A stretch of 64,000 nucleotides of DNA, taken from positions 64,068 through 128,067 of the forward strand of contig JACKFK010000004.1 of NCBI GenBank assembly GCA_020632515.1, in the 5' to 3' direction. Positions 1 to 64,000 of this stretch are shown one piece after another. Origin of the DNA: Candidatus Omnitrophota bacterium. GTDB lineage: Bacteria; Omnitrophota; Gorgyraeia; Zapsychrales; Zapsychraceae. A program made the position numbers and the translations under genes. How positions within the stretch are numbered: position 1 is the stretch's first letter; the number at the start of each line of letters is the position of its first letter. The notes below the pieces were generated by a model. The model was not told where the DNA came from. It did not search any database and worked only from the letters and a program-made list of their open reading frames with translations.

Positions 1-1
1 G

Positions 2-829
2 GTGAATGTTATTCTTCCACCATGTTCAATGGTTGGTCCGTGTATGACTATTCGAAAATTTCGTAATGACATTGGGAGTGTTGATGATTTAATTGAACTT
101 AAGATGTTTGATAAAAAGATCGCGACTTTGATGATTGCGGCCATGAAGGCAAAACTTAATGTTGTTTATTGTGGTTCCACAGGCGCTGGTAAAACGACAA
201 TGATGAATGTGTTTTCGCAGCATATCCCATCGCATGAACGGATTATTACAATAGAGGATACCCCAGAGCTTATTTTAAAACAGGAGCATGTTGTAACTTT
301 GGCCACAAAACCAGCTAATATTGAAGGTCGGGGGCAGATTGAAATGGATGAACTGTTCCGTAATTGTCTACGGATGCGACCTGATCGGATTATTATTGGT
401 GAAGTCCGCGGTGGAGAAATGCTTGATATGATTCAATCAATTACAAGTGGTCATAGTGGATCGTTAGCCATTGTTCACGCAGAAACTCCAGAGGATTGTT
501 TTAGCCGGATGATCACGATGGTGCTGATGACAGGGATTCGGTTAAGTACTTCTGAAATTCAAAAACAAGTAGCCAACGCGATAGATTTGATTGTGCATAT
601 TGAATTATTTATGGACGGGTTACGTCGAGTTACGCATATTTCAGATCTAACCCATGATAAAGCTACAGGTAAAAATGTAATGCATCATGTTTTTCAGTTT
701 ATTGAAGAAGGATTAGATGAAAAAGGAGAAATTGTTGGTCAATGGAAAATGGATAAAAGGACACCATCTTTTTATCAAAAATTTAAGAAAAGACGGGTCA
801 CTTTACCAGAAGGTTTTTTTGAAAGTTAA
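2..829 (+). CDS. CpaF/TadA-type (type II/IV secretion family) ATPase, C-terminal part; 5' end lies outside the window
   Basis: Walker A GSTGAGKTT, Walker B/Asp box RPDRIIIGEVRGGE and His box SGHSGS. The ORF is open at the window edge. Confidence 0.85.
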   Translation: MNVILPPCSMVGPCMTIRKFRNDIGSVDDLIELKMFDKKIATLMIAAMKAKLNVVYCGSTGAGKTTMMNVFSQHIPSHERIITIEDTPELILKQEHVVTLATKPANIEGRGQIEMDELFRNCLRMRPDRIIIGEVRGGEMLDMIQSITSGHSGSLAIVHAETPEDCFSRMITMVLMTGIRLSTSEIQKQVANAIDLIVHIELFMDGLRRVTHISDLTHDKATGKNVMHHVFQFIEEGLDEKGEIVGQWKMDKRTPSFYQKFKKRRVTLPEGFFES

Positions 830-832
830 ATT

Positions 833-2029
833 ATGAAATGGTCACAGTTTTTTATTCCAACATTTAAAGAAATTCCAATCGGAACCGAAGCCGTTAGTCA
901 TCAGCTTTTATTACGCGCGGGATTAGTGCATATGTTGACATCGGGCGTATATTCTTATTTGCCGCTAGGACTTCGAGTTTTACGCAAAGTGGAGAAAATT
1001 ATTCGAGAAGAAATGGAGAGTATTGGCGCGCGTGAATTGTTTTTACCGTGTCTGCATCCATTGGATATTTGGAAACAAACCGGACGGGATCAGGATTTAA
1101 AAGATGTTATGATCAAGTTTGAAGATAATCGTGGTCGACAAATGTGTTTAGGTCCAACACATGAAGAAATCATCACAAATTTGGTGAAAGATTTTGTTCA
1201 ATCATATCGCCAGTTACCGGTAACGCTGTATCAGATCCAGACCAAATTTCGCGATGAAATCCGTACTCGATTTGGCATTGTCCGTGCGTGTGAATTTATC
1301 ATGAAAGATGCGTATAGTTTTGATCGGGATAAAGCGGGGTTACAAAAGAATTACGATTTAATGTATGATGCTTATAAAAAGATTTTTAAGCGGTGTGAGT
1401 TGGATGTTGTTATTACCGAAGCTGAATCAGGTGCGATGGGAGGAGATGTATCGCATGAATTTCTTATTCCTGCGGCTATTGGCGAAGATACTGTCACAGT
1501 TGAGGTAGATGGAAAAAAGCAAGAACAAGTTGCTATTGAGTTGGGGCATATTTTTCAGCTCGGAACAAAATACAGTCAAGCGTTACAGGCTTTATTTTTA
1601 GACGAAGATGGAAAACAGAAACCAATGATTATGGGGTGTTATGGAATCGGTGTAAGCCGTGTGATTGCCGCAATTATTGAAAAACATAACGATGAAAAGG
1701 GTATCATTTGGCCCAAAGAAATTGCCCCCTTTCAGGTTGAGATATTGCCATTACAATCTGGTGATGACCAGACAATAGCAGAGTTAGCTCAAAAATATTT
1801 ATCAGCTTTAGAACAGAAAGGGATTGAAGTATTATTAGACGATCGTAATGAATCAGCTGGACGTAAGTTTAATGACGCGGACTTAATCGGAATCCCGTAT
1901 CGTATTACTATTGGTAAAAAGAACTTGGTTAACAATCAGGTGGAAATTAAGGAACGAGCGACTAATACCGTTTCATTGGTTAGTAAAGATCAAGCGGTGG
2001 AAGAAATTTTAAAGTTGTTGGCCAAATGA
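833..2029 (+). CDS. proS: Prolyl-tRNA synthetase, bacterial type but lacking the INS editing domain (398 aa)
   Basis: Class II motif 2 FRDEIRTRFGIVRACEF and motif 3 GCYGIGVSRVIAA, with GHIFQLGTKYS. Only about 12 aa lie where E. coli ProRS carries its ~180-aa INS domain. Confidence 0.9.
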   Translation: MKWSQFFIPTFKEIPIGTEAVSHQLLLRAGLVHMLTSGVYSYLPLGLRVLRKVEKIIREEMESIGARELFLPCLHPLDIWKQTGRDQDLKDVMIKFEDNRGRQMCLGPTHEEIITNLVKDFVQSYRQLPVTLYQIQTKFRDEIRTRFGIVRACEFIMKDAYSFDRDKAGLQKNYDLMYDAYKKIFKRCELDVVITEAESGAMGGDVSHEFLIPAAIGEDTVTVEVDGKKQEQVAIELGHIFQLGTKYSQALQALFLDEDGKQKPMIMGCYGIGVSRVIAAIIEKHNDEKGIIWPKEIAPFQVEILPLQSGDDQTIAELAQKYLSALEQKGIEVLLDDRNESAGRKFNDADLIGIPYRITIGKKNLVNNQVEIKERATNTVSLVSKDQAVEEILKLLAK

Positions 2030-2484
2030 ACAAAGAACTTGTTAAGACAAAAATTGAAGAGCTTAGCACTTCACTATTAACTGAGTTAAATGCTGAAATT
2101 TTTGAGTTGAATATTAAGCAGCAAGGAAGAACAGTAGTCATTGAGCTCTTAGTGGACAAACCTGAAGGAGGAATTAATATTGATGAATGCATTTACATTA
2201 ATAAAAATTTAAATGAGAAATTAGAACAGGAGCAGATTCTCGAAGGTGACTATGTTGTTGAAGTTTCTTCTCCAGGGATTGACCGCCCGTTAAAAGTGGC
2301 AAAAGATTTTCGGCGAATTAAAGGAAAGAAAATTCGAGTTCATCTTAAAGATTTAGTTGATGGGAAATTGGAATATGGCGGGTTTTTAAAAGATGTTAGA
2401 GAAAACGAAATTATTATTGAATCTAAGAACCAAGATATAAAAATTTTATTATCCAACATACAAACAGGAATGCAAATTATATAG
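2026..2484 (+). CDS. rimP: Ribosome maturation factor RimP
   Basis: SSPGIDRPL motif, appropriate size, and conserved position directly upstream of nusA-infB. Confidence 0.8.
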   Translation: MNKELVKTKIEELSTSLLTELNAEIFELNIKQQGRTVVIELLVDKPEGGINIDECIYINKNLNEKLEQEQILEGDYVVEVSSPGIDRPLKVAKDFRRIKGKKIRVHLKDLVDGKLEYGGFLKDVRENEIIIESKNQDIKILLSNIQTGMQII

Positions 2485-2551
2485 CGTAATCATTAATGCG
2501 AGAGAAAGAAAGCGTTAATGAAATAATGTAATTTCGAGGAAGGAAAGCAGA

Positions 2552-3760
2552 ATGGAAAGCAGTGAACTATTAGGAATATTAGAACAGTTAGAACGCGATA
2601 AAGGGATAGATAAGAAAATTCTTATTGAAGCTGTTGAGGCCGCGGTCGCATCAGCTGCCAGGAAATTATGGACGGTTGATAAGAATCAGGAAATTCATGT
2701 GGAATTAGACCCGAAGAGTGGAAAATTGAAGGCTTTTGCTGATGGAGAAGAAATTCGTTCAAGTGAATTTGGTCGTATTGCGGCGCAGACAGCGAAGCAG
2801 GTGGTTATTCAAAAAATTCGTGAAGCAGAAAAAGATGTTGTGTTTTCAGAATATCAAGCAAGGATTGGAGAGATTATTAGTGGAAGTGTTTATCGATTTG
2901 AACGCGGAAATATTATCATCGACCTAGGAAAAACAGAGGCTTATATTCCTAAAAAAGAACAGTCTAATAAAGAGGAATTTAAACAAGGGGATAGAATTCG
3001 CGCTTATGTTTTGGATGTTAACCGTGAAAGCCGCGGGCCGCAAATTGTACTATCGCGCGCGCATCCTAATTTTGTTAAACGGTTATTTGAAATGGAAGTT
3101 CCTGAGATCTACGAAGGGATTGTAGAGGTAAAGTCAATTGCCCGTGATGTTGGCGAACGAACAAAGATTGCTGTTTATTCAAAAGATGAAAAGGTCGATT
3201 GTGTTGGCGCCTGTGTTGGCATGCGTGGTTCCCGTGTTAAAAATATTGTTTCCGAATTGCAAGGAGAAAAGATTGATATTGTACGCTTTTCGTCTGATAT
3301 TAAGGAATACATACAGGCGGCGCTTTCACCTGCAGAGATTTCACAGATTCAGTTAAACTTTGACGATAAGAAAGCCAATATAATTGTTGCCAATGATCAG
3401 TTATCATTAGCGATTGGGCGTCATGGACAGAATGTCCGTCTAGCAAGTAAACTTGTTGGATGGGAGCTGGATATTTTTTCTTTTGAACAATGGCAGGAGC
3501 TTCAAGATGAGATGGAAGCGGAAGAAGCCAAAGATAATGAAGAAGGTTCTCAAGAAAAAGACGCTGTTAGCGAGAAATCTGATATTACTAAATTAACAGG
3601 TGTTGGTGATAAATTATTAGTGCAATTACAAGAGGCTGGATTTACTTCATTGGAAAAAATTTCCAGTGCGAACGTAGAAGATTTGACACAAATTAAAGGC
3701 TTAGGTAAAATTAAAGCTGAAAAAATGATTGAAGAAGCAAAATCGTTGTTAGATTCATAA
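2552..3760 (+). CDS. nusA: Transcription termination/antitermination factor NusA
   Basis: S1 and two KH domains (GACVGMRGSRV, IGRHGQNVRLAS), an acidic linker and a C-terminal HhH. RBS GAGGAAGG lies upstream. Confidence 0.92.
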   Translation: MESSELLGILEQLERDKGIDKKILIEAVEAAVASAARKLWTVDKNQEIHVELDPKSGKLKAFADGEEIRSSEFGRIAAQTAKQVVIQKIREAEKDVVFSEYQARIGEIISGSVYRFERGNIIIDLGKTEAYIPKKEQSNKEEFKQGDRIRAYVLDVNRESRGPQIVLSRAHPNFVKRLFEMEVPEIYEGIVEVKSIARDVGERTKIAVYSKDEKVDCVGACVGMRGSRVKNIVSELQGEKIDIVRFSSDIKEYIQAALSPAEISQIQLNFDDKKANIIVANDQLSLAIGRHGQNVRLASKLVGWELDIFSFEQWQELQDEMEAEEAKDNEEGSQEKDAVSEKSDITKLTGVGDKLLVQLQEAGFTSLEKISSANVEDLTQIKGLGKIKAEKMIEEAKSLLDS

Positions 3761-3837
3761 CCAATTTAAGATCGAGTAGTCTGACGATAAACGCTTATTA
3801 ATTTTTTTTCGTTTTATAAAGGTTAGGAAATCATTAT

Positions 3838-6267
3838 ATGAAAGTATCGGAATTAGCCAGTAAATTAAACACGACCAGTGCGACTATTTTACATACATTA
3901 AAGTCGTTAAAACTAAAAGCTAAAGATAGCAAACAAGAGCTTAGTGCTGCGGTAATTAGTGTTGTTAAAAGTGAATTCAGCAAGGGTAAGATTAAGACTA
4001 TCCCGGAAGCCGAATCGTCGAAGAAAGCAACTAAATCTAAGGGAATAAAGAAAAAAACAGCGGCCAAAGATGAGAAAGTAGAAAAGGTTGAGAAAGTTGT
4101 TAAGAAGAAGGCGGTAAAAAAGAAAGCTGTTAAAGAAAAGGCTGATTCAACTAAAACAGTAAAGGCAAAAAAGGCTGTTGATAAATCTAAAATAGAAGAT
4201 AAAAAAGAATCTAAAACAATTAAAAAAGAGACTGCTGTTAAAGAAACAATCCGCACTAAAAAGAAAATCAGTAAAGATCCTGTTATCACGCTAAAACCGT
4301 TGACGCGAAAAAAACGTCGGGTAACAACGCCTTCACATGATAAGAAACGGGATGGTGGGGTTGAAGGGTTGTCTGTTAAATCTGAAACTGTTATTGAGGA
4401 AAATTCAGTAGAAAGTTCTTCTATGACAGAAACAAGTAAGCAACCTCAAGACAAATCTAATGTCAAAGAACAGCCTGTAGAAACACCAGGAATTCCTCGT
4501 GATGAATCTTTACCAGATTTAGAGATTAGAGTTCCGATAACAGTTAAAGATTTCAGTACGAAAATTCAGCAAAAACCTAGTATGGTTTTAACAAAATTGA
4601 TGAAAATGGGAGTTTTTGCGCATATCAATCAAAGTCTTGATCGGGATATTGTTGATCGGCTAACACGTGAATTTGGTTTTAATTTGGCTAAGATTAAAAC
4701 GCAGGAAGAGCAGTTGATTGAAACTCATCAAAAGGATGAAGAAAACCCTGAGTTATTGAAAGCGCGAGCACCTGTAGTTACTTTTATGGGACATGTTGAT
4801 CATGGAAAAACTTCTTTGTTAGATAGAATTCGGAAAAGTAAAGTTGCCGATACTGAACACGGCGGAATTACTCAGCATATTGGTGCGTATTCCGTTAAAT
4901 TGCCAAATGGTCGGATTACTTTTCTGGATACGCCTGGTCACGAAGCTTTTACTGCTATGCGGGCTCGAGGCGCACATATTACAGATTTAGTTGTTATTGT
5001 TATTGCTGCTGATGAAGGAATAATGCCTCAGACTGAAGAAGCGATTGATCATGCCCGGGCAGCGGAAGTTCCTATTATTATCGCGTTAAACAAAATTGAC
5101 CGTAAAACAGCTGATGTGGAGCGCGTCAAAAAACAATTGATGGAAAGAAACCTTACACCCGAAGATTGGGGGGGGAAAACGGTTGTGGCCAATGTGTCAG
5201 CTATGACGGGAGAGGGTATTGATGGCTTATTAGAAATGATTTTATTAGAGGCTGAATTATTAGAATTAAAGGCTAATCCATCAAAAGCAGCTTCGGGAAT
5301 TGTTGTTGATGCTCATTTAAGTAAAGGAAAAGGAACTATCGCGACATTGATTATACAAAGCGGGACGCTTAAAGAAGGTGATATGATCGTTGCCGGTGCT
5401 CATTATGGAAAAATAAAAGCTGTTTTTGATGATCATGAACGGGCCATTAAAAATGCGGGACCTTCCATGCCTGTTGAAGTTCTGGGGCTTCCGGATATTC
5501 CTGAAGCGGGAGAGAAATTCTATGTAGTTGAAGATGAGAAGCAAGCCAGAGAAATTGCATTGAAACGACAGGAACAGATAAAGCATGAAAAACTGCATAG
5601 CAAATCGAAAATCACTTTGGAAGATTTATATTCACAAATTGAAGAGGGCGCTATAAAAGAATTGAACGTTATTATTAAAGCTGATGTTCAAGGCTCGCTT
5701 GAAGCTTTAATTGATTCATTAGAGAAGATACCAAATCAGAAAGTTAAAATTCGATTTATCCATACAGGCATTGGAGATATCAATGCGTCGGATGTTCTTT
5801 TGGCGGTAGCGTCCAGAGCGATTGTTATTGGTTTTCATGTAGGCATTGGCCCCAAAGCCAAGAGTGAGTTAGAAAAACAACCTGTTGATGTAAGGCAATA
5901 TCGCATTATCTATGATGTTGTAGATGATTTGCGTAAGGCGTTAGAAGGGTTGCTTGATACTAAAATAAAGAAAAAATTCTTATCGAGAATTGAAGTCCGA
6001 GAAGTTTTTAAATTGACTAAACAAGGGATGATTGCTGGTTGTTTTGTGACCAAAGGAAAAGTTATTCGCAAGGTCAAAGTTGATGTTATCCGTAATGGAG
6101 AAATTATTCATTCCGATATTATTTCTTCATTAAAAAGATTTAAAGATGATGTAAAAGAAGTGACTGAAGGTATGGAATGTGGTATTAGTCTGGAAAAATT
6201 TTCCCAATATGAAAAAGGGGATATTTTTGAGACATATGAAGAGGAAAGTATTGCTCAAAAATTGTAA
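3838..6267 (+). CDS. infB: Translation initiation factor IF-2
   Basis: GTPase motifs GHVDHGKTSLLD, DTPGHEAF and NKID, with a Lys-rich repetitive N-terminus. It follows nusA. Confidence 0.95.
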   Translation: MKVSELASKLNTTSATILHTLKSLKLKAKDSKQELSAAVISVVKSEFSKGKIKTIPEAESSKKATKSKGIKKKTAAKDEKVEKVEKVVKKKAVKKKAVKEKADSTKTVKAKKAVDKSKIEDKKESKTIKKETAVKETIRTKKKISKDPVITLKPLTRKKRRVTTPSHDKKRDGGVEGLSVKSETVIEENSVESSSMTETSKQPQDKSNVKEQPVETPGIPRDESLPDLEIRVPITVKDFSTKIQQKPSMVLTKLMKMGVFAHINQSLDRDIVDRLTREFGFNLAKIKTQEEQLIETHQKDEENPELLKARAPVVTFMGHVDHGKTSLLDRIRKSKVADTEHGGITQHIGAYSVKLPNGRITFLDTPGHEAFTAMRARGAHITDLVVIVIAADEGIMPQTEEAIDHARAAEVPIIIALNKIDRKTADVERVKKQLMERNLTPEDWGGKTVVANVSAMTGEGIDGLLEMILLEAELLELKANPSKAASGIVVDAHLSKGKGTIATLIIQSGTLKEGDMIVAGAHYGKIKAVFDDHERAIKNAGPSMPVEVLGLPDIPEAGEKFYVVEDEKQAREIALKRQEQIKHEKLHSKSKITLEDLYSQIEEGAIKELNVIIKADVQGSLEALIDSLEKIPNQKVKIRFIHTGIGDINASDVLLAVASRAIVIGFHVGIGPKAKSELEKQPVDVRQYRIIYDVVDDLRKALEGLLDTKIKKKFLSRIEVREVFKLTKQGMIAGCFVTKGKVIRKVKVDVIRNGEIIHSDIISSLKRFKDDVKEVTEGMECGISLEKFSQYEKGDIFETYEEESIAQKL

Positions 6268-6299
6268 TCTTTATCTAGAACTATTTCCCAGGTAGATTA

Positions 6300-7277
6300 A
6301 TGAAAAAAACTGTTTTTAGTGCGATGCGTCCGACCGGAAAACTTCATTTAGGTCATTTAGTTGGGGCTTTGCATAATTGGTTAGACTTCCAAGAAAACTA
6401 TCGTTGTATTTTTTCGATTGTTGATTGGCATGCCTTAATGGGAGAATATGAACAAAGTAAAGATATTCATGAAAATATATTAGAAATGGCGATTGATTGG
6501 TTAGCCTGTGGCATTGATCCAAAGAAATCAATCATATTTATTCAATCCCACGTCCCGCAGCATCTTGAATTAGCTATGATCTTTGCCTGCCTGACTCCTT
6601 TAGGTTGGCTAGAAAGAAATCCAACTTATAAAGAGCAATTGCGTGAAATTCAAACACGCGATTTACAAACTTACGGATTCTTAGGATACCCAGTATTACA
6701 AGCCGCAGACATCCTGCTCTATAAAGCTCAAGCGGTTCCTATTGGTGAAGATCAACTTCCGCATATTGAATTGACACGGGAGATTTCTCGTCGATTTAAT
6801 CATTTATATAAAAAAGAGATTTTTCATGATTGTGAAGCTATTCTGACTAAAACACCACGTTTATTGGGAACAGATGGCCGTAAAATGAGTAAAAGTTATC
6901 AAAACGCGGTGAACCTTTCCGATGATGAAGCGCAAATAAAAGGCAAAGTCAGCAAGATGTTTACAGATCCTAAAAGAATCAAACTTTCAGATCCTGGACA
7001 TCCTAAGAAATGTAATGTGTACAGTTATTATCAAGTTTTTGCTCCTGATAAAAGTGAAGATGTGTATCAATGGTGTTCTAAGGCACAAAAAGGGTGCAGT
7101 GAATGTAAAAAGATATTAACCGCGGCAATAGATCAATATTTAACACCGATTCGGGAAAAGCGTAAAGAATTTGAAAATGATAAAACTCGGGTTAAGAAAA
7201 TATTAGATGAAGGCCGGGAGCAAGCTGCAGAGATTGCGGAAAACACGATGCAGGAAGTTAAGCGGTCTGTATTTTAA
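6300..7277 (+). CDS. trpS: Tryptophanyl-tRNA synthetase carrying a C-x20-C-x6-C-x2-C cysteine motif
   Basis: Class I HIGH-type TGKLHLGH and KMSKS, with GEDQLPHIELTREI. Four Cys residues sit at positions 238, 259, 266 and 269. Confidence 0.92.
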   Translation: MKKTVFSAMRPTGKLHLGHLVGALHNWLDFQENYRCIFSIVDWHALMGEYEQSKDIHENILEMAIDWLACGIDPKKSIIFIQSHVPQHLELAMIFACLTPLGWLERNPTYKEQLREIQTRDLQTYGFLGYPVLQAADILLYKAQAVPIGEDQLPHIELTREISRRFNHLYKKEIFHDCEAILTKTPRLLGTDGRKMSKSYQNAVNLSDDEAQIKGKVSKMFTDPKRIKLSDPGHPKKCNVYSYYQVFAPDKSEDVYQWCSKAQKGCSECKKILTAAIDQYLTPIREKRKEFENDKTRVKKILDEGREQAAEIAENTMQEVKRSVF

Positions 7278-7313
7278 AATAAATAAGGCAAAACAAATAT
7301 TTAAGGAAAATCT

Positions 7314-8063
7314 ATGGGATATAAAATTAAATTAGATGTTTTTGAAGGGCCGTTAGATTTATTGCTTTATTTAATTAAAAAAGATGATGTTGATATTCGG
7401 GATATACCGATTGTAAAAATTACTGAACAATATATGCAGTATATTGAAATGATGAAAATGTTGGATTTGGATATTGTTGGCGACTTTTTGGTTATGGCGG
7501 CTACATTAATGCAAATTAAATCGAAAATGTTGCTTCCGCCTGACCCTACTGAGGAGGTTCTTGAAGAGGATCCACGTGACGAGTTAGCCCGACGTCTTCT
7601 GGAGTATAAAAAGTTTAAAGAAATAGCCGAAGCTTTACAAGAAAAAGAAACGCAGCGCAAAGATTATTTTAGCCGGACCGCGAATGAAGATGAAAAAAAG
7701 CAGCTTAAGGAAGAGGCGAAAGAAATTTATTTAGAGGCGAATTTATTTGATCTTATTAATGCGTTATCAGAAGCGTTGAAAAAAGTTCCTGAAGAAGTTC
7801 TTCATGAAATTGTGCAAGAAGAGTTTACCGTGGAGAATAAGATTCATGATATATTGCATACACTTCTTGATCACTCTCAGTTAAGACTATCAAATCTTTT
7901 TTCTAAATGTCGCGTCCGGATGGAAGTCATTGTAACTTTTTTGGCGGTTTTAGAGTTGGTCAGATTGAAAGAGATCAAGATTGTTCAAAAACGATTATTT
8001 GAAGATATTGAAATTTTAAGAAATAAAGAAAATATTCCAATAGGTGTTCAAGAAAATAATTAA
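7314..8063 (+). CDS. scpA: Segregation and condensation protein A (kleisin)
   Basis: N-terminal FEGPLDLLLYLIKK motif, an acidic middle region and a C-terminal TFLAVLELVR winged-helix-like segment. Confidence 0.85.
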   Translation: MGYKIKLDVFEGPLDLLLYLIKKDDVDIRDIPIVKITEQYMQYIEMMKMLDLDIVGDFLVMAATLMQIKSKMLLPPDPTEEVLEEDPRDELARRLLEYKKFKEIAEALQEKETQRKDYFSRTANEDEKKQLKEEAKEIYLEANLFDLINALSEALKKVPEEVLHEIVQEEFTVENKIHDILHTLLDHSQLRLSNLFSKCRVRMEVIVTFLAVLELVRLKEIKIVQKRLFEDIEILRNKENIPIGVQENN

Positions 8064-8065
8064 TA

Positions 8066-9070
8066 ATGGACGAACATAAAAGAATAATCTTTAATCAAGA
8101 AACAGAAGAAGATCAGGTTTATAGTTTATCCTTGCGCCCTAGTCAGTTGAATGATTTTATCGGGCAGGATGATATTGTTAAAAATCTACAAGTTTCCATT
8201 CAGGCGGCTAAACAAAGACAGGAACCGGTGGAACATATGCTTTTTTCCGGTCCCCCGGGATTAGGAAAAACTTCGTTAGCTAATATTGTTGCTCATGAGA
8301 TGCAGGCAAGAATTACGATTACCTCTGGTCCGGCTATTACTAGAGCAGGAGATCTTATTGGAATACTGACGAATTTAGAAATGGGAGATATTTTATTTAT
8401 CGATGAAATTCATCGTTTATCAAAGGTTGTCGAAGAGTTCCTCTATCCTGCGATGGAGAATTTCAAAATTGATTTTATTGTGGATAAGGGGCCTTACGCT
8501 AAAACAATTAACTTTAATTTAAAACCATTTACACTTATTGGGGCGACAACCCGCAGTGGTTTATTGGCATCTCCTTTAAGAGACCGCTTTGGTATTTTTC
8601 ACCACTTAGAATTTTATGATAGTTCGGATTTAAGCCGGATCGTATTTCATTCCGCCCAGAAATTAAATGTTGTAATTACGAAAGAAGCTGCTTTAGAAAT
8701 TGCCTGTCGATCGAGAGGAACCCCGCGGATTGCGAATCGTCTACTTCGTCGGGTACGGGATTACACGCAGGTAAAAACTAAAGCTGGCGAAATTACTTTA
8801 GAGACGGCACAGGAAGCAATGAAAACTCTAGGCATTGATGGTGTTGGGCTTGATGAAATTGACCGCCGGTTACTTAACGTTGTGGCGCAGCATTATAACG
8901 GCGGACCTGTGGGCATTGAAACCTTAGCCGCCACATTAAATGAAGAAGTCGACACGATTGTTGATGTAATTGAACCATATCTCTTAAAGATTGGTTTTCT
9001 CAGAAGGACACCAAGGGGGCGTGAATTATCTGAAGCCTCATTTAAGCATATCAAAGCGTTATCAGTTTAA
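8066..9070 (+). CDS. ruvB: Holliday junction branch migration helicase RuvB
   Basis: Walker A GPPGLGKTS, Walker B FIDEIHRL, GATTRSG and SRGTPRIANRLLRRVRD. Confidence 0.95.
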   Translation: MDEHKRIIFNQETEEDQVYSLSLRPSQLNDFIGQDDIVKNLQVSIQAAKQRQEPVEHMLFSGPPGLGKTSLANIVAHEMQARITITSGPAITRAGDLIGILTNLEMGDILFIDEIHRLSKVVEEFLYPAMENFKIDFIVDKGPYAKTINFNLKPFTLIGATTRSGLLASPLRDRFGIFHHLEFYDSSDLSRIVFHSAQKLNVVITKEAALEIACRSRGTPRIANRLLRRVRDYTQVKTKAGEITLETAQEAMKTLGIDGVGLDEIDRRLLNVVAQHYNGGPVGIETLAATLNEEVDTIVDVIEPYLLKIGFLRRTPRGRELSEASFKHIKALSV

Positions 9071-9112
9071 CTCCCGACAGACTGATATTGGTCAGAATCT
9101 CATAAAATAGTC

Positions 9113-9328
9113 ATGAATGAATTAGCGAAATCAATTATAATGTTGGGTGTTGTCTTGATTCTGATCGGGACGATATTTTTATTTTTTAATAAATTGCCTG
9201 GTATAGGAAAGCTTCCTGGAGATATCATAATTAAGAAAGAGAATTTTAATTTTTATTTTCCAATAACAAGCTGCATTATTTTAAGTTTTATAATAAGTTT
9301 AATTATTTATTTATGGAATCATCGCTAA
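9113..9328 (+). CDS. Small membrane protein, DUF2905-like
   Basis: Two TM segments with a KLPGDI...FYFPI pattern typical of DUF2905. Confidence 0.6.
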   Translation: MNELAKSIIMLGVVLILIGTIFLFFNKLPGIGKLPGDIIIKKENFNFYFPITSCIILSFIISLIIYLWNHR

Positions 9329-10491
9329 AATATCGCTGCATATTTCTTTTAATCCTTCTTTCATTATTTTCATTTTTAATATTTCTTCCTCAAACAGTAT
9401 TTTCAGAAGAATTAAATATTCGTATTGCAGTTGCTAAGAAAATTGATAATTGTGTAATTGCTATTCGAGGAGGATATCAAATTATAGATTTGTCCAATGG
9501 TAAGGTTCTTGAGGACGCGCGAAAATTAGATCCCGCACGAGTAGTATTTCGAAACAACGGTATACATATCGGAAAGAGATTTTATCAGTTAAAGCGTGTT
9601 CGCATTGATCTGCAAAAAGATGTCGCGTTATTTGTTAATAATGTGAAAAAGCGTTACCGCGGATCAATTGATATTATTGGAGATCCTAAAGACGGATTAA
9701 CAATAATTAATAGTTTGGATCTTGAGACGTATATTAAAGGAGTTCTTTATCATGAAGTTTCGCATAAATGGCCATTGGAGGCGATGCAGGCGCAGGCCGT
9801 GGCCACGCGAACTTACGCTTTATATCAAATGAAAAAGAATGCGAAAATGTCATTTGATGTGACCAGTGACATTTATTCTCAGGTTTATGGCGGACGCAGT
9901 GCGGAACGATATCGTACGAATTTAGCCGTGGAAAGAACTAACGGGGAGGTTCTTTCCTTTAATGGGGAGGTTTTACCGGCATATTTTCATTCGAACAGCG
10001 GGGGGCATACGGAAGATGTAAGTGAATTATGGGAGCATGATTTACCACCTTTAAAAGGCGTGAAGGATGAGTTTGCGCAGTCAGCGCCGAGTTATCAATG
10101 GAAGAAGAATTTTAAATCCAGTGATATTCAAAATAAATTAAATCAGCATGGATTTAATCTTGGGCTTATTAAAGAAATTCGAGTCGTTGAGCGAAATAAA
10201 AGCGGACGGATTCGGAATCTCGAAATTCTTACGCGTGACGGTAAATCCAAAATTATTTCTGGAAAGAAATTTCGAGAAATTATCGGACCTAACGAGATTC
10301 GCAGCAATATGTATGATGTTGTGATGAAGGGTTATTATTTTGATCTTATTGGAAAAGGTTGGGGGCACGGGGTGGGGATGTGTCAGTGGGGAGCGTATAC
10401 GATGTCGCAGCAGCGATATAATTATGAAGAAATTTTAAAGTACTACTATCCTGGAGTAGAAATTGTAAAAGTAGGTTATGACTATGAATAA
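9313..10491 (+). CDS. SpoIID/LytB-domain protein (peptidoglycan amidase enhancer family)
   Basis: Signal peptide, AVATRTYAL, YFHSNSGGHTEDV and GWGHGVGMCQWGA motifs. Confidence 0.85.
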   Translation: MESSLKYRCIFLLILLSLFSFLIFLPQTVFSEELNIRIAVAKKIDNCVIAIRGGYQIIDLSNGKVLEDARKLDPARVVFRNNGIHIGKRFYQLKRVRIDLQKDVALFVNNVKKRYRGSIDIIGDPKDGLTIINSLDLETYIKGVLYHEVSHKWPLEAMQAQAVATRTYALYQMKKNAKMSFDVTSDIYSQVYGGRSAERYRTNLAVERTNGEVLSFNGEVLPAYFHSNSGGHTEDVSELWEHDLPPLKGVKDEFAQSAPSYQWKKNFKSSDIQNKLNQHGFNLGLIKEIRVVERNKSGRIRNLEILTRDGKSKIISGKKFREIIGPNEIRSNMYDVVMKGYYFDLIGKGWGHGVGMCQWGAYTMSQQRYNYEEILKYYYPGVEIVKVGYDYE

Positions 10492-11131
10492 AAGTGTTAA
10501 AAAAATATTTATTGCCTTGGTATATTTTTTCGTTTTGGTTTCATCAGGTATAGCACAAGAAGAGCTTCTTAACTCAGAAGATGAAAAATCCGGGCAGGAT
10601 ATTTTTGTTAATATGGCAATTGAACCAGAATTATTTGGTATTCCTATTGGAAGCACAGTGGATATTTTAGAAGATAAATTTATCCGGTTATATCAACATA
10701 CGTTGCCGAATGGGGAAATCCTGCACGAAAGCTGCAATCAAGAGTTGTTAGAAGTTTTTACGTTTGTAGAGGAGTCTTGGTCGCTGGGGTACATTAGTTA
10801 CATGGCTGTAAGAAAAGTGGATGATATAAATATCTGCCGTGATGCCGATGGAGAACTGCCGGATTATGGCATTATGCCGGAAACACCGCGTGGCATTGGT
10901 CTTGGCGATTCACGCGAAAAGATTATTGAACAATATGGATTAGCTGATGAAGAAAATGAATTGCCTGACCATTCTGTTATTTTAGCTTATGTAGATACTT
11001 ATAAAGAAAGTTCTGTTGAGAATATGATTTTGCATTTTCGTTTGGTCGATAATATTGTGGTAGCTTTTTCCCTTGCCGCTGATCTGCCTGGAGCAAAGAA
11101 ACCCTGGGATACGCATGAAAACATTCAATAG
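10478..11131 (+). CDS. Hypothetical secreted protein
   Basis: N-terminal signal-like hydrophobic segment and an acidic sequence; no family recognised. Confidence 0.5.
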   Translation: MTMNKSVKKIFIALVYFFVLVSSGIAQEELLNSEDEKSGQDIFVNMAIEPELFGIPIGSTVDILEDKFIRLYQHTLPNGEILHESCNQELLEVFTFVEESWSLGYISYMAVRKVDDINICRDADGELPDYGIMPETPRGIGLGDSREKIIEQYGLADEENELPDHSVILAYVDTYKESSVENMILHFRLVDNIVVAFSLAADLPGAKKPWDTHENIQ

Positions 11132-12137
11132 TTTTGATTTGGCTCAATATAATTTTGAGTTGCCATCCGAGCTAATCGCGCAGTATCCTTTAACCAATCG
11201 TGCGCAAGCTAAAATGATGGTGGTCGATCGTGAGCGGCAAATGGTTTCGCATGACATTTTTGCGAATATTGATCAATATCTTCCGCCGGAAAGTATGATT
11301 GTTCTTAATGACAGTAAAGTGGTGCCAGCGCGGTTGTTGGCAAAACGCGCCAGCGGAGGAGAAGTAGAAATCTTTCTTTTAAAAAAACTTGCAGACGGAT
11401 TTTCCTATGAAGTTTTAATGCGGCCGTTGAAAAGATTAAAAGAAGGTGAAGTTATTCATTTTAACGATGAACTTAACGTTGAAATCATTGATAAGGAAAA
11501 ACGGATCGTTAGATTTAATCGGCAAGATATAAATAAATTTCTTTATAAAATTGGACATATACCCTTGCCGCCGTATATCCGGCGAGCGGATGAGGGTATG
11601 GATCACGAATATTATCAAACTGTTTATGCGCAACACGAAGGGTCGGTGGCATCTCCAACGGCTGGACTGCATTTTACTCAGGAGCTTCTTAAAGAGTTGC
11701 AGCAAAGTAAGCATGAGTTTGAAAACGTCACGCTACACATCAATTATGCGACATTTAAATCGGTAGAGGTTGAGGATATTCGAAAGCATCCCATGCACAC
11801 CGAGGAGTTTAGGATAGCCGAAAATACTTATCAAAACATCATCAACGCGCGAAAGCACGGGCGTAAAGTTATTGCAGTGGGAACTACTAGCTGCCGGGTG
11901 TTGGAATCTGCCGCGAATTTAAAAAAATTAACTGGCGAAACAAATCTGTTTATTTATCCAGGCTATACCTTTAGAATGGTGGATATTTTGGTTACTAATT
12001 TTCATCAGCCGCTCAGCACTTTATTGATGTTAGTACACGCGTTTGGCGGCAGAGAATTGATGAAACACGCGTATCAGGAGGCGATTGATCAGAAATATCG
12101 TTTTTTTAGTTACGGCGATGGGATGATTATTATTTAA
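11115..12137 (+). CDS. queA: S-adenosylmethionine:tRNA ribosyltransferase-isomerase
   Basis: FDLAQYNFELPSELIAQYP N-terminus, IPLPPYI, VASPTAGLHFT and VGTTSCR motifs. I chose the internal ATG at 11115 because the QueA homology begins there. Confidence 0.9.
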   Translation: MKTFNSFDLAQYNFELPSELIAQYPLTNRAQAKMMVVDRERQMVSHDIFANIDQYLPPESMIVLNDSKVVPARLLAKRASGGEVEIFLLKKLADGFSYEVLMRPLKRLKEGEVIHFNDELNVEIIDKEKRIVRFNRQDINKFLYKIGHIPLPPYIRRADEGMDHEYYQTVYAQHEGSVASPTAGLHFTQELLKELQQSKHEFENVTLHINYATFKSVEVEDIRKHPMHTEEFRIAENTYQNIINARKHGRKVIAVGTTSCRVLESAANLKKLTGETNLFIYPGYTFRMVDILVTNFHQPLSTLLMLVHAFGGRELMKHAYQEAIDQKYRFFSYGDGMIII

Positions 12138-12138
12138 T

Positions 12139-13275
12139 ATGTTTGAATTGCATAAAACCGATAAAAATACTAAAGCCAGACGGGCAACTCTGTCAACAGC
12201 GCATGGGCCGATTCAGACGCCGTTTTTCATGCCGGTGGGAACAACGGCCACGCTTAAATCTTTAACATTTGAAGATCTCAACGATTGTCAGGCCCAGATT
12301 GTTTTATCAAATACATACCACCTGTATTTGCGTCCTGGTATGGAGGTGATTGAATCGTTTGGCGGACTGCATGGATTCATGAATTGGGATAAACCGATTT
12401 TGACTGACAGCGGCGGGTATCAGGTTTTTAGTTTGGCTAAACTCCGTAAGATTAAAGAAGAAGGGGTTGAGTTTCAATCACATTTAGATGGTTCGCGGCA
12501 TTTTTTTACACCGGAGAAAGTGATGGATATTGAAATGACTTTAGGTTCTGATATGATTATGCCGCTGGATGTTTGTGCCCCGTATCCGTGTGAAAAAAAG
12601 GAAGCGAAGGAATCTGTTGAACGGACAACGCAATGGGCCAGACGTACAAAAGATTATTTTTTAAAGAAACAGACTGAAGATAAAAAACAATATTTATTCG
12701 GTATTATTCAAGGTGCTATTTTTAAAGATTTAAGGGAACAATCCGCTAGAGAAATATTAGATATTGGTTTTGATGCTTATGCCATCGGCGGCGTGAGTGT
12801 TGGCGAACCAGTGAAAGATATGTTTGAAACATTGGCTTGGGTTGAGCCGCTTTTGCCAGTTAAGCAGCCACGGTATTTCATGGGAATTGGTTTACCGGAT
12901 CAAATTGTAAAAGCGGTAGGAATGGGGATTGATATGTTTGATACTTGTATTCCAACACGATATGGACGTCATGGGACGGCTTTTACTCATCAAGGACGAT
13001 TTATATTGCGTAACGCCGAACACCGATTTGATCAGGGACCGATTGAAAAAGGGTGTGAATGTTTGGTATGTCAGCGCTATTCTCGCGGATATATCCGTCA
13101 TTTAGCAAGTATCAATGAGTTGACAGCCTTGCGGTTAATTTCTTATCATAATCTTCATTTTTATATTCAATTAATGAAGGAAATTCGTTCAGCAGTTGAT
13201 AATGATAATTATGCGAATTTTCAAAAAGAATTTTTGTCAAATTATGGTTCTGAATTATCGGAGAATAATAAATGA
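12139..13275 (+). CDS. tgt: Queuine tRNA-ribosyltransferase
   Basis: TPFFMPVGT, LTDSGGYQVFS and the zinc site CECLVCQ...H. Adjacent to queA. Confidence 0.95.
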   Translation: MFELHKTDKNTKARRATLSTAHGPIQTPFFMPVGTTATLKSLTFEDLNDCQAQIVLSNTYHLYLRPGMEVIESFGGLHGFMNWDKPILTDSGGYQVFSLAKLRKIKEEGVEFQSHLDGSRHFFTPEKVMDIEMTLGSDMIMPLDVCAPYPCEKKEAKESVERTTQWARRTKDYFLKKQTEDKKQYLFGIIQGAIFKDLREQSAREILDIGFDAYAIGGVSVGEPVKDMFETLAWVEPLLPVKQPRYFMGIGLPDQIVKAVGMGIDMFDTCIPTRYGRHGTAFTHQGRFILRNAEHRFDQGPIEKGCECLVCQRYSRGYIRHLASINELTALRLISYHNLHFYIQLMKEIRSAVDNDNYANFQKEFLSNYGSELSENNK

Positions 13276-13949
13276 AATTACGTTTTGATATTATCACGAT
13301 TTTTCCAAATATTTTTAAACCAGTGATTAATGAATCTATTATTAAGAGGGCACAGGAAAAAAATAAAGTTGTGATTAAAGTTCATGATTTACGTGATTAC
13401 ACAGAAGATAAACATAAAAAAGTAGATGATCGCCCTTTTGGAGGTGGACCAGGAATGGTGATGAGTCTGCAACCAATTGTGGATGCGGTTCGAAAAATAA
13501 AAGGCCGGCGGAAAGTGAAAACAATACTGATGTGTCCTACGGGAAAACCATTAACACAAAAATTAGCTAAAAAATTGACAAATGATAAGAATTTTATTAT
13601 TATATGCGGTCATTATGAAGGTGTGGATGATCGTGTCCGAAAGCTGGTGGTGGATGAGAGTGTGTCGATCGGAGATTATATTTTAACAGGCGGCGAGCTT
13701 CCGGCTTTGGTTTTGATTGATTGTTTAACGCGGTTAGTACCAGGGGTTTTGGGCGCAAAAGATTCATTAAAAGATGAGTCTTTTGAATCTAATTTATTGG
13801 AATACCCACAATATACTAGGCCCGCAGATTTTCATGGCGTTAAAGTGCCAAATGTGCTATTATCTGGCAATCATCACGAGATTCAAAAATGGCGCACTGA
13901 ACAAGCAATAACCCGCACCAAAAAGAATCGACCCGATTTAATTAAATAA
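13272..13949 (+). CDS. trmD: tRNA (guanine37-N1)-methyltransferase
   Basis: FDIITIFPNIF, VDDRPFGGGPGMVM, ICGHYEGVDDRV and GGELPALVLID motifs. Confidence 0.93.
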   Translation: MKLRFDIITIFPNIFKPVINESIIKRAQEKNKVVIKVHDLRDYTEDKHKKVDDRPFGGGPGMVMSLQPIVDAVRKIKGRRKVKTILMCPTGKPLTQKLAKKLTNDKNFIIICGHYEGVDDRVRKLVVDESVSIGDYILTGGELPALVLIDCLTRLVPGVLGAKDSLKDESFESNLLEYPQYTRPADFHGVKVPNVLLSGNHHEIQKWRTEQAITRTKKNRPDLIK

Positions 13950-14009
13950 CTATATTGTAAAGATTTATAACTAATTTTAGTTAGTTAGCGTACTTAGGAG
14001 GATAAGACA

Positions 14010-14369
14010 ATGGCAGTTAATATTGGTGAAGCAATTAAGAAAATTGATGAAAAATACCGCAAAGAATTACCAGATTTCGATGTTGGTGATACAGTTAAAA
14101 TGAAAGTTAAGGTTCAGGAAGCTGATAAAGTTCGTCTGCATCCATTTGAAGGAACGGTTATACGAAAAACAGGCCGTGGAACTAAAGCCACATTCACTGT
14201 CCGCAAGATTTCTTTTGGTGAAGGCGTGGAAAGAATCTTTCCTATTCATTCACCGGTTATCGATAGCTTTACGGTTGTTAACAAAGGAATCACAAAACGA
14301 GCTAAGCTATATTATTTGAGAAATCGTGTAGGAAAAGCAGCGCGAGTTAAAAGAGAGCAGACACAGTAA
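14010..14369 (+). CDS. rplS: 50S ribosomal protein L19
   Basis: FDVGDTVKV-type N-terminus, FEGTVI and YYLR motifs, with strong RBS AGGAGG. It follows trmD. Confidence 0.95.
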   Translation: MAVNIGEAIKKIDEKYRKELPDFDVGDTVKMKVKVQEADKVRLHPFEGTVIRKTGRGTKATFTVRKISFGEGVERIFPIHSPVIDSFTVVNKGITKRAKLYYLRNRVGKAARVKREQTQ

Positions 14370-14435
14370 AGTGTTGTTATGAGTTGTATGTAATATTTTT
14401 AGAAATATAATTATCGATATTAAAAATATTCCCTT

Positions 14436-15101
14436 TTGACCCAAAATAAATCTTCCAATCAACGCGATCCTTTTATCGAAATTACTCATAGTGATGCGTT
14501 TACTTCTTTTAAATTATTAATTGGCATAGATGAAGCTGGTCGCGGTCCTTTAGCTGGCCCTGTCGTTGCTGCTGCTGTGGCGGTGCTGGACTATTCTTTT
14601 AAAAGTAAAATAGCTGATTCAAAAACAATTACAGCAAAACAGCGGGAACAGGCTTTTTTAGAGATTTTTGAAAAAGGTTATGTTGGTATTGGGATTATTA
14701 ATGAGGCTGTTATTGATCAGGTCAATATCCTTGAAGCAACGTATGTAGCAATGGCCACGGCGGTTCGTCAGTTATTAACAAAGATCCCTGGTGAAATGCT
14801 TTCAGAGATTGATGCTCCGCAAAAGATTTGCATGCTGGTGGATGGCAATCGGTTTAAGTCGGATTTACCGTATGTTTGTAAAACTATTGTTGGAGGAGAT
14901 CGAAAGAGTTTTTCAATCGCTTGTGCTTCAATTATCGCCAAAGTCACACGGGATCGTATTTTAGCGACGTATGATAAAGTTTTCCCCCAATACGGATTCA
15001 AAAAGCATAAAGGTTATCCAACAGCAGAACATCGTAAAGCTATTAAGACATTTGGTCCTTCCTTAATCCATCGTAAGTCATTTCAAATGCAAACAGTTTA
15101 A
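14436..15101 (+). CDS. rnhB: Ribonuclease HII
   Basis: GIDEAGRGPLAGPVVAAAV catalytic motif, DSK and ASIIAKVTRD. TTG start, so the start position is uncertain. Confidence 0.88.
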   Translation: MTQNKSSNQRDPFIEITHSDAFTSFKLLIGIDEAGRGPLAGPVVAAAVAVLDYSFKSKIADSKTITAKQREQAFLEIFEKGYVGIGIINEAVIDQVNILEATYVAMATAVRQLLTKIPGEMLSEIDAPQKICMLVDGNRFKSDLPYVCKTIVGGDRKSFSIACASIIAKVTRDRILATYDKVFPQYGFKKHKGYPTAEHRKAIKTFGPSLIHRKSFQMQTV

Positions 15102-15114
15102 GAGATATTAAGAC

Positions 15115-15513
15115 ATGAAAATTGAAGGAAAATTTTTATTAGATAGTGCGCAAGATTTAGGGCGGTGGGGAGAATCTGTGGCGAAAGATTTTCTTGCGCA
15201 ACAAGGGTATACGATTATTAAGCAAAATTATCGTAATCGATTTGGCGAGATTGATATTATCGCCAAAGAGAAGGAATATATTTGTTTTGTCGAGGTTAAA
15301 ACCCGCACAGCTGATTGGCAGGGGCATCCTTTGGAAGCGGTAACAGAATTTAAACAGAGAAAAATAATTAAAGTCGCCTTGGGATATTTATCGGATGAGG
15401 ATTTATTGGAGCATGATCTTCGTTTTGACATTGTATCAGTTATTCCATTAGAAGGGTGTTCTGCGGAAGTTGAGTTGTTGCAAAACGCTTTTGAGGTCGA
15501 TGAAAGCTTTTAA
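15115..15513 (+). CDS. YraN-family (UPF0102) endonuclease-like protein
   Basis: GEIDIIA...FVEVKTR motif. It follows rnhB, as in many bacteria. Confidence 0.8.
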   Translation: MKIEGKFLLDSAQDLGRWGESVAKDFLAQQGYTIIKQNYRNRFGEIDIIAKEKEYICFVEVKTRTADWQGHPLEAVTEFKQRKIIKVALGYLSDEDLLEHDLRFDIVSVIPLEGCSAEVELLQNAFEVDESF

Positions 15514-15661
15514 AAAAATTAATTTTTGAATAGGAAAAAGATAAGTAAGATATTGAAATATAAATTTCTTTCAGTTATGATAAATCTGCAATATCAAATA
15601 ACATTTAGCAATTATGTAATGATAAATCTCGACGAACGATAAGAACTGTCAGCATACTCAA

Positions 15662-16150
15662 GTGCCTCAGAAGAAACTCAAAAATCATACGCTTGATCAA
15701 TATTTAAAGATCCTATCTGAAAAGACCCCGACGCCAGGTGGCGGTTCTGTAGCGGCTCTGACAGGGGCGTTAGCGGTTGGTTTGATCAGTATGGTTGCTC
15801 AATATTCATTAGGAAAATCTAAAGATAAGGCTGTTGAGCGGAAGATTGCGAAGATACTTTCACAAAGTCAGAAAATCAGAGATCAGTTTTTGGAATTAGT
15901 GGATTTAGATGCGCAGGCTTATCAAAAAGTTGTGGCGGCGCGTCGATTATCAAAGAGTAAACAACGCACGGCTGCGCAGGCGGCGCGAAAAGTTCCAATA
16001 AAAATATGCCGGATATGTTATCAGGCTATCGATTTGACGCCATATTTAGTCGTATATGGCAATCAATATTTGCTCAGTGACATCAAGGTTGCGCTTGAGC
16101 TTTTAGAAGCAGCTTTTCAATCGGCGCAAGCATTAATAAATACAGAATAA
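15662..16150 (+). CDS. Cyclodeaminase/cyclohydrolase-family protein (FtcD C-terminal-like, folate-binding)
   Basis: PTPGGGSVAALTGALAVGLISMV motif. GTG start. Sits directly upstream of folD. Confidence 0.75.
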   Translation: MPQKKLKNHTLDQYLKILSEKTPTPGGGSVAALTGALAVGLISMVAQYSLGKSKDKAVERKIAKILSQSQKIRDQFLELVDLDAQAYQKVVAARRLSKSKQRTAAQAARKVPIKICRICYQAIDLTPYLVVYGNQYLLSDIKVALELLEAAFQSAQALINTE

Positions 16151-16209
16151 TCTAAAAATAATCGATGAATGTACTTGAATGTGAAAATCAAGTTAGTAGG
16201 GATGGAAGG

Positions 16210-17079
16210 ATGACGGCAAAAATACTTGATGGCAAAATAATTGCCCAAAGATTAAAGGATCAGTTAAAAGAAGAGGTCGATGTTTTAAAGAAAAAGCATG
16301 GGAGAGGCCCTCGGCTTGTCAATGTTATGATCGGAGATAATCACAGCGCATGTGCGTATGCGAATTCACAGAAGAAAGTGGCTGAATATATTGGAATTGA
16401 ATATGATTTATTAAACTTGTCAACCGAGATTACTCAAGAGGAATTTATCGAAGAAATTAAAAAACTTAATTCTGATTCAGCGGTCAATGGCATTATGATT
16501 CATAAACCAATTCCGGAACATATTGATTATAGTAAAGTTGCTGATTTTGTTGATATAAATAAAGATTTGGAAGGGATTAATGTCGCCAATATCGGGAAAA
16601 TGATTCTTGATCAGACGAAGATTATCCCTTGTACTCCGGCTTCATGCATGGAACATATTAGATCCTCGGGGATTAATTTGCGCGGAAAAGAAGCTGTTAT
16701 TGTAGGGCATAGTACAATTGTTGGAAAGCCTTTGAGTCTGCTTTTATTAAATGAATACGCGACTGTTACGGTATGTCATATAGCCACTAGTGAAGCTGGA
16801 AAATTAGTTGAACATATTCAAAAAGCGGATTTATTGGTTGTTGCTGTGGGTAAACCGGGATTAATTAAAGGAGATTGGATTAAGCCGGGAGCTGTGGTTA
16901 TTGATGTGGGGATTAATCGTGTGGATTCAAAAATTGTGGGGGATGTTGAATTTGATTCAGCAAAAAATAAAGCCGGGTATATCACGCCAGTTCCTGGCGG
17001 AGTTGGTCCGGTAACCGTAGTCATGTTAATGCGCAATGGCATAGAGGCGTTTAAAGTGCAAATTAGAGGAAAGGAATAA
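16210..17079 (+). CDS. folD: Bifunctional methylene-THF dehydrogenase / methenyl-THF cyclohydrolase
   Basis: ILDGK N-terminus, the Y..SQ.K active-site region, GHSTIVGKP and PVPGGVGPVTV. The ATG at 16210 matches where the homology starts. Confidence 0.92.
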   Translation: MTAKILDGKIIAQRLKDQLKEEVDVLKKKHGRGPRLVNVMIGDNHSACAYANSQKKVAEYIGIEYDLLNLSTEITQEEFIEEIKKLNSDSAVNGIMIHKPIPEHIDYSKVADFVDINKDLEGINVANIGKMILDQTKIIPCTPASCMEHIRSSGINLRGKEAVIVGHSTIVGKPLSLLLLNEYATVTVCHIATSEAGKLVEHIQKADLLVVAVGKPGLIKGDWIKPGAVVIDVGINRVDSKIVGDVEFDSAKNKAGYITPVPGGVGPVTVVMLMRNGIEAFKVQIRGKE

Positions 17080-17087
17080 TTTCATTA

Positions 17088-18404
17088 ATGAAAAGAGTTG
17101 TCATTATTGGGAATTCAATGGCCGGGGTTAAAGTTATACAAGAGCTTCTTACCGCTAGTAATGAGTTTAGTTTTACAATTATTTGCACGCAGGGAAAACT
17201 TCCGTGTAATCGTAATTTATTTCCAGAGTTTTTTAATAAAACAATTGCGCTAGACGATGTTTTTTATAAAACAGAGGCTTACTATCAAAAGCACAAAATC
17301 CAAATTATTAATGAAGCAAAAATTACCCGTGTTAATTTAAAACGAAAAAAGGTTTATTGCGACGATAAACAGCATTTGGATTATGATATTTTAATTTTTT
17401 CTGATACCCCAGACCATAAGTTTCCTGAAATTAAAGGAAATAATAAAAAAGGTTTATTTGGATTACGTAAATTAACAGATGTGCAACAAATTCAAGATGA
17501 ATTGCCCTTATGCGAAACGATTGCTATACAATCCAACAGTATGTATGGATTAAAAATAGCCTTAGCCTTGGCCGAGCGGAATAAAGAAGTTGTGCTGATT
17601 AGTTCACTAAAGGGAATAGGTGTTGATGGATTAGGTAATAATGATACTGGATGGATTTTAGATTGGCTTCGTAATAAAGGCGTGGCTATGATTTTAGAAA
17701 ACGAGATTGTTGAAGTCTTGGGAGACGGCTATGCGAAAGCGGTGCGGTTAAAATCTGGTAAAGTTTTAGCGAGTCAAATGGTATTATTTGAAAATATTTA
17801 TGAAGATTTTCGTTTTTTAAATGAAACAGACGTCATTGACGAAAATAAAATCAGGGTGAATGATTATTTTGAAACAAAAGTTAATGATGTATTTGCCCTC
17901 GATTGTGTGACCCAAACACCTGTGCAAAATTACGGAGATGTTCTGCCTGAGTTTTATTTAGAAGAACAAAGTCTTATGGTCAGTTCGAAATTGCTTAATA
18001 AAGAAAGGGAGGCTTATTGGCCTCAATTAAATCAGCGTATTTATCACAAAGAAGGTTCTCTGATTTTTTCAGGGGCGTTAAATCATACAAATTTTTTAGA
18101 GAAAAATGATAGTGAGAATAAGCGTTATCTCAAAGTATTTCTTTATAATGACCAGATTCAAGGGTATATTCTCATTAATGCTGACAGTGAAGAAGAGAAG
18201 ATTCAAAAGCTTATGCAGCAAGGTGTTACTCTCAGTCCAACAGATCAATTTGTCTTAGATTCACAATTGAGTTTTGAGCAAATTATAGATAAATTGCAGC
18301 AGGGATCTAAGATATCTGAAGAAATTCAAGCAGAATCAGCAGCTATTGTACCGGTGGGATCTCCACAACCAGATCCAATTCATCATGATATGGAAAACTC
18401 ATAG
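17088..18404 (+). CDS. Pyridine-nucleotide-disulfide-oxidoreductase-like protein with degenerate dinucleotide-binding motifs
   Basis: Two-Rossmann architecture, but GxGxxG is replaced by GNSMAG and SNSMYG. Confidence 0.55.
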   Translation: MKRVVIIGNSMAGVKVIQELLTASNEFSFTIICTQGKLPCNRNLFPEFFNKTIALDDVFYKTEAYYQKHKIQIINEAKITRVNLKRKKVYCDDKQHLDYDILIFSDTPDHKFPEIKGNNKKGLFGLRKLTDVQQIQDELPLCETIAIQSNSMYGLKIALALAERNKEVVLISSLKGIGVDGLGNNDTGWILDWLRNKGVAMILENEIVEVLGDGYAKAVRLKSGKVLASQMVLFENIYEDFRFLNETDVIDENKIRVNDYFETKVNDVFALDCVTQTPVQNYGDVLPEFYLEEQSLMVSSKLLNKEREAYWPQLNQRIYHKEGSLIFSGALNHTNFLEKNDSENKRYLKVFLYNDQIQGYILINADSEEEKIQKLMQQGVTLSPTDQFVLDSQLSFEQIIDKLQQGSKISEEIQAESAAIVPVGSPQPDPIHHDMENS

Positions 18405-18451
18405 ATAAGATTAATTAGAAATTTTTCTTGCCAAATAGGTTATTTTATTAT

Positions 18452-19297
18452 ATGCTTAATACCAGTTATAGGTTAACAAAAGCATTTCTAAGAGTAACAA
18501 CTCTTCAAATTTTCATATCAGTTATTACCTTTCAATCATCAGTTTCCGCGGATATCAAACAAGAAACAGCGCAACAGTATCACTCTCAAGGGTTTGCGGA
18601 TCAACAAAAAGGTAATTTAAATGATGCATTAACCAACTATAATAAAGCCATATCATTAGGTTTTGAAAGTCCAGAGCTTTTCAATGATATGGGGATTCTT
18701 TATGAGCAGATTGATTTACGAACAAAGGCTGAAGAGAATTATTTAAGAGCTATTCAAATAAATAAAAATTTCTTGCCTGCCTATATGAATTTAGCATATT
18801 TTTATAAGAAATTAGGCATGAAAGAAAAAGCCTTCAAATTTTTTAAATTGAGATTTGAATTAGCAGAGTTAGATGATCCTTGGGCGAATAAGGCAAAAGA
18901 GGAGCTTTTAGCTATTCGTCCAGAATATCAGGCTTGGGCTGTTCATTTAGAAGCAGATCGATTGAATCAATTAATGACAAAAAAAGCGCATGAGGATTTC
19001 TTAGAGAATATTAAAAAATCCAATGCGTATTATCAATCTGGCAGCGTTTTATTTGATGAAGGAAAATTTAATCTTGCCATAGGTGAATTTGACCGGGCAT
19101 TGCATATTTCACCAGGAAATCCAAAAGTGATTAAGGCACGCGATAAGGCTTTGAAGGCGTTAGCTAAACAGAATGTAAAGGAATTAAGCGCACAGGCAAT
19201 TGATTTGATAAATGCAGGCGACACAAAATCCGCTAAAGGAGAAATTCAGAAGTTACTCACCACAATTCCAAACGAACCGTTATTAAATTCCAATTAA
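18452..19297 (+). CDS. Secreted TPR-repeat protein
   Basis: Signal peptide ending SVSA|D and several TPR-like units (A..Y..AI...P). The ATG at 18452 is preferred over the upstream TTG. Confidence 0.7.
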   Translation: MLNTSYRLTKAFLRVTTLQIFISVITFQSSVSADIKQETAQQYHSQGFADQQKGNLNDALTNYNKAISLGFESPELFNDMGILYEQIDLRTKAEENYLRAIQINKNFLPAYMNLAYFYKKLGMKEKAFKFFKLRFELAELDDPWANKAKEELLAIRPEYQAWAVHLEADRLNQLMTKKAHEDFLENIKKSNAYYQSGSVLFDEGKFNLAIGEFDRALHISPGNPKVIKARDKALKALAKQNVKELSAQAIDLINAGDTKSAKGEIQKLLTTIPNEPLLNSN

Positions 19298-19447
19298 GAG
19301 AATTTACAAATAAATCTCATAAGAAAAGCAATTTGATTAAGACGATAGATTAATGGGATTCATCAATCGCGATGAAGTTTTTAAATAAATTAGAATACAA
19401 AATATTGACGATATGATTTTAATGTTTAGCTTTTATGTAATAAGGGT

Positions 19448-22024
19448 ATGATGGTAAAGAAAGGTTCTCTTTTTCTAGTCGATGGCCACGCGCTTTGCTA
19501 CCGGTCTTTTTTCGCAATAAAGAATTTAACCAATAGTCAAGGACAGGCAACAAATGCCGTTTTTGGATTTATTCGAACCATGAAGACTATTGTCGATGTA
19601 TATCAGCCACAGTATTTAGCTGTTTGTTTTGATTCCAAAGAAAAGACGCGTCGGCAGGAAAAATTTGCGGAATATAAAATTCAACGACCAGTTATGCCGG
19701 ACGCGTTAATTAGTCAAATACCGATTATTAAAGAAGTGGTTGCTGCTTTTAATTGGGCGTCTTATGAATTAAGCGGATATGAGGCTGATGATATTATCGC
19801 CACGATTGCAACAAAGGCGGTTGAAGAAGATTTAGATGTTACCATTGTTAGTGATGATAAAGATATGTTTCAATTGGCGAGTAATAAAATTAATTTTTTA
19901 AGTCCTCGAGAAAACAAAATTTATGAATATCAGGATTTAAAAGAAAAATTAGGATTTGAACCGCAGCGGATCGTTGATTTTATCAGTCTTGCCGGAGATA
20001 AGAGCGATAATATCCCGGGTGTAGCTGGTATCGGGGCTGTGACAGCCCGTAAATTAATTAATGATTTTGGCGACCTTGATCAGATATATTCTTCCGTGGA
20101 TCAAATCAAACAAATAAAGGTTCAAGAAAGAATTCTACAACAAAAAGACTCTGCAGTCTTAAGCCGGGAATTGGCCTTTTTAGATAAACAAGTGCCAATC
20201 TGTTACTCGATAGATGATTTGCAATATCATGATCCTAATGGTCAGAAACTATACCAAATCTTCAAAGATTTAGAATTTCGACGCTTAGCAGAAGAATATG
20301 CAGATAAAGAAAAAGCTTTTTCTGTTAACGAAAAGCTTATAACAGCGCAAAAAGATATTGATGAGATTATTAAAAAAATTAAAGAAGAAAAGAGTTTTTC
20401 TTTTTTAATTCAGATTAATGAAGAAGAATTGTTTTCTGCTCCGGGTCACTTAATGATTTCTTTAGCGAATGATAATGTTTATGCTGTTTCTTTAGATAAA
20501 GCTGGTGAGTTTAGGAGCCTTTTTGAAGATCTTAATATATTAAAAATTACGCATAATTTTAAGGCTTTATTGAAAATTTTAGACGATCAAGGTATACAGG
20601 TGAAAGGACGTGTTTTTGATGTGGTCTTAGCAGCTTTCTTATTGGCGCCGTCACAATCTGGATATGCGATCAGTGATTTATCATGGCAATATCTGCAAAT
20701 ATCGTTGAGCGCAACAGATAAAATTGGACAAGAAACAGCGGTTTTGAGTAAATTATATAAAAAATTATTTGATGAATTGCAGAATAAATCCTTGCTTAAA
20801 CTTTTTCAGGATATTGAAATTCCATTAAGTTATGTTTTGTTTGATATTGAGAAACAAGGCGTGAAATTAGATGAAACTCTTTTAAAGAAACTTTCACAGG
20901 ATTGTCAGCATAGGATTAATGATTTATCTGGAAAGATTTATTCTATCGCAGGGCAAGAGTTTAATCTCAACTCACCGAAACAGCTTAGTCAGATATTATT
21001 TGAAAAATTAAAATTGCCGGTAATCAAGAAAACCAAGACAGGTTTTTCTACGAATGAAGAAGTTTTGAATGTTTTGGCTAAGGATCATGCTGTTCCAGCG
21101 TTAATCTTAGAATATCGACAATTGGCAAAGTTAAAGTCTACGTATATTGACGCTTTACCATTGCTGATCAATCCGCAGACTGGCCGCATCCATGCCGAGT
21201 TTAATCAGATTGGAACTGAAACCGGACGGTTGAGTTCTCGTCAGCCAAATTTACAGAATATTCCTATTCGTACGGAATTAGGCCGACAGATTCGTCGGGC
21301 GATTATTCCGTCAGATCAATCGCATATTATGATCGCGGCGGATTATTCACAGATTGAGTTGCGGATATTAGCGCATTTATCGCAAGATGAGAATTTAAAA
21401 AAAGCGTTCTTAACTAATCAAGATGTTCATCGGTATACAGCCTCTTTAATTTTTGACACGAAAGAAGATGAAGTTACGGGGCTTATGCGGGATACGGCTA
21501 AGCGAGTTAATTTTGGCATTATTTATGGGATGAGTTCATTTGGTTTGTCGAAAGATCTGAAAATTTCAGTGACAGAGGCCCAGGATTTTATCGATAAATA
21601 TTTTTTACGTTATCCGAAAGTTAAGCTGTTTATGGATTCGACAATTCGATCTTGCGAGGAAAATGGTTATGTTTTAACGTTATTAAATCGACGGCGTTAT
21701 CTTCCTGAAATAAATAGTGAGAATCAGGCGGTTCGGCAATTTGCTCAGCGTCAAGCAATCAATACGCCGGTCCAGGGATCAGCTGCGGATTTAATGAAAC
21801 TCGCCATGATTAACGTTTTTAAAGAATTAGAAAAGGTGAAATGTCAGACAAAAATGATTAGTACTGTCCATGATGAACTTGTCTTTGATGGCCCTAGAGA
21901 GGAACAGGATAAAGTTGTCGCAATTGTACGTAAACAGATGGAACATTCTATTGAATTGAGTGTGCCGATTATTGTTAGTATTAAATCAGGCATGAATTGG
22001 CTGGATATGAAGGAAATTGTTTAA
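19448..22024 (+). CDS. polA: DNA polymerase I
   Basis: 5' nuclease domain (DGHALCYRSFF, GYEADD), polymerase motif A DYSQIELR, motif B RRxAKxxNFGxxYG and motif C VHDE. Confidence 0.95.
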   Translation: MMVKKGSLFLVDGHALCYRSFFAIKNLTNSQGQATNAVFGFIRTMKTIVDVYQPQYLAVCFDSKEKTRRQEKFAEYKIQRPVMPDALISQIPIIKEVVAAFNWASYELSGYEADDIIATIATKAVEEDLDVTIVSDDKDMFQLASNKINFLSPRENKIYEYQDLKEKLGFEPQRIVDFISLAGDKSDNIPGVAGIGAVTARKLINDFGDLDQIYSSVDQIKQIKVQERILQQKDSAVLSRELAFLDKQVPICYSIDDLQYHDPNGQKLYQIFKDLEFRRLAEEYADKEKAFSVNEKLITAQKDIDEIIKKIKEEKSFSFLIQINEEELFSAPGHLMISLANDNVYAVSLDKAGEFRSLFEDLNILKITHNFKALLKILDDQGIQVKGRVFDVVLAAFLLAPSQSGYAISDLSWQYLQISLSATDKIGQETAVLSKLYKKLFDELQNKSLLKLFQDIEIPLSYVLFDIEKQGVKLDETLLKKLSQDCQHRINDLSGKIYSIAGQEFNLNSPKQLSQILFEKLKLPVIKKTKTGFSTNEEVLNVLAKDHAVPALILEYRQLAKLKSTYIDALPLLINPQTGRIHAEFNQIGTETGRLSSRQPNLQNIPIRTELGRQIRRAIIPSDQSHIMIAADYSQIELRILAHLSQDENLKKAFLTNQDVHRYTASLIFDTKEDEVTGLMRDTAKRVNFGIIYGMSSFGLSKDLKISVTEAQDFIDKYFLRYPKVKLFMDSTIRSCEENGYVLTLLNRRRYLPEINSENQAVRQFAQRQAINTPVQGSAADLMKLAMINVFKELEKVKCQTKMISTVHDELVFDGPREEQDKVVAIVRKQMEHSIELSVPIIVSIKSGMNWLDMKEIV

Positions 22025-22132
22025 TTAAAATATGTATCCGAAGGATATGTTCAAAACAATGTGTGGCGTTTTAAATTTTTAAACCTTTAGGATTTTTGAT
22101 TTTCTTGTTGGATTGGATGTAAATTTATATAT

Positions 22133-23545
22133 ATGAAAATTGCCTTTTGTGCGTCTGAAATTTTCCCTTTAGCTAAAACCGGAGGCTTAGCTGATGTGGC
22201 GGGTGCTCTGCCGATTGCCTTAAGCGAATTGGGAATTGAAGTTGCGTTATTCATGCCGCGGTATCAGTCTCTGGAAGGAGATATTCAATCGGCGGGTATC
22301 AGTGGTCTTAATTTGAGTAAAACAACCATCGGCCGGAATTTAAATGTTTATTTAATTGAGCATCGAAGTTTTTCTTCCCGAGCAGGATTGTACGGCAATG
22401 AAAAGGGTGATTACAAAGATAATTTTAAACGCTTTGGTTATTATAGTTATCAAACGTTAAATGTTTTAGAAAAAATTGGATTCCAGCCGGATATTATTCA
22501 TTGTCATGATTGGCATACCGCGTTAATTCCGGTTATATTAAAACGATTATTCAGGCAAAAGAAATTTTATACACACATAAAAACCTTGTTTACGATTCAT
22601 AATCTGGCATATCAAGGACTTTTTGAACAGGCGCAAGACGTGAATGCCCAAGTAAAAAAGAAGTTTTTTGACAATCATGAGTTTGAATTTTATCACAAAG
22701 TAAATTTCTTAAAGGCCGCGATTATTAATAGCGATTATATTTCTACCGTCAGCCCTGCTTACGCGAAGGAGATATTACGTTATGAGTATGGTTGTGGGTT
22801 GGAAGGGGTTCTTTATAACCGGAAAGATCATCTTACAGGGATCCTCAACGGTATTGATTATCAAGTTTGGAACCCAAAAACAGATACGATGATTTCAGTG
22901 CCGTATTCTGCTAAAGATGTTCTTGAGAAAAAAACAGTTAATAAGGAATTTCTACAGAGGGAAGTTAAGTTGCCATTAAATAAGAAAGTCCCTTTATTTG
23001 GTTTTGTTGGTCGGATTTCGCATCAAAAAGGCATTGATTTAATTCTAGAATCTTTTCCTGAGTTACTAAAATTGAATGCGCAATGGGTTATTCAAGGAAT
23101 TGGCAATGAGCATTATTATAAACCTTTAAAAGAATGGGCTAAGAAATATCCAGATAAAGTGGCGGTTCGGCTTGCTTTTGACGAGCATTTGGCCCATGAA
23201 ATTTACGCTGGAGCGGATATGCTTCTGATGCCGTCAAACTATGAACCTTGCGGATTAAGTCAAATGATAAGTATGCGCTATGGTACGGTGCCGGTTGTTT
23301 TTAAAACAGGGGGATTGGCAGATACAGTGATCGATATTGAGCATAACAGTAGTAAAGCCAATGGATTTATGTTTAGTAGTTATAATAAAAAAGATTTTGT
23401 TAACACTTTAGAATTTGCGATCAAGAGTTATCAGCAAAAAAAGGTGTTTCCAAAACTTATTAAAAACGGGATGAATTGTAATTTTTCTTGGAAAGAATCA
23501 GCTAAACGGTATCAAGAACTTTATCAATGTTTATTATCGGAGTAA
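22133..23545 (+). CDS. glgA: Glycogen/starch synthase (ADP-glucose type)
   Basis: E.FPLAKTGGLADV N-terminal motif, HCHDWHTAL, and the GT5 C-terminal PSNYEPCGLSQM. Confidence 0.9.
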   Translation: MKIAFCASEIFPLAKTGGLADVAGALPIALSELGIEVALFMPRYQSLEGDIQSAGISGLNLSKTTIGRNLNVYLIEHRSFSSRAGLYGNEKGDYKDNFKRFGYYSYQTLNVLEKIGFQPDIIHCHDWHTALIPVILKRLFRQKKFYTHIKTLFTIHNLAYQGLFEQAQDVNAQVKKKFFDNHEFEFYHKVNFLKAAIINSDYISTVSPAYAKEILRYEYGCGLEGVLYNRKDHLTGILNGIDYQVWNPKTDTMISVPYSAKDVLEKKTVNKEFLQREVKLPLNKKVPLFGFVGRISHQKGIDLILESFPELLKLNAQWVIQGIGNEHYYKPLKEWAKKYPDKVAVRLAFDEHLAHEIYAGADMLLMPSNYEPCGLSQMISMRYGTVPVVFKTGGLADTVIDIEHNSSKANGFMFSSYNKKDFVNTLEFAIKSYQQKKVFPKLIKNGMNCNFSWKESAKRYQELYQCLLSE

Positions 23546-24132
23546 CAGGAAGTCTTAAGACAGGGAAATCCACGGTCTCGGCGTTGTTTGCCGAGTTGGG
23601 CGTGAAGGTTTTGGATGCGGATAAGATTGTGCATAGGCTTCTTAACAATAATAAAGAATGCTCTCATAAAATAATCCGAGAATTCGGCGACGATATAGGC
23701 GTAAAAGGAAAAATTGAGCGAAGAAAATTAGCTGAGATTGTATTTAAGGACGTAAAGAAGTTACGAAGACTTGAAAAAATAATTCATCCTTTTGTGCGTA
23801 AAGAAATAATTGAAAGAATTAAATTTTATCAAAAACAACAAAGAGTCAAGGCTGTAGTATTAGATGTGCCTTTGCTTTTTGAATCAAAATTAAAAAAGGA
23901 GGTCGATTATACGGTTGTTGTAAAGGCAACCCAGAAAGAACAAATTAAGCGAGCCGGAAAACAACGGCAAATATCCCAGGCAGATGCGTTACGTCGGATT
24001 AGACAGCAGATGCCTCTTAAAGAAAAAGTCCGAAGGGCGGACTTTGTTATAGATAATAGTGGAACAAAAACAAAATTAAAAAAACAGGTGGTTGATATAT
24101 GGCAAAAAATGTTACAAATGGAAAAAAAATAA
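23527..24132 (+). CDS. coaE: Dephospho-CoA kinase
   Basis: [14 protein letters not shown]-loop, IHP and DVPLLFE motifs. Confidence 0.88.
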
Positions 24133-25469
24133 ACGATTCTGCAAAATCAAGTGAACGATCTGCGCCGCGTGATAGATCTAACATGACAAAAGATCTTCAA
24201 CCCATGGATGAGAATTACATGGATATTACAAAACTTAAAGACATGAAAATGTCGGAGTTAAGTAAATTCGCTAAAGAGATGGGGATTAATGGTATCAGTA
24301 GTATCCGCAAACAGGATTTGATTTTTAAAATTCTACAAGCCCAGGCTGAAAAAGCGGGGTTAATGTTTGGCGAAGGAACTTTAGAAATTCTATCGGAAGG
24401 GTTTGGTTTCTTAAGAAGCACAAATTATAATTATTTACCTTGTCCGGATGATATTTATATTTCTCCGTCACAAATCCGTCGATTTGATCTTAAAACAGGA
24501 GATAGCGTCAGTGGTCATATCCGTCCGCCGAAAGAAGGTGAGAAATATTTTGCCCTGCTTAAAGTGGAAGCGGTGAATTTTGAAAATCCTGAAAATTGTA
24601 AGGATAAGATTTTCTTTGATAACCTTACGCCGTTATATCCAAAAGAACGTATTCTCTTAGAAACAGAGTCTAAAGAAGTTTCAACACGTATTATGGATCT
24701 TCTGACGCCTTTAGGTAAAGGTCAACGGGCTTTAATTGTGGCGCCACCATATAGTGGTAAAACAGTTTTACTGCAAAAAGTAGCCAATTCCATGATGCAG
24801 AATAATCCTGATATTATTCTGATTGTTCTGTTAATTGATGAACGTCCAGAAGAAGTTACTGACATGCAGCGCAGTGTAAAGGGCGAAGTTATTTCTTCTA
24901 CATTTGACGAACCAGCGGAACGACACGTTCAGATTGCGGAAATGGTTTTAGAAAAGGCCAAGCGTTTAGTTGAGCATAAGCGTGACGTGGTTATTCTGCT
25001 TGATAGTATAACGCGCCTGGCACGGGCCTATAATACAGTTGTGCCTCATAGTGGAAAAATCCTCTCGGGTGGGGTAGATTCTAATGCCTTACATAAACCA
25101 AAGCGTTTTTTTGGTGCGGCTCGGGCGGTTGAAGAAGGGGGCAGTTTAACGGTTATTGCTACCGCATTAGTTGATACCGGCAGCCGTATGGATGAAGTCA
25201 TTTTTGAAGAGTTTAAAGGAACAGGTAACATGGAGTTGCAGTTGGACCGGAATTTATTTCAACGGCGGATCTATCCGGCTATTGATATTAAACGTTCCAA
25301 TACGCGTCATGAGGAATATTTGTTGCCTGAGAACGACTTGCAAAGAATCTGGCTCTTGCGTAAAGCGATTAGTGATCTTAACTCTGCAGAAGCCATGGAA
25401 TTATTAATTTCTAAGGTTGGAAAGTATAAGACGAATCGTGAATTTCTGGATAATTTAGGAAATTCATAG
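24099..25469 (+). CDS. rho: Transcription termination factor Rho
   Basis: N-terminal SAP-like helix, cold-shock/OB RNA-binding domain (GFGFLR), Walker A PPYSGKT and the RecA-like core. The true start may be a downstream ATG (24183, 24204 or 24219). Confidence 0.92.
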
Positions 25470-25619
25470 GTTTAGTTAATCGATTAATCATTTTTTGTGA
25501 AAAAGACTGATTTTTTTCTATATTTTCTTCCATAAAAGATCTGATTGTCTAAACAGAAATTTATGCTATAATTTAGACTTTCTTAAGCAAAAAATTAATC
25601 CAAAAGTGAGGGAATTAAA

Positions 25620-25823
25620 ATGAAAACAGGAATTCATCCTGAATATAAACAGACGACCATTTCATGCGCCTGTGGGAATGTGATTCATACACGTTCAACA
25701 GTTCAAAATATCCGCGTTGAAATTTGTTCGGCTTGTCATCCGTTTTTCACCGGAGATAAGAAATTTGTTGATACCGCCGGACGTATAGAGCGATTCCAGA
25801 AGCGATATAAAAAGAACAAGTAA
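25620..25823 (+). CDS. rpmE: 50S ribosomal protein L31 (Cys-containing, Zn-type)
   Basis: [12 protein letters not shown] and CS.CHPFFTG motifs. RBS GAGGGA upstream. Confidence 0.93.
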
Positions 25824-25828
25824 ACAAC

Positions 25829-26887
25829 ATGCTTGAAAAACTGCAAAAGGCGCAAGAGCGCTTTTGTGAACTGGAAAAACTGTTAGCAGATCCCGAGGTC
25901 ATTTCCGATTCTCAACAATATAAAAAGCTTGCCAAAGAATATGCGGATATTACCCCGCAAGTGCAGAAATTCCGTGAATATAATGAGCTTCGTAAACAAG
26001 AAGAGGATTTGAAAACTCTGCTTGTTGAGAAGCATGATGCGGAATTTGAAGAGTTAGCACAAAGTGAGTTAGAAGATCTTAAGAATAAACAGGAAAATCT
26101 TCTAAAACATCTCAACGATATTGTTAACCCCAAAAAATCGGAAGCAGATAAAGATTTAATCATTGAAATTCGTGCTGGTACTGGCGGACAGGAGGCGAGT
26201 CTCTTTGCGGCAGATCTTTATCGTATGTATACTAAGTATGCTGATCAAAAAGGTTGGAAAATTGAACCTATCAGCAGCCATGAGTCAGATACTGGAGGAT
26301 TAAAGGAAGTTATTTTCAGTGTCTCTGGCAAAGAAGCTTCAAAACGGTTAAAATGGGAAAGCGGCGGACACCGAGTGCAGCGAGTTCCTACCACGGAAGC
26401 ATCCGGTCGAATTCATACTTCAGCGGCAACTGTCGCTATATTGTTTGAACCGGAAGAAGTCGAAATTAATATTGATCCTAAAGATTTAAAGATTGACGTA
26501 TTCCGTTCCTCTGGGCCGGGTGGACAGAGTGTTAATACTACAGATTCAGCCATTCGTATTACGCATCTTCCAACAGGCATGGTGGTAATTTGTCAGGATG
26601 AACGATCACAATTAAAAAATAAAGCCAAAGCAATGCGAGTTTTACGCGCTCGTTTATTAGATAAGATTCATCAGGAAAATTTTGAGAAAACATCGCAAGA
26701 TCGAAAATTGAAAGTAGGTTCTGGTGACCGTAGTGAAAAAATCAGAACGTATAATTTTCCAGATCGAAGAATAACAGATCACCGGATAGGTTTTACTACT
26801 TATAAACTGAGTAATGTGTTAGATGGTGATTTGGATGAATTGACGGAAGCGTTAATTAAAGCGGAAGAAGAGGAAAAGGCTTCATGA
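25829..26887 (+). CDS. prfA: Peptide chain release factor 1
   Basis: PTT tripeptide anticodon region ([14 protein letters not shown]) and the GGQ motif ([14 protein letters not shown]). Confidence 0.95.
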
Positions 26888-27717
26888 CTGAAGATGAGCA
26901 AATGTTGACATCTATTTTAGATTGTCGTCGGATTGATTTATTTGTGGATAAAAAGGCGTTAACGGATCAGCAAGAATCCGTTTATAATCTAATGCGTCAG
27001 CGGCGAAATAATGGAGAGCCTTTACAATATATTCTTGGTCACTGTGAATTTATGGGGTTGAAATTAAAAGTCGATACACGGGTGTTAATTCCCCGACCAG
27101 AGACTGAAATTATGGTGGATGAAGTTCTTAAGCGATTACACCAAATGAAGTATAAACGCAAACTTAAGATATTAGATATTGGCACCGGATCAGGAAATAT
27201 CGCGATAGCCTTGGCTAAATTTTATGATTTATGTCACATTACCGCGATTGATCAATCCGAAGAAGCTGTTAATTTAGCACGAGAAAATGCAAATACTCAT
27301 GCGTGTGCGGATAAGATTGAATTTCACCATCAGAATATGACCAGCTTCTTTTTTGATCAAATTAATAATCGGCAGCGTTACGATGTCGTTATTTCTAACC
27401 CCCCATATATTAAAACCAAAGACCTTAAAGACCTTCCTGCGGATGTTCAATATGAACCGAAACAGGCTCTAGACGGTGGCGAAGATGGGTTGGATTTTTT
27501 TAAATTTATCGTCGAATATAGCCAATTATTATTAAACTCTAACGGTTTAGTTATGTTAGAATGCGGCGATGACCAAGCCCCAATAATCGGACGTATGTTT
27601 AAGCTTTTTCCTCGTTATTACGACTTAGAAATTATTAAAGACTATACGCAAACCGAACGGATAGTGGCCTCTAAATTTTCTTACAAAACAGAATATAATT
27701 CTTTAGGTATTAAATAA
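26884..27717 (+). CDS. prmC: Release factor glutamine N5-methyltransferase
   Basis: [14 protein letters not shown]-binding motif and the NPPY catalytic motif. Overlaps the prfA stop codon. Confidence 0.88.
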
Positions 27718-27718
27718 A

Positions 27719-28981
27719 ATGGAAAAACTTGTTATTGAAGGCGGCAAATCTTTAAAAGGCGAGGTTTATATCAGCGGTTCTAAGAATTCCGCTTTGCCGA
27801 TTATGGCCGCCACATTGTTGACCGATGAACCATGTACTTTAGTTAATGTCCCGGCATTACGGGATACAAAAACTATGGGTAAGTTGTTGGTATCTTTAGG
27901 AAAAAAAGTAGAATTTAAGGACAATACTGTTGTTATATCGAATAGTGAAAAAATATCGCATATAGCTGAGTATGATTTGGTTTCTACCATGCGCGGATCT
28001 TTTTGTGTTTTAGGTCCTCTTCTTGCGAAACTAAATAAAGCAAAAGTTTCTCTGCCGGGAGGGTGTGTTATTGGGGTTCGTCCTGTTGATATTCATTTAA
28101 AAGGATTAAAGGCTCTGGGAGCTAAGATTGATATTGAAAATGGTTATGTTCTTGCGCATTGTAAACAATTAAAAGGAACGCAAATTTATTTGGGCGGGAT
28201 ATTTGGTTCTTCCGTATTGGCTACGGCGAATATTTTGATGGCGGCGGTATTAGCGCAAGGCAAAACGTATATTGAATCCGCGGCCTGTGAACCGGAAATT
28301 GAAGATTTAGCGAATATGTTAATCGCTATGGGTGCAGATATTCAAGGCCATGGAAGTCCGCGGATTGTGGTCAAGGGTGTCAAGAAACTGCGTGGCGTAA
28401 AATATCGGGTGATTCCCGACCGAATCGAAGCAGGAACCTATATCTTATTGGCAGCTGTAACAAACAGTGATATAACAATTAAAAATGCAGAGTATTCGCA
28501 TTTATTTTCATTGATTGATGCTTTGGCTCAAGTTGGCATCAAAGTAAAGAAAACGAAAACAGGAATGAAGATTATTAAAAAGCATAAATTGCAGCCAGTT
28601 AGTTTAACAACGTTACCTTATCCAGGTTTTCCAACGGATTTACAAGCGCAGTTTCTTACATTAATGGCGATGACGCCAGGGGTGAGTGTGATTACTGAGA
28701 AAGTTTATCCTGATCGGTTTATTCATATCGCGGAATTAAATCGTATGGGAGCTAATATCCGTCGGGAAGGTGCAAATTCTATTGTGCAGGGTGTGAAATC
28801 TCTAATAGGTGCGCCGGTGATGGCTTCGGATTTACGTGCTTCGGCAGCACTTGTTATGGCCGGATTAGCGGCCAAAGGTAAGACGGAGATTCACCGCATT
28901 TATCATCTCGAACGAGGGTATGAAAGTTTAGATGAAAAGCTTTTAGCGTTAGGCGCAAAGGTATATAGAGAAGATAATTAG
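27719..28981 (+). CDS. murA: UDP-N-acetylglucosamine 1-carboxyvinyltransferase
   Basis: ISGSKNSALPI, the active-site loop LPGGCVIG, GFPTDLQAQ and the C-terminal HLERGYE. Confidence 0.95.
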   Translation: MEKLVIEGGKSLKGEVYISGSKNSALPIMAATLLTDEPCTLVNVPALRDTKTMGKLLVSLGKKVEFKDNTVVISNSEKISHIAEYDLVSTMRGSFCVLGPLLAKLNKAKVSLPGGCVIGVRPVDIHLKGLKALGAKIDIENGYVLAHCKQLKGTQIYLGGIFGSSVLATANILMAAVLAQGKTYIESAACEPEIEDLANMLIAMGADIQGHGSPRIVVKGVKKLRGVKYRVIPDRIEAGTYILLAAVTNSDITIKNAEYSHLFSLIDALAQVGIKVKKTKTGMKIIKKHKLQPVSLTTLPYPGFPTDLQAQFLTLMAMTPGVSVITEKVYPDRFIHIAELNRMGANIRREGANSIVQGVKSLIGAPVMASDLRASAALVMAGLAAKGKTEIHRIYHLERGYESLDEKLLALGAKVYREDN

Positions 28982-29024
28982 TATAGACTCGACTTTAATC
29001 GAAACAGGGTTTCGGAAATAAAAT

Positions 29025-29588
29025 ATGATATTAATGATTGATAACTATGATTCATTTACCTATAACCTTGTTCAGTATTTTGGAGAACTGGGGGCGGATT
29101 TAAGAGTGTTTCGTAATGACGCTTTGACGATTGAGGATATTAGAGAAAGTAATCCAGAGAAAATTGTTATTTCGCCCGGGCCTGGTCGGCCGGAAAGCGC
29201 AGGGATTTCCGTTGAAATTATTAAAGAATTTAAAGGGAAGATTCCTATTTTTGGAGTTTGTTTAGGGCATCAATGCATCGGGTATGCGCATGGTGCTGAA
29301 ATTGTTCAAGCAAAAAAATTAATGCACGGGAAAACATCGCAAATTCGACATAATGGTCAGGGGCTTTATAAAGATATTGAGAATCCATTTGAAGCCACAA
29401 GATATCATTCGTTGGTTATCAAACCTGAGACATTATCCGGGGAATTTGAAATCACAGCGCGATCAGACGATGGTGAGATTATGGGGATTTGTCATAAGAG
29501 TTTACCGCTTTGGGGTGTGCAGTATCATCCGGAATCTATTTTGACCAAAGCTGGGAAAAAGATTTTAGATAATTTTCTAAAAATGTAA
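29025..29588 (+). CDS. trpG: Anthranilate (or aminodeoxychorismate) synthase glutamine amidotransferase component
   Basis: IDNYDSFTYNL, GVCLGHQ catalytic Cys, and GVQYHPES. Confidence 0.88.
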   Translation: MILMIDNYDSFTYNLVQYFGELGADLRVFRNDALTIEDIRESNPEKIVISPGPGRPESAGISVEIIKEFKGKIPIFGVCLGHQCIGYAHGAEIVQAKKLMHGKTSQIRHNGQGLYKDIENPFEATRYHSLVIKPETLSGEFEITARSDDGEIMGICHKSLPLWGVQYHPESILTKAGKKILDNFLKM

Positions 29589-29639
29589 TATAAACCATAA
29601 ACAAACCTCCGAGGTTTGTTTACGGTTTTAAAGGGTGTT

Positions 29640-30665
29640 ATGCAGGCATTCATCGATAAGATTAAAAATAAGGAAAATCTAACACAGGATGAAATCCAAC
29701 AAGTTATGCGCGAGATTATGTCAGGCGCGGCGAAAGAGTTGCAGATTCGGGATTTATTGTTGGCTTTACGTGAAAAAGGTCCGACGGTAGATGAGATCAC
29801 CGGAGCAGCCAAGATTATGCGACAATTTGTGGTTGGTGTTAAGACCAAACATAAAACTGTTCTGGATACTTGCGGAACCGGCGGGGATAAGAAAAACACT
29901 TTTAACATCTCGACAATTACCGCCTTTGTTGTGGCGGGAGCTGGGGTTGTTGTCGCTAAGCATGGCAACCGTTCGGTTTCAAGCAAGTGCGGTAGCGCGT
30001 GTGTCTTGGAAGGCTTAGGTATTAACTTAAATGTAGAGGATAAACATTTGACCGAATGTCTGGATAAAATTGGGATCGCGTTTTTATTCGCGCAGAAATT
30101 ACATCCGGCGATGAAAAATGTCGCGCCGGTACGCAAGAGTCTGCAGGTGGAAACAATTTTTAATGTTTTAGGGCCTTTAACGAATCCAGCGAATGCTACG
30201 CATCAGGTGATGGGTGTTTATAGCCGGGATCTGGTCGAACCGCTGGCGCATGTTCTTAAGAACTTAGGTCTTAAGCGCGCTTTGGTGGTGCATGGCAGTG
30301 ATGGATTAGATGAGATTACCACAACCGGTAAAACATTTATCAGTGAATATGATGGTAAAGGCATTGTTTCCTATGACATCAATCCACAGGAATTAGGGCT
30401 TGCCTTAGCGCAGCCGGACGATTTGGCCGGGGGGAGTCTTGAAGAAAATATACAAATCTTTAAAGATATTTTAGACGGGCAAAAAGGGCCGAAGCGAGAT
30501 ATTGTGTTACTCAATGCTGCTTATGCGCTTTATACTGCGCAAAAGGCGGATAACATCAATGAATGTTTAAAGATTGCTCAAGATTCTATTGATACTAAAA
30601 AGGCTAAAGCAAAGTTAGAGGCCTTAATAAAATTGACTAACAAATATTCATTTCCTCGCCAGTAG
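29640..30665 (+). CDS. trpD: Anthranilate phosphoribosyltransferase
   Basis: DTCGTGGDKKNTFNIST, AKHGNRSVSSKCGSA and HPAMK motifs. The ATG at 29640 is preferred over the upstream TTG. Confidence 0.9.
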   Translation: MQAFIDKIKNKENLTQDEIQQVMREIMSGAAKELQIRDLLLALREKGPTVDEITGAAKIMRQFVVGVKTKHKTVLDTCGTGGDKKNTFNISTITAFVVAGAGVVVAKHGNRSVSSKCGSACVLEGLGINLNVEDKHLTECLDKIGIAFLFAQKLHPAMKNVAPVRKSLQVETIFNVLGPLTNPANATHQVMGVYSRDLVEPLAHVLKNLGLKRALVVHGSDGLDEITTTGKTFISEYDGKGIVSYDINPQELGLALAQPDDLAGGSLEENIQIFKDILDGQKGPKRDIVLLNAAYALYTAQKADNINECLKIAQDSIDTKKAKAKLEALIKLTNKYSFPRQ

Positions 30666-30672
30666 AATAATC

Positions 30673-31455
30673 ATGACAACAGATTTTTTAAAGAAAATTG
30701 TAGAACACAAAAAACAGATTGTGGTTGATCGGCGGCATATTTACGCGTCCATTCAAGAGAAACTTGGGCGGGAGAAGTATACAAATTATCATCTTTTTAA
30801 AATGATGATTTCAAAGCCGGGCAGGATCAATTTAATCGCGGAAATTAAAAAAGCTTCACCTTCAAAAGGAATTTTACGGGACAATTTTGATGTTTTAGAG
30901 ATTGCCCGCTGTTATAAGAATCATCAGGCCGCGGCGATTTCAGTTTTAGCTGAGGAAAAATATTTTTTGGGAAGTCCGACGTACGTGAAGAAGGTCAGTG
31001 ATGAAGTCGGTTTGCCGGTTTTGATGAAAGATTTTTTTATTGATGAAGGTCAATTGTTTGAAGCGCGCTATAATGGCGCCAGCGCGGTTTTATTGATTGC
31101 CGCGATTTTAGATGATGAACAATTGCGCAGTTTGAATCAGAAAGCCCAAGAATTAGATTTGGATTGTCTTGTTGAAGTTCATGATGAAACAGAATTGAAT
31201 CGTGCCTTAAATTGCGGAGCAGATATTATTGGGATTAATAACCGTAATTTGCGAACTTTTGAAATTGATTTACAAACATCGTGTCAGCTTATTCCAAAGA
31301 TTCCTAAGGGTAAGGTGATTGTCGCTGAAAGTGGCTTGCAGACAAACGAAGATATTAAGCAATTGCATGAAATGGGAGTTAATGCGGTTCTAATTGGCGA
31401 AACATTTATGCGGGCGCAAGATATCGGAAAAAAAATTGATGAGATTATGAGATAA
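30673..31455 (+). CDS. trpC: Indole-3-glycerol phosphate synthase
   Basis: IAEIKKASPSKG, LVEVHD, IGINNRNL and ESG motifs. Confidence 0.9.
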   Translation: MTTDFLKKIVEHKKQIVVDRRHIYASIQEKLGREKYTNYHLFKMMISKPGRINLIAEIKKASPSKGILRDNFDVLEIARCYKNHQAAAISVLAEEKYFLGSPTYVKKVSDEVGLPVLMKDFFIDEGQLFEARYNGASAVLLIAAILDDEQLRSLNQKAQELDLDCLVEVHDETELNRALNCGADIIGINNRNLRTFEIDLQTSCQLIPKIPKGKVIVAESGLQTNEDIKQLHEMGVNAVLIGETFMRAQDIGKKIDEIMR

Positions 31456-31546
31456 GTTGTTTGCTGCTGGTTTCTAGTAAAGTTTATGAAGGAATTTCAG
31501 TTATCTTAGCAACAGAGCAATGAGCAACTTGAAAGGATAGGATATT

Positions 31547-32176
31547 ATGTTTGAAACAAAAGTAAAAATGTGCGGAATTACAAATCATGAGGATGCGCAA
31601 AAGGCGCTATTTTATGGGGCTTGGGCTGTGGGGTTTGTTTTTTATAAAAAAAGTCCACGCTATGTTTCCCCGAGTAAAGCAAAGAAATTAATAGAAGGGT
31701 TGCCGCCGTTTATAACTCCTGTGGGGTTATTTGTCAACCAAAGTGAGAGAGCTGTTGAGGATATTTGCCGGTTTGCAAATATTTCTGTATTGCAATTTCA
31801 TGGTGATGAAACGCCAGTGTATTGTAAAAGGTTTAAGAAATATAAAGTTATTAAAGCCTTTCGTATTCGGGACGATTTTGATTTTCGTTCGCTTTCCAAA
31901 TATAAAGTGGATGCCTATCTTTTTGATGCCTATCAAGAAAACGCCTTTGGAGGGACTGGAAAAACGTTTCAGTGGAATCTGTTAAAGGGGCAAAAGTTTG
32001 AAAAGCCAGTGATTCTTTCCGGAGGATTGACCCCAGAAAATGTGGCTCAGGCGATTGCGGAAACTTCGCCTTATGCGGTTGATGTTTCGAGTGGAATTGA
32101 GCAGTCACCTGGCATTAAGAGTCCTAAACTGATCCGGGCCTTTATGGAATCTATAAGGGCTTCAGCTGCACAGTAA
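31547..32176 (+). CDS. trpF: Phosphoribosylanthranilate isomerase
   Basis: VKMCGIT, LQFHGDE, GGTGKTF.W and LSGGL motifs. Confidence 0.88.
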   Translation: MFETKVKMCGITNHEDAQKALFYGAWAVGFVFYKKSPRYVSPSKAKKLIEGLPPFITPVGLFVNQSERAVEDICRFANISVLQFHGDETPVYCKRFKKYKVIKAFRIRDDFDFRSLSKYKVDAYLFDAYQENAFGGTGKTFQWNLLKGQKFEKPVILSGGLTPENVAQAIAETSPYAVDVSSGIEQSPGIKSPKLIRAFMESIRASAAQ

Positions 32177-32290
32177 AATCTTGGCTTTTGAGTTTCTTAG
32201 TTAAGGTAATTAGGATTTAAATGTGATCATTTGCTTAATATTTTTTTTGCAACAAATGCTTAACCTGTTTAATTTTAATATATTATAGAT

Positions 32291-32318
32291 TTGCCAATTA
32301 AGTATATTGTGGTATGCT
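32291..32318 (+). promoter_or_regulatory. Sigma-70-type promoter with extended -10 (TTGCCA, 16 nt, TGg-TATGCT) driving the structured RNA
   Basis: -35 at 32291-96, TG at 32310-11 and -10 at 32313-18. The predicted start, near 32325, coincides with the first base of the 12-bp closing helix. Confidence 0.5.
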
Positions 32319-32324
32319 TGAAGT

Positions 32325-32554
32325 AAGCCGATAAAGGTAAACCCGGAGAAATCCGGGGACACAAAACTACAGGCCTAAATTGTCTACGACCGGGAAGGCT
32401 CTTATAAAGAGCAGATAAAGACGATATGTAAGGTCAAGGGGCGATATGGTGGCTGAGTTGCCGAAGACTGGGCGTTCTATAACGTTCAAGACGTATCTTT
32501 ATGAGGGATACGCAGGTAAGGAGGGAGAAATCCTCTCTTTATCGGCTTTTTTTT
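32325..32554 (+). ncRNA. Structured small RNA of unassigned class (~230 nt), with its 5' and 3' ends paired and ending in a U8 tract
   Basis: AAGCCGAUAAAG (32325-36) pairs perfectly with CUUUAUCGGCUU (32537-48), followed by T8. Internal hairpins lie at 32342-57 (GAAA loop), 32398-412, 32450-63, 32472-85 and 32492-512. It has its own promoter and lies in a 470-bp noncoding gap. Confidence 0.5.
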
Positions 32555-32647
32555 CTTAATACTCCACACAAATTTCTTCTAAGTGATCCTCACAAAAATT
32601 GAAATTCTCTAAGCGTCAGAAATAAATTCTGTTATAATGTTGACATT

Positions 32648-32947
32648 ATGTCTGAGCATTTTATCCGTTTCTATAAAAAATTAAATCTTAGTGAAATTAC
32701 ATCGCAATTATTGATTTATGGTGATTTATCGGGCCATTGCGCGCATTGTCAAGCCATGGACATTGGGTTGGACAAAGAAAAATGTCCGCAATGCGGTTGT
32801 GTATTTCATTTTATTGCATTTCGTAATCCAAAATCCCATTTTCCTAAAATGCATAAATTAATCGAAACGCGCAATCTTAAGATTATTGATTATGACGATT
32901 ATAAACACGCAACAGCAGCCTCGAAAGCGCAGGATTTTTTGAAGTAA
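32648..32947 (+). CDS. Small Zn-ribbon protein (CxxC ... CxxC), function unknown
   Basis: HCAHCQ and CPQCGC cysteine pairs. No SD; an extended -10 (TGtTATAAT, 32630-38) sits 10 nt upstream of the ATG. Confidence 0.55.
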   Translation: MSEHFIRFYKKLNLSEITSQLLIYGDLSGHCAHCQAMDIGLDKEKCPQCGCVFHFIAFRNPKSHFPKMHKLIETRNLKIIDYDDYKHATAASKAQDFLK

Positions 32948-32980
32948 TCAGTTAGTTATTGATAGAGATTTAAACAAATT

Positions 32981-34123
32981 ATGATTAAAAAAGACCGCCT
33001 TCTTAAACTCACTCAGAAAGTCATTTCTTACAATTCTGAAAATCCTCCGGGTAATGAACTCGCCTTAGCCAAATTTATCGAGAAGGATATGCGCACGTTA
33101 AAGTTGGATGTCAAGATTTATACTTACGCGAAAGATCGTCCTAACATTATTGCCACATTACGAGGAACGCTTCCGCGAAAACAGGCTGCAAAAGAAGCGA
33201 TTCTTTTAACACCGCACTTTGATACGGTTCCTATCGGTCAGGGATGGAAGTATAAACCGTTAGGCGGGCAAATCAGCGGTGGGAAATTATACGGTCGAGG
33301 TTCCACAGATGATAAAGGCAACTTAGCGAGTTGTATGGAAGTCATGCGCAGTCTAGTTGAAGATAAGGTGCGTCTGCGTAAAGATGTGGTTATGGCTGCG
33401 ACCGTGGATGAAGAAACGGGCAGTCATTACGGGATTATTCCATTGTTAGAGAAAAAAATCTTGAAGCCGCGTTTAGCGCTCGTTATGGATTCCACGGAGT
33501 TTGACGCGGTCATTGCGCAAAAAGGTTTGCTTCATGGCCGGATTCAGATTTTTGGTAAAAAGGCGCACGGCGCATATAATTGGCGTGGTGTTAATGCCAT
33601 TGAAAAAGCGGCTCCGGTTATTACGAATTTGATTAATTTGCAGTTTAAATACAAAAAACATCCTTTGCTGCATGGCCCGACGATGAATATTGGCGTGATT
33701 AAAGGTGGGGATAAGGTCAATATGGTTAGTGATTTTTGCGAGTTTGCTTTTGATCATCGGTTTATGCCAGGAATGAATCCGAATGAGATTCTTAAAAAGA
33801 TTAGATCTGCGGTGCGCAAAGTCACAACGAATTTTAAAATTAAGATTGATGATATCCAGATGCCTTATGAGATTAAGAAAGATCACCCTCATGTGAAATT
33901 GTTTTTAAATCTCGCCCGCACAATGAAATGTCCGGCTGTGGCTAAAGGCAGCGAAGGGGCCACGGTTATTACATTTTTTCAAAAACATAAAATTGCTGCT
34001 TTTGCCACTGGGTTTGGCGCTCATGGAACTGCACATACCAATGATGAATACATTTATGTCAAATCTCTTTATTCCGGGACAAAGTTTCTAGAACAATATA
34101 TTAAAGAATACGATCAATTGTAA
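32981..34123 (+). CDS. M20-family metallopeptidase (ArgE/DapE/ACY1 type deacylase)
   Basis: LLTPHFDTVP, GRGSTDDKG and DEETGS metal-ligand motifs, plus a dimerisation-domain insertion. Confidence 0.85.
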   Translation: MIKKDRLLKLTQKVISYNSENPPGNELALAKFIEKDMRTLKLDVKIYTYAKDRPNIIATLRGTLPRKQAAKEAILLTPHFDTVPIGQGWKYKPLGGQISGGKLYGRGSTDDKGNLASCMEVMRSLVEDKVRLRKDVVMAATVDEETGSHYGIIPLLEKKILKPRLALVMDSTEFDAVIAQKGLLHGRIQIFGKKAHGAYNWRGVNAIEKAAPVITNLINLQFKYKKHPLLHGPTMNIGVIKGGDKVNMVSDFCEFAFDHRFMPGMNPNEILKKIRSAVRKVTTNFKIKIDDIQMPYEIKKDHPHVKLFLNLARTMKCPAVAKGSEGATVITFFQKHKIAAFATGFGAHGTAHTNDEYIYVKSLYSGTKFLEQYIKEYDQL

Positions 34124-34180
34124 AAAAGATTGAGATGAATGATGAATTTTACGCAATGAAAAGCGTCGAATAAGATTTAT

Positions 34181-34540
34181 TTGCGTCTTTTCGTCGGGTA
34201 TGTCTTAATCGGTCTGACAATAGCTGTGCCCTATAAATTCTGCGGACATGCCGTTATCACGGATATGTACTATCAGAAATTCATTGACCCACTTAACAAT
34301 CTTCTTGGCGGACGGGCTGTGCATTCACTTGAGCATTATTTAAAAGTCGCGGATTTTAATATGATTAACGATTTATATTACTATTTATCTGACATTTATT
34401 TTCTTTGGAGCCATGAACTATTTAATGTTAGGCAGTCCTTTATCGCAGCGATAAATTGTGGGAAAGGATTAAGGGAGGGATTCTTTTTTTTCTGTTGGGT
34501 TTGTGCTCTATTTAATTTATTTGCGGTTATTTCAACTTGA
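34181..34540 (+). CDS. Hypothetical membrane protein; possibly the 5' portion of a gene split from 34503..35039 by a frameshift in a T8 run
   Basis: TTG start with no clear RBS. The reading frame changes at T8 (34484-34491). Confidence 0.3.
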   Translation: MRLFVGYVLIGLTIAVPYKFCGHAVITDMYYQKFIDPLNNLLGGRAVHSLEHYLKVADFNMINDLYYYLSDIYFLWSHELFNVRQSFIAAINCGKGLREGFFFFCWVCALFNLFAVIST

Positions 34541-35039
34541 GACTTATCATTACATTGTAGCATTTGAAGGAATTGTCGAGGATATTCAGGCTTGGATTTT
34601 TTATCTGACAGCGGTCGCGGCGGGAATTGTTTCGGTAAAATTATTTTTTACGAAGAAAACCATGTTTGCGTGGTTATATTCAGGCCTCGCGTTAGCTTTA
34701 TTTTTTGTGACAATGGAAGAAATCAGCTGGGGACAACGGTTCATTCCATATGATGCACCGGAAGTGATTTTAGATAAGAGTCTTCAAGGAGAGATGACGT
34801 TTCATAATCTTGATTCTGTTTTTTGGATGCTTAATTTTGTGCATATCACGGTTGGATTACTTGGTGTTTTTTTGATTTATCTGATCCTTAAGAATATTAA
34901 AATGCGGTTTCCAGATTTTATAAATTTGTTTATTCCTGGACGGCCGTTATTCTTTTATTTTATATTTCATTTTATTGTCTATTTTTGCAGTATGACAGAA
35001 ATAAAATTAGAGTTATTCTATGATTTTCGGGAAGAATAG
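34503..35039 (+). CDS. Hypothetical multi-pass membrane protein (EEISWGQR motif)
   Basis: Four to five hydrophobic segments. The GTG start lies 23 nt from the nearest SD-like sequence, so a fusion with the upstream ORF is plausible. Confidence 0.45.
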   Translation: MLYLIYLRLFQLETYHYIVAFEGIVEDIQAWIFYLTAVAAGIVSVKLFFTKKTMFAWLYSGLALALFFVTMEEISWGQRFIPYDAPEVILDKSLQGEMTFHNLDSVFWMLNFVHITVGLLGVFLIYLILKNIKMRFPDFINLFIPGRPLFFYFIFHFIVYFCSMTEIKLELFYDFREE

Positions 35040-35129
35040 AAAATTTTGGAATTATTTGTGGCCTTGGGTATTTTTTGGTTGATGATGTGGAATTTCTACC
35101 GAGAAAATATCAGAAAAGTGATTTAGAAA

Positions 35130-35160
35130 GGCCCGTCACTCTATTATTCAGCGACGGGCC
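35130..35160 (-). terminator. Hairpin terminator downstream of the histone-fold gene (possibly bidirectional)
   Basis: GGCCCGTC (35130-37) pairs with GACGGGCC (35153-60), an 8-bp GC-rich stem. A short T-run follows on the minus strand. Confidence 0.5.
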
Positions 35161-35167
35161 AGATATT

Positions 35168-35377
35168 TTAGGCAAGAATGTCATAAGGACGAATCGTCTT
35201 GCGTCCGTTTGCCGCGCACTTCTTTTGCGCTTGATCAACTAACCAATAAACATATTCGTTTAACGCGTCTAAAGTATCTGAAGAAACATTAAATGTTTCT
35301 TTTCCGCTTCCTTTAAGCGCTTCTTTTGTTTTTGAACCAACTAACAACATTTCTTTTGATTCTTTTTTCTTAGCCAT
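35168..35377 (-). CDS. Bacterial histone-fold protein (singlet histone, Bd0055/HBb- or DUF1931-like), 69 aa
   Basis: MAKKKESKEMLLVGSKTKEALK...NVSSDTLDALNEYVYWLVDQAQKKCAANGRKTIRPYDI follows a helix-loop-helix-loop-helix pattern ending in the GRKT.xxxDI signature. The ATG at 35377 has a GAAAGG RBS; the longer ORF reaching 35410 is less likely. Confidence 0.7.
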   Translation of the reverse strand: MAKKKESKEMLLVGSKTKEALKGSGKETFNVSSDTLDALNEYVYWLVDQAQKKCAANGRKTIRPYDILA

Positions 35378-35538
35378 ACTGTGCCTTTCTTTTGGATGCT
35401 TCCTCATCATCGAGGGGTTGGTATTAAGAAATCAATATTCAAATTCTATGAATTTTTTAATATTAGTCAAGAAAATTTAAAATTCGCTTATAATCTTTAT
35501 TCTTGATCCTTTAGAGAGAAAGGCATAATATAAAAATC

Positions 35539-35955
35539 ATGAAAATTAAAATCACGCAAAATTTTGTATTTCTGTTTTTTGTATTTAATATGGTGTTTAT
35601 TTCGTCCTTGGTCCGTGCTGATACAGTATCTGCAATTTCTGATATTGAAATCCAATTAGAAAAAGATGTTTTTAAGATTGGGGAGAAATTAGAAGGAAAG
35701 TTAAATGTCTTTAGTCATCGTCCGGCAGCTATTCCGGTTGTTTTAAAAATTAAAATTGTACACGATGATGAGCAAGTTTTTGATAGTATGCTGGCAGTAA
35801 AAATATTTCCCGGAAGTAATTATTATTCGCTTGAATTATTTAATCTTCCACCTTTATTTGTCGATGCTAACGCAGTTGGTTCCTGGGAGATATTTGCCGG
35901 AGGCCAAAGTTCTGATGGGTACCAAGCATTTAAGGAGTTCTCAGTTAAGAAGTAG
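35539..35955 (+). CDS. Hypothetical secreted protein
   Basis: Signal peptide (..SLVRA|D), predicted beta-rich; no family recognised. Confidence 0.5.
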   Translation: MKIKITQNFVFLFFVFNMVFISSLVRADTVSAISDIEIQLEKDVFKIGEKLEGKLNVFSHRPAAIPVVLKIKIVHDDEQVFDSMLAVKIFPGSNYYSLELFNLPPLFVDANAVGSWEIFAGGQSSDGYQAFKEFSVKK

Positions 35956-35956
35956 T

Positions 35957-37240
35957 TTAACCGTTCCAAAAAACAGATTTGAAAGGTTTAGGGATAAGAG
36001 TGGGCAGATTGAGTTGATTCAACCATGTGATAACCTGCGGTAAATCTTCCGGAATATAAACTTCGGTTTCAATCAATCCTTTGCATTTCGCATATTTAAT
36101 ATTCTGATATAAATCATCTGGGCTCTGGCAGGTTTCTTTATTAAGAAAAACTGCTTGTTTCGGTGCTTTCTCGTCAGGATAAAATAAAAATGGATTGTCG
36201 CTAAGAAATGTCCTTAAGGCTAAAGTATCTTTTAACGGGATAAGGCGAAAATATTCTTTTGGAAGTTTTTGCGGACGCGGTATGATTTCTGCTAATAAGC
36301 GCATTTTAAAACGGGTGAGCCCTTCACGGAAAAAGGGAGGCGTTCCTCCAAGGTTGACATTATGAAACCCCTTCTTTTTAAGTTCTACAATGGGGAAATA
36401 ATACAAAGAACCTAAAACTCCCTGTTTAAGATATTTGGAGTCGCCATCTTTAATCCCTACAACTCTTAATTGAGCATTCTGGCCGTCATATTCGATCATA
36501 CCTCCTCCGAGATTGGTGCCATTATTTTTTACCAGGAAAAAATCTGATCGATGAAAAATATCTTTGAGTTGCAAGTCTCCAATAAAGACGGCAGCTTGAT
36601 TATGACGGTTTAAGATAAAAGGCTTGTGCATGGTTTCATAAAATTGTTGAAATTGATTCCAACAGCGGCAAAATTCATGATGAAGGTGGTTTTTTCGGAT
36701 AAGTCGGGCTATATCGCTAAAGCCACTTTTACTTCTTCGATGTAATTCCGACATGGGCGGGGTGATATCAATACTCATGTACATCCAAAAGGGAATAGTG
36801 AAGCCGGGTAATGATTTAAAAAAAGAATGGCTGAATGTGTTTAATTCAAGATTCAGTAAAGCGCATTGAGGGTATTGTTTGGTTACAGTTTGGGGAATCT
36901 GCCAATAAAAATGTTGACCAATCGGTTTTTGGGAGTATCCCGACCGGAAAATCTTTTTTAGCCAATAAGCCCGGCGGGGCGTTTCGTGTCCAGCATAAGC
37001 GAAACAAAAGTCAAGGTCATTTCCAGCAAGTTGACCTTCATAGATTGTTACAGGTAAATAGATTTTTTTGGTAGTTTTAACCGAATGTAAAAATAATGGG
37101 ATTTTGTTGGATTTTCGCCAGGAAAGTGGAAGTTTGTGATGAAGATAGGCTAAGGAACGCTTCGTATTATTTGAAAGACTCATGATTTCTGTAAAAAAGC
37201 CTTTAATCTTTTTTAGTTTGTATAGATAAATCCTCAACAA
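35957..37240 (-). CDS. Hypothetical protein with a FemAB/CelD-like GNAT acyltransferase-type C-terminal half (tentative)
   Basis: The region LGGGMIEYDG..LRVVGIKDG...KQGVLGSLYYFPI..KKKGF..VNLGG resembles the GNAT (Acetyltransf_6-like) core. The start is uncertain (TTG at 37240 or ATG at 37183). Confidence 0.45.
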   Translation of the reverse strand: MLRIYLYKLKKIKGFFTEIMSLSNNTKRSLAYLHHKLPLSWRKSNKIPLFLHSVKTTKKIYLPVTIYEGQLAGNDLDFCFAYAGHETPRRAYWLKKIFRSGYSQKPIGQHFYWQIPQTVTKQYPQCALLNLELNTFSHSFFKSLPGFTIPFWMYMSIDITPPMSELHRRSKSGFSDIARLIRKNHLHHEFCRCWNQFQQFYETMHKPFILNRHNQAAVFIGDLQLKDIFHRSDFFLVKNNGTNLGGGMIEYDGQNAQLRVVGIKDGDSKYLKQGVLGSLYYFPIVELKKKGFHNVNLGGTPPFFREGLTRFKMRLLAEIIPRPQKLPKEYFRLIPLKDTLALRTFLSDNPFLFYPDEKAPKQAVFLNKETCQSPDDLYQNIKYAKCKGLIETEVYIPEDLPQVITWLNQLNLPTLIPKPFKSVFWNG

Positions 37241-37422
37241 TAAATTAACTATGAACGATATGATACCACAAGATTTATATTTAGAAGTTTTTTTCTTAGG
37301 ATCACTGAAAAAGTTAAGCGCGGCATTTTTGGGAGAAAAGTATAAATGGACACCACGTCAAAAAATTGATAATATATATCCCTTACCAAGATTAACATTA
37401 AAATTTAAAAAGGGGCTAAGAT

Positions 37423-37824
37423 ATGAAGTTAAGTCAGCAAATAAGCTTTTTTTCTTTCATAATTTTAATAACTTTAACGATGTCGGGCTGTTCCGTGCGC
37501 ATGGCTGCCTCTGGTAAGCCAAAGCCATTATTAAATCAGGTTCGGACAGGGCAAACGCGCAGTCAAGTGATCCAGATGCTGGGAGAGCCGCAAACAGTTA
37601 ATTATGATGGCGGCATTCGAGAAGATATTTTTTATCTGCAAAGAGGATATCCAGCCTGGCGCTATACGAGGGCTGTTCTATATACTTTTCTGGATGCGGG
37701 TACAATCGGTTTATGGGAGTTAATTGGAACCCCATTGGAAGAATTTATTCAAAGTAAGAATGTGGTCACTATTGAATATGATCTTAACGATGAAGTTCAA
37801 AGTGTGACGACATATCGAGAATAA
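37423..37824 (+). CDS. Lipoprotein, function unknown
   Basis: Signal peptide with lipobox LTMSGC; RBS AAGGGG. Confidence 0.6.
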   Translation: MKLSQQISFFSFIILITLTMSGCSVRMAASGKPKPLLNQVRTGQTRSQVIQMLGEPQTVNYDGGIREDIFYLQRGYPAWRYTRAVLYTFLDAGTIGLWELIGTPLEEFIQSKNVVTIEYDLNDEVQSVTTYRE

Positions 37825-37830
37825 GAGCAA

Positions 37831-39879
37831 TTGATGAGTTTGCTATTAAATACCATCCGCGTTGCTTCTCGCTCCAGCCAATTAGCTTGTCTTCAAGTCA
37901 ATGAGATCCATGCTCAGCTTAAAGAAAAGGGAGTGTCTTTAGAATTTGAGCGGAGTACTTATCAAACGCAAGGAGATCTAGATAAGAAGATTTCTTTGAC
38001 GGAAAATCTTCCTGATAATTTCTTTACAGATGCTCTTGACCAGGCTTTGATCAATTGCGAAGTGGATATTGTTGTTCATAGTGCTAAGGATCTTCCTAAG
38101 ATTTTGCATAAAGATCTGGACGTTTTCGCTTTGACAAAGACCTTTGATGCCACTGACGCGTTTGTGGGGCTGATGCCATTTGAACAATTAAAACCAGGCG
38201 CGAGAATTGGAACCAGCAGTCTTATTCGTCAAGAATCCATTAAGAAATTAAATCCTAATCTTCAGCTTGTTGATATCCGCGGGACTATTGAAGAGCGAAT
38301 AAACCTTATTGAACAAGGTATCTGTGATGGCATTATTGTCGCGACATGCGCGCTGAAACGGCTTGGATTAGCGGATAAGATTCAGAGTATCATGCCATGG
38401 GAGGCTTCGCCAATGCAGGGGCAGTTAGCCATAGTTGGACGGTGTGGAGATTTGCACTTAAAGAATTTGTTTAAGAGTATTGATGCTCGGCAAAAATATG
38501 GAAAAATTTTTCTTGTGGGTGCAGGGCCAGGCGATCCGGATTTAATTACACAAAAGGGGATTAATGTTCTTAAGCAAGCTGATTGTGTTTTTTATGATTT
38601 TCTTGCGCATAATGATTTATTGAATTATGCGCCGCAGGCAGAAAAGATTTACGTCGGTAAACGTAAAGGGCTTCATTCTTTAGCGCAATCGGAATTAAAT
38701 AGACAATTAAAAAATAAAGTATTGGATGGAAAAAATGTAATTCGCCTAAAAGGCGGTGATCCTTTGATTTTTGGCAGAGGTGCCGAGGAGATAGAGTATT
38801 TGCGTTCTTTTATGATTGATGTCCAGGTTATTCCCGGGGTTAGTTCCGCGACCGCGATTCCAACTGCGTTAGGCGTTCCGCTAACAGATCGTAATCTGGC
38901 CTCTTCAGTCGCATTTATTAGTGCGCATCAAAAAGAGGAGGATCCAGCAGCGGCCAAAAAACTATTATTGCCCCAAGCGGATACATTAGTTTTTTTGATG
39001 GGGCTTACAAAGATAAAAGAAATTGTTCAGGCACTGAAAACGCAAGCATGGCCGGATTCGACGCCTGTGATGGTTATTTCCAGAGGAACTACGGAAGATC
39101 AACAAATTGTGACAGGGACTCTCCAGACAATTGTTGCACAGTTAGATAAGCAAGCTCTCCCACCGCCAGCATTAATTATCGTTGGTCAAACAATATCTTT
39201 TTTTAATCAATCGCGTTATCAAGTACCTGCAATTTTATATACAGGAACGAATCCGGAACAATATCAATATCTCGGAAAAGTGATTCATTTTCCTATGATT
39301 CAGATTCAAGGAATTCAATTTAGTGAAGAAGAACAGCAGAAGTGGATAAAAACATTGCATCATTTTCAGCTGATTCTTTTAACAAGTCGATTTGCAGTAA
39401 AATATTTCATGAACCTTATTGGAAATGATTTGAATATTTTAAAACCTTTAAAATTTGCTTGTATCGGTCGGGAAACAGCTTTAACGCTGCGGAAATTTTC
39501 TATAACTCCTGAGTGTACGGCCAAAGAAGAATACAGCGAAGGTTTTCTAAAAGAGTTGGATAGACAATTTTCATTGTCAGGGATGCGTATTTTATTTCCA
39601 CGATCATCTTTACCCAACCCTTTTCTAAAGGAAGAGCTAGAGAAAAAAGGGGCGCAGGTTGAATTATTGGCGGTTTATAAAAATGAAAAGATCGAAAAAA
39701 GAGACTTGCCAAAAGTTGCTATTGATAATATCGTATTTACGAGCCCTTCGACCGTGAAGAACTTTTTAGACGATTATAAGTCTATTCCTCGAGAATGGAA
39801 AGTTTGGTCTAAGGGGCCCGTCACTAGCCAGTATTTAAAAGAAGTGGGTTATGAAAATCAACAGTTATCATTTATTTAG
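37831..39879 (+). CDS. Triple fusion: HemC-like (domains 1-2 only) / uroporphyrinogen-III C-methyltransferase (CobA/SUMT) / uroporphyrinogen-III synthase (HemD)
   Basis: The N-terminal ~220 aa resemble porphobilinogen deaminase (VASRSSQLA, DIVVHSAKDLP, IGTSSLIRQ, RGTIEERI). The middle is SUMT (VGAGPGDPDLIT, GGDPLIFGRG, VIPGVSS). The C-terminal ~200 aa are a HEM4 domain (LLTSRFAV, IGRETA, VFTSPSTV). Confidence 0.85.
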   Translation: MMSLLLNTIRVASRSSQLACLQVNEIHAQLKEKGVSLEFERSTYQTQGDLDKKISLTENLPDNFFTDALDQALINCEVDIVVHSAKDLPKILHKDLDVFALTKTFDATDAFVGLMPFEQLKPGARIGTSSLIRQESIKKLNPNLQLVDIRGTIEERINLIEQGICDGIIVATCALKRLGLADKIQSIMPWEASPMQGQLAIVGRCGDLHLKNLFKSIDARQKYGKIFLVGAGPGDPDLITQKGINVLKQADCVFYDFLAHNDLLNYAPQAEKIYVGKRKGLHSLAQSELNRQLKNKVLDGKNVIRLKGGDPLIFGRGAEEIEYLRSFMIDVQVIPGVSSATAIPTALGVPLTDRNLASSVAFISAHQKEEDPAAAKKLLLPQADTLVFLMGLTKIKEIVQALKTQAWPDSTPVMVISRGTTEDQQIVTGTLQTIVAQLDKQALPPPALIIVGQTISFFNQSRYQVPAILYTGTNPEQYQYLGKVIHFPMIQIQGIQFSEEEQQKWIKTLHHFQLILLTSRFAVKYFMNLIGNDLNILKPLKFACIGRETALTLRKFSITPECTAKEEYSEGFLKELDRQFSLSGMRILFPRSSLPNPFLKEELEKKGAQVELLAVYKNEKIEKRDLPKVAIDNIVFTSPSTVKNFLDDYKSIPREWKVWSKGPVTSQYLKEVGYENQQLSFI

Positions 39880-39887
39880 GAATAATA

Positions 39888-41174
39888 ATGCGAACGATTA
39901 ATAGCGAGAAATATTTTAAAGAAGCAAAGAAGAATTTAGTTGGCGGAGTCAACAGCCCTGTTCGTTCGTTTAAAGGTGTTGGCGGGCAAGCCCTTGTTAT
40001 GAAACGAGGATTACGGGCGCAGCTATTTGATTACGATAATAATGCCTATACAGATTATTGTTTATCATGGGGAGCGCTGATTCTTGGGCACGCACATCGA
40101 AATACAATTTTAGCTGCTAAGAAAACTGTGGAAAAAGGGACCAGTTTTGGAACAACTACCCGTGAAGAAATTGATATGGCTGCGCATATTGTCAAGGCTG
40201 TTCCATCTATTGAACGAATCCGGTTTGTTAATTCTGGTACAGAAGCCACAATGAGTGCTATTCGTCTTGCTCGAGGTTTTACGCAACGCGAACTTTTAGT
40301 GAAATTTGACGGATGCTACCATGGGCACTTTGATGATCTGTTGACTAAAGCCGGGTCTGGAGTTTCGCAATTAAAGGAATCCTCTAGTTTAGGAATTCCT
40401 AAAGCGCATGTTAATAATACGATCAGTCTTCCTTACAATGATAGTGAAGTTTTAGAAAAGACTTTAAAAAAATTTCAAAAAGAAATTGCTTGCGTGATTA
40501 TTGAACCTGTGGCGGGAAATATGGGGGTTATTCCGGCTAGAACCGAGTTTTTGCAGTTGCTGCGTGATTTAACAAAACGGTTTAATATTGTTCTTATTTT
40601 TGATGAGATTATGACGGGTTTTCGCACTAACGCGGGATGTGTACAATCTGATTATAAGATTATTTCTGATATGACTTGCTTAGGTAAGATTATCGGTGGA
40701 GGATTTCCTATTGGTGCTTATGGTGGGCGTGAAGAAATTATGAATTGTTTAGCCCCTTTAGGTGGAGTGTATCAGGCAGGGACTTTTTCGGGTAATCCTG
40801 TTGTTATGAAGACAGGGCTAGCAGCATTAAAACTTTTGAATAAAGATTTTTATCGGGTGTTAAATGAACGCTGTGAACAGTTTGCTCAGCATATGAATGC
40901 TTATTTCACAGAGAAAGGAATCAGCGCGCATCTATCACATTATAAATCGATGATGAGTATACGATTTCGTTCGGAATTAGTAGATAATTATGACGATGCG
41001 CTAGCGGCTGCAGGCGGCGAAGTCTATAGCCGGCTATTTCATTATTTGTTGAAAATGGGAATATACTGGCCGCCAGCAGATTTAGAGGCTTTTTTTGTCA
41101 GCAGCGCGCATTCAAAAAATGATTTAAATCAATTGGCAGATGCGTTAAAGAAATTTTTTAATAATAAAGTTTAG
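39888..41174 (+). CDS. hemL: Glutamate-1-semialdehyde 2,1-aminomutase
   Basis: GGVNSPVRSF, NSGTEATM, FDEIMTGFR and the PLP-lysine region LGKIIGGG. Confidence 0.95.
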   Translation: MRTINSEKYFKEAKKNLVGGVNSPVRSFKGVGGQALVMKRGLRAQLFDYDNNAYTDYCLSWGALILGHAHRNTILAAKKTVEKGTSFGTTTREEIDMAAHIVKAVPSIERIRFVNSGTEATMSAIRLARGFTQRELLVKFDGCYHGHFDDLLTKAGSGVSQLKESSSLGIPKAHVNNTISLPYNDSEVLEKTLKKFQKEIACVIIEPVAGNMGVIPARTEFLQLLRDLTKRFNIVLIFDEIMTGFRTNAGCVQSDYKIISDMTCLGKIIGGGFPIGAYGGREEIMNCLAPLGGVYQAGTFSGNPVVMKTGLAALKLLNKDFYRVLNERCEQFAQHMNAYFTEKGISAHLSHYKSMMSIRFRSELVDNYDDALAAAGGEVYSRLFHYLLKMGIYWPPADLEAFFVSSAHSKNDLNQLADALKKFFNNKV

Positions 41175-41214
41175 AAATTTCGTAAGAGTTAGTAAACCAA
41201 GAAAGGAATACGAT

Positions 41215-41610
41215 ATGAATAATGAATTAAGAAAAATAGCAATAGCCGTTTTAATCGGGATTGTTCCTATAGTGACGACTGGGTGTATTCCGTTAGTTTT
41301 AGGCGCGGCAGCTGGTGCTGGCGGTGTTGTCTTTATTAAAGGAAATCTTGAGAAGAATTTGGATTCTTCGGTTAAGCAGGTGCATAAAGCGTCGTTAGCC
41401 GCAATGGAAAAGCTTGATTTATTTATTGTAGATGATGATTTGGATGTTCATGATGCGAAAATTAAAGCAGAAGATTTTGATGGGAAGTCTATTTTAATTA
41501 CCGTAAAAGCTTTAACAGAACGTTCTTCAAAATTAACAGTCCGTGTTGGTGTTTTAGGTGATGAAGAGCGATCTGCGCACATTATTTCAGAAATTGAAAG
41601 CAAGCTGTAA
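41215..41610 (+). CDS. Lipoprotein (DUF3568-like)
   Basis: Lipobox VTTGC followed by a Gly/Ala-rich segment. Confidence 0.6.
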   Translation: MNNELRKIAIAVLIGIVPIVTTGCIPLVLGAAAGAGGVVFIKGNLEKNLDSSVKQVHKASLAAMEKLDLFIVDDDLDVHDAKIKAEDFDGKSILITVKALTERSSKLTVRVGVLGDEERSAHIISEIESKL

Positions 41611-41766
41611 TTAAAAGATTGATTATTATTCCTCCTTCTGTGTCTAAGTAATGAAAAGCCCAGAGGAGGAATGATATGATTGAATCTGAATAAATAAAAA
41701 TTTATCTTTGTTAAAATAAGAACTATTGAAATGCAATGTTGAAAAAAAACAGATAAGAATTTATTT

Positions 41767-42483
41767 ATGTCAGATGTTGTTTCTAAAAGAAATATTACTG
41801 TAATAATCCCTGCCTTTAACGAAGAAAAATCCTTGCCAAATGTTGTCAAAGATCTTCCCAAAGTATTAATTAATGATATTATTGTAGTGGATAATAACAG
41901 CACTGATCAAACAGCGAGTATTGCCAAACAACTGGGTTGTCGAGTAGTTTCCGAATCAATTAAAGGATATGGACAGGCTTGTTTAAGCGGCATCGCTGCA
42001 CTTTCCGCAAAGACTGAAATAGTTGTTTTTATTGATGGAGATTACAGTGATCATCCAGAGCAATTACCTATTTTGATTCAGCCGATTCTAGACGATAAAT
42101 TTGATTTTGTAATAGGATCCCGGATTGCGGGAAGAAGAGAACATAAGGCAATGACTCCACAGGCGTATTATGGCAATAAATTGGCATGTTTCTTAATGAA
42201 ATTGTTTTGGAATGTCGATTATACGGATTTAGGCCCTTTTAGGGCTATTACTTATCCTGCGTTACAACGTTTAAATATGCAGGATAGAGATTTTGGCTGG
42301 ACTATTGAAATGCAGATTAAAGCAGTTCAATGCGGACTTCGCATTACAGAAGTTCCGGTTGATTATCGCTGCCGGATCGGAAAATCAAAAATCTCGGGAA
42401 CGATTAAGGGAACTATTTTAGCTGGTGAGAAAATCTTAAGAACAATCTTTAAATATAAATTTTTTAACAAAAATTTAAAATGA
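41767..42483 (+). CDS. GT2 glycosyltransferase, polyprenyl-phosphate sugar synthase type (DPM1/ArnC-like)
   Basis: VIIPAFNEE, VVDNNSTD, FIDGDYSD (DxD) and a short single-domain size. Confidence 0.85.
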   Translation: MSDVVSKRNITVIIPAFNEEKSLPNVVKDLPKVLINDIIVVDNNSTDQTASIAKQLGCRVVSESIKGYGQACLSGIAALSAKTEIVVFIDGDYSDHPEQLPILIQPILDDKFDFVIGSRIAGRREHKAMTPQAYYGNKLACFLMKLFWNVDYTDLGPFRAITYPALQRLNMQDRDFGWTIEMQIKAVQCGLRITEVPVDYRCRIGKSKISGTIKGTILAGEKILRTIFKYKFFNKNLK

Positions 42484-42493
42484 GATAAAAATA

Positions 42494-44083
42494 ATGAATA
42501 AAAGACTTTTTATCATTGGTATTTTATGCGCACTTCTTTGGGGATATATTTCTTTAATGACTAAAGGATTTCCTCAGGCGTGGGTGGATATGCTTGATAA
42601 TTATACAGGGCATACTGTATCCAAACAGATTCAGCAAATGGTCAATGGATTTCATTACGATACCAGAAACAATGTGATGCCAACAGCTGCCTTTTTGACT
42701 TTATTTTATATCATTTTCGCAATGGTTTTTTATTTGATCATCGCAATACAAAAGAGAGAAGCGCAAACAGGATCATTATTGTTAGTGGTTTTCTTTTCGC
42801 TTGTTTTTAGGGTTATTTTATTGTTCAGTGTGCCGATTCATGAAAACGATATTTATCGTTATATGTGGGATGGAAAAGTTTTTAAGAGTGAAATTAATCC
42901 ATACAAATATTCTCCATCGGATTTATTTATGTATGAAAATAAATATAAAGATGATTTCTACGACGGTTTTCATGAAGTTACGCTAAAAGCCAAAGAATTT
43001 GAATACCGTGATCAGGAGCGTTTAGATACGCTTCTCAAATTGAGAGATCAAAATCAAACCAATTATGAGCGCATCGGTCATTGGCAGGTTCCAACAATTT
43101 ATCCGCCCATGGCACAGCTTGTTTTTTTATTAGCCGCCAAGCTTAAAGTAGATCATCTTATTTTTTTGAAAGGAATATTTATTTTATTTGATTTGGGGGT
43201 GCTTGTTCTTATTATTGGCATTTTGAAGTGCCTTAATAAAAATCCTTGTCTTTCATTAATTTATGGTTGGTCTCCTTTGGTTTTGAAAGAATTTGCTAAT
43301 TCAGGACATTATGATCCGATTGTTATTTTCTTTACCATGTTTTGTCTTTATTTATTTCTTAAAACAAATCATAAACGTAGCAGTTTGATGCTGGCGTTGG
43401 CGGTATTGAGTAAATTCTTTTCTGGAGTCTTGCTGCCAATTTTAGGCCGATATTGGTCTTTAATTCATTTAGTTATTTTTAGTTTTACCATTCTTCTTTT
43501 GTATGTGCCATTTTTTATTTGGAATGACGCGGGAATTGCGGGTGTTTTTGAAGGGTTACGGACATATAACGAGCAATGGTCGTATAATTCCAGTATCTTT
43601 GCTGGGATATATGTTTTGTTAAAACAATACGCGCCGAATTTTACTGAAACTTTGTGGCCGGCAAAAATGATCGTGGGAGGGATTTACTTATTTTTTCTTA
43701 TAATTCTAGTCGTATGGAAAGCGCCGCAAGCAACGCGAATTAATAATAAATTTGTTCTAAACAAGAATCAACAATTAATCATTATGCATCGATGCTTTTT
43801 AGCTGTGGCGGTACTATTTATTATCAATCCAGTGGGGGATCCTTGGTATTTTTGTTGGGTTATTCCTTTTCTCTGTATCTTTCCATATAAGTCGTGGTTA
43901 CTGCTTTCCGGTTTATTAGCGTTTTCCTATATTAATTTTCAATCCGATTATAGTATTGTTGGTGCAAGGTTTTTGGATATTTCTCTTACGACCTGGATTA
44001 TTTATACGCCATTCTTTCTTTATTTTTTTATAGAGAATATTTTCCGCCCCTCATTTGTTTTAGATATGAAGAAAAATATGTAA
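42494..44083 (+). CDS. Large polytopic membrane protein, GT-C-fold glycosyltransferase-like (DUF2029/PMT_2-like)
   Basis: At least 10 TM segments. The first extracytoplasmic loop carries an acidic ENDIYRYMWDG motif. The gene starts 10 nt after the GT2 gene. Confidence 0.55.
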   Translation: MNKRLFIIGILCALLWGYISLMTKGFPQAWVDMLDNYTGHTVSKQIQQMVNGFHYDTRNNVMPTAAFLTLFYIIFAMVFYLIIAIQKREAQTGSLLLVVFFSLVFRVILLFSVPIHENDIYRYMWDGKVFKSEINPYKYSPSDLFMYENKYKDDFYDGFHEVTLKAKEFEYRDQERLDTLLKLRDQNQTNYERIGHWQVPTIYPPMAQLVFLLAAKLKVDHLIFLKGIFILFDLGVLVLIIGILKCLNKNPCLSLIYGWSPLVLKEFANSGHYDPIVIFFTMFCLYLFLKTNHKRSSLMLALAVLSKFFSGVLLPILGRYWSLIHLVIFSFTILLLYVPFFIWNDAGIAGVFEGLRTYNEQWSYNSSIFAGIYVLLKQYAPNFTETLWPAKMIVGGIYLFFLIILVVWKAPQATRINNKFVLNKNQQLIIMHRCFLAVAVLFIINPVGDPWYFCWVIPFLCIFPYKSWLLLSGLLAFSYINFQSDYSIVGARFLDISLTTWIIYTPFFLYFFIENIFRPSFVLDMKKNM

Positions 44084-44150
44084 GGAAACGGTAGATATAT
44101 CGACAAATAGCTATTGAGACTGTGTTGATATTTATAAGAAAGAGGATTTA

Positions 44151-44915
44151 ATGAGGAAAATAATTTATTGCCTGTGTCTTTGCTTGATTGTTTTAGCTTG
44201 TTCCGGAGAAGATGCGCAGACACAAAATGATGCCTCCAGTCGTGAAGAGATTAATTATTCACTTTGGGACAATGTTCTTAAAACGTATGTTAATGAACAA
44301 GGACGAGTAGATTATGAAGGGCTATTAAAGGATCGGCATAAGTTTGATCAGTTTATTGCTCAGGTAGAAAAGGTGAATATTTCAACCTTTACGCCGCAAG
44401 AGCAAAAGGCTTTTTGGATTAACGCGTATAATGCAATCACCATGAAGGTTATTGTGGATAACTATCCGGTTAAAGGAATTAGGACAATTAATTTTGGGTT
44501 GGTATGGAATGTGGGGAGAAATGTAGCTGGAGGAAAAAAGAGTTTAAGTGACATTGAACATAAGATTTTACGACTGTTAGGTGATCCACGCATTCATTTT
44601 GCTATTAACTGTGCATCAATTGGTTGTCCGAGACTACTTAATAAACCTTTTTATCCAGAAACGTTAGATGAGCAGTTGGATCGGGAGGCAGTCCGATTTA
44701 TCAATGATCCTGAGAAAATTAAATTAGACCGTGCAACCAACACCCTTTTTTACTCTGCTATTTTAGATTGGTTTGAAGAGGATTTCTTAGTTGTTGAATC
44801 AGATATCCTAAGTTATATTAAACGGTATATTAATAAGGAAGATCGAGATTATATTTCCTCGCATGAAATTATGTTGAAGGTGACTAAATATGATTGGGGT
44901 TTAAATAAGCAATAA
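44151..44915 (+). CDS. DUF547-domain lipoprotein
   Basis: Lipobox VLAC, then FWINAYNA...HFAINCAS.GCP, characteristic of DUF547. Confidence 0.7.
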   Translation: MRKIIYCLCLCLIVLACSGEDAQTQNDASSREEINYSLWDNVLKTYVNEQGRVDYEGLLKDRHKFDQFIAQVEKVNISTFTPQEQKAFWINAYNAITMKVIVDNYPVKGIRTINFGLVWNVGRNVAGGKKSLSDIEHKILRLLGDPRIHFAINCASIGCPRLLNKPFYPETLDEQLDREAVRFINDPEKIKLDRATNTLFYSAILDWFEEDFLVVESDILSYIKRYINKEDRDYISSHEIMLKVTKYDWGLNKQ

Positions 44916-44925
44916 AGGAGAAGGT

Positions 44926-45978
44926 ATGTCGTCATTAACTCATCAGAAAGTTTCAGAATATTACGGAAAAGTTTTGCAAACAAAAAAAGATTTAAAGACG
45001 AGCGCGTGTTGCACGCTTGATAAATTACCTGCATATGTGAAAGAACCGTTAAAGCTCATTGAAGATGAAATACAAACTAAATTTTATGGATGCGGGTCCC
45101 CTATCCCCTTAGTGTTGGACGGAATGAAGATTTTGGATCTTGGTTGCGGAACAGGCCGAGATTGTTTTGTCTTGTCTTATTTTGTGGGAGAGCAAGGGGA
45201 AGTTGTTGGGGTGGATATGACGGAAGAACAGCTTGAAGTAGCCAACCGTTATTTACCTATTCAGATGAAGAAATTTGGTTTTTCAAGCCCAAATGTCCGT
45301 TTTGTGAAAGGGTATATTGAGGATTTAAGTTCTATTAAAATTCCGGATAATTATTTTGATATTGTTATTTCTAATTGTGTGGTTAATCTTTCTCCTGATA
45401 AAGAAGCTGTTCTTAATGAAGTTTATCGAGTTCTTAAAGAAGGTGGAGAATTTTTCTTTTCGGATGTGTATGCCGATCGACGGTTACCGGAGTGGGCCAA
45501 AAAGGATCCGATTCTTTTAGGGGAGTGTTTGGGAGGATCATTCTATTGGAAAGATTTTGAACGCATGGCAAAATGCATTGGATTTAATGATCCGCGTATT
45601 TTTGCCTGTTCAAAAATTGATCTGCTTGATCAAGAAACGATTGATAAAATCGGTTTCGCGAATTTTAATTCAATTACATATCGGTTATTTAAGTTAAAAG
45701 AATTAGAAGACGCTTGTGAAGATTACGGTCAAGTGGCCTATTATAAAGGTACAATTAAAGAGAGTCCGCATCATTACATGCTTGATAATCATCATTTGTT
45801 AGAGAAAAATAAACCTTTAACTGTTTGTTCTAATACAGCATCAATGCTTCAGGATACCCGGCTTTCTCAGCATTTTGCTATCAAAGGTGATCTTAGTACT
45901 CATTATGGATTGTTTGCTGGTTGCGGTGAATCACCTATTCAGAAAGCCGAAGATAAACCAATGGGAGGATGCTGTTAA
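44926..45978 (+). CDS. arsM: Arsenite S-adenosylmethionine methyltransferase, AS3MT/ArsM type
   Basis: Collinear with my memory of human AS3MT: YYGKVL, YGCGSPIP, ILDLGCGTGRDCFVLS, VGVDMT, SNCVVNLSPDK, GGEFFFSDVY, GECLGG..YW and a C-terminal GGCC. All four catalytic-type Cys positions are present. Confidence 0.8.
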   Translation: MSSLTHQKVSEYYGKVLQTKKDLKTSACCTLDKLPAYVKEPLKLIEDEIQTKFYGCGSPIPLVLDGMKILDLGCGTGRDCFVLSYFVGEQGEVVGVDMTEEQLEVANRYLPIQMKKFGFSSPNVRFVKGYIEDLSSIKIPDNYFDIVISNCVVNLSPDKEAVLNEVYRVLKEGGEFFFSDVYADRRLPEWAKKDPILLGECLGGSFYWKDFERMAKCIGFNDPRIFACSKIDLLDQETIDKIGFANFNSITYRLFKLKELEDACEDYGQVAYYKGTIKESPHHYMLDNHHLLEKNKPLTVCSNTASMLQDTRLSQHFAIKGDLSTHYGLFAGCGESPIQKAEDKPMGGCC

Positions 45979-46060
45979 AACGTATTTCATCGGTTGGGAC
46001 TCGAATTTCATGATTTCTTATTACGAATGAAGAGTCTCAGCGGCATACATTTCAATTTTC

Positions 46061-46714
46061 ATGCCCATCGATATTATCATTCCTGTCTTTAATGAAGAAG
46101 AAATCCTCCAAGAAAAAAGAGTTTATTATAATTCTTTAAAACAATGGGCGCGTATTTATTTTGTGGATGGCGGTAGTAGCGATCGGACTGTAGCAATTGC
46201 CAGAAAGTATGGTGATATTGTGTTATCTAATAAAGGCCGGGCTGTCCAAAAAAATCGAGGTGCGTACGAATCTAAGTCTGAATATTTATGTTTTCTTCAT
46301 GTTGATTCGTATATCACAGAACATGCGTTAAAGCAGGCTCAGGCTTTTTTGGCTAAAGGGAACAGTGTTGGATGTTTTTCTATGAAGATCGAAGACCGGA
46401 AACTAATCTTTCGTTTATATGAAAGGGTTGTCAATTGGCGGGCGGGCGCATTAGGTGTTTTTGACGGAGATTTAGGATTGTTTATTAAGCGTGAGGCTTT
46501 TGAACAACTAGGGGGCTTTGATAAATTGCCGATTATGGATGATGTGGCCTTTGGTCAGAAAATTAAAAGATCTTCTTCAATGAAGCTGCATGTATTAACA
46601 GAGGATATTCAAGTCTCCAGCCGCAAATGGTATAAACAGGGTTTTATTAAAACATTTTTTTTATATTCATTAGCATATATTCAATTATGGACAGGAATAA
46701 AATTTTTTAAATAA
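46061..46714 (+). CDS. GT2-like transferase of the TIGR04283 type (annotated by NCBI as an arsenosugar-biosynthesis glycosyltransferase family)
   Basis: IIIPVFNEE, VDGGSSDRT, NKGRAVQKN.GA and FLHVDS pattern. Confidence 0.7.
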   Translation: MPIDIIIPVFNEEEILQEKRVYYNSLKQWARIYFVDGGSSDRTVAIARKYGDIVLSNKGRAVQKNRGAYESKSEYLCFLHVDSYITEHALKQAQAFLAKGNSVGCFSMKIEDRKLIFRLYERVVNWRAGALGVFDGDLGLFIKREAFEQLGGFDKLPIMDDVAFGQKIKRSSSMKLHVLTEDIQVSSRKWYKQGFIKTFFLYSLAYIQLWTGIKFFK

Positions 46715-46720
46715 ACGCAC

Positions 46721-47401
46721 ATGTCAATTGAACACAAGACAACAGCGCTTATCATTTTTGCCCGGGAACCTAAGCTGGGGAAAGTAAAAACCCGTCTAGC
46801 CAAAGATATTGGAAAAGAAGATACGTTAAAATTATATCAGCTGTTTTTAAAACATATTTTTGCTATAGCGAAGAAAGTAACCTGTGATCAGAAATTTATT
46901 TTTTATGTTGGTCATGGACGATCGCTTCCTTTTCTTCGACAATTTACCAGTGATTTTATTCTAAGACGGCAGACCGGGGCTGATTTGGGGCAACGGATGT
47001 ATCGGGCTTTTAAACATGTTCAGCAACAAGGTTATCAAAAGGTTGTAATCATTGGAACCGATTGTTTAACTATTAGTACGTTTGATCTTCAAAATGCTTT
47101 TCGTAAATTAGAGCGTAATGACTGTGTGATTGGCCCAGCTCACGACGGTGGATATTATTTGCTCGGATTACGCGTTTTTGATTTAAGATTGTTTTCCGGA
47201 ATTAAATGGAGCAGTGAATGGGTTTATGCGGCCACAATTCAGAAATTTAAAAAATTGCATTTAAGTTATGCTGCTTTAGCCAAACAAGAAGATGTTGATA
47301 GGATTGATAATCTTCGTCGGACTTTTAAAAAAATTCAAAATAACGCAGGTTCTGCAGCGCTTATCGCTTTTATTCGTATTATCTTAAAGAAAAATACATA
47401 A
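46721..47401 (+). CDS. DUF2064 / TIGR04282-type transferase (the partner family of TIGR04283)
   Basis: LIIFAREPKLGKVKTRLA, IIGTDC and GPAHDGGYYLLGL motifs. Starts 6 nt after the preceding gene. Confidence 0.7.
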   Translation: MSIEHKTTALIIFAREPKLGKVKTRLAKDIGKEDTLKLYQLFLKHIFAIAKKVTCDQKFIFYVGHGRSLPFLRQFTSDFILRRQTGADLGQRMYRAFKHVQQQGYQKVVIIGTDCLTISTFDLQNAFRKLERNDCVIGPAHDGGYYLLGLRVFDLRLFSGIKWSSEWVYAATIQKFKKLHLSYAALAKQEDVDRIDNLRRTFKKIQNNAGSAALIAFIRIILKKNT

Positions 47402-47509
47402 TTTATTTTTTCTCCGTAGTTCTACGCACTTATGTGGGTACTTCTGCGCATATACACTATTTTTATTAATCCTATAATAATACTATCCTAGAAGAAAGGA
47501 GTGTGTGAC

Positions 47510-47986
47510 ATGCCTATTAAAAAATTAAAGAAATACTTAGATGAGCATAAAATTAAATATGTGTCTTTTAGTCATTCTACAGCTTACACAGGACAAGAAA
47601 TTGCAGAAGCTGCGCATATTTCCGGTAAGGAATTAGTTAAGGCTGTTATTCTTAAGGTTGATAATGAATTAGCCATGGTTGTCTTGCCAGTATCTTTTCG
47701 GATTGATTTTGATCTTTTAAAACAATCACTTAATGCTGAAAAAATTGAATTAGCCACAGAAGATGAATTTATAGATTGGTTTCCTGACTGTGAAATCGGG
47801 GCTATGCCACCATTTGGCAATTTATATGGAATACCGGTATTTGTGGCAAATCGTTTGGAAGAACAAGAAATGATCACCTTTAATGCCGGAAACCATCGTG
47901 AGTTGATTCAAATGAGATTTCATGATTATAAACGGTTGGTTAATCCACAAATGGTTGATATGACCTTTGTGTCAGTTTATTTTTGA
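47510..47986 (+). CDS. YbaK/ProX-type aminoacyl-tRNA deacylase-domain protein
   Basis: Size and pattern of the tRNA_edit domain (K.V.LK, GAMPPFGNLYG). RBS AGGAG lies 8 nt upstream of the ATG at 47510. Confidence 0.65.
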   Translation: MPIKKLKKYLDEHKIKYVSFSHSTAYTGQEIAEAAHISGKELVKAVILKVDNELAMVVLPVSFRIDFDLLKQSLNAEKIELATEDEFIDWFPDCEIGAMPPFGNLYGIPVFVANRLEEQEMITFNAGNHRELIQMRFHDYKRLVNPQMVDMTFVSVYF

Positions 47987-48019
47987 TAAGTAAATTTTTA
48001 AAGAAAGGAGGGATAAAAA

Positions 48020-48262
48020 ATGATGACACAAATTGGCATAGTTGCAGGCGAGATTATCACTGTCCTTGAAAGTAAAGGAGGTGTGATTACTTTAGATGAG
48101 CTTGTGATCAGGTTAGATGAACCTAAGGATCTCATTAAAATGAGTTTAGGGTGGTTAATTCGGGAAGGATTGGTATTTATAGATGAAAGAACAAAGAAAT
48201 TTTCGTTAAATCGAACTTATAAGATGGATCCTGATTATGTAAATTATGCAGTTAATATATAA
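48020..48262 (+). CDS. Small winged-helix protein (DUF2582-like)
   Basis: 80 aa with a G.I...L...G..TL.EL......D....SLGWL.REG pattern. RBS GGAGGG. Confidence 0.5.
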   Translation: MMTQIGIVAGEIITVLESKGGVITLDELVIRLDEPKDLIKMSLGWLIREGLVFIDERTKKFSLNRTYKMDPDYVNYAVNI

Positions 48263-48427
48263 GTCTTTCAGATTAATTTTTACAAGATCACAAATCCCTA
48301 CAAATTATTAAGTAATACCTTCATTTAATTTTCTTTCATAAAAACCTTACAGAAATTTAATATTTATATGTTATACTTATACCTAATTTTAGAATAATTA
48401 CTTCTAACTATTGGAAAGGTGTAATTT

Positions 48428-48784
48428 ATGGATATTCAAATTAATGTATCAGAGCGCCCATGGGGCTATTATATTAAATTTTTGCAAGAATCAGGGGTTT
48501 GGGTAAAGCGAGTTGAAGTAAAACCTGGTGCTAGATTGAGTTTACAAAAACATTCTCATCGTTCTGAAAAGTGGAATATTGTAACAGGAGAAGGCGTTGT
48601 AACCCTTGACGATAAAGAGATCCCGGTAAAAGCAGGGTCTGTTATTGATGTGCCTTTAGGTGCGGTTCATCGGATTGCGAATACAGGCCAAGAACGATTG
48701 GTGTTTATTGAAGTTGCTTGCGGAGAGCATCTATCCGAAGATGATATTGAACGGATACAGGATGATTATGATCGTGGGCAATAG
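48428..48784 (+). CDS. Cupin-domain protein (type II phosphomannose isomerase C-terminal cupin-like)
   Basis: RPWG.Y, SLQKHSHRSEKW and VHRI.N cupin motifs. Confidence 0.75.
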   Translation: MDIQINVSERPWGYYIKFLQESGVWVKRVEVKPGARLSLQKHSHRSEKWNIVTGEGVVTLDDKEIPVKAGSVIDVPLGAVHRIANTGQERLVFIEVACGEHLSEDDIERIQDDYDRGQ

Positions 48785-48838
48785 AATTGTTTAAGTAAAA
48801 ATTTATTATTTATTATCTTTCCTTTAATGCTACTTTTA

Positions 48839-50203
48839 TTATTCTTTCCTTAAATTTGACGGCAGGATATGTAATGCTTGACGGTATTTACTAACAGTGC
48901 GTCGAGCAACTTTAAATCCTTTTCTTTCAAAAAGATTTTGAATATCTTGATCAGAAAGAGGGTGAGATTTATCCTCTTCCGCGATAATTGAACGAATTTC
49001 TTCTTTAATGCTATGAGATGAAATTGATTCCTCGCCTTCTTGATTAATCCCCTGGGTAAAAAAGAATTTCATTGGCAAGAGTCCTTGTGGGGTTTCCATA
49101 TATTTGTTATTAATGGCCCGACAAACTGTGGATTCATTACGGGAAATCACTTGAGCGATATCTTTAAGAATCATAGGTTTTAAGGCTGCAGATCCTTGAT
49201 CAAAGAAGTCTTTTTGATATTTCACAATATATTGGGCAATTTGGTAAATCGTTTGATTGCGTTGATCAATGCTTTTAATAAAAGTCAGCGCGTTTTTAAT
49301 TTTCTCTTTGATAAATTCCTTTTCTTCGGCGGAACGATTGTTTTGTTTAAGCATTGTTTGATAAAAATGACTGATACGTAAACAAGGGATAGTGTCTTGA
49401 TTGATAACGACTTGGTATTGATCATTATTATCTTTAACAATATAGACATCGGGTTTAATGTAAATATTTTCGTTTACTGGTCGATAACTTCTGGCAGGTT
49501 TTGGTTCTAAAGTTGCTATAACGTGCGCGAGATGTTGAATTTTTTCCTGCGATATTTTTAAAGCTTTGGCAATATCAGCGTATTTTTTACGGCCTAATTC
49601 ATTGAAATGATTTGTTATGATTTCCCGCAGTAATTCTGTATCTTGATAGATTTTATAGTGAATTTGTATGAGTAAACATTCCGTTAAATCTCGTGAGGCA
49701 ATGCCTAATGGTTCGAAATTTTGTATGGTTAAGAGTATTTCTTCTACTAATTTAACATTATCTGTTCCTGCTAAGGCGGCAATTTCTTTGCAGCTGCAAT
49801 GAAAGTAGCCGTCTTCATTTAAATTGCCAATAATTAATTCGCCTATTTTAATCTCTAAAGGATTGGTAACCTCTAAGTGAAGCTGCTGAAGTAGATAGTC
49901 TTCAAGAGGGGTAAATTCTGCGATGGGCTTTTCTTCATACTCCTCCTCATTCTGGAAATATGAGGGGGTAAGCAGGGAATTATCCTCCTGGTTCTTTAAT
50001 TTAGATTGAAGAATTTCTTCAAATTGATCATGATCATTGGTGCTGCTTTTTTCATCAATTTCTAGAAGCGGATTATTCTGTAATTCCAGCTCAATAGCAG
50101 TATTGAGTTCTTCTATAGGTAAAAGAAGGACTTCAATAGATTGTTGCATATGAGGCGCTAAGACCGTCTTTTGGATTTGGCTGGGATTGAGTTTAATTTT
50201 CAT
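48839..50203 (-). CDS. rpoN: RNA polymerase sigma-54 factor
   Basis: N-terminal Gln/Leu-rich region I (QQSIEVLLLP..EL...IE.EL..NP.LE), core-binding domain, HTH, and the RpoN box ARRTVSKYR. The ATG at 50203 matches where the homology starts. Confidence 0.93.
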   Translation of the reverse strand: MKIKLNPSQIQKTVLAPHMQQSIEVLLLPIEELNTAIELELQNNPLLEIDEKSSTNDHDQFEEILQSKLKNQEDNSLLTPSYFQNEEEYEEKPIAEFTPLEDYLLQQLHLEVTNPLEIKIGELIIGNLNEDGYFHCSCKEIAALAGTDNVKLVEEILLTIQNFEPLGIASRDLTECLLIQIHYKIYQDTELLREIITNHFNELGRKKYADIAKALKISQEKIQHLAHVIATLEPKPARSYRPVNENIYIKPDVYIVKDNNDQYQVVINQDTIPCLRISHFYQTMLKQNNRSAEEKEFIKEKIKNALTFIKSIDQRNQTIYQIAQYIVKYQKDFFDQGSAALKPMILKDIAQVISRNESTVCRAINNKYMETPQGLLPMKFFFTQGINQEGEESISSHSIKEEIRSIIAEEDKSHPLSDQDIQNLFERKGFKVARRTVSKYRQALHILPSNLRKE

Positions 50204-50328
50204 ATTAGCAAGTATACCATAATTTAAAATATACAACAATTATATTTATAGTGAAGGACAAGTTTTGTAACTTGTTGAAATATAAAGGGGTTTTAGTTAT
50301 GTCGCACAACAAAAAGTGTTGATAAAAT

Positions 50329-50357
50329 TAGACATTACCCTAACCTATTGTTATAAT
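50329..50357 (+). promoter_or_regulatory. Candidate sigma-70 promoter (TAGACA, 17 nt, TATAAT) in the rpoN-EPS intergenic region
   Basis: Hexamers at 50329-34 and 50352-57 with a 17-nt spacer. Confidence 0.4.
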
Positions 50358-50522
50358 AAGGCTTTCCGAGTATGTCCGGGTCTGTCTAGGACAAAGGTGT
50401 TCATTCTTTTAAACATCTGGATAAATAGGATGTGTCATGAGAAAACGTCTTTTAATAAATCATATTCTGTAAGCTATTGATATTAAATATTTTATAAAAT
50501 TTTTATAATTTTCTTTTAGTTC

Positions 50523-50537
50523 TGGCACGCGAATTGC
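50523..50537 (+). promoter_or_regulatory. Sigma-54 (-24/-12) promoter TGGCACgcgaaTTGC
   Basis: Exact match to the consensus TGGCAC-N5-TTGC. It lies ~65 nt upstream of the first gene of the EPS operon, and rpoN is encoded divergently ~320 bp away. Confidence 0.7.
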
Positions 50538-50603
50538 TCCCTTAGTAAGCAACGAAACAGATTATCAACAGTTTTTAGTATTTTAGAAAAGGGAGGGATT
50601 AAA

Positions 50604-50789
50604 GTGAACAAAAGAATGACAATTACAGAAGTAGCCGAAATAGTAGGAATTAGCCCAAAAACAATTGTCCGCTGGGAAAAAGTCGGTAAAGTTAGAAAGG
50701 CTAAACGTGATTGGCGCGGGTGGCGTATTTATGATGAGCATGATTTAGATAGTATCCGACAATTCCGTGAAACAATTTCCGAAGGTTAA
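50604..50789 (+). CDS. Small MerR/excisionase-type HTH protein (DNA-binding domain only)
   Basis: MTITEVAEIVGISPKTIVRWEK.G pattern. GTG start 6 nt after the strong SD GGGAGGG. Confidence 0.65.
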   Translation: MNKRMTITEVAEIVGISPKTIVRWEKVGKVRKAKRDWRGWRIYDEHDLDSIRQFRETISEG

Positions 50790-50840
50790 AATCGTTTTAA
50801 TGGTATTAATCAAATTTTTCTGAGGGGAAGGGTAAAGGTT

Positions 50841-51668
50841 ATGAGGTTTCAAAGGATAAAATTATATATTGTGTGTTTGATCAGTACGATGACTGTGCTG
50901 ATGTATGTGGATTCTCTATGGGCGCAAAATTTTGCAGGGCATTCACCAGCAACTATAGTAGATCCGGCTGTGGAAAATGAGAATGTGTTGGAAGAGGCTT
51001 TTGTAGTCCCGAGTCCAGAATTAGTGGGCAGCAGTAATGAAGGATTTGCTCCAGAAGATTTGAACATTCAATACCAGTCAAGTAGTAAATATACATTAGG
51101 AGCTAATGATGTTATTGAAGTAAGTGTTATGCGGCATCCAGAGGTTAGCGGCCAATTTGTTATTAACGCAGAGGGTAAGATTCAGTATGAATTTGTTGGC
51201 GATGTAATCGTTGCTGGACTGACTAAGCAGGAAGTTGCGGATCGGGTAACAATGTTGTTAGAGAAGTATATAATTTCGCCTGAAGTGACGGTTAAGATTT
51301 TAGGATATAACAGCAAAGTGGTTTATGTGATCGGTGAAGTGGGTAACTCAGGAAAGATTTTTATGCGTGGAGATACGATTACTGTAAGAGAAGCTTTAGT
51401 GCAGGCAGGATTGCCTTTATTAAGTGCGAAATCAACTAAAAGCGTATTATTTACACCATCAGCGTCTGGAAAAGTAAAAAAGAAAAAAGTTAATGTCCAT
51501 AAATTACTTTATGAGGGTGATCTAAGAGAAAATTTAGTGATGAAACCGGGAGATACTTTGTATATACCGCCAACGGTTATGGCAAAAGCAATGCGTGTAA
51601 TTCAACCTGTGGCTGCTCCGATTTCAAGTGGTGCCGGCGCCGCACGGACAGTAACAACTGGATTTTAA
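50841..51668 (+). CDS. Polysaccharide export protein (Wza/Poly_export plus SLBB domain)
   Basis: Signal peptide; Y.LG..DVI.V.V...PE.SG...I...G.I; and an SLBB-like V.V.GEV..PG. Confidence 0.85.
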   Translation: MRFQRIKLYIVCLISTMTVLMYVDSLWAQNFAGHSPATIVDPAVENENVLEEAFVVPSPELVGSSNEGFAPEDLNIQYQSSSKYTLGANDVIEVSVMRHPEVSGQFVINAEGKIQYEFVGDVIVAGLTKQEVADRVTMLLEKYIISPEVTVKILGYNSKVVYVIGEVGNSGKIFMRGDTITVREALVQAGLPLLSAKSTKSVLFTPSASGKVKKKKVNVHKLLYEGDLRENLVMKPGDTLYIPPTVMAKAMRVIQPVAAPISSGAGAARTVTTGF

Positions 51669-51707
51669 TATTATCTATATTTTGATTTGAGAAAGGGTTT
51701 ATAAATC

Positions 51708-52997
51708 ATGACAGATTCAACCAATACAGAATTAACGCCGCTTAATTATCTGAAAATATTTTTTCGACGGAAAGAATGGCTGATTATCCCAATGTTTATC
51801 GGGCTTATATTAGGAATATGTACCGGGATAATTTTACCGAAACAATACATGTCATCGACGATTATTATGGTTGAAGAAGGAAAAAGCGATAATCCACTTT
51901 TGGAACATATCGCGGTATCAACCAGTGTTCGTCAGCGGATGGCTGCTATTCGGGAATCAATGTTAGGATGGAATAATTTAGTAAAGCTGGTTAATCGGTT
52001 GGAGTTTGATAAGAATATTCGTACCCCGCGCGAATTAGAAGGCTTAATTGAAAAAATTCGCAACAATATTGTCATCAAACTTCGAGGTAATAATGTAATT
52101 GACTTGTCCTATTTTGGCGAGGTTCCGGAAACAACTCAGGCCGTTGTTAAGAGTATTACAGAGATATTTATTGAGAGAAATGTTGAGATACAAAATCAGG
52201 AAACATCAGACGCTATTAGTTTTATTGAGGAGCAATTAAGAGTATATCGCAGTAAAATTAAATCTGCAGAGATTGCTCAACTCAAAGATCAATTAAATGC
52301 GTTGCTCTTAGATTCTACGGAAGAACATCCGCAAGTTAAACAATTTAAAGATCAGATTGAGGCGAAAGAAAAAGAATTGAAAACAGAAAATTTAGAATAT
52401 TATGAAGATGTTGTTTTAGATGCAAGCACCACTAATCCGATCATTCGAGAAATTAAAGATGCTTTGGATGGAATAGGTGCTGTGGATAATCCGCCAGTTG
52501 CGAGTAATAACGCGACGCCAAAAGAATATTATAAAATTATGTTACTTGAGAAGCTAGATAATGTAATGGCCCGCGACGTAAAAGTTAATGATGCGATTTA
52601 TAACATGTTATTACAACGGTTAGAAACAGCAAAAATCACCCAACGGTTGCAAGCTTCTAAAGAAGGAACAAGATATACTATTGTTGATCCGCCTCGTCTG
52701 CCTTATGAGCCAGTTAAGCCTGATATTTTTATGGTGGCGATGATTGGTTTAATTGCGGGAGCGGTGATTGGGTTTGGTTTAGTTGTGTCGTTCGAATTTC
52801 TTGATAAATCTTTTATAGATGTCGAAGAAGCGAAGAAATTTTTAGGACAGCCGCTTTTAGGCGCTATTTCAGTGATTAATACAGAACAAAACATAAAAAG
52901 GAAACGTGAAAAAAGTATTTGGTTATACAGTTTGATTTTTATCGCAGGAATTGTGATAGTTATACTGACAAAAGCCATTGCCAATTTCATGAATTAA
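51708..52997 (+). CDS. Polysaccharide chain-length determinant (PCP/GumC-type, no kinase domain)
   Basis: Wzz-type N-terminal TM followed by an extended coiled-coil periplasmic region and a C-terminal TM. The P-rich PPRLPYEPVKP segment precedes the last TM. Confidence 0.8.
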   Translation: MTDSTNTELTPLNYLKIFFRRKEWLIIPMFIGLILGICTGIILPKQYMSSTIIMVEEGKSDNPLLEHIAVSTSVRQRMAAIRESMLGWNNLVKLVNRLEFDKNIRTPRELEGLIEKIRNNIVIKLRGNNVIDLSYFGEVPETTQAVVKSITEIFIERNVEIQNQETSDAISFIEEQLRVYRSKIKSAEIAQLKDQLNALLLDSTEEHPQVKQFKDQIEAKEKELKTENLEYYEDVVLDASTTNPIIREIKDALDGIGAVDNPPVASNNATPKEYYKIMLLEKLDNVMARDVKVNDAIYNMLLQRLETAKITQRLQASKEGTRYTIVDPPRLPYEPVKPDIFMVAMIGLIAGAVIGFGLVVSFEFLDKSFIDVEEAKKFLGQPLLGAISVINTEQNIKRKREKSIWLYSLIFIAGIVIVILTKAIANFMN

Positions 52998-53007
52998 GAG
53001 GATATTA

Positions 53008-53841
53008 ATGTATCATAATTTTTATAATTTTAGTGAAGCCCCATTTAACTTAACGCCTAACTCACGTTTCTTTTATTCAAGTGTAAAGCATGTGGAAGTG
53101 TTGAGTATATTAAAATATGCGATTGATCACCGCAAAGGGTTTGTGGTGATTACCGGAGATATTGGTTCAGGAAAAACAACGGTTTGTCGCGCGCTGATTA
53201 ATCAATTAGATAATAAAACACATACAGCGTTGATAACAAATACCAGAATGAGTGGAAAAGATTTATTGATGTCGATTTTAGATGATTTTGAAGTGGAATA
53301 TCAGCCAGGGTCAAAGTCAAAATTACATTCGCAACTCAATGATTTTCTAATTGCTCAATTACGTGAAAATAATAATGTGGTTTTAATTATCGATGAAGCT
53401 CAAAATCTTTCACCCGCGGTTTTAGAAGAAGTGAGATTGTTATCTAATTTGGAAACAGAGAATGAAAAGTTAATCCAAATTATCTTTCTTGGCCAGCCGG
53501 AATTAAAAAAGAAATTAGCTTTGCCTAGTTTAGAACAATTACGACAACGCATTGCAGTCTATTATCATTTAACTCCACTGACATATGAAGAAACAAAGAA
53601 TTATATATCGCATCGATTGAAGATCGCCAGCAATAGTAATAGAGAGTATCTAACAGCAGAAGCGATTGATCTCATTTATGAATTTTCAAAAGGGGTGCCG
53701 CGTTTAATTAACCAGATTTGTGATAGTGCATTTTTGACAGGATATATCGCGGAGGCCAAAAAAATTGATACAAATATTGTGGAAGAAGTTATTGGAGAGT
53801 CGCCAATGACTCAATTAGCCAAGGTGATGGATAAAGAATAA
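53008..53841 (+). CDS. ExeA/GspA-like AAA ATPase (the type associated with PEP-CTERM EPS loci)
   Basis: F.L.PN.RFF...H.E....L, Walker A GDIGSGKTT and Walker B LIIDEAQNL. Confidence 0.8.
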   Translation: MYHNFYNFSEAPFNLTPNSRFFYSSVKHVEVLSILKYAIDHRKGFVVITGDIGSGKTTVCRALINQLDNKTHTALITNTRMSGKDLLMSILDDFEVEYQPGSKSKLHSQLNDFLIAQLRENNNVVLIIDEAQNLSPAVLEEVRLLSNLETENEKLIQIIFLGQPELKKKLALPSLEQLRQRIAVYYHLTPLTYEETKNYISHRLKIASNSNREYLTAEAIDLIYEFSKGVPRLINQICDSAFLTGYIAEAKKIDTNIVEEVIGESPMTQLAKVMDKE

Positions 53842-53887
53842 AGGATTTAGATAACCGTTTAGAAAGTATGAGTCGAAAGGATTGAAA

Positions 53888-54436
53888 ATGAGTAAAATAT
53901 TAAATTCACTAAATAAAGCCAAACAACAAAAACAAGATGAGGTTCATCAGAAGGAACTTTCTGCGGAAACAGATGAAAAAGATGTTAGCCTAAAAATAAA
54001 AAAAGCTATTAATATCTCCACGAATCAAGGGCCTACGCCTATCGTGATTCTAGTTGTGCTGATAGCATTCATGTCAGCGGGGTCATTGGTGATAAGCTTA
54101 AAAACAATGCAAGATATCCGTCAGGAACGCGCAGCATCAACCAACTTGATTCAAGGATATTTTACGGAAAAATCGAATTTAGAAAAAGATATTCAACAGT
54201 TAAAGGTGGATCTGCAGCAAAGCAATGAGAAAATTACTAATGAATTAAGGAATTTAATTAATCATACCGGATTAACTGAGAAGGTCATTGAGAAAGCCAT
54301 TGCCGGACATGAAATTCTAAAGATGTCTTTTGAAGATTTAAAGAGTACAGATCGTCTTTTATTGGACAAGTATATTTTGCTAAAACAAAAAGTTTTTGGA
54401 TCGCAAGAAAATTCCAACGAAGAAGGAAGGAAATAG
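53888..54436 (+). CDS. Single-pass membrane coiled-coil protein, unknown function
   Basis: One TM (PIVILVVLIAFMSAGSLVISL) followed by heptad-like repeats. The ATG at 53888 has an AAAGGA RBS. Confidence 0.5.
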   Translation: MSKILNSLNKAKQQKQDEVHQKELSAETDEKDVSLKIKKAINISTNQGPTPIVILVVLIAFMSAGSLVISLKTMQDIRQERAASTNLIQGYFTEKSNLEKDIQQLKVDLQQSNEKITNELRNLINHTGLTEKVIEKAIAGHEILKMSFEDLKSTDRLLLDKYILLKQKVFGSQENSNEEGRK

Positions 54437-54440
54437 AATC

Positions 54441-55226
54441 ATGGGAAAAATAACGAATGCATTGAAAAAAGCAGCGGAAGAGCGAATTCATCGTATTGAA
54501 AAAATAACGAAAATTAAAGAACGTGATCAATTAGTTGTCCGTAAAATGGGTAAATCAAAAGTTGATCCCAGCATAATTACATATTTTGATCCAAAAGCTT
54601 TGATCACAGAACAGTATAAAATGTTAAGAACAAATATTATGTCATTAAATAAAGGGCGACCGCCGCGAATTTTTGCTATAACCAGTTCACTTCATTCTGA
54701 GGGAAAGACGGTTACATCTATAAATTTAGCGATGGTTATGTCGCATGCTATCCGTAAACCTAAAGTTTTGCTAATTGATTCAGATATGCGTCGAGGACAG
54801 TTACGCAGATATTTAGGTGTGGAGCAGCGTGTTGGTTTATCTGAAGTCTTATCTGGACAGTGTGGTTTGGAAGATGTAATGTTTAATTTAGACGATGATA
54901 ATCTTACATTTGTCTTATCGGGTGAAGTTCCGGAAAATCCAGCAGAACTATTATCGTCAGATAATATGAGTGATTTATTAAAAGAGGTAAAAACAAAATT
55001 TGATTATGTTATTATTGATACGCCTCCAATGATTCCGGTGACGGACGCTGGTATTATCGGTTCTCAAGTTGAAGGCGTTTTAATGGTTATTCAAGCAGGC
55101 AGAACTCAACGGGGAATAGTCCAAAGAGCAGAGGAATTAATTCATCAGTCTCAATCAAAAGTCATTGGACATGTATTAACAAATATTGAATATCATTTAC
55201 CAGAATATATTTATCGATATCTTTAA
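54441..55226 (+). CDS. BY-kinase-type protein tyrosine kinase (CpsD/CapB/EpsG-like)
   Basis: Walker A SSLHSEGKT, Walker A' LLIDSDMRR, Walker B VIIDTPP, and a C-terminal Tyr cluster EYHLPEYIYRYL. Confidence 0.85.
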   Translation: MGKITNALKKAAEERIHRIEKITKIKERDQLVVRKMGKSKVDPSIITYFDPKALITEQYKMLRTNIMSLNKGRPPRIFAITSSLHSEGKTVTSINLAMVMSHAIRKPKVLLIDSDMRRGQLRRYLGVEQRVGLSEVLSGQCGLEDVMFNLDDDNLTFVLSGEVPENPAELLSSDNMSDLLKEVKTKFDYVIIDTPPMIPVTDAGIIGSQVEGVLMVIQAGRTQRGIVQRAEELIHQSQSKVIGHVLTNIEYHLPEYIYRYL

Positions 55227-55243
55227 TTAATGGAGAGTGTAAT

Positions 55244-55417
55244 ATGATGAAATCAAATAAAACAGAAGTGTGGAAAGAAGCTCGATTATTTGTACAAGAA
55301 ATTTCGAATATGAATGAAAAATTTGTAAATGATTTAGTGAAGAATTTTGATAAAGATAGTAAAAAGTTGAAGGTAAAAATTTCATCTGCAGAAACTAAAC
55401 AAACGAAAAGAATTTAA
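55244..55417 (+). CDS. Possible 57-aa Lys-rich small protein (not in the supplied ORF track)
   Basis: GGAG lies 8 nt upstream of the ATG. Translation: MMKSNKTEVWKEARLFVQEISNMNEKFVNDLVKNFDKDSKKLKVKISSAETKQTKRI. No family recognised. Confidence 0.25.
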   Translation: MMKSNKTEVWKEARLFVQEISNMNEKFVNDLVKNFDKDSKKLKVKISSAETKQTKRI

Positions 55418-55448
55418 ATTTAATAGTTTTAAGGAAAGGACAGCTGTA

Positions 55449-56402
55449 ATGAGTAATTTTTTAGTGGCCGGGGGAGCCGGATTTATTGGATCAAGTTTAG
55501 CGGAATTTCTAGTTAAAGAAGGGCATTTTGTCCGGGTCTTAGATAACTTTTGTTCAGGAACGGAAGCGAATCTTGAATTTTCTAAAGGTCTCGGCAAAGA
55601 CAAATTTCAATTAATCCGTGGAGATATCCGCGATAAAGAAATTTGTAATAAGGCTTGCGAAGGCGTTGACTATATCTCATTGCAGGCTGCATTAAGATCT
55701 GTGCCAAAATCTATGGAAGACCCAGAAAGTTATAATGAAGTTAATATTGGTGGAACTCTTAATATGCTGCAGGCTGCATCAAAGAATAAAGTTAAGAGAT
55801 TGGTTTTTGCTTCTTCCAGTTCTATTTATGGCGATACGGATCAATTCCCGCAGTTAGAATCGCATCTGCCGCTTTTGATTTCACCTTATGCTTTATCAAA
55901 GTTAACAGGTGAATATTATTGCCGTATTTTTTCTGAGTTTTTTAATGTTGAGACCGTGTGTTTACGGTATTTTAACATTTTCGGGCCCCGGCAGTCTTTA
56001 GATGATGAGTATGCGGTAGTCATTCCAAAATTTATTCATTGTATTTTGCATGATCAGCAACCGCCGATATTCGGTAATGGAAAGCAGTCACGGGATTTTA
56101 CTTATATTGATAATGTTGTTTCAGCAAATTTTTTATCAGCAACAACTCCTGGCATTAAACATGAAATTTTTAATGTGGCTAATGGGCATGATCATTCTGT
56201 CTTAGAATTAGTTCAGAAATTAAATAAGATTATAGGAAAAAACATCGAACCGAAGTTGTTGCCGATTCGTGCGGGAGATGTATTTAGAACATTAGCGGAT
56301 ATTTCAAAGATTGAGAGTAAATTGAATTTCAAAGCTTTAGTCGATTTTGATGAAGGTTTAAAAAGAACTGTAGAGTATTTCAAAGGAGTCTATAACGCTT
56401 AA
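55449..56402 (+). CDS. NAD-dependent nucleotide-sugar epimerase/dehydratase (extended SDR, WbpP/TviC-like 4-epimerase type)
   Basis: GGAGFIGS Rossmann motif and the catalytic S...YxxxK (SPYALSK). Confidence 0.9.
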   Translation: MSNFLVAGGAGFIGSSLAEFLVKEGHFVRVLDNFCSGTEANLEFSKGLGKDKFQLIRGDIRDKEICNKACEGVDYISLQAALRSVPKSMEDPESYNEVNIGGTLNMLQAASKNKVKRLVFASSSSIYGDTDQFPQLESHLPLLISPYALSKLTGEYYCRIFSEFFNVETVCLRYFNIFGPRQSLDDEYAVVIPKFIHCILHDQQPPIFGNGKQSRDFTYIDNVVSANFLSATTPGIKHEIFNVANGHDHSVLELVQKLNKIIGKNIEPKLLPIRAGDVFRTLADISKIESKLNFKALVDFDEGLKRTVEYFKGVYNA

Positions 56403-56436
56403 AGGCGAATGAGTAAATTATATTTAGAATATCAAT

Positions 56437-56495
56437 AAAACTGCTTCGGAGGTAAGAGAAAATCAATATCATTTCAGAAGCAGTTTTATTTTATC
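56437..56495 (+). terminator. Long-stem hairpin followed by a T-rich tract after the epimerase gene
   Basis: AAAACTGCTTC (56437-47) pairs with GAAGCAGTTTT (56477-87), 11 bp perfect with a 29-nt loop, followed by ATTTTAT. Confidence 0.5.
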
Positions 56496-56508
56496 TGCTT
56501 TAACTAAT

Positions 56509-57762
56509 ATGAGTTTTATACTTTTACTTTTATATCTGACATGCACGTTTATCCGGCCGCAAGATTGGGTTCCAGCGTTATTCGGCATGCGCTTAATTAA
56601 TGGGTTAGCCTTAGCCACAATGTTTTTTATCATTGTTGAGAGGGCTGTCGGTCGAAAATTTAATTTTGTTAATGTTCCACAAAATAAATTGATGCTGGGA
56701 TTCATTTTTGCCATCGTGATGTCGCATGTGGCGCATACTTATTTAGGTGGATTGATTGCTTCCGTTAGTGAATTCATGGTTATCTTTATTCTTTATTTTC
56801 TAATACTTAACGGGATTAATACAAAGTTGAAATTTAAATTCAGTATTTGGTTTATTGTCGGATTAATTTTTATTCTGGTTTTTCAAGGGATATTTCAAAT
56901 GGAAAATGGTTATGGTTGGGCAGGGCAAGGACTCACCAGAGCCGCAGCTGAAGATTTTCGAATTAATTGGATCGGTATTTTCAGTGATCCAAATGATTTA
57001 GCTTTAGCCTTTATTATCGCTATTGGGATATTGATTGCGTTCTTGTTTGGAAAAACAAACTATTTTATACGTTTAGCAATTATCCCGATGATAGGGTATT
57101 TGTTTTATGGAATCTATTTAACAAATTCCCGGGGAGGATTTTTAGCCTTAATGGCGACTATTATTTTTTATTTCATTAAAAAAACGCGCAAGTTTACGTT
57201 AGGTGCTATCATCGGTGGCAGTTTGGCTGTATTGATATTTGCCTTAGGCCCGTCGCGATTAGGGTTAATTAGCACTTCTGAAGCTTCAGCACAGGGAAGA
57301 ATTCAGTTATGGTATGAAGGAATCTTGATGATTAAGTCTAATCCATTGTTTGGGGTTGGACATGATCGTTTTATGGAAGATTTACCGCAGACCGCGCATA
57401 ATTCATATATTTTAGCAGCGGCAGAATTAGGTCTGTTTGGTTACTTTTTTTGGGTCGCGTTGATTTATTGTTCATATAAAGGTTTGTCAATTATTCAGGA
57501 TAATGATGAGGAATTAAAGCAGTACGCGTTAGGATTACAATCGGGATTAATTGGGTTTAGTGCGGCTGCATTTTTCTTATCGCGGACGTACGTTATTTTA
57601 CCCTATTTACTTTTCGCGTTAGCAGGTTCATTGATGCATATCGCTTATGCGCGTAACACTCAATTAAAATTTGAATTTACTAAAATAGACACAAAGAATG
57701 TGATTAAAATCGCACTGGCAATTTTAGTGTTTACTTATGGAACGATTAAGGTCGGGATTTAA
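56509..57762 (+). CDS. O-antigen ligase/polymerase-family membrane protein (Wzy_C-like)
   Basis: At least 10 TM segments. A large loop contains SRGG, and H-containing AHNSYI..AAELG is typical of the O-antigen ligase domain. Confidence 0.75.
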   Translation: MSFILLLLYLTCTFIRPQDWVPALFGMRLINGLALATMFFIIVERAVGRKFNFVNVPQNKLMLGFIFAIVMSHVAHTYLGGLIASVSEFMVIFILYFLILNGINTKLKFKFSIWFIVGLIFILVFQGIFQMENGYGWAGQGLTRAAAEDFRINWIGIFSDPNDLALAFIIAIGILIAFLFGKTNYFIRLAIIPMIGYLFYGIYLTNSRGGFLALMATIIFYFIKKTRKFTLGAIIGGSLAVLIFALGPSRLGLISTSEASAQGRIQLWYEGILMIKSNPLFGVGHDRFMEDLPQTAHNSYILAAAELGLFGYFFWVALIYCSYKGLSIIQDNDEELKQYALGLQSGLIGFSAAAFFLSRTYVILPYLLFALAGSLMHIAYARNTQLKFEFTKIDTKNVIKIALAILVFTYGTIKVGI

Positions 57763-57777
57763 GAGGAGTAAATTATT

Positions 57778-58560
57778 ATGAATACATTAAGTGAATTGAT
57801 TAATTATCGGGGGCTGTTATTAGCTTTTATTCAACGAAATATCAAGATTAAATATAAACAGACGGTTATGGGGTTTATGTGGGCGATCTTTATGCCGATT
57901 ATGATTGTGATTTCCGGGATTATTGTTCGTAACGCGATGGCGATGTTATCAGGAAAGACGGTTAATTTTGCGGAAATAGCTTCCGTATCAGTGAAGTCAT
58001 TGCCGTGGGCATTTTTTATTGGAGCGTTAAAGTTTTCTGTTGGTAGTTTAGTCAGCAATATGAATATCTTAAAGAAGATTTATTTTCCTCGGGTTATCTT
58101 TCCTTTATCGTATATCCTTGGTCAGTTATTTGATTTTATTATTGCGGGTGTTGCTTTTAGTATTATTTTGGCCTTGGCGCATATTGGCGGCAGTATCCAT
58201 TTGTTGTGGCTGCCAGTTTTAGTAATATTTCTGATCTTATTTACAGCGGGCTGTGGTTTAATCCTTTCCTGCGGTAATCTTTTTTATCGGGATGTGAAAT
58301 ATATTGTGGATGTTGTATTAACTTTCGCAATTTTCTTCACGCCGGTATTTTATGACGCGGCAACATTTGGCCGATGGGAATCATTGTTATTATTAAACCC
58401 GATTGGCGCGTTGCTTGAGAATATTAACGCGGTAGTTGTTTTGCATCAAGCGCCTAATTTTTTCTGGCTTACATATAGCGGAGTATGGGGCTTTGGGTTA
58501 TTTTTTGCAGGGTGGTTTATTTTTCATAAAGCGGAACCTAGTTTCGCGGATAAAATATAA
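57778..58560 (+). CDS. wzm: ABC-2 type polysaccharide exporter permease
   Basis: Six TM segments with the I..RYKQT..G..WA...P signature of Wzm/TagG/KpsM permeases. Confidence 0.85.
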   Translation: MNTLSELINYRGLLLAFIQRNIKIKYKQTVMGFMWAIFMPIMIVISGIIVRNAMAMLSGKTVNFAEIASVSVKSLPWAFFIGALKFSVGSLVSNMNILKKIYFPRVIFPLSYILGQLFDFIIAGVAFSIILALAHIGGSIHLLWLPVLVIFLILFTAGCGLILSCGNLFYRDVKYIVDVVLTFAIFFTPVFYDAATFGRWESLLLLNPIGALLENINAVVVLHQAPNFFWLTYSGVWGFGLFFAGWFIFHKAEPSFADKI

Positions 58561-58563
58561 AAA

Positions 58564-58668
58564 TCACAAAATCACAAGATTGCAAAATTACAGTGATGTT
58601 TTTGTGACATTGTGACAAAAGATTCAAATATGTTTTGCTGTGAATTTGTGACGTTATAACTTTGTGAC
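58564..58668. repeat. Array of TGTGAC/TCACA motifs phased in multiples of 8 bp within the wzm-wzt spacer
   Basis: TCACA at 58564 and 58572. TGTGA(C) at 58603, 58611, 58639, 58647 and 58663, with spacings of 8, 28, 8 and 16. The tandem 8-mers are AATCACAA x2 and TTGTGACA x2. Confidence 0.6.
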
Positions 58669-58687
58669 TTTTAAATGAGGTGGACAT

Positions 58688-59935
58688 ATGTATGCAATAG
58701 AATTTAACAATGTATGGAAAAAATTTCAAAAAGGTGAAAAAGCACATTCTTTGCGCGATGGTATTCCCATGTTTTTTAAAAATATGTTTAGTGGAAATAA
58801 GGAGAGCCGCGAATTAAGTGAAGAAGAATTTTGGGCTGTTAAGAATGTGGATTTTAGAGTTAAGAAGGGTGAAGTTTTAGGCATCATTGGCCCTAATGGT
58901 GCGGGTAAAAGTACCATTTTAAAACTTTTATCTCGTATTATGAAACCAACCAAAGGAACTTTTAAAATTCAAGGACGTTTATCCGCTCTAATTGAAGTAA
59001 CCGCAGGGTTTCATCCGGAGTTTACCGGTCGAGAAAATATTTATTTTAATGGTTCTGTCTTAGGGATGAGCCGTAAAGAAATTGACGCACGCTTTAATGA
59101 AATTGTTGAATTTTCAGGTGTAGGTGATTTTATCGATACGCCTGTTAAGAGATATTCTTCTGGAATGTCCGCTAGGCTTGGATTTGCTATAGCCGCGCAT
59201 GTTAATCCGGATGTCTTGCTTGTTGATGAAGTTTTGTCAGTCGGGGATATGACATTTCAGGCTAAATGTACAGCTAAAATGAGGGAGCTTCTTAATTCCG
59301 GTGTAACTATTATTTTTATATCCCATAATATTCCGTTAGTTCAAAGTTTGTGTGAACGCGTTATATTGCTGAATAAAGGTGAAATCTTAAAGCAAGGGGA
59401 TCCGGATGAAGTCATTCCTTATTATGAAAACTTAGTTAATGCTATTCGTGAAGGTGAATTAAAACGTTCTTTAGATGATGAAGATCCTCGCCTTGAAGTT
59501 AAAGATAGAATACTAATTAGAATTCCCGATGTCACAGTATCGGATGAAAGCGGTATTGTGAAAGAGAATTTTAAATCTACTGAATCTTTAAGAATCTGTA
59601 TTGATTATCAGGCCTGGGAAAAAATTATCAACCCGATATTTATTATCAATGTTGTTCGTTCCGATGGGGTTATTTGCTTTGCTTGTAACACTCTTGACGA
59701 TAATTATGCTATTGAAAGTATTGAAGGTGAGGGGCGAATGGAAATCCGAATCAAGGCACCGAAACTGGGCCCAAATGTATATTATGTAAAAACGTATATT
59801 ATGGACCGGGATATGATTCATCCTTACGCGATCGCCAAGAAAGGAGTTTTTACCATCGATACCATTAAAACAATTGATAAAGCAAATGCTGTTTTAAGAG
59901 TGGATTCAATCTGGTCGCATCAGAAAAAAAAATAA
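58688..59935 (+). CDS. wzt: Polysaccharide ABC exporter ATP-binding protein with a C-terminal Wzt-type carbohydrate-binding domain
   Basis: Walker A GPNGAGKST, signature YSSGM, Walker B LLVDEVLSVGD, plus a ~150-aa beta-rich C-terminal extension. Confidence 0.9.
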   Translation: MYAIEFNNVWKKFQKGEKAHSLRDGIPMFFKNMFSGNKESRELSEEEFWAVKNVDFRVKKGEVLGIIGPNGAGKSTILKLLSRIMKPTKGTFKIQGRLSALIEVTAGFHPEFTGRENIYFNGSVLGMSRKEIDARFNEIVEFSGVGDFIDTPVKRYSSGMSARLGFAIAAHVNPDVLLVDEVLSVGDMTFQAKCTAKMRELLNSGVTIIFISHNIPLVQSLCERVILLNKGEILKQGDPDEVIPYYENLVNAIREGELKRSLDDEDPRLEVKDRILIRIPDVTVSDESGIVKENFKSTESLRICIDYQAWEKIINPIFIINVVRSDGVICFACNTLDDNYAIESIEGEGRMEIRIKAPKLGPNVYYVKTYIMDRDMIHPYAIAKKGVFTIDTIKTIDKANAVLRVDSIWSHQKKK

Positions 59936-59936
59936 A

Positions 59937-61208
59937 ATGAGAATTCTGCATCTTAATCATCTATACCACCCCTCTGTGGGTGGTTTGCCTATATATATGA
60001 AACAACTCTCTGAGAAACTGGTGGAGTTTAACGATGAGGTGTTGTTGTATACATCCATGGCTTTGGATGTCCCCCAATTTTTTAATGAAGATTCTAAAAG
60101 AAATAAAATTCTCAAAAAAGAAATTATTAATGGTGTCAAAGTAAGAAGATTTCCTGTTCGCTATAAACTTTATGAGAGAGTATTTAAAAAAATTCGTAAA
60201 ATGCGCGGAGGATACCGGATTACTGAAAAGTTATTTGGCGATGCTTTAGAAAATATTCATCGGGGGCCGTTTATTCCAGGGCTGGTCGGAGGAATTTTAT
60301 CAGCACGAGCTGATATTGTTGTCTGTCCTAATGTGTATAACACCCATAGTTATATGTGCTATTTGGCTCGCAAATGGGGTAATTTTCCTTTTGTGGTTAT
60401 TCCGAGTCTACGAATGGAGCCTGGTTGGCAGGATGATGTAATGGTCGATAGAATTCTGAAGGAAGCGGATGGTATTATTGCTTTCACTGAACATGAAAAA
60501 AATATTTTATTGAGTAAAGGGATAAAGGAAGAAATTGTATCGGTTGTGGGAAACGCGATTATTCCCGAGGAGTTTGAGCATGTTAATGGATCTAGATTTC
60601 GCGAAAAATATCAATTAAAGAAAATGCCGACAGTGACTTTTTTGGGGAGAAAGACAAGAGGAAAAGGATCGGCAACTCTTATTGATGCGATGAACATAGT
60701 GTGGCAGGAATTAAAAGATGTTCGGTTGGTTTTGGCTGGGTATAAGCGCGATGAATATGTCGAAGTCTTTGCTGAAAAGATTAAGGGATTGAAGAGAGAA
60801 GATCAGCAAAAGATTTTAGACTTAGATCAATTTCCAAGTCATGAACGTGGAGATATTTATGCGGACATGGATGTATTTGTCATGGCATCGCAAGTAGATT
60901 CTTTCGGTTTAGTTTATTTAGAAGCATGGTGTTGTGGTAAACCAGTCATTGCTTGTAAAAATACAGCACCAGGATCGTATATTACGAATGGTCAAAATGG
61001 ATTGTTAGTAGAGTATGGCAATTCAAAAGAATTAGCCGCGGCAATTTTACGATTATTAAGAGATGAGAATCTTCGTCGGGGTATGGGAGAAGATGGACGG
61101 AAACAAGTATTGGAAAATTATACATGGGATGTTGTGGCAAAACAAATTCGACAAGCGTATCAACATGCTATTGAGCGGCATCACGCTAAAGGTAAGGTGG
61201 CGAAATAA
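59937..61208 (+). CDS. GT4-family (GT-B) glycosyltransferase
   Basis: N-terminal MRILHLNH..P..GG and the C-terminal E(x7)E-like region DSFGLVYLEAWCCGKPVIA. Confidence 0.85.
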   Translation: MRILHLNHLYHPSVGGLPIYMKQLSEKLVEFNDEVLLYTSMALDVPQFFNEDSKRNKILKKEIINGVKVRRFPVRYKLYERVFKKIRKMRGGYRITEKLFGDALENIHRGPFIPGLVGGILSARADIVVCPNVYNTHSYMCYLARKWGNFPFVVIPSLRMEPGWQDDVMVDRILKEADGIIAFTEHEKNILLSKGIKEEIVSVVGNAIIPEEFEHVNGSRFREKYQLKKMPTVTFLGRKTRGKGSATLIDAMNIVWQELKDVRLVLAGYKRDEYVEVFAEKIKGLKREDQQKILDLDQFPSHERGDIYADMDVFVMASQVDSFGLVYLEAWCCGKPVIACKNTAPGSYITNGQNGLLVEYGNSKELAAAILRLLRDENLRRGMGEDGRKQVLENYTWDVVAKQIRQAYQHAIERHHAKGKVAK

Positions 61209-61209
61209 G

Positions 61210-63375
61210 ATGAAGAATAAGATTGATCAAAATACAGCAGGAGCTAAGTTGTCGAGGAAAAAAGGTGTTTCACTCGTTAGGAAGTGGCAGAAATTTCAAC
61301 ATCTTCAATATACCGCACGGATAAGTTTACAACAAAACATGAAACGGTTGTATAAGCTTGAATCATTTGTTTATAGTTTTGATGTTTTTGACACAATCAT
61401 CACACGTAAAACAGCTACTCCTCAGGGTGTTTTTGTGCTGATGCAACAACAATTGAAATCAGGAGCCATTAATGTGTCGGAAGAATTTATTAATAACTTT
61501 AAAATGATTCGTTCTTCTGCGGAAAAGGACGCTGAGAATGAGTTTAGAAAGGTCTGTACGCTTAAAGATATTTATTTATTCATTAAGAAAAAACATCAAT
61601 TATCTATCGAAGCTGTTGATTATTTGATGAAATTAGAAATTGATACGGAATTAGACGCTGTTCGTCCGATTACAACCGTGGTGGAACTCATTAAGGATTT
61701 ACATAAAAAACAAGCCAGAATTATTTACATATCTGATATGTATCTCTCCAGCGCGATTATTCAACGGATGTTAGAAAAAGTTGGAGTCTATAATGAGCGG
61801 GATAATATCTATGTTTCCAATGAACATGGAATGACTAAGAAATCAGGACAGTTGTTTCGATATGTCCTTAAGAGCGAAGATTGTCAAGCTCAATACTTAA
61901 CGCATGTCGGCGACAACCTTCAAGCGGATATTGTCAGCGCGCAGAAAATGGGTATTGACTGTATATACTTTAATGAATCTGTGGCATCACGTTATGAAGA
62001 AATCATTCTTCATGAAATCACTAATAATACGGAGAATTCAAGCGACTCTCAATTTTGGTCGCAAGCAGCCCGTTTGGCTAGACTGAATAATCCCTTTTTA
62101 ACGCGAAAAGAAAGACAGATGTATGAATTAGGAGCCAATGTTGCTGGTCCGATGCTGACTAGTTATGTGGCTTGGTTGCTTACTAAAGCGCAAAGTTTGC
62201 ATTTAAAACGATTGTATTTTATCGCCCGGGATGGACAGATTATTTATGATCTTGCCAAGAGTATGATTCGTGATATGGGGATCGATATAGAATTGCGATA
62301 TATATACGCGTCCCGGCAGTCATGCTTGTTGGCTATGACCACACAGGTCAACAATGATGCGTTTAAATGGATTTTATTAAAGACCCCTTATTTATCTATT
62401 CGCAATGTGGCTTCTCGGCTAAGTCTTTCTGAAGAAGCTCTTCTTAAAGAAATAAATCAACTATGTCGAAGAAGTATTCATGCGGATACCATCTTAAGTG
62501 AAGTAGAAATTCAGGCCTTAAAAAAGGTGTTAAAAGAAACTTTATTTGTTGATCAGATATTAGCTAATGCGAAAAAAGAACGTGAGTTAATTACGGGTTA
62601 TTTAGAGCAAGAGGGCGTGTTTGATAACTTACCGTTAGGCGTTGTTGATTTAGGATGGAAGGGAACGATACAAGACGCCATAGTGACAATTGTAAAATTA
62701 AAAAACCCCAATCATTCCGGCCAAATTCAAGGGTTTTATTTCGGGATCGCTGAAGAGGCCAAATATAATTCGAATATTCATTTAAAGAATGGTTTTTATT
62801 TTTCCCCTACTGGAGAAACAAAGAACTGTCCTGTTCGTTGGACAGGAATGAGAATTTTGGAAATATTCACCTCAGGCGATCATGGATTAACTATTTCATA
62901 TTTTAAAAATAAATTAGGGTTTTGGTGTCCGTTATTAAAAGAACAAGTAAATCGGGATGCTTTAGATTGGGGACTAAAGGAATTAAGAATGGGGATTCAT
63001 AATTTTGTGACATATCTACCAACGGAAATAAAACAAGATTTAAAAGAGCGTAATTTTAATTGGCATCAAGAAATGATTACAAAACTATTTAATCAATTGA
63101 TGGGTTTTCCTACAAAAAGCGAGGCCAAAGCCATAGGCGATTATCCTTTTAAAAGTGATCAGGCAGAAGTTTACTCTGTTAAATTCGCGCCTGCTTTTAA
63201 TTTGATTAACGCGTTTAAATACGGATTAATTGATGAAAAATATAAATTAACAAGTTGGTTTAAGGGAACTTATTTGCGCAGTAATAAAATGGAACGTCTA
63301 ATCGCGCGGATGATTCTTTCCAGACCGTTTCAAAAAGTTATTAAGAAATTTCATAATAAAAAATTTATTTTTTAA
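61210..63375 (+). CDS. Large HAD-superfamily-like protein (N-terminal COG5610-type hydrolase domain plus a ~450-aa uncharacterised C-terminal region)
   Basis: FDVFDTIITR, ISDMY and HVGDNLQADI HAD-like motifs. The ATG at 61210 follows the GT4 stop immediately; the longer ORF from 61063 overlaps GT4 and is unlikely. Confidence 0.6.
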   Translation: MKNKIDQNTAGAKLSRKKGVSLVRKWQKFQHLQYTARISLQQNMKRLYKLESFVYSFDVFDTIITRKTATPQGVFVLMQQQLKSGAINVSEEFINNFKMIRSSAEKDAENEFRKVCTLKDIYLFIKKKHQLSIEAVDYLMKLEIDTELDAVRPITTVVELIKDLHKKQARIIYISDMYLSSAIIQRMLEKVGVYNERDNIYVSNEHGMTKKSGQLFRYVLKSEDCQAQYLTHVGDNLQADIVSAQKMGIDCIYFNESVASRYEEIILHEITNNTENSSDSQFWSQAARLARLNNPFLTRKERQMYELGANVAGPMLTSYVAWLLTKAQSLHLKRLYFIARDGQIIYDLAKSMIRDMGIDIELRYIYASRQSCLLAMTTQVNNDAFKWILLKTPYLSIRNVASRLSLSEEALLKEINQLCRRSIHADTILSEVEIQALKKVLKETLFVDQILANAKKERELITGYLEQEGVFDNLPLGVVDLGWKGTIQDAIVTIVKLKNPNHSGQIQGFYFGIAEEAKYNSNIHLKNGFYFSPTGETKNCPVRWTGMRILEIFTSGDHGLTISYFKNKLGFWCPLLKEQVNRDALDWGLKELRMGIHNFVTYLPTEIKQDLKERNFNWHQEMITKLFNQLMGFPTKSEAKAIGDYPFKSDQAEVYSVKFAPAFNLINAFKYGLIDEKYKLTSWFKGTYLRSNKMERLIARMILSRPFQKVIKKFHNKKFIF

Positions 63376-63390
63376 AGGCAGGAAGAAGAT

Positions 63391-64000
63391 ATGGAAATTT
63401 CAGTATTAATGGCCAGTTTTAAACGACAAGATATTTTACGCAAAACATTAGAAAGTTTGAAAAAAGTAAATTCTCGGGGGATTCAATGGGAAATTTTACT
63501 AATTGATAATGCCAATGATGCTAAGACCAAAACGCTTGTGGAGGAGTTTAAGAGTAGTCTCCCTATTCATTATCTTGTAGAAAATAGAAAAGGTAAAAAC
63601 TCGTCTCTAAATCAAGCGATCACTAAAGCCCAAGGGGATTTATTTATTTTTACAGATGATGATGTGATTGTGGATTCCAATTGGCTCAAAGAATATCAAG
63701 AGGGAGTGAAGCGTTGGCCGCAGTTTTCTGTGTTTGGCGGTCGGATTCTTCCCTTATGGCCTGACGGAATGAAACCATTTCCCAATATTAATAAATCCTT
63801 TTTTCAATCCGCTTATTCAATTGCTGATTGGAGTTTTAAAGAAGGTCCTTATGAAGCGGGAAAAGTCTGGGGTCCGAATATGGCGATCCGTAAGAAAATA
63901 TTTGATCAAGATTATTGTTTTAACGAAAAAGTGGGGCCGAGCGGTAATAATTACATTATGGGATCGGAAACAGAGTTAACCAAGCGTTTGGAAAATGACG
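63391..64000 (+). CDS. GT2 glycosyltransferase, 3' end outside the window
   Basis: ISVLMASFKR, LIDNANDAKT and FTDDD (DxD) motifs. The ORF is open to the window end and is not in the supplied track. Confidence 0.8.
   Translation, partial: MEISVLMASFKRQDILRKTLESLKKVNSRGIQWEILLIDNANDAKTKTLVEEFKSSLPIHYLVENRKGKNSSLNQAITKAQGDLFIFTDDDVIVDSNWLKEYQEGVKRWPQFSVFGGRILPLWPDGMKPFPNINKSFFQSAYSIADWSFKEGPYEAGKVWGPNMAIRKKIFDQDYCFNEKVGPSGNNYIMGSETELTKRLEND

Follow-up and report, generated by a model that had tools for sequence, protein, structure and literature searches.

c-di-GMP-I (GEMM-I) aptamers, represented by RF01051 and by Vc2 of Vibrio cholerae, comprise two hairpins joined by an AAA linker, the second bearing a tetraloop receptor where the loop is GAAA (PMC1950547); in Vc2 the residues contacting the ligand are G20, A47 and C92 (PMC4744006). 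The terminators described for GEMMs, in 78 of 322 cases, have a 5' arm that overlaps the 3' side of the second hairpin, and an ON logic was the first proposal for how they operate (PMC1950547). Two other systems are relevant to the RNA reported here. The merRNA of Bdellovibrio bacteriovorus carries a c-di-GMP-I aptamer in a discrete transcript of 445 nt with its own promoter and no clearly regulated ORF; it is defined by its massive expression in the attack phase and, according to its authors, is conserved only within Bdellovibrio (PMC3627812). Bc1, from the Bacillus cereus group, has tandem intrinsic terminators after a class I aptamer, the first ligand-sensitive and the second constitutive, so that the ligand response is masked; T1, the first of them, is a typical rho-independent terminator in the expression platform, in which the 5' strand of the aptamer has not been reported to take part (PMC11218506).

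The RNA described here lies in an Omnitrophota genome, and occurs once, at a fixed housekeeping locus, in the 64-kb stretch of DNA that was analysed as a whole (hereafter the window). Like RF01051 and Vc2 it has the characteristic build of helix P1a, a GAAA loop, the AAA linker and an 11-nt-type receptor in helix P1b, together with equivalents of G20, A47 and C92, an interhelical C:G pair and a terminator platform with predicted ON logic; unlike them it carries a covarying insertion of 67 nt in P1b, which measures 59-80 nt in relatives. In contrast to the described GEMM terminators, the 5' strand of its terminator is the aptamer's own 5' strand plus junction J1/1a, so that the terminator stem encloses the whole aptamer. 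Its neighbors also differ from those usual for GEMM-I, being housekeeping genes (trp, rsmE, ArgE/DapE) rather than genes for motility, pili or signalling. It is predicted to resemble merRNA in placing a c-di-GMP-I aptamer in a discrete transcript with its own promoter and no clearly regulated ORF; however, it has a conserved downstream gene set and a 3' segment (S2) that competes with the ligand pocket. The two-terminator layout of Bc1 recurs in 15 of its relatives, but the copy in the window lacks the second terminator.

Assignment of the RNA to the c-di-GMP-I class

The gap between the end of trpF (31547-32176, Pfam PRAI) and the ORF start at 32648 measures 471 bp, in agreement with a preliminary description that had reported a noncoding gap of 470 bp holding a structured RNA of unassigned class. 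The parts of this RNA and of its predicted promoter are as follows.

32291-32296, + strand: -35 hexamer TTGCCA of the RNA's own predicted promoter (promoter scan; a TTGnCA-like -35 is visible in homologues)
32310-32318, + strand: predicted extended -10, TGgTATGCT (promoter scan), ending 6 nt upstream of AAGCC
32325-32336, + strand: S1, AAGCCGAUAAAG, the 5' strand of helix P1 plus junction J1/1a, up to the G20 equivalent at 32336 (alignment, inverted repeat)
32327-32466, + strand: c-di-GMP-I (GEMM-I) aptamer (RF03167, 61.5 bits; close relatives 60-83 bits on RF01051)
32337-32362, + strand: helix P1a, a 2-bp and a 6-bp stem with a 3-nt internal loop and a GAAA tetraloop at 32348-51 (all cells pair)
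32363, + strand: A at the position equivalent to A47 of Vc2 (model alignments; the RF03167 'GGC' consensus has G)
32365-32459, + strand: helix P1b, with the 11-nt-type tetraloop receptor CCUAAA (32374-79) / UAUGG (32445-49) and a bulged G32452 at the interhelical-pair position
32379-32445, + strand: distal extension of P1b (the 67-nt insertion), with a 7-bp helix, GACC/GGUC, a hairpin at 32398-32412 and the motif GAAGGC...GCA..AAGAC
32461-32466, + strand: C32461, equivalent to C92 of Vc2, and the P1 3' strand CGAAG (model alignment)
32469-32488, + strand: linker hairpin 1, 8 bp with loop CUAU, restricted to this copy and a few long-linker relatives
32492-32512, + strand: linker hairpin 2, 9 bp, with a second CUUUAU
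32510-32546, + strand: predicted local terminator hairpin, in which S1', GCAGGUAAGGAGGG (32510-25, a degenerate copy of S1), pairs with S2 (-16.3 kcal/mol alone)
32537-32548, + strand: S2, CUUUAUCGGCUU, which includes CUUUAUCGGC and is the perfect complement of S1 (in 40/40 homologues)
32547-32554, + strand: U8 tract of the predicted intrinsic terminator (a U-rich run 3' of S2 in 35/40 homologues)

Rfam assigns nucleotides 32327-32466 to the c-di-GMP-I clan with a score that exceeds the gathering threshold (RF03167, 61.5 bits versus 59, E 4e-12), which supplies the class that the preliminary description had been unable to name. It had also recommended comparison with the cobalamin, 6S and SRP families; the same search returned c-di-GMP-I and none of these, RF00174, RF01482, RF00013 and RF00169 giving no match at E<=10 in 32150-32700 and none at the gathering score across the window. 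The segments that had been likened to the B12 box and other cobalamin-riboswitch elements are helix P1a of GEMM-I, capped by its GAAA loop, and GCCGAAG of the 3' junction, and the analogy drawn with 6S or SRP RNA has no such family behind it at E<=10 in 32150-32700. It is thus exceedingly unlikely that the RNA is a cobalamin riboswitch or a 6S/SRP-like housekeeping RNA, readings that drew on a resemblance to known elements and on the pairing of its ends. The same holds for a small-protein gene in the form of the embedded 37-codon ORF (32446-32559): its ATG is found in 23 of 40 homologues, several have early stops, the stops differ, and S2 is read in three frames. Conservation of this ORF as a protein, named in the preliminary description as the sign of a coding gene, was thus not found, and the non-coding reading stands.

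The sub-model label, RF01051 or RF03167, is not reliable. The window's own match to RF01051 is masked by the clan filter of the Rfam search, and when 20 homologues were scored nine were reported as RF01051 (60-83 bits, gathering score 35) and 11 as RF03167 (59-68 bits). In the RF01051 alignment of the closest relative all highly conserved (upper-case) positions are matched, among them the equivalents of G20, A47 and C92 and the CUAA/UAUG receptor, except for a covarying P1a pair in which C-G has become U-A. The RNA shares with RF03167 the CGAnAAAGG 5' junction and the UGCCGAAG 3' junction, and RF03167 is the best-scoring model both for the window and for 11 of the 20 relatives. This variant class, c-di-GMP-I-GGC, was reportedly defined by Weinberg et al. 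2017, the name GGC being said to refer to three contact positions. That the RNA belongs to it, and hence may bind a different ligand, is very unlikely. The RF03167 scores exceed their threshold by a marginal 0-9 bits, whereas relatives exceed that of RF01051 by 25-48 bits and sister sequences flip to the latter model. Moreover, at the only binding-site position where the two consensuses differ, RF03167 has G, but 32363 is A as in RF01051 (consensus ACGC-G-AA versus ACAC-A-AA in the window), and A is found in this A47-equivalent column in 40 of 40 relatives. We have therefore filed the RNA as canonical c-di-GMP-I rather than as a GGC variant.

The equivalents of G20, A47 and C92 of Vc2 are G32336, A32363 and C32461 by model alignment, given a deduced correspondence between model columns and Vc2 numbering. 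The remaining features fit the published description of GEMM (PMC1950547): P1a is composed of stems of 2 and 6 bp with a 3-nt internal loop and GAAA, the AAA linker is present between the hairpins as ACAC-AAA-AC (32363-65), and P1b has the receptor. The aptamer belongs to a known class, is within reach of a routine Rfam scan, and the sensor itself is ordinary; what appears unusual is the expression platform and, possibly, an autonomous transcript. The assignment nonetheless gives an orphan structured RNA a class, and places that class at a fixed locus in the mostly uncultured phylum Omnitrophota. Taken together, the region 32325-32554 is almost certainly transcribed from its own sigma-70-type promoter, and contains a canonical class I c-di-GMP aptamer at 32327-32466 with a 67-nt structured insertion in the second hairpin.

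Promoter and overall fold

The promoter scan recovered the extended -10 promoter of the preliminary description with each element in place, the TTGCCA and TGgTATGCT boxes being separated by a spacer of 16 nt. In 37 of 38 homologues a TGnTAnnnT motif lies 5-6 nt upstream of the first base of S1, with a TTGnCA -35 further upstream, and we regard the promoter as sigma-70-like. As the -10 of the window copy ends 6 nt upstream of AAGCC, transcription is predicted to start at about 32325, and the 5' end of the transcript is probably the first base of the 12-nt strand S1.

The region 32322-32560 has a predicted folding energy of -78 kcal/mol (z = -4.1), and none of 200 shuffles was as stable. The minimum-free-energy fold contains the end-to-end helix and four of the five hairpins proposed in the preliminary description, namely those at 32342-57, 32398-412, 32472-85 and 32492-512. 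The fifth, UGGC-N6-GCCG at 32450-63, was rejected as a hairpin, its bases being parts of the 3' strands of the aptamer helices P1b and P1. The broader proposal of a structured non-coding RNA served by a promoter and an intrinsic terminator of its own gains from comparison, as promoter and end pairing are conserved in 40 distinct homologues.

Homologues and sequence conservation

Homologues were gathered in three ways, through the downstream protein, by a pattern scan of genomes and by a pattern scan of metagenomes, and yielded 40 distinct RNAs with the same architecture, of which those from named sources are from Omnitrophota MAGs (homologous loci are numbered L001 onward). The contigs L001-L005, which encode an identical 99-aa protein, have an RNA that is 100% identical and so carry no comparative signal. 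Along the synteny route we scanned the four loci L009, L010, L013 and L014, which are more distant and carry the 100-aa/M20 gene pair, and found the RNA in L014 only. The genome pattern, AAAGGYAAACC...GGGACRCAAAAC, was too loose, and retrieved at least 119 loci, mostly ordinary GEMM-I RNAs of other phyla, which were reused as a control set. The metagenome pattern fixes CGAUAAAGG and thereby inflates the apparent invariance of S1, whose inner 10 nt are identical in 40 of 40 homologues partly because the search pattern imposed this.

In the 40-sequence alignment 96% of the cells pair, and 14 pairs are changed on both sides, which provides the covariation that the preliminary description had suggested looking for. 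None of 500 shuffles reached the observed value on four of five measures, and two of 500 did so on the fifth; sliding the structure along the alignment reduced paired cells to 32-49%. P1a is paired throughout the 40 sequences (100%), its loop-closing pair having undergone compensatory changes, and five of the 10 pairs of P1b are changed on both sides. In the helix of the P1b extension all seven pairs covary; the GAAGGC...GCA..AAGAC motif forms the conserved purine-rich strand of this insertion.

A helix predicted to join the two ends of the transcript

The segments AAGCCGATAAAG (32325-36) and CTTTATCGGCTT (32537-48), which lie 200 nt apart, are complementary at 12 of 12 positions, and a repeat search thereby upheld the perfect 12-bp pairing of 5' and 3' ends noted in the preliminary description. 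Only nine inverted repeats in the whole window have an exact seed of 11 nt and arms within 300 nt of each other. The statement that the pairing runs directly into U8 was right as to the run of eight T at 32547-54; however, the first two T are also the last two bases of the helix, so that six U rather than eight follow it. Predicted pair probabilities are 0.92-1.0 for 11 of the 12 pairs and 0.59 for the outermost A:U.

S1:S2 is part of the minimum-free-energy fold in 40 of 40 relatives, a fold 5-20 kcal/mol below the one constrained to the aptamer state, and is included in the RNAalifold consensus. S2 is retained in all 40 while the linker preceding it ranges from 7 to 73 nt, and all of its variants still pair by G.U wobble (either a C-to-U change facing G or an A-to-G change facing U). 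Within the family the inner 10 bp show no variation on both sides, an invariance that stems in part from the search pattern; a sister clade (L165, L173, L143 and L213) has compensatory changes of G:C to U:A and of A:U to C:G. The retention of S2, the stability of the fold, the consensus, the wobble-preserving variants and the sister-clade compensation together suggest that S1:S2 pairing is under selection. Among the matches listed, the control set comprised 117 GEMM-I instances, and an S1-type complement was found only in the three of these that are members of the family; the end-pairing layout was absent from the 114 others. One of these, L086, gave a complement match that was set aside as an ordinary long P1, and the rest remained at shuffle background. 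Among the matches listed, a 3' end able to pair with the 5' margin of the sensor was thus seen in no other lineage sampled.

S2 pairs with the 5' strand of P1 and with the whole of J1/1a up to the G20 equivalent, and formation of S1:S2 would therefore exclude the ligand pocket. The predicted platform is unusual in that its terminator stem joins the opening 12 nt of the transcript to the final 12 nt upstream of the U-tract. A stem that encloses the aptamer, in direct competition with the pocket, would offer a clean natural case for studying co-transcriptional long-range strand exchange.

Gene neighborhoods

The features downstream of the RNA in the window are as follows.

32630-32638, + strand: predicted extended -10 of the next gene, TGTTATAAT, ending 9 nt upstream of the ATG
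32648-32947, + strand: 99-aa Cys4 protein, the first downstream gene; uncharacterized family whose named members are from Omnitrophota MAGs
32981-34123, + strand: ArgE/DapE-family deacylase (TIGR01910, 236 bits), the conserved partner of the 99-aa gene

In all 40 members the RNA is co-directional with a downstream gene drawn from a small recurring set. In at least 15 members the first ORF belongs to the family of about 100 aa, an ArgE/DapE deacylase of about 380 aa (TIGR01910) usually coming next, and rsmE is the first downstream gene in nine; upstream, trpF is found in 11. As gene order is conserved on both sides of the RNA, association with a downstream gene is by itself no proof of regulation. 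In L014 and L218 the RNA is followed first by rsmE and then by the 100-aa gene, after which L014 has the M20 deacylase; rsmE is absent from this place in the window. The extended -10 of the next gene, ending 9 nt from the ATG, points to a separate mRNA that is leaderless or nearly so. At least 10 homologues have this motif too, starting 15-19 nt upstream of the ATG of their 100-aa gene, and it is also present in L014, in which rsmE intervenes after the RNA.

The 99-aa protein has four invariant cysteines. It matches no Pfam or NCBIfam family and has no significant sequence match in the PDB, and its AlphaFold2 model (pLDDT 82.8) has no Foldseek match in the PDB at E<=0.001. A search of the window's ORFs of 200 aa or more turned up no GGDEF or HD-GYP motif, the only EAL-type matches being short ExLxR strings that we judged spurious.

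Predicted mechanism and alternative explanations

A U-rich tract directly adjoins S2 on its 3' side in 35 of the 40 members, the other five having no U-run at S2, and in the short-linker members L140, L148, L166, L206 and L210 no other strong stem lies upstream of the U-run. The copy in the window has a local hairpin at 32510-46 that is predicted to be as stable as S1:S2 (-16.3 versus -16.2 kcal/mol) and is directly followed by U8. In constrained folding this hairpin still forms when the aptamer state is imposed, so that termination in this copy may not depend on the ligand. A second canonical strong terminator, apparently unregulated, lies within about 100 nt 3' of S2 in 20 of 37 relatives, being the sole terminator in five of them, and the aptamer and S2 are intact in the lineages that have it. 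The nine members that run directly into rsmE show no other detectable promoter or terminator in between, and in this respect fit a classical leader.

We propose, with about even confidence, that the RNA is a termination ON switch in which c-di-GMP locks S1 in the aptamer and the S1:S2 terminator forms without ligand. In the ligand-free state free S1 would pair with S2 in a 12-bp stem around the aptamer, and RNA polymerase would terminate at the U-tract; with c-di-GMP bound the aptamer would hold S1, the stem would not form and more polymerases would read through. In the window copy S1' could serve as a local mimic that also pairs with S2. Most of its transcripts would then probably stop at U8 in either state, yielding an RNA of about 225 nt, and the ligand would set the conformer and at most a modest read-through into the 99-aa and ArgE/DapE genes.

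A competing explanation, which we consider possible though on balance doubtful, is that the RNA has become a stand-alone small RNA of riboswitch origin, similar to merRNA, and that it always terminates and exerts no control over downstream genes. By the same reading, and with the same reserve, c-di-GMP might toggle the released RNA between the S1:S2 panhandle and the ligand-bound aptamer, a toggle that could buffer c-di-GMP, alter RNA stability, or expose or hide a trans-acting segment. The RNA has a private promoter that is conserved, together with a terminator, and is present as a single copy at a fixed housekeeping locus in the window. Support for a discrete riboswitch-derived RNA comes from the local hairpin with its U8, which forms in both states in the window, from the next gene's own -10 and near-leaderless placement in the window and at least 10 relatives, even in L014, and from the second terminators. 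The aptamer and S2 appear to be under continued selection even in lineages insulated in this manner, and there are precedents in merRNA (PMC3627812) and in Bc1, where the second terminator masks the ligand response (PMC11218506). Against it stands the prior that a 5' regulatory configuration characterizes 297 of 309 GEMM instances (PMC1950547), as do the nine relatives leading straight into rsmE. Further, a sponge would not be expected to carry S2, a rival of its own pocket, and there is no predicted trans target. It is conceivable, if short of probable, that in most lineages including this one the family is a free-standing c-di-GMP-responsive small RNA gene of Omnitrophota and not an mRNA leader: the 12-bp panhandle would dismantle the pocket and c-di-GMP would reopen it, setting conformation, length isoform (first or second terminator), stability or trans activity. 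If so, it would be a second case, after merRNA, of a c-di-GMP aptamer in a small RNA, and a far more widely conserved one; it would also connect c-di-GMP with housekeeping loci (trp, rsmE, ArgE/DapE) rather than with genes for motility and adhesion.

We consider it improbable that the window copy is a dormant or relic riboswitch, a former rsmE leader left without regulatory output in this genome by the lack of rsmE at the locus. The gene order of L014 and L218, set beside the lack of rsmE at that place in the window, agrees with such a history, the local terminator may render the switch insensitive to ligand, and conserved c-di-GMP-I riboswitches without a measurable response have been documented (PMC11218506). 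However, the window copy retains the core nucleotides of the aptamer, P1a, P1b and S2, all of them intact, and the same elements are intact across 40 diverged lineages with compensatory changes, which argues for continuing selection and not for decay.

Further features of the linker and insertion

As a potential ligand-dependent anti-terminator of the local hairpin, pairing of a segment S2' (32497-502) with S1' was considered and rejected, only about six weak pairs being possible. The repeated motifs listed in the preliminary description are present as reported, with CGATATG at 32422 and 32442, and AAGAC at 32418, 32464 and 32488.

The four-cysteine protein family encoded downstream of the c-di-GMP-I RNA

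The first gene after the c-di-GMP-I (GEMM-I) riboswitch, which lies between trpF and this gene, encodes a 99-aa protein that defines a family of about 100 aa together with its relatives P0001-P0028. The family has four invariant cysteines in the arrangement CxxC...CxxC and a conserved LLIYGDLS motif, and the members whose source is named come only from Candidatus Omnitrophica MAGs. No matching family was found in Pfam or NCBIfam, and a fold search of the PDB with an AlphaFold2 model of the protein (pLDDT 82.8) returned no match. Almost always the next gene is one for an ArgE/DapE-family deacylase.

32648-32947 (+), gene for the ~100-aa protein with conserved cysteines and motif
32630-32650, segment with the extended -10 (TGnTATAAT) of this gene, also at about 3975-4003 in the relative L014 and in many other relatives

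The extended -10 begins 15-19 nt 5' of the ATG and there is no Shine-Dalgarno sequence at the start of the gene, which together suggest that its mRNA is leaderless or near-leaderless, and conserved as such. Within the window at large, only about 19 of the 45 long ORFs have even a loose Shine-Dalgarno-like motif.

Gene neighborhoods in relatives

In one relative (contigs L010/L011/L012, positions 1-3931) the RNA is absent and its place is taken by c-di-GMP turnover genes, which encode a histidine kinase, a protein with receiver and GGDEF domains, and one with receiver, PAS, GAF and HD-GYP domains. The ~100-aa gene comes immediately 3' of them, and trpB and trpA are found a few genes beyond it. 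In a subclade comprising L138, L190, L223 and L169 the first gene past the RNA and its terminator encodes a Cys-rich protein of ~92-110 aa with the motif CxxCGACCG, which does not belong to the ~100-aa family. In L138, L190 and L223 the gene for the latter lies further on, at about +470 to +630 nt; in L169 it was not detected downstream of the RNA.

Variation in the RNA and its 3' flank

In seven relatives (L136, L158, L176, L181, L186, L197 and L214) the internal loop of P1a, the first aptamer hairpin, reads GGGGGC rather than GGGGAC; this substitution of G for A falls at a position that hardly varies in the Rfam consensus. Six relatives linked to rsmE carry a further structure beyond S2, the 3' strand of the helix that joins the two ends of the RNA:

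Directly 3' of S2 in L041, L141, L151, L156, L167 and L192, long perfect hairpin

Here the U-run after S2 forms the 5' arm and an A-rich run the 3' arm, closed by a loop of AGAA or similar; the sequence varies between relatives while the pairing is fully preserved, and one or two more conserved hairpins precede the rsmE ATG.

Shorter GEMM-I RNAs on the metagenome contigs L173, L143, L213 and L165 constitute a sister group with (C)AUCCGAUAAAGG as the 5' strand. L173, L143 and L213 have a local terminator of their own, and the 3' strand complementary to the 5' strand either overlaps that terminator's U-run or lies 3' of it. There the 5'/3' helix could form only after read-through, which hints at a role for this helix beyond termination.

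Window-wide composition

GC content is 35-40% across the window (1-64000), and the GC skew stays strongly positive throughout (0.14-0.26 in each 4-kb bin). As nearly all long ORFs also lie on the + strand, the RNA is expected by default to run in the same direction as its neighbors. Separately, the junction of trpG (ending at 29588) and trpD (starting at 29616) bears an inverted repeat:

29592-29628, 18-nt inverted repeat, AAACCATAAACAAACCTC / GAGGTTTGTTTACGGTTT, 94% complementary with a 1-nt loop

Follow-up and report, generated by a model that had tools for sequence, protein, structure and literature searches.

The question raised by this locus is whether a short minus-strand gene, found in a GenBank MAG labelled Candidatus Omnitrophica, encodes a bacterial histone, and which of the characterised histones its product most resembles. 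Bacterial histones have reportedly been accepted as real chromatin proteins only in 2023–2025, and to our knowledge just two of them, HBb and HLp, have been characterised experimentally. A preliminary description of the 64 kb stretch of DNA analysed here (the window) had placed a monocistronic histone-fold gene at positions 35130–35410. The open reading frame was found there and yields exactly the 69-aa product described, but the outer bounds are not those of the gene, as 35410 belongs to an upstream ATG and 35130 is the end of a terminator hairpin. The features of the coding region are as follows.

35168..35377, minus strand: histone coding sequence including the stop codon (open reading frame and translation, family profile)
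35171..35350, minus strand: histone fold, residues 10–69 (AlphaFold2 secondary structure and conserved columns)
35351..35377, minus strand: Lys-rich N-terminal tail, residues 1–9 (MAKKKESKE), predicted to be disordered, with low pLDDT
35384..35389, minus strand: Shine-Dalgarno-like GAAAGG, 6 nt upstream of the ATG at 35377, read from the sequence
35408..35410, minus strand: upstream in-frame ATG for an 80-aa product, without a Shine-Dalgarno sequence before it

The coding sequence begins with the ATG at 35377, ends with the TAA at 35170..35168, and encodes a protein of 69 aa (7.7 kDa, pI 9.3). When the six-frame translation of the window was searched with the family profile, this reading frame was matched at E = 1e-46. 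The GenBank annotation starts at Met10 instead, giving a 60-aa “hypothetical protein” from which the Lys-rich tail is lost. Because nearly all homologues begin with MAK(K/G)K and a Shine-Dalgarno-like sequence precedes the ATG at 35377, comparison with relatives identifies that ATG as the true start codon. The motif, which bears out the earlier claim that the gene has its own ribosome-binding site, is equivalent to an AAAGGA found at the same place in ~20 related loci. The upstream ATG is probably unused; it was chosen by one automatic Logan gene call only, and the 11 residues that it adds have no counterpart among the homologues. Basic tails in the homologues range from 1 to 35 residues, and that of the window protein is modelled with a pLDDT below 50 at residues 1–4 and a mean of 62 across residues 1–10.

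Homologues of the histone gene product fall into 739 clusters at 90% identity. The AlphaFold2 monomer model (pLDDT 88.1) contains an α1 helix at residues 14–22, a 22-residue α2 at 35–56, and an α3 of only five residues at 64–68. Prokaryotic histones of the α3-truncated category have an α3 cut to 3–5 residues and an α2 shorter than that of nucleosomal histones (Schwab et al., 2024; PMC11390915), and the modelled helix lengths, together with an RxTxxxxD motif (R59-K-T61-I-R-P-Y-D66), place the protein in this category. Within the family, R59 and D66 never vary, and at least 90% of members keep T61; the invariant or near-invariant columns comprise K16, K18, K22, N57, G58, R59, K60, T61, R63, and D66. 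In a Foldseek search of the PDB, the top nine matches were all solved α3 histones, with HLp (9qt1/9qt0) first, HBb next, and HTkC third, and the later matches were all histone-fold proteins, including the archaeal HMfB (1a7w) at rank 46 with a TM of 0.55. As judged from sequence and model together, the 69-aa protein is a singlet bacterial histone with a truncated α3, in the same group as Bd0055/HBb. The singlet histone fold suggested at the outset is therefore upheld by the α3-truncated model and by the phmmer and Foldseek matches to HLp and HBb. The protein is a further member of a known family and not a new kind of protein.

Curated family models recognise this relationship poorly. Pfam CBFD_NFYB_HMF (PF00808) scored 17.9 bits against a gathering threshold of 21.4 (E 0.004), and the same model matched 31 of 48 relatives at E < 0.01, the best at E 2.5e-5; at the level of sequence this resemblance is a true, sub-threshold superfamily signal. 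The family-model check proposed earlier was thus borne out as a signal, but gathering scores were not reached. The assignment to DUF1931 (PF09123) did not hold, as the 13.3 bits obtained (E 0.1) fall short of the gathering threshold of 21.8, only four of 48 family members matched at E < 0.01, and DUF1931 proteins such as the pseudodimeric Aq_328 of Aquifex are doublets, whereas the window protein, at 69 aa, is a singlet with a remote histone-fold resemblance to them. The name “DUF1931 domain-containing” is used by NCBI for a sibling protein and was also used by the depositors of 9QT0. An archaeal nucleosomal histone was rejected on the basis of NCBIfam NF043032 (14.1 bits, cut-off 50) and the five-residue α3.

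The preliminary description had named Bd0055 (HBb) of Bdellovibrio bacteriovorus as the relative that the protein resembles. The two do belong to the same group, and the proposed structural comparison confirmed that the monomer model matches Bd0055/HBb (TM 0.80–0.84, rmsd 2.0 Å, 34% identity), but the closest characterised relative is HLp of Leptospira perolatii (TM 0.89, rmsd 1.3–1.4 Å, 44% identity). When the single protein was compared with PDB sequences by phmmer, HLp was matched at E = 4.6e-9 (39 bits) and HBb at E ~6e-5 (26 bits). The family profile gave 61.9 bits for HLp (E = 3.9e-16), 34.9 for HBb, and 34.0 for HTkC, and HLp outscored both HBb and HTkC for 95 of the 113 singlet representatives at 50% identity. 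By sequence, family profile, and modelled fold, the protein is thus closer to HLp than to HBb. HLp is a face-to-face (FtF) histone, a category whose defining feature is a closed ring-shaped homotetramer, and the profile scores and nearest-match counts place the window protein in the FtF sequence cluster.

The positions that separate the two classes point in the same direction. According to Schwab et al. (2024; PMC11390915), two interface residues (R48 and N52 of the FtF HMM) are absent from the bacterial dimer histones, a category that was itself defined by sequence clustering. Residues were mapped onto HLp by sequence alignments and the published structure description (PMC12701072). The interface Asn is present as N57 (N53 in HLp, N52 of the FtF HMM), and both K53 and N57 lie at FtF dimer–dimer contact positions of the histone fold. 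N57 is kept without exception in the relatives compared, both close (119 of 119) and distant (134 of 134), whereas HBb has an Asp there. At position 53 the 119 close relatives divide into 61 with Lys and 58 with Arg, and 130 of 134 distant relatives have Arg; the Lys of the window protein conserves the charge, whereas HBb has a Ser. With HBb the weaker match in phmmer, profile, and Foldseek searches, and with K53 and N57 present, assignment to the bacterial dimer class was rejected.

These comparisons bear on whether the protein nevertheless behaves as HBb does, that is, stays a dimer that bends DNA or coats it end-on without wrapping. HBb (PDB 8CMP, 8FVX, 9EZZ), which is strictly dimeric and bends DNA, is likewise an α3-truncated singlet, is matched significantly in both sequence and fold, and shares the GRKT..D motif and the α1 lysines. 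The window protein also carries K53 in place of an Arg whose loss makes HTkC dimeric, and its C-terminus is two residues longer than those of the proven tetramers. Against this, the family profile prefers HLp by 27 bits, N57 is invariant, position 53 is always Lys or Arg in the close relatives, and a Lys can still pair with a carboxylate in a salt bridge. In the scheme of Schwab et al. (2024; PMC11390915), the bacterial FtF histones also belong to the Bdellovibrionota class Bacteriovoracia and the dimer histones to the class Bdellovibrionia; the supplementary files of that study contain no text mention of Omnitrophota or Bacteriovoracia. On balance we regard an HBb-like dimer as possible but rather unlikely.

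We consider that the gene probably encodes a nucleoid-associated, DNA-wrapping α3-truncated histone of the bacterial FtF subgroup, for which HLp is the most informative comparison. HLp forms an FtF tetramer that wraps ~60 bp of DNA (PDB 9QT0/9QT1/9QT2; Hu et al., 2025; PMC12701072). Like the window protein, it is a singlet of ~65 aa with a short basic tail, a truncated α3, an interface Asn, and an R–D clamp (R59–D66 here), and its DNA-contacting residues S14, K15, K17, and K21 (PMC12701072) correspond to S15, K16, K18, and K22 in the α1 of the window protein. The differences are that R49 of HLp, which belongs to a network of hydrogen bonds that includes the terminal residue F63 (PMC12701072), is replaced by K53; that the interface residues S52, T61, and F63 are replaced by A56, Y65, and I67; and that the window protein has a three-residue insertion in L1 (GKET) and a C-terminus (..YDILA) that is two residues longer. 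The SMC/MAP/DUF350 neighbourhood of Leptospira is absent around the window gene, and the hosts belong to different phyla, Spirochaetota and Omnitrophota.

The second proven FtF protein, HTkC of the archaeon Thermococcus kodakarensis (PDB 9F2C), is a ring-shaped DNA-wrapping tetramer that resembles the model at TM 0.86 and 40% identity and belongs to the group in which the family of the window protein falls by sequence. It differs in lacking a tail, in belonging to an archaeal cluster, in having a Glu at the position of N57, and in its tetramer-critical R45, which is a Lys in the window protein. R45 reaches across to the C-terminal carboxylate in the opposing dimer, and the R45A substitution turns the tetramer into a dimer.

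By homology with these proteins, a mechanism can be proposed for the FtF-type histone of the window. Two monomers would pair head to tail through their long α2 helices, in the manner of every histone-fold dimer, and two such dimers would form a closed ring by contacts of loop L2, the short α3, and the α2 C-terminal end, with K53, N57, R59, Y65, and I67 as the interface residues. The ring would wrap ~50–60 bp of DNA without sequence preference, as suggested by analogy with HLp and HTkC. DNA contacts are predicted for the N-cap and lysines of α1 (S15, K16, K18, and K22) and for the L1/L2 bridge (K60 and T61); the R59–D66 clamp would fix L2, and further, electrostatic contacts would come from the short Lys-rich tail. 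For the tetrameric state we go no further than to infer it by analogy, because K53 stands at the position where the tetramer requires an Arg. Since the C-terminus of the window protein runs two residues further, the contact geometry may also differ from that of HLp and HTkC.

Highly similar sequences come from Bacteriovoracia, a class whose histones are listed in Hocher et al. (2023, supplementary table) and in Schwab et al. (2024; PMC11390915). The FtF-type histones of Bacteriovorax sp. DB6_IX, BSW11_IV, and Seq25_V and of Halobacteriovorax marinus are 87–94% identical to the window protein over the fold. They have in common with it the C-terminus ...QAQK(K/R)C.ANGRKTIRPYDILA and are likewise encoded by free-standing genes whose promoter is of the TTGAC(G/T) form and whose terminator is a hairpin. 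Their tails, however, are usually long and H1-like (AKKA/TKKA), reaching 35 residues against nine in the window protein, they carry another phylum label, and their loci show no synteny with the window gene.

The only histone category that Schwab et al. (2024; PMC11390915) named for Omnitrophota is that of the IHF-related histones. Membership in it was rejected, as the window gene is monocistronic with neighbours on the opposite strand, no IHF or HU gene is found in the window, and three residues follow D66 in the protein. Comparison of the window protein with a 113-aa histone-fold protein of Omnitrophica that appears in Hocher et al. (2023) revealed no similarity (E = 0.26).

Identity to the histones of cultured Bacteriovorax is 87–94%, while synonymous sites are saturated (pS 0.63–0.98, dN 0.03–0.11, dN/dS < 0.07), and this combination indicates extreme purifying selection acting on the sequence and not recent transfer. 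Recent horizontal transfer was rejected also in view of base composition, as the GC content (36.7%) and GC3 (30%) of the histone gene equal the window gene means (37.2% and 31.4%) and the local composition profile is flat, with no anomaly. A phage origin was rejected because Foldseek found no match in BFVD at E <= 0.001 and the neighbourhood contains no mobile-element genes.

A spurious or decaying reading frame, or a contaminant contig binned wrongly, might be suspected from the GenBank record, which has only the 60-aa hypothetical protein, and from the missed curated Pfam and NCBIfam thresholds. The reading frame is intact and under strong purifying selection, however, and its composition is that of the window genes. 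An Omnitrophota-type MurA is encoded on the same 256-kb contig (256,068 bp; proteins MCA9408973.1 and MCB9746918.1), eight protein accession numbers from the histone, and the same gene is found on further contigs labelled Omnitrophota, 1.2 and 2.0 Mb long. An artefact of either kind is effectively refuted by the evidence from composition, selection, and contigs, and we give it almost no credence.

Two further features belong to the regulatory setting of the gene.

35443..35470, minus strand: sigma-70-like promoter TTGACT-16 nt-TAGAAT, agreeing with 10 of 12 consensus positions
35125..35160, minus strand: intrinsic-terminator-like hairpin (35130..35160) with UUUCU at 35125..35129, assessed by folding energy against shuffled sequences

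The −10 hexamer of the promoter ends 65 nt before the start codon. A scan of the region found four sites of such quality, whereas shuffled sequence gave 3.0 on average, so that the single site is in itself little proof; its support comes from comparison, as in most of the related loci a TTGAC(G/T) promoter is present with a −10 hexamer ending 43–48 nt before the start codon. The terminator hairpin has an 11-bp GC-rich stem and a 9-nt loop (ΔG −22.6 kcal/mol, z −4.8), none of 200 shuffles folded equally well, and a hairpin followed by a T-run stands at the corresponding position in related loci. The GC-rich terminator hairpin noted earlier was thereby confirmed, as was the solitary position of the gene on the minus strand, both neighbours being on the opposite strand. 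Read from the sequence, the gene would form a free-standing expression unit with a near-consensus promoter, ribosome-binding site, and hairpin terminator. The Rfam gathering scan returned a c-di-GMP riboswitch 2.7 kb away as the only RNA element, and an RNA element at the locus itself was accordingly rejected.

The earlier statement that the window contains no HU or IHF gene also stands, since homologues of E. coli HupA, E. coli IhfA, and B. subtilis Hbsu were sought across the 64 kb by tblastn and none appeared at E < 1; HU, IHF, or further histones may lie elsewhere in the genome. A six-frame profile search of the window likewise gave no second histone below E = 0.09. When all long reading frames of the window were compared by tblastn with 80 related loci, no shared neighbours were found. 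Clustering of flanking reading frames over the 80 loci revealed several conserved neighbourhoods in Bacteriovoracia but none common to the window or to the majority of Omnitrophota loci, and an operon partner kept across the loci was likewise missing.

The immediate neighbours of the gene are uncharacterised reading frames. This leaves some room for a protein that has the histone fold but is no global chromatin organiser, acting instead as a low-abundance or condition-specific DNA-binding regulator or as a protein partner; HTkC itself serves its host as a secondary histone, with an expression 34 times below that of HTkA (PMC11390915). Such a role is quite improbable in view of the missing operon partner over 80 loci, the free-standing predicted strong promoter and terminator, and the binding of DNA without sequence preference by the characterised relatives. 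Moreover, abundant structural proteins typically show purifying selection of this strength, the dN/dS being below 0.07 in a comparison that spans two phyla. Purifying selection at histone grade, as estimated from the sequences, fits the preferred reading of an abundant architectural chromatin protein; HLp and HTkC, both DNA-wrapping tetramers, are highly expressed or essential (PMC12701072; bioRxiv 10.64898/2025.12.06.692711).

The current picture of bacterial histones is unaltered by the window gene. What is gained is a name and a corrected start codon for a GenBank “hypothetical protein”, and the occurrence of the HLp-like (FtF) family in Omnitrophota-labelled genomes, a phylum that the literature searched names only for another histone type, the IHF-related histones. 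The nearly even split between Lys and Arg at a residue essential for the HTkC tetramer provides a natural test of dimer versus tetramer and of bending versus wrapping, and K53 variants that form an oligomer unlike that of HLp are a further possibility.

Omnitrophota are very small, often host-dependent or predatory bacteria. In a neighbour-joining tree their sequences are interleaved with those of Bacteriovoracia and form no single clean clade, the 60-residue alignment being too short to order transfers. We suggest, as a speculative and somewhat doubtful idea, that some Omnitrophota may use an FtF histone as their main chromatin protein, almost unchanged relative to that of the predatory Bacteriovoracia, following an ancient cross-phylum exchange. 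If true, this would mean that an ancient exchange between phyla was followed by constraint as strong as that on eukaryotic H4, with a possible tie to a lifestyle common to both groups that needs nucleoid compaction.

The histone gene of the window and its flanking signals are arranged as follows:

35168..35377, minus strand: histone ORF, with start ATG at 35377 and stop TAA at 35170..35168
35410, minus strand: upstream in-frame ATG that would add 11 residues
35389..35384, minus strand: Shine-Dalgarno-like GAAAGG, 6 nt 5′ of ATG 35377
35470..35443, minus strand: sigma-70-like site TTGACT-16-TAGAAT, matching 10 of 12 consensus positions
35130..35160, minus strand: GC-rich hairpin with an 11-bp stem, 3′ of the gene and followed by UUUCU

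The ORF translates to exactly the 69 residues quoted in the preliminary description. This form, rather than the longer one from 35410, is very probably the true product, given the placement of GAAAGG, the MAK(K/G)K N-terminus found in essentially all homologues, and the lack of a Shine-Dalgarno sequence before 35410. The hairpin (dG −22.6 kcal/mol, z −4.8) was matched in stability by none of 200 shuffled sequences. The gene thus has its own RBS and GC-rich hairpin terminator, as first described; both flanking genes lie on the opposite strand, so it is also monocistronic and forms a free-standing expression unit. The single promoter-like match carries little weight, since shuffled sequence yields about as many. 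The layout nevertheless recurs in most of ~20 related loci that were inspected, which combine a TTGAC(G/T) promoter (−10 hexamer ending 43–48 nt before the start codon) with an AAAGGA RBS and, after the gene, a hairpin plus T-run. This is a genuine gene rather than a chance ORF, because the family profile recovers it from the six-frame translation of the window at E = 1e-46 (no other match in that translation fell below E = 0.09), its homologues form 739 clusters at 90% identity, and comparison with 12 relatives gave dN/dS <0.07 (dN 0.03–0.11; pS 0.63–0.98, saturated).

Curated family models detect the histone weakly. It scored 17.9 bits against Pfam CBFD_NFYB_HMF (threshold 21.4), 13.3 bits against Pfam DUF1931 (threshold 21.8) and 14.1 bits against the NCBIfam archaeal histone model (threshold 50). 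Both Pfam models had been named beforehand as relevant; each gave a weak match below its threshold, and the protein does not belong to DUF1931. Amongst PDB sequences, phmmer matched the Leptospira perolatii histone HLp (9QT0) at E = 4.6e-9, the Bdellovibrio bacteriovorus histone HBb/Bd0055 (8CMP, 8FVX) at ~6e-5, and the archaeal Thermococcus kodakarensis histone HTkC (9F2C) at 2e-4. A 48-sequence family profile gave 61.9 bits for HLp (E = 3.9e-16), 34.9 for HBb and 34.0 for HTkC. The AlphaFold2 model built from this alignment (mean pLDDT 88.1) has disordered first residues and helices at 14–22, 35–56 and 64–68, and the predicted fold is an alpha3-truncated histone fold. Comparison with solved structures was decisive for identity. 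In Foldseek searches of the PDB, the single-chain model matched HLp (9qt1/9qt0) with TM 0.89, rmsd 1.3–1.4 Å and 44% identity, HTkC with TM 0.86–0.87, rmsd 1.8 Å and 40% identity, and HBb with TM 0.80–0.84, rmsd 1.9–2.0 Å and 34% identity. All lower-ranked matches were NF-Y subunits or other histone-fold proteins, and no viral structure matched at E ≤0.001. The identification as a singlet bacterial histone with a histone fold is confirmed by both sequence and predicted structure, and the expected structural match to HBb was found; its naming as the nearest relative needs correction, with HLp closer on both measures.

Alpha3 histones comprise two main groups, the face-to-face (FtF) histones, which are predicted to form ring-shaped tetramers, and the “bacterial dimer” histones of HBb type (Schwab et al. 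2024, PMC11390915). Among bacteria, FtF histones are found chiefly in Spirochaetota, Planctomycetota, Myxococcota, and the Bdellovibrionota class Bacteriovoracia, and bacterial dimer histones in class Bdellovibrionia among others; the latter lack the FtF interface residues R48 and N52 (FtF HMM numbering; PMC11390915). HLp is a stable tetramer that wraps ~60 bp, with interface residues R49, S52, N53, R55, T61, and F63 (Hu et al. 2025, PMC12701072). In HTkC, R45 binds the C-terminal carboxylate, and R45A converts the tetramer to a dimer (preprint 10.64898/2025.12.06.692711). The phmmer and family-profile alignments map these residues onto the window protein as follows:

HLp R49 / HTkC R45, interface Arg critical for the tetramer: K53 (codon 35219..35221, minus strand)
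HLp N53, interface Asn: N57
HLp R55-D62, R-D clamp: R59-D66
HLp S14, K15, K17 and K21, DNA contacts: S15, K16, K18 and K22

The DNA-contact and clamp residues are thus conserved. Position 57 is Asn in all 119 close and all 134 distant relatives. At position 53, 130 of the 134 distant relatives have Arg, whereas the close relatives (P0001–P0120) divide into 61 with Lys and 58 with Arg. HBb has Ser and Asp at the equivalent positions. HLp was also preferred over HBb or HTkC by 95 of 113 singlet representatives (50% identity). Because of these HLp-favouring scores and the conservation at positions 53 and 57, the window protein is placed with the bacterial FtF histones, as HLp-like and not HBb-like. 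The near-even Lys/Arg split at position 53 could itself mark a functional split between tetramers and dimers within the subfamily.

By homology, the histone would form head-to-tail dimers that close face to face into a ring-shaped tetramer, which would wrap roughly 50–60 bp of DNA independently of sequence, assisted by the basic tail, and would act as an abundant nucleoid protein. The tetramer is put forward tentatively since, in contrast to HLp and HTkC, the window protein carries Lys in place of the critical Arg and a C-terminus (..YDILA) that is two residues longer. Because of these two features, the main alternative, an HBb-like dimer that bends DNA, is given about one chance in four. The 64-kb window encodes no second histone and, as already reported, no HU or IHF.

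The family is small, with only 162 representatives (50% identity) of 1.84 billion matching at E ≤0.001. Some are natural doublets of about 118–130 aa (P0242–P0247, P0251, P0254 and others) with two histone folds per chain related to the window singlet; a comparable doublet fusion is known from Bacteriovorax sp. ICPB 3264 (PMC11789641). Amongst GTDB species genomes, Bacteriovoracaceae and Halobacteriovoraceae supply the closest relatives, including the cultured Bacteriovorax sp. DB6_IX (94% identity) and BSW11_IV as well as Halobacteriovorax strains. The gene is also present in about ten Omnitrophota-labelled MAGs, where the contigs bearing it reach 2.0 Mb; Omnitrophota-labelled histones are 87–94% identical to those of cultured Bacteriovorax/Halobacteriovorax. 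In a neighbour-joining tree of the 60-residue core, an alignment too short for firm conclusions, the Omnitrophota sequences interleave with Bacteriovoracia instead of forming one clade. The saturated synonymous sites argue for an old gene under extreme purifying selection. Together with GC and GC3 (36.7% and 30%) equal to the window means (37.2% and 31.4%) and a flat composition profile around the gene, they rule out a recent transfer. The gene may have spread between the Omnitrophota and Bdellovibrionota by ancient transfer. No neighbours common to the window and any of 80 related loci were found.

Bacteriovoracia histone tails are long (up to 35 residues), Ala/Lys/Thr-rich and linker-histone-like (loci L003, L022, L028, L031, L052, L053 and others; proteins P0024, P0027, P0096, P0102, P0117), whereas Omnitrophota tails are short and of MAKGK type. 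One relative weakly matched Pfam HC2, an H1-like nucleoprotein. Bacteriovorax sp. MedPE-SWde has both an FtF-type histone (locus L052) and an HBb-type one (OIQ17229.1; Hocher et al. 2023, supplementary file 3), so some Bacteriovoracia carry both subfamilies.

The surroundings of the histone gene include the following features:

32327..32466, plus strand: c-di-GMP-I-GGC riboswitch (Rfam RF03167; 61.5 bits, E = 4e-12)
32648..32947, plus strand: 99-aa Cys-rich ORF with CxxC motifs, ~180 nt downstream of the riboswitch
34181..34540: probable membrane protein beside the histone
34503..35039: probable membrane protein beside the histone
35539..35955: 138-aa protein with a signal-peptide-like N-terminus
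35957..37240, minus strand: 427-aa ORF
37831..39879, plus strand: 682-aa fusion of HemC (porphobilinogen deaminase), TP_methylase (tetrapyrrole methylase) and HemD (uroporphyrinogen-III synthase) in one ORF

The Cys-rich ORF and all five ORFs of the run 34181..37240, histone included, lack Pfam or NCBIfam matches. The plus strand holds 57 of the 60 long ORFs, GC skew is positive across 30–42 kb, and the only minus-strand genes are the histone, the 427-aa ORF and rpoN (48839..50239); the presumably well-expressed histone gene therefore runs against the prevailing direction.

GenBank records the histone as the 60-aa “hypothetical protein H6755_00755” (MCA9408973.1, MCB9746918.1), with translation beginning at the internal Met10 (35168..35350). 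Conservation of the MAKKK N-terminus, together with the placement of the RBS, indicates that the start belongs 27 nt upstream; the record therefore omits the Lys-rich tail, and it gives no functional name. A protein from a sibling MAG carries the name “DUF1931 domain-containing protein”, and several relatives are named “histone H3/H4” by JGI. The MurA encoded in the window (27719..28981) matches two proteins at 100% identity, MCA9408329.1 and MCB9746910.1; both bear the label Candidatus Omnitrophica/Omnitrophota bacterium and share one 256,068-bp contig with the GenBank histone entry. Other named MurA matches (69–75% identity) are nearly all Omnitrophota and come from several submitters, apart from two: a MAG labelled Lysobacterales, a label that recurs among the histone matches, and an unclassified hydrothermal-vent metagenome protein. 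Among the 120 MurA matches listed, all at least 69% identical, none is labelled Bacteriovoracia.

The finding is of modest weight. A supplementary table of Hocher et al. 2023 already includes representatives of the family from Halobacteriovorax and Bacteriovorax. For Omnitrophota, the literature searched names only a different histone type, and the window histone is an under-annotated new member of a known, recently described bacterial histone family.

Follow-up and report, generated by a model that had tools for sequence, protein, structure and literature searches.

An Omnitrophota arrangement of the organoarsenical (“arsenosugar-type”) gene set without a radical-SAM partner close by

The organoarsenical, or “arsenosugar-type,” gene set was originally named “rSAM/selenodomain-associated.” NCBI calls two of its families, TIGR04282 and TIGR04283, “arsenosugar biosynthesis glycosyltransferases,” a name assigned from their neighbourhood alone. 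In a Bacteroidota cluster such as that of Gelidibacter sediminis (L067), the genes run TIGR04169, ArsS, rhodanese NF045521, TIGR04282, purine nucleoside phosphorylase (PNP), FA hydroxylase, DUF547, and TIGR04283; in Flavobacteriaceae clusters the PNP gene follows TIGR04282. Most Bacteroidota clusters also contain the methyltransferase AsSugarArsM (NF038099). In Synechocystis sp. PCC 6803, the arsenosugar genes are arsM and arsS (Xue et al. 2017/2019, as cited in bioRxiv 10.1101/2022.09.23.509062), and arsS is co-transcribed with arsM (bioRxiv 10.1101/2022.09.23.509062). The adenosylation chemistry of ArsS is established (PMC13598754).

The locus described here lies in a 64-kb stretch of DNA (“the window”) from a Candidatus Omnitrophota bacterium (GCA_020632515.1). 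It has TIGR04282, TIGR04283, DUF547, and an ArsM-family methyltransferase in common with the Bacteroidota cluster, and many of those clusters have a close homologue of its upstream GT2 a few kb away. Unlike them, the window has no ArsS, TIGR04169 peroxidase-like protein, rhodanese, PNP, or FA hydroxylase, its methyltransferase fails NF038099, and GT2 and GT87-like genes are part of the same block. With Synechocystis it shares an As(III) S-adenosylmethionine (SAM) methyltransferase that, judging from homology, would supply DMAs(III) to an organoarsenical pathway. It differs in having no ArsS across 64 kb, in the long AS3MT type of its methyltransferase, and in the additional TIGR04283, TIGR04282, DUF547, GT2, and GT-C genes. 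The block consists of the following genes:

41767..42483, plus strand: Dpm1/AglJ-like GT2, 238 aa, first gene of the conserved block
42494..44083, plus strand: putative GT87-like GT-C, polytopic membrane protein, 529 aa, resembling GT87/MptB
44151..44915, plus strand: DUF547 protein (PF04784), predicted exported lipoprotein, 254 aa
44926..45978, plus strand: AS3MT/ArsM-type As(III) SAM methyltransferase, 350 aa, by homology to 5EVJ/4FR0
46061..46714, plus strand: TIGR04283-family GT2 (by HMM), soluble GT-A domain, 217 aa
46721..47401, plus strand: TIGR04282/DUF2064 protein (by HMM), apparently of CofC/FbiD-like nucleotidyltransferase fold, 226 aa

The last four genes were described in an earlier note as a co-directional set with gaps of 10, 82, and 6 nt. 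The ORFs were found again at these coordinates, all on the plus strand, and the gene identities stand. However, the unit is bigger than four genes and begins two genes upstream, since the GT2 and the GT-C are conserved as part of it in five Omnitrophota genomes. No terminator-like site was seen between the genes of the block, whose intergenic gaps are 6 to 82 nt, and the genes of 41767-47401 form a single co-directional block, probably an operon. We regard it as an Omnitrophota-specific arrangement of the organoarsenical gene set from which the radical-SAM partner is locally absent.

The methyltransferase is collinear over its full length with human AS3MT, Cyanidioschyzon ArsM (CmArsM; 4FR0/4FS8), and Chlamydomonas ArsM (5EVJ), and it shares their SAM-binding motif and all four catalytic Cys; the earlier note had likewise read it as collinear with AS3MT, the four Cys included. 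In PDB comparisons, it matched 5EVJ with E=7.5e-106 (query residues 8-336), 4FR0 with E=3.5e-89 (residues 7-332, full length including the C-terminal domain), and 8XT7 with E=5.6e-74. Cys28, Cys56, Cys151, and Cys201 lie in the motifs TSAC, FYGCG, SNCV, and GECLGG and align with the Cys motifs of CmArsM, where we take them to be C44, C72, C174, and C224. Unlike these enzymes, the window protein is bacterial and sits in a biosynthetic-looking operon rather than an ars resistance operon. It falls below every NCBIfam ArsM cut-off (for example, 169.1 vs 263 bits for NF008823) and is therefore assigned to the AS3MT type. The “arsenosugar ArsM” subfamily of the Bacteroidota clusters was also considered for it and ruled out by its score on NF038099 (114.5 bits vs a cut-off of 400); the methyltransferase of a canonical Bacteroidota cluster reaches 565.8 bits.

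Both downstream transferases belong to the families first proposed for them, with scores above the trusted cut-offs. The TIGR04283 protein is a marginal pass (186.4 bits vs 182, profile positions 2-213 of 221). It is 48-55% identical across the syntenic genomes and 49% identical to its orthologue in the ArsS-containing cluster L098, which scores 201.3 bits. The TIGR04282 protein covers its whole profile (200.9 bits vs 134), matches Pfam DUF2064 (PF09837) with 119.6 bits and CofC with 27.8 bits, reaches 32.7 bits on TIGR03552 CofC against a cut-off of 105, and finds the DUF2064 structure 3CGX in the PDB with E=2e-28. Its AF2 model (pLDDT 93.7) has 3CGX as its best structural match (TM 0.87), followed by CofC/FbiD/3-phosphoglycerate guanylyltransferases (TM 0.68-0.72); the characterised folds nearest to it belong to guanylyl- and cytidylyltransferases and not to glycosyltransferases. 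An N-terminal K-T/S-R-L loop is common to this protein and the CofC/FbiD guanylyltransferases of F420 biosynthesis (2I5E, 6BWH, 7P97), at a sequence identity of merely 13-15%. The modelled fold looks like that of a CofC/FbiD nucleotidyltransferase rather than a glycosyltransferase.

The DUF547 assignment made earlier is borne out by Pfam (PF04784, 85.8 bits vs a gathering threshold of 27). The N-terminus of the protein (MRKIIYCLCLCLIVLAC, followed by S) agrees with the lipobox rule. The 43 cluster-linked homologues often have a signal peptide or lipobox, and C154 and C159 (C-x4-C), R147, H149, and E136 are invariant in all of them. The upstream GT2 matches Pfam Glycos_transf_2 with 82.6 bits. 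Its best NCBIfam matches, all under the cut-off, are AglJ (144 bits), dolichyl-phosphate hexose transferase, and PpgS, and by sequence it resembles the polyprenyl-phosphate sugar synthases Dpm1, AglJ, and PpgS. Identity to its counterparts in four syntenic Omnitrophota genomes is 68-75%, and about 15 Bacteroidota loci have a homologue (~250-280 bits, phmmer) no more than 10 kb from TIGR04282. The GT-C has at least nine hydrophobic segments, no Pfam match, and 21.9 bits on NCBIfam MptB (cut-off 40); its orthologues in L008, L179, and L181 do have Pfam GT87/MptA_B_family matches, and Bacteroidota GT-C homologues adjoining TIGR04282 match GT87 with 32 bits (cut-off 25). A Dpm1-like GT2 and a GT-C are the customary pair of donor synthase and periplasmic transferase. 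The window likewise has a small GT2 followed by a polytopic GT87-like protein, as in the polyprenyl-phosphate sugar relays that join a Dpm1/AglJ/ArnC-type GT2 to a GT-C (ArnT, PMT, GT87 mannosyltransferases). Unlike in the known relays, both proteins score under curated cut-offs, and only their neighbourhood connects them with arsenic.

The earlier note had also reported no radical-SAM ORF and no arsR, arsC, or acr3 in the window, and this held under every search. No window ORF of at least 60 aa contains a CxxxCxxC motif. Two bona fide ArsS queries gave only E>=0.7 in tblastn against the 64 kb, and two cluster-linked non-ArsS radical-SAM queries gave a best E=0.47. Inspection of all 68 non-overlapping window ORFs, with Pfam searches on the unassigned ones, turned up no arsR, arsC, or acr3. 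Inside the window, ArsS is missing from 44 kb upstream and 17 kb downstream. Accessory genes of ArsS clusters (TIGR04169, rhodanese NF045521, PNP, FA hydroxylase, PiT, VTT/DedA, Pyr_redox, Msr) were likewise absent from the window when representatives from L067, L089, L092, and L098 were used in tblastn at E<=0.01. Among the best 120 matches, none of the named Omnitrophota ArsS falls in the accession blocks of the window's assemblies (MCB97469xx, MCA9408-9409xxx), which is weak evidence since it covers the top 120 matches.

The run of genes from the GT2 to TIGR04282 adjoins hemL in five Omnitrophota genomes, the window included, and none of the five has ArsS within 10 kb of it. The methyltransferase, TIGR04283, and TIGR04282 genes are intact and conserved in all five, and the methyltransferase (77-82% identical) is better conserved than hemL. 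In each genome the module sits among glycan genes (GT2, GT87, GT4, ManC-like cupin; in the window, a GT4 and a cupin follow it), and Wza/Wzz-type export genes lie past rpoN in the same neighbourhood of the syntenic genomes. The block is modular, given that DUF547 is found in three of the five genomes and that L097 lacks the GT2 and GT87 between hemL and the methyltransferase. In another Omnitrophota genome, GCA_029261065.1, a TIGR04282 gene of the window's type shares 4 nt with the gene of a 409-aa radical SAM of the twitch/SPASM type, which scores 72 bits on NF033640 and does not have TIGR04167 among its matches at E<=1e-8; it is not ArsS.

ArsS is widespread in Omnitrophota, and four of five Omnitrophota ArsS loci have no methyltransferase within 10 kb. 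The claim that TIGR04282 and TIGR04283 usually accompany ArsS is overstated. When 80 species-level loci were collected around TIGR04282, ArsS turned up within 10 kb in 43 and was absent from the other 37; of the 51 loci with full 10-kb flanks, 29 have it and 22 do not. Of 11 metagenome loci that are well flanked and pair an AS3MT-type methyltransferase with TIGR0428x, 5 lack ArsS. With such numbers, a locus without ArsS is ordinary, and since the split layout is common, the window shows a known gene set in variant form rather than a new pathway.

The earlier choice between ArsS encoded elsewhere and a different product still frames the question correctly, and we lean, a little beyond even chances, toward a split organoarsenical cluster with ArsS elsewhere in the genome. 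The evidence tilts this way because L098 carries orthologues of both the methyltransferase and TIGR04283 beside ArsS, and because ArsS::ArsM fusions exist. The gene order in L098 is MsrB, methyltransferase, TIGR04283, PiT, ArsS (TIGR04167, 441 bits), TIGR04282 (190 bits), and MsrA, and its methyltransferase is 74% identical to that of the window. Fusions of ArsS to an AS3MT-type methyltransferase are found in L126 (715 aa, TIGR04167 402 bits plus ArsM), L138 (707 aa), and L041; the ArsS::ArsM fusions P0363 and P0366 fall in 90% clusters with Omnitrophota-named ArsS representatives. In the Omnitrophota locus L094, ArsS is followed by a methyltransferase split over two frames and then TIGR04282.

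Several observations count against a split cluster. TIGR04282 recurs with GT2 and GT87 and without ArsS in Bacteroidota, one Omnitrophota genome couples it to the twitch-type radical SAM, and neither the window nor the four other genomes (10 kb) have ArsS near the block, the window also having none of the accessory genes. To our knowledge, no experiment has yet shown what TIGR04282, TIGR04283, or DUF547 does.

For the split cluster, the following route may be proposed. With its strong homology and intact four-Cys site, the AS3MT-type ArsM would use SAM to methylate As(III), giving DMAs(III). ArsS, whose gene most likely lies unlinked elsewhere in the same genome, would adenosylate this to 5'-deoxy-5'-dimethylarsinoyl-adenosine. 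Adenine would then be removed, and the ribosyl intermediate could be activated by the TIGR04282 protein with its nucleotidyltransferase fold and the activated sugar passed on by the TIGR04283 GT2. More speculatively, the last steps might use a polyprenyl-phosphate carrier on the outer-face side of the cytoplasmic membrane, as suggested by the Dpm1-like GT2, the GT87-like GT-C, and the exported CX4C DUF547 lipoprotein.

The strongest rival, which we hold possible at something under one chance in three, is that ArsS is truly absent from the lineage. The methyltransferase would only methylate arsenic, in detoxification or volatilisation, and TIGR04283 and TIGR04282 would make an arsenic-free envelope glycoconjugate together with the Dpm1-like GT2, the GT87-like GT-C, and the downstream GT4/cupin. 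This accords with the ArsS-free glycan setting in all five syntenic genomes and the missing accessory genes. In the Cytophagales-type loci L036, L082, L085, L061, and L038, TIGR04282 directly follows GT2-GT2-GT87 with neither ArsS nor methyltransferase, and in L006 it stays in the same glycan neighbourhood ~10 kb from the methyltransferase. However, the methyltransferase and TIGR04283 are adjacent in every close relative seen (L097, L098, and L099 included) and in many distant lineages, and an adjacency so widely kept is hard to account for without a shared pathway. The place of the TIGR04283 orthologue in the ArsS-containing L098 cluster and the fusions that tie the window's methyltransferase type to ArsS argue against this rival as well.

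A more doubtful proposal, at perhaps one chance in eight, is that the module is an envelope-decoration pathway without or beyond ArsS. A phosphorylated sugar, which might be an arsenoribose, would receive a nucleotidyl group from TIGR04282 and be loaded onto polyprenyl-phosphate by TIGR04283 and the Dpm1-like GT2; its attachment or processing outside the cytoplasmic membrane would fall to the GT87-like GT-C together with the CX4C DUF547 lipoprotein. Were it true, the envelopes of Omnitrophota and some Bacteroidota would bear an organoarsenic or otherwise unusual glycoconjugate.

Chance adjacency, with an arsenic-detoxification methyltransferase and DUF547 lying among functionally unrelated glycan genes, is improbable. 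It would suit the absence of DUF547 from two of the five genomes and the gap in L097, but the order methyltransferase-TIGR04283(-TIGR04282) is repeated across phyla at 50 to 82% methyltransferase identity, and the close spacing of the genes with no terminator-like site between them speaks against it. Least probable of all is that an organoarsenic sugar is still made without TIGR04167 because another enzyme (a radical SAM from another locus, or an adenosyl transfer without radical chemistry) substitutes for ArsS, as the radical SAM of GCA_029261065.1 and the non-ArsS radical SAM genes adjoining TIGR04282 in L083 and L084 might suggest, since the window has no homologue of the twitch enzyme and no CxxxCxxC ORF, and no biochemical precedent was found in the literature searched.

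The locus and its relatives show that close to half of the sampled loci have TIGR04282/TIGR04283 genes but no ArsS nearby, and that PNP, the Dpm1-like GT2, the GT-C, and the exported CX4C protein are repeatedly found near these genes. Taken with the nucleotidyltransferase look of TIGR04282, this gives a testable order of phosphorolysis, nucleotidyl activation, glycosyl transfer, and a lipid-carrier step. Omnitrophota is an uncultivated, largely anaerobic phylum. Since these genomes conserve the methyltransferase better than hemL, arsenic methylation may be a core trait of Omnitrophota, a reading that bears on which organisms methylate arsenic in anoxic sediments and groundwater.

The arsenosugar-type genes of the window belong to a block of six genes, and the somewhat favored reading is that this block is a split cluster whose ArsS (the TIGR04167 radical SAM protein) is encoded elsewhere in the genome. 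The block consists of the following genes:

41767-42483 (+), Dpm1/AglJ/PpgS-like GT2 glycosyltransferase, by profile similarity
42494-44083 (+), polytopic GT87/MptB-like GT-C glycosyltransferase, by profile similarity
44151-44915 (+), DUF547 protein, 254 aa, Pfam 85.8 bits against a cut-off of 27
44926-45978 (+), AS3MT-type methyltransferase, 350 aa, 5EVJ E=7.5e-106 and 4FR0 E=3.5e-89
46061-46714 (+), TIGR04283 protein, 217 aa, 186.4 bits against a cut-off of 182
46721-47401 (+), TIGR04282 protein, 226 aa, 200.9 bits against a cut-off of 134

An earlier note had described the last four as an arsenosugar-type set without ArsS, and at the gene-family level it read them correctly. The coordinates, the strand, and the gaps of 10, 82, and 6 nt are exact, the DUF547 assignment holds, and both transferases pass their trusted cut-offs, TIGR04283 narrowly and TIGR04282 clearly. 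The methyltransferase matches the Chlamydomonas (5EVJ) and Cyanidioschyzon (4FR0) ArsM structures over its full length, with Cys28, Cys56, Cys151, and Cys201 aligned to the four catalytic cysteines of ArsM, as had been proposed. It scores under all NCBIfam ArsM cut-offs (NF008823, 169 against 263; NF038099, 114.5 against 400) and is therefore of the long AS3MT type rather than the Bacteroidota-cluster subfamily, which reaches 566 bits on the "arsenosugar ArsM" profile NF038099. The predicted structure of the TIGR04282 protein is of high confidence (pLDDT 93.7) and lies nearest to the DUF2064 structure 3CGX (TM 0.87), followed by CofC/FbiD/3-phosphoglycerate guanylyltransferases (TM 0.68-0.72) and then cytidylyltransferases. 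The DUF547 protein carries a lipoprotein-type signal and a C-x4-C pair that is invariant in 43 cluster-linked homologues. A sequence search found no solved relative of it, a single-sequence AF2 model (pLDDT 49) was discarded, and the titles and abstracts listed for papers mentioning DUF547 offer no functional clue.

The window proteins are exactly matched by NCBI entries named Candidatus Omnitrophica or Omnitrophota MAG, and the surrounding gene order is conserved in five genomes: the window, GCA_028280285.1 (L008), Omnitrophota OFTM38 (L009), GCA_020429985.1 (L179), and GCA_030429765.1 (L181). This order is hemCD, hemL, DUF3568, GT2, GT87, DUF547 (present in three of the five), methyltransferase, TIGR04283, TIGR04282, and GT4/cupin. 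The GT2 and GT-C genes, 10 nt apart and with 67 nt between GT-C and the DUF547 gene, thus belong to the block, making the unit larger than four genes.

Protein identity to the window in the syntenic genomes
Methyltransferase: 77-82%
Upstream GT2: 68-75%
hemL (window 39888-41174): 66-76%
TIGR04283: 48-55%
GT-C: 44-52%
TIGR04282: 40-54%

Since the methyltransferase is better conserved than hemL, it is more strongly constrained than a housekeeping enzyme. About 90 protein clusters in public data share 65-83% identity with it, and the named ones are nearly all from Omnitrophota. A genomic island or horizontal transfer was rejected on the flat GC content and the synteny beside hemCD-hemL in five genomes; the block is vertically inherited.

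As the earlier note had reported, the window holds no ORF with a radical-SAM CxxxCxxC motif and no arsR, arsC, or acr3. Its 68 non-overlapping ORFs comprise housekeeping genes, the block, rpoN, and polysaccharide-export genes. Two genuine ArsS proteins (443 and 424 bits on TIGR04167), used as tblastn queries against the window, gave a best E of 0.7, and ArsS is also missing within 10 kb of the block in all five syntenic genomes. An Rfam scan of the window placed no riboswitch or other RNA in or near the block. Promoter and terminator counts over 41000-48900 did not exceed those of shuffled sequence and are uninformative on operon boundaries. Elsewhere in the window, the scan matched the full model of the c-di-GMP-I-GGC riboswitch aptamer at 32327-32466 (+; 61.5 bits against a gathering score of 59). 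About 180 nt separate this aptamer from a downstream 99-aa double-zinc-ribbon ORF that is rich in Cys (32648-32947). GC skew is positive in all 2 kb bins (1-64000), and apart from rpoN (48839-50239) and an unassigned 427-aa ORF (35957-37240) the genes run on the + strand, which fits a single replichore segment on the leading strand. The rpoN gene (−) lies just downstream of the block, and beyond it come a MerR-like gene and genes for Wza/GNVR polysaccharide export, an arrangement that is a conserved landmark in several Omnitrophota genomes (the window, L006, L008, and L004).

How often is ArsS missing locally? The earlier note held that these transferases usually accompany ArsS, which is too strong. 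A survey anchored on TIGR04282, with each species represented by a single genome, covered 80 loci, most of them from Bacteroidota. ArsS lay within 10 kb in 43 loci and was missing from 37; where the 10 kb flanks were complete, it was present in 29 of 51 and missing from 22. A metagenome survey anchored on the AS3MT-type methyltransferase yielded another 80 loci, 20 of them flanked by 5 kb or more on each side. TIGR04283 or TIGR04282 was nearby in 11 of these 20, with ArsS in six and without it in five. A missing local ArsS is not very unusual.

The canonical Bacteroidota cluster is illustrated by Gelidibacter sediminis (L067), in which the order is TIGR04169 (peroxidase-like, 191 bits), ArsS, rhodanese NF045521 (199 bits), TIGR04282, purine nucleoside phosphorylase (337 bits), an OlsE-like fatty-acid hydroxylase, DUF547, and TIGR04283 (224 bits). 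AsSugarArsM is present in most clusters of this kind as well. The window has none of the accessory genes when searched with cluster representatives. In Flavobacteriaceae clusters, the phosphorylase gene directly follows TIGR04282 (L067 10594-11409, NF006054; an equivalent in L077), and two ArsS clusters enclose a gene for a PiT/PHO4-type transporter (L098 9128-10306 and L176 10975-12105). Both are plausible pathway components absent from the usual description.

Several loci tie the window-type module to ArsS. For example, the JGI metagenome contig L098 encodes a methyltransferase and a TIGR04283 protein that are 74% and 49% identical to those of the window, values like those found for the syntenic genomes. 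Its order is MsrB, methyltransferase, TIGR04283 (201 bits), PiT-type transporter, ArsS (441 bits), TIGR04282 (190 bits), and MsrA, so that the transporter and ArsS occupy the place where the window has only 6 nt. A neighbor-joining tree had set window-type TIGR04282 apart, as a separate paralogue clade, from ArsS-linked Omnitrophota copies; this is not relied on because the L098 protein, at 37% identity, is about as distant as those of the syntenic L179 and L181, at 40%. ArsS is also fused to AS3MT-type methyltransferases in several uncultivated lineages: L126 167-2314 (715 aa; TIGR04167, 402 bits, plus ArsM), L138 8924-11047 (707 aa), the Elusimicrobia locus L041 10097-11494 (−; cut by the contig end and adjoining TIGR04283-TIGR04282), and the proteins P0169, P0363, and P0366, the last two being members of 90% clusters with Omnitrophota-named ArsS representatives.

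That ArsS is common in Omnitrophota also speaks for a link between the module and ArsS. The ArsS loci of the phylum are themselves fragmented:

L089: TIGR04283, TIGR04282, Pyr_redox, VTT, ArsS
L091 (1.82 Mb chromosome): GT2, DUF547, FA hydroxylase, ArsS
L092: DUF547, GT2, further genes, VTT, ArsS, TIGR04282
L094 (GCA_018896855.1): the only one of the five with an adjoining methyltransferase, split in two frames
L095: ArsS alone

Four of the five lack an adjoining methyltransferase, and separate methyltransferase and ArsS loci are therefore the rule in the phylum, unlike in Synechocystis, where arsS is co-transcribed with arsM (bioRxiv 10.1101/2022.09.23.509062). The AS3MT-like gene of L094 (2957-3948) lies between ArsS and TIGR04282 and has no gene call in the source annotation; either a frameshift has made it a pseudogene, or the assembly is wrong there. 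Among the best 120 of about 8000 ArsS matches, nine are named Omnitrophota proteins, and all nine fall outside the accession blocks of the window's assemblies (compared through MCB9746929-31, MCA9408844, and MCA9409056), which is weak evidence against the split reading; the match P0218 was traced to another assembly.

A less probable explanation is that ArsS is truly absent from the lineage and the transferases serve glycan synthesis. In its favor, TIGR04282 occurs with envelope glycosyltransferases and without ArsS in Cytophagales-type loci (L036, L082, L085, L038, and L061), in the order Dpm1-like GT2, GT21-like GT2 (~485 aa), GT87, and TIGR04282. About 15 of the 80 TIGR04282-anchored loci encode a homologue of the upstream GT2 (250-280 bits, phmmer) no more than 10 kb from TIGR04282, and these loci show at least three arrangements. 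The Omnitrophota genome L006 (GCA_029261065.1) keeps window-type TIGR04282 in the same glycan neighborhood as the window, and its methyltransferase is on the same contig, beyond the 20.7 kb stretch around TIGR04282. Set against this are the ArsS of L098, amid close relatives of the window genes, and the fusions. The weakest alternatives, an ArsS-replacing enzyme or coincidental adjacency, are improbable. A point for the former is L006, in which the gene for a 409-aa twitch/SPASM-type radical SAM protein that is not ArsS (8775-10004; NF033640, 72 bits, below its cut-off) overlaps TIGR04282 by 4 nt, suggesting a different radical-SAM partner.

In a split cluster, the window methyltransferase would make DMAs(III), and the ArsS encoded elsewhere would form the adenosyl adduct; ArsS adenosylates DMAs(III) to 5'-deoxy-5'-dimethylarsinoyl-adenosine (PMC13598754). 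A nucleoside phosphorylase, whose gene is adjacent in Flavobacteriaceae and absent from the window, would then free adenine, TIGR04282 would nucleotidylate the resulting sugar phosphate, and TIGR04283 would be the transferase for the nucleotidylated sugar. More speculatively, the product might be finished or attached on the outer side of the membrane, using a polyprenyl-phosphate carrier, by the exported DUF547 protein together with the Dpm1-like GT2 and the GT87-like GT-C. The window locus is one instance of a split layout that is common for this known, biochemically unfinished gene set; its combination with envelope glycosyltransferases is specific to the lineage.
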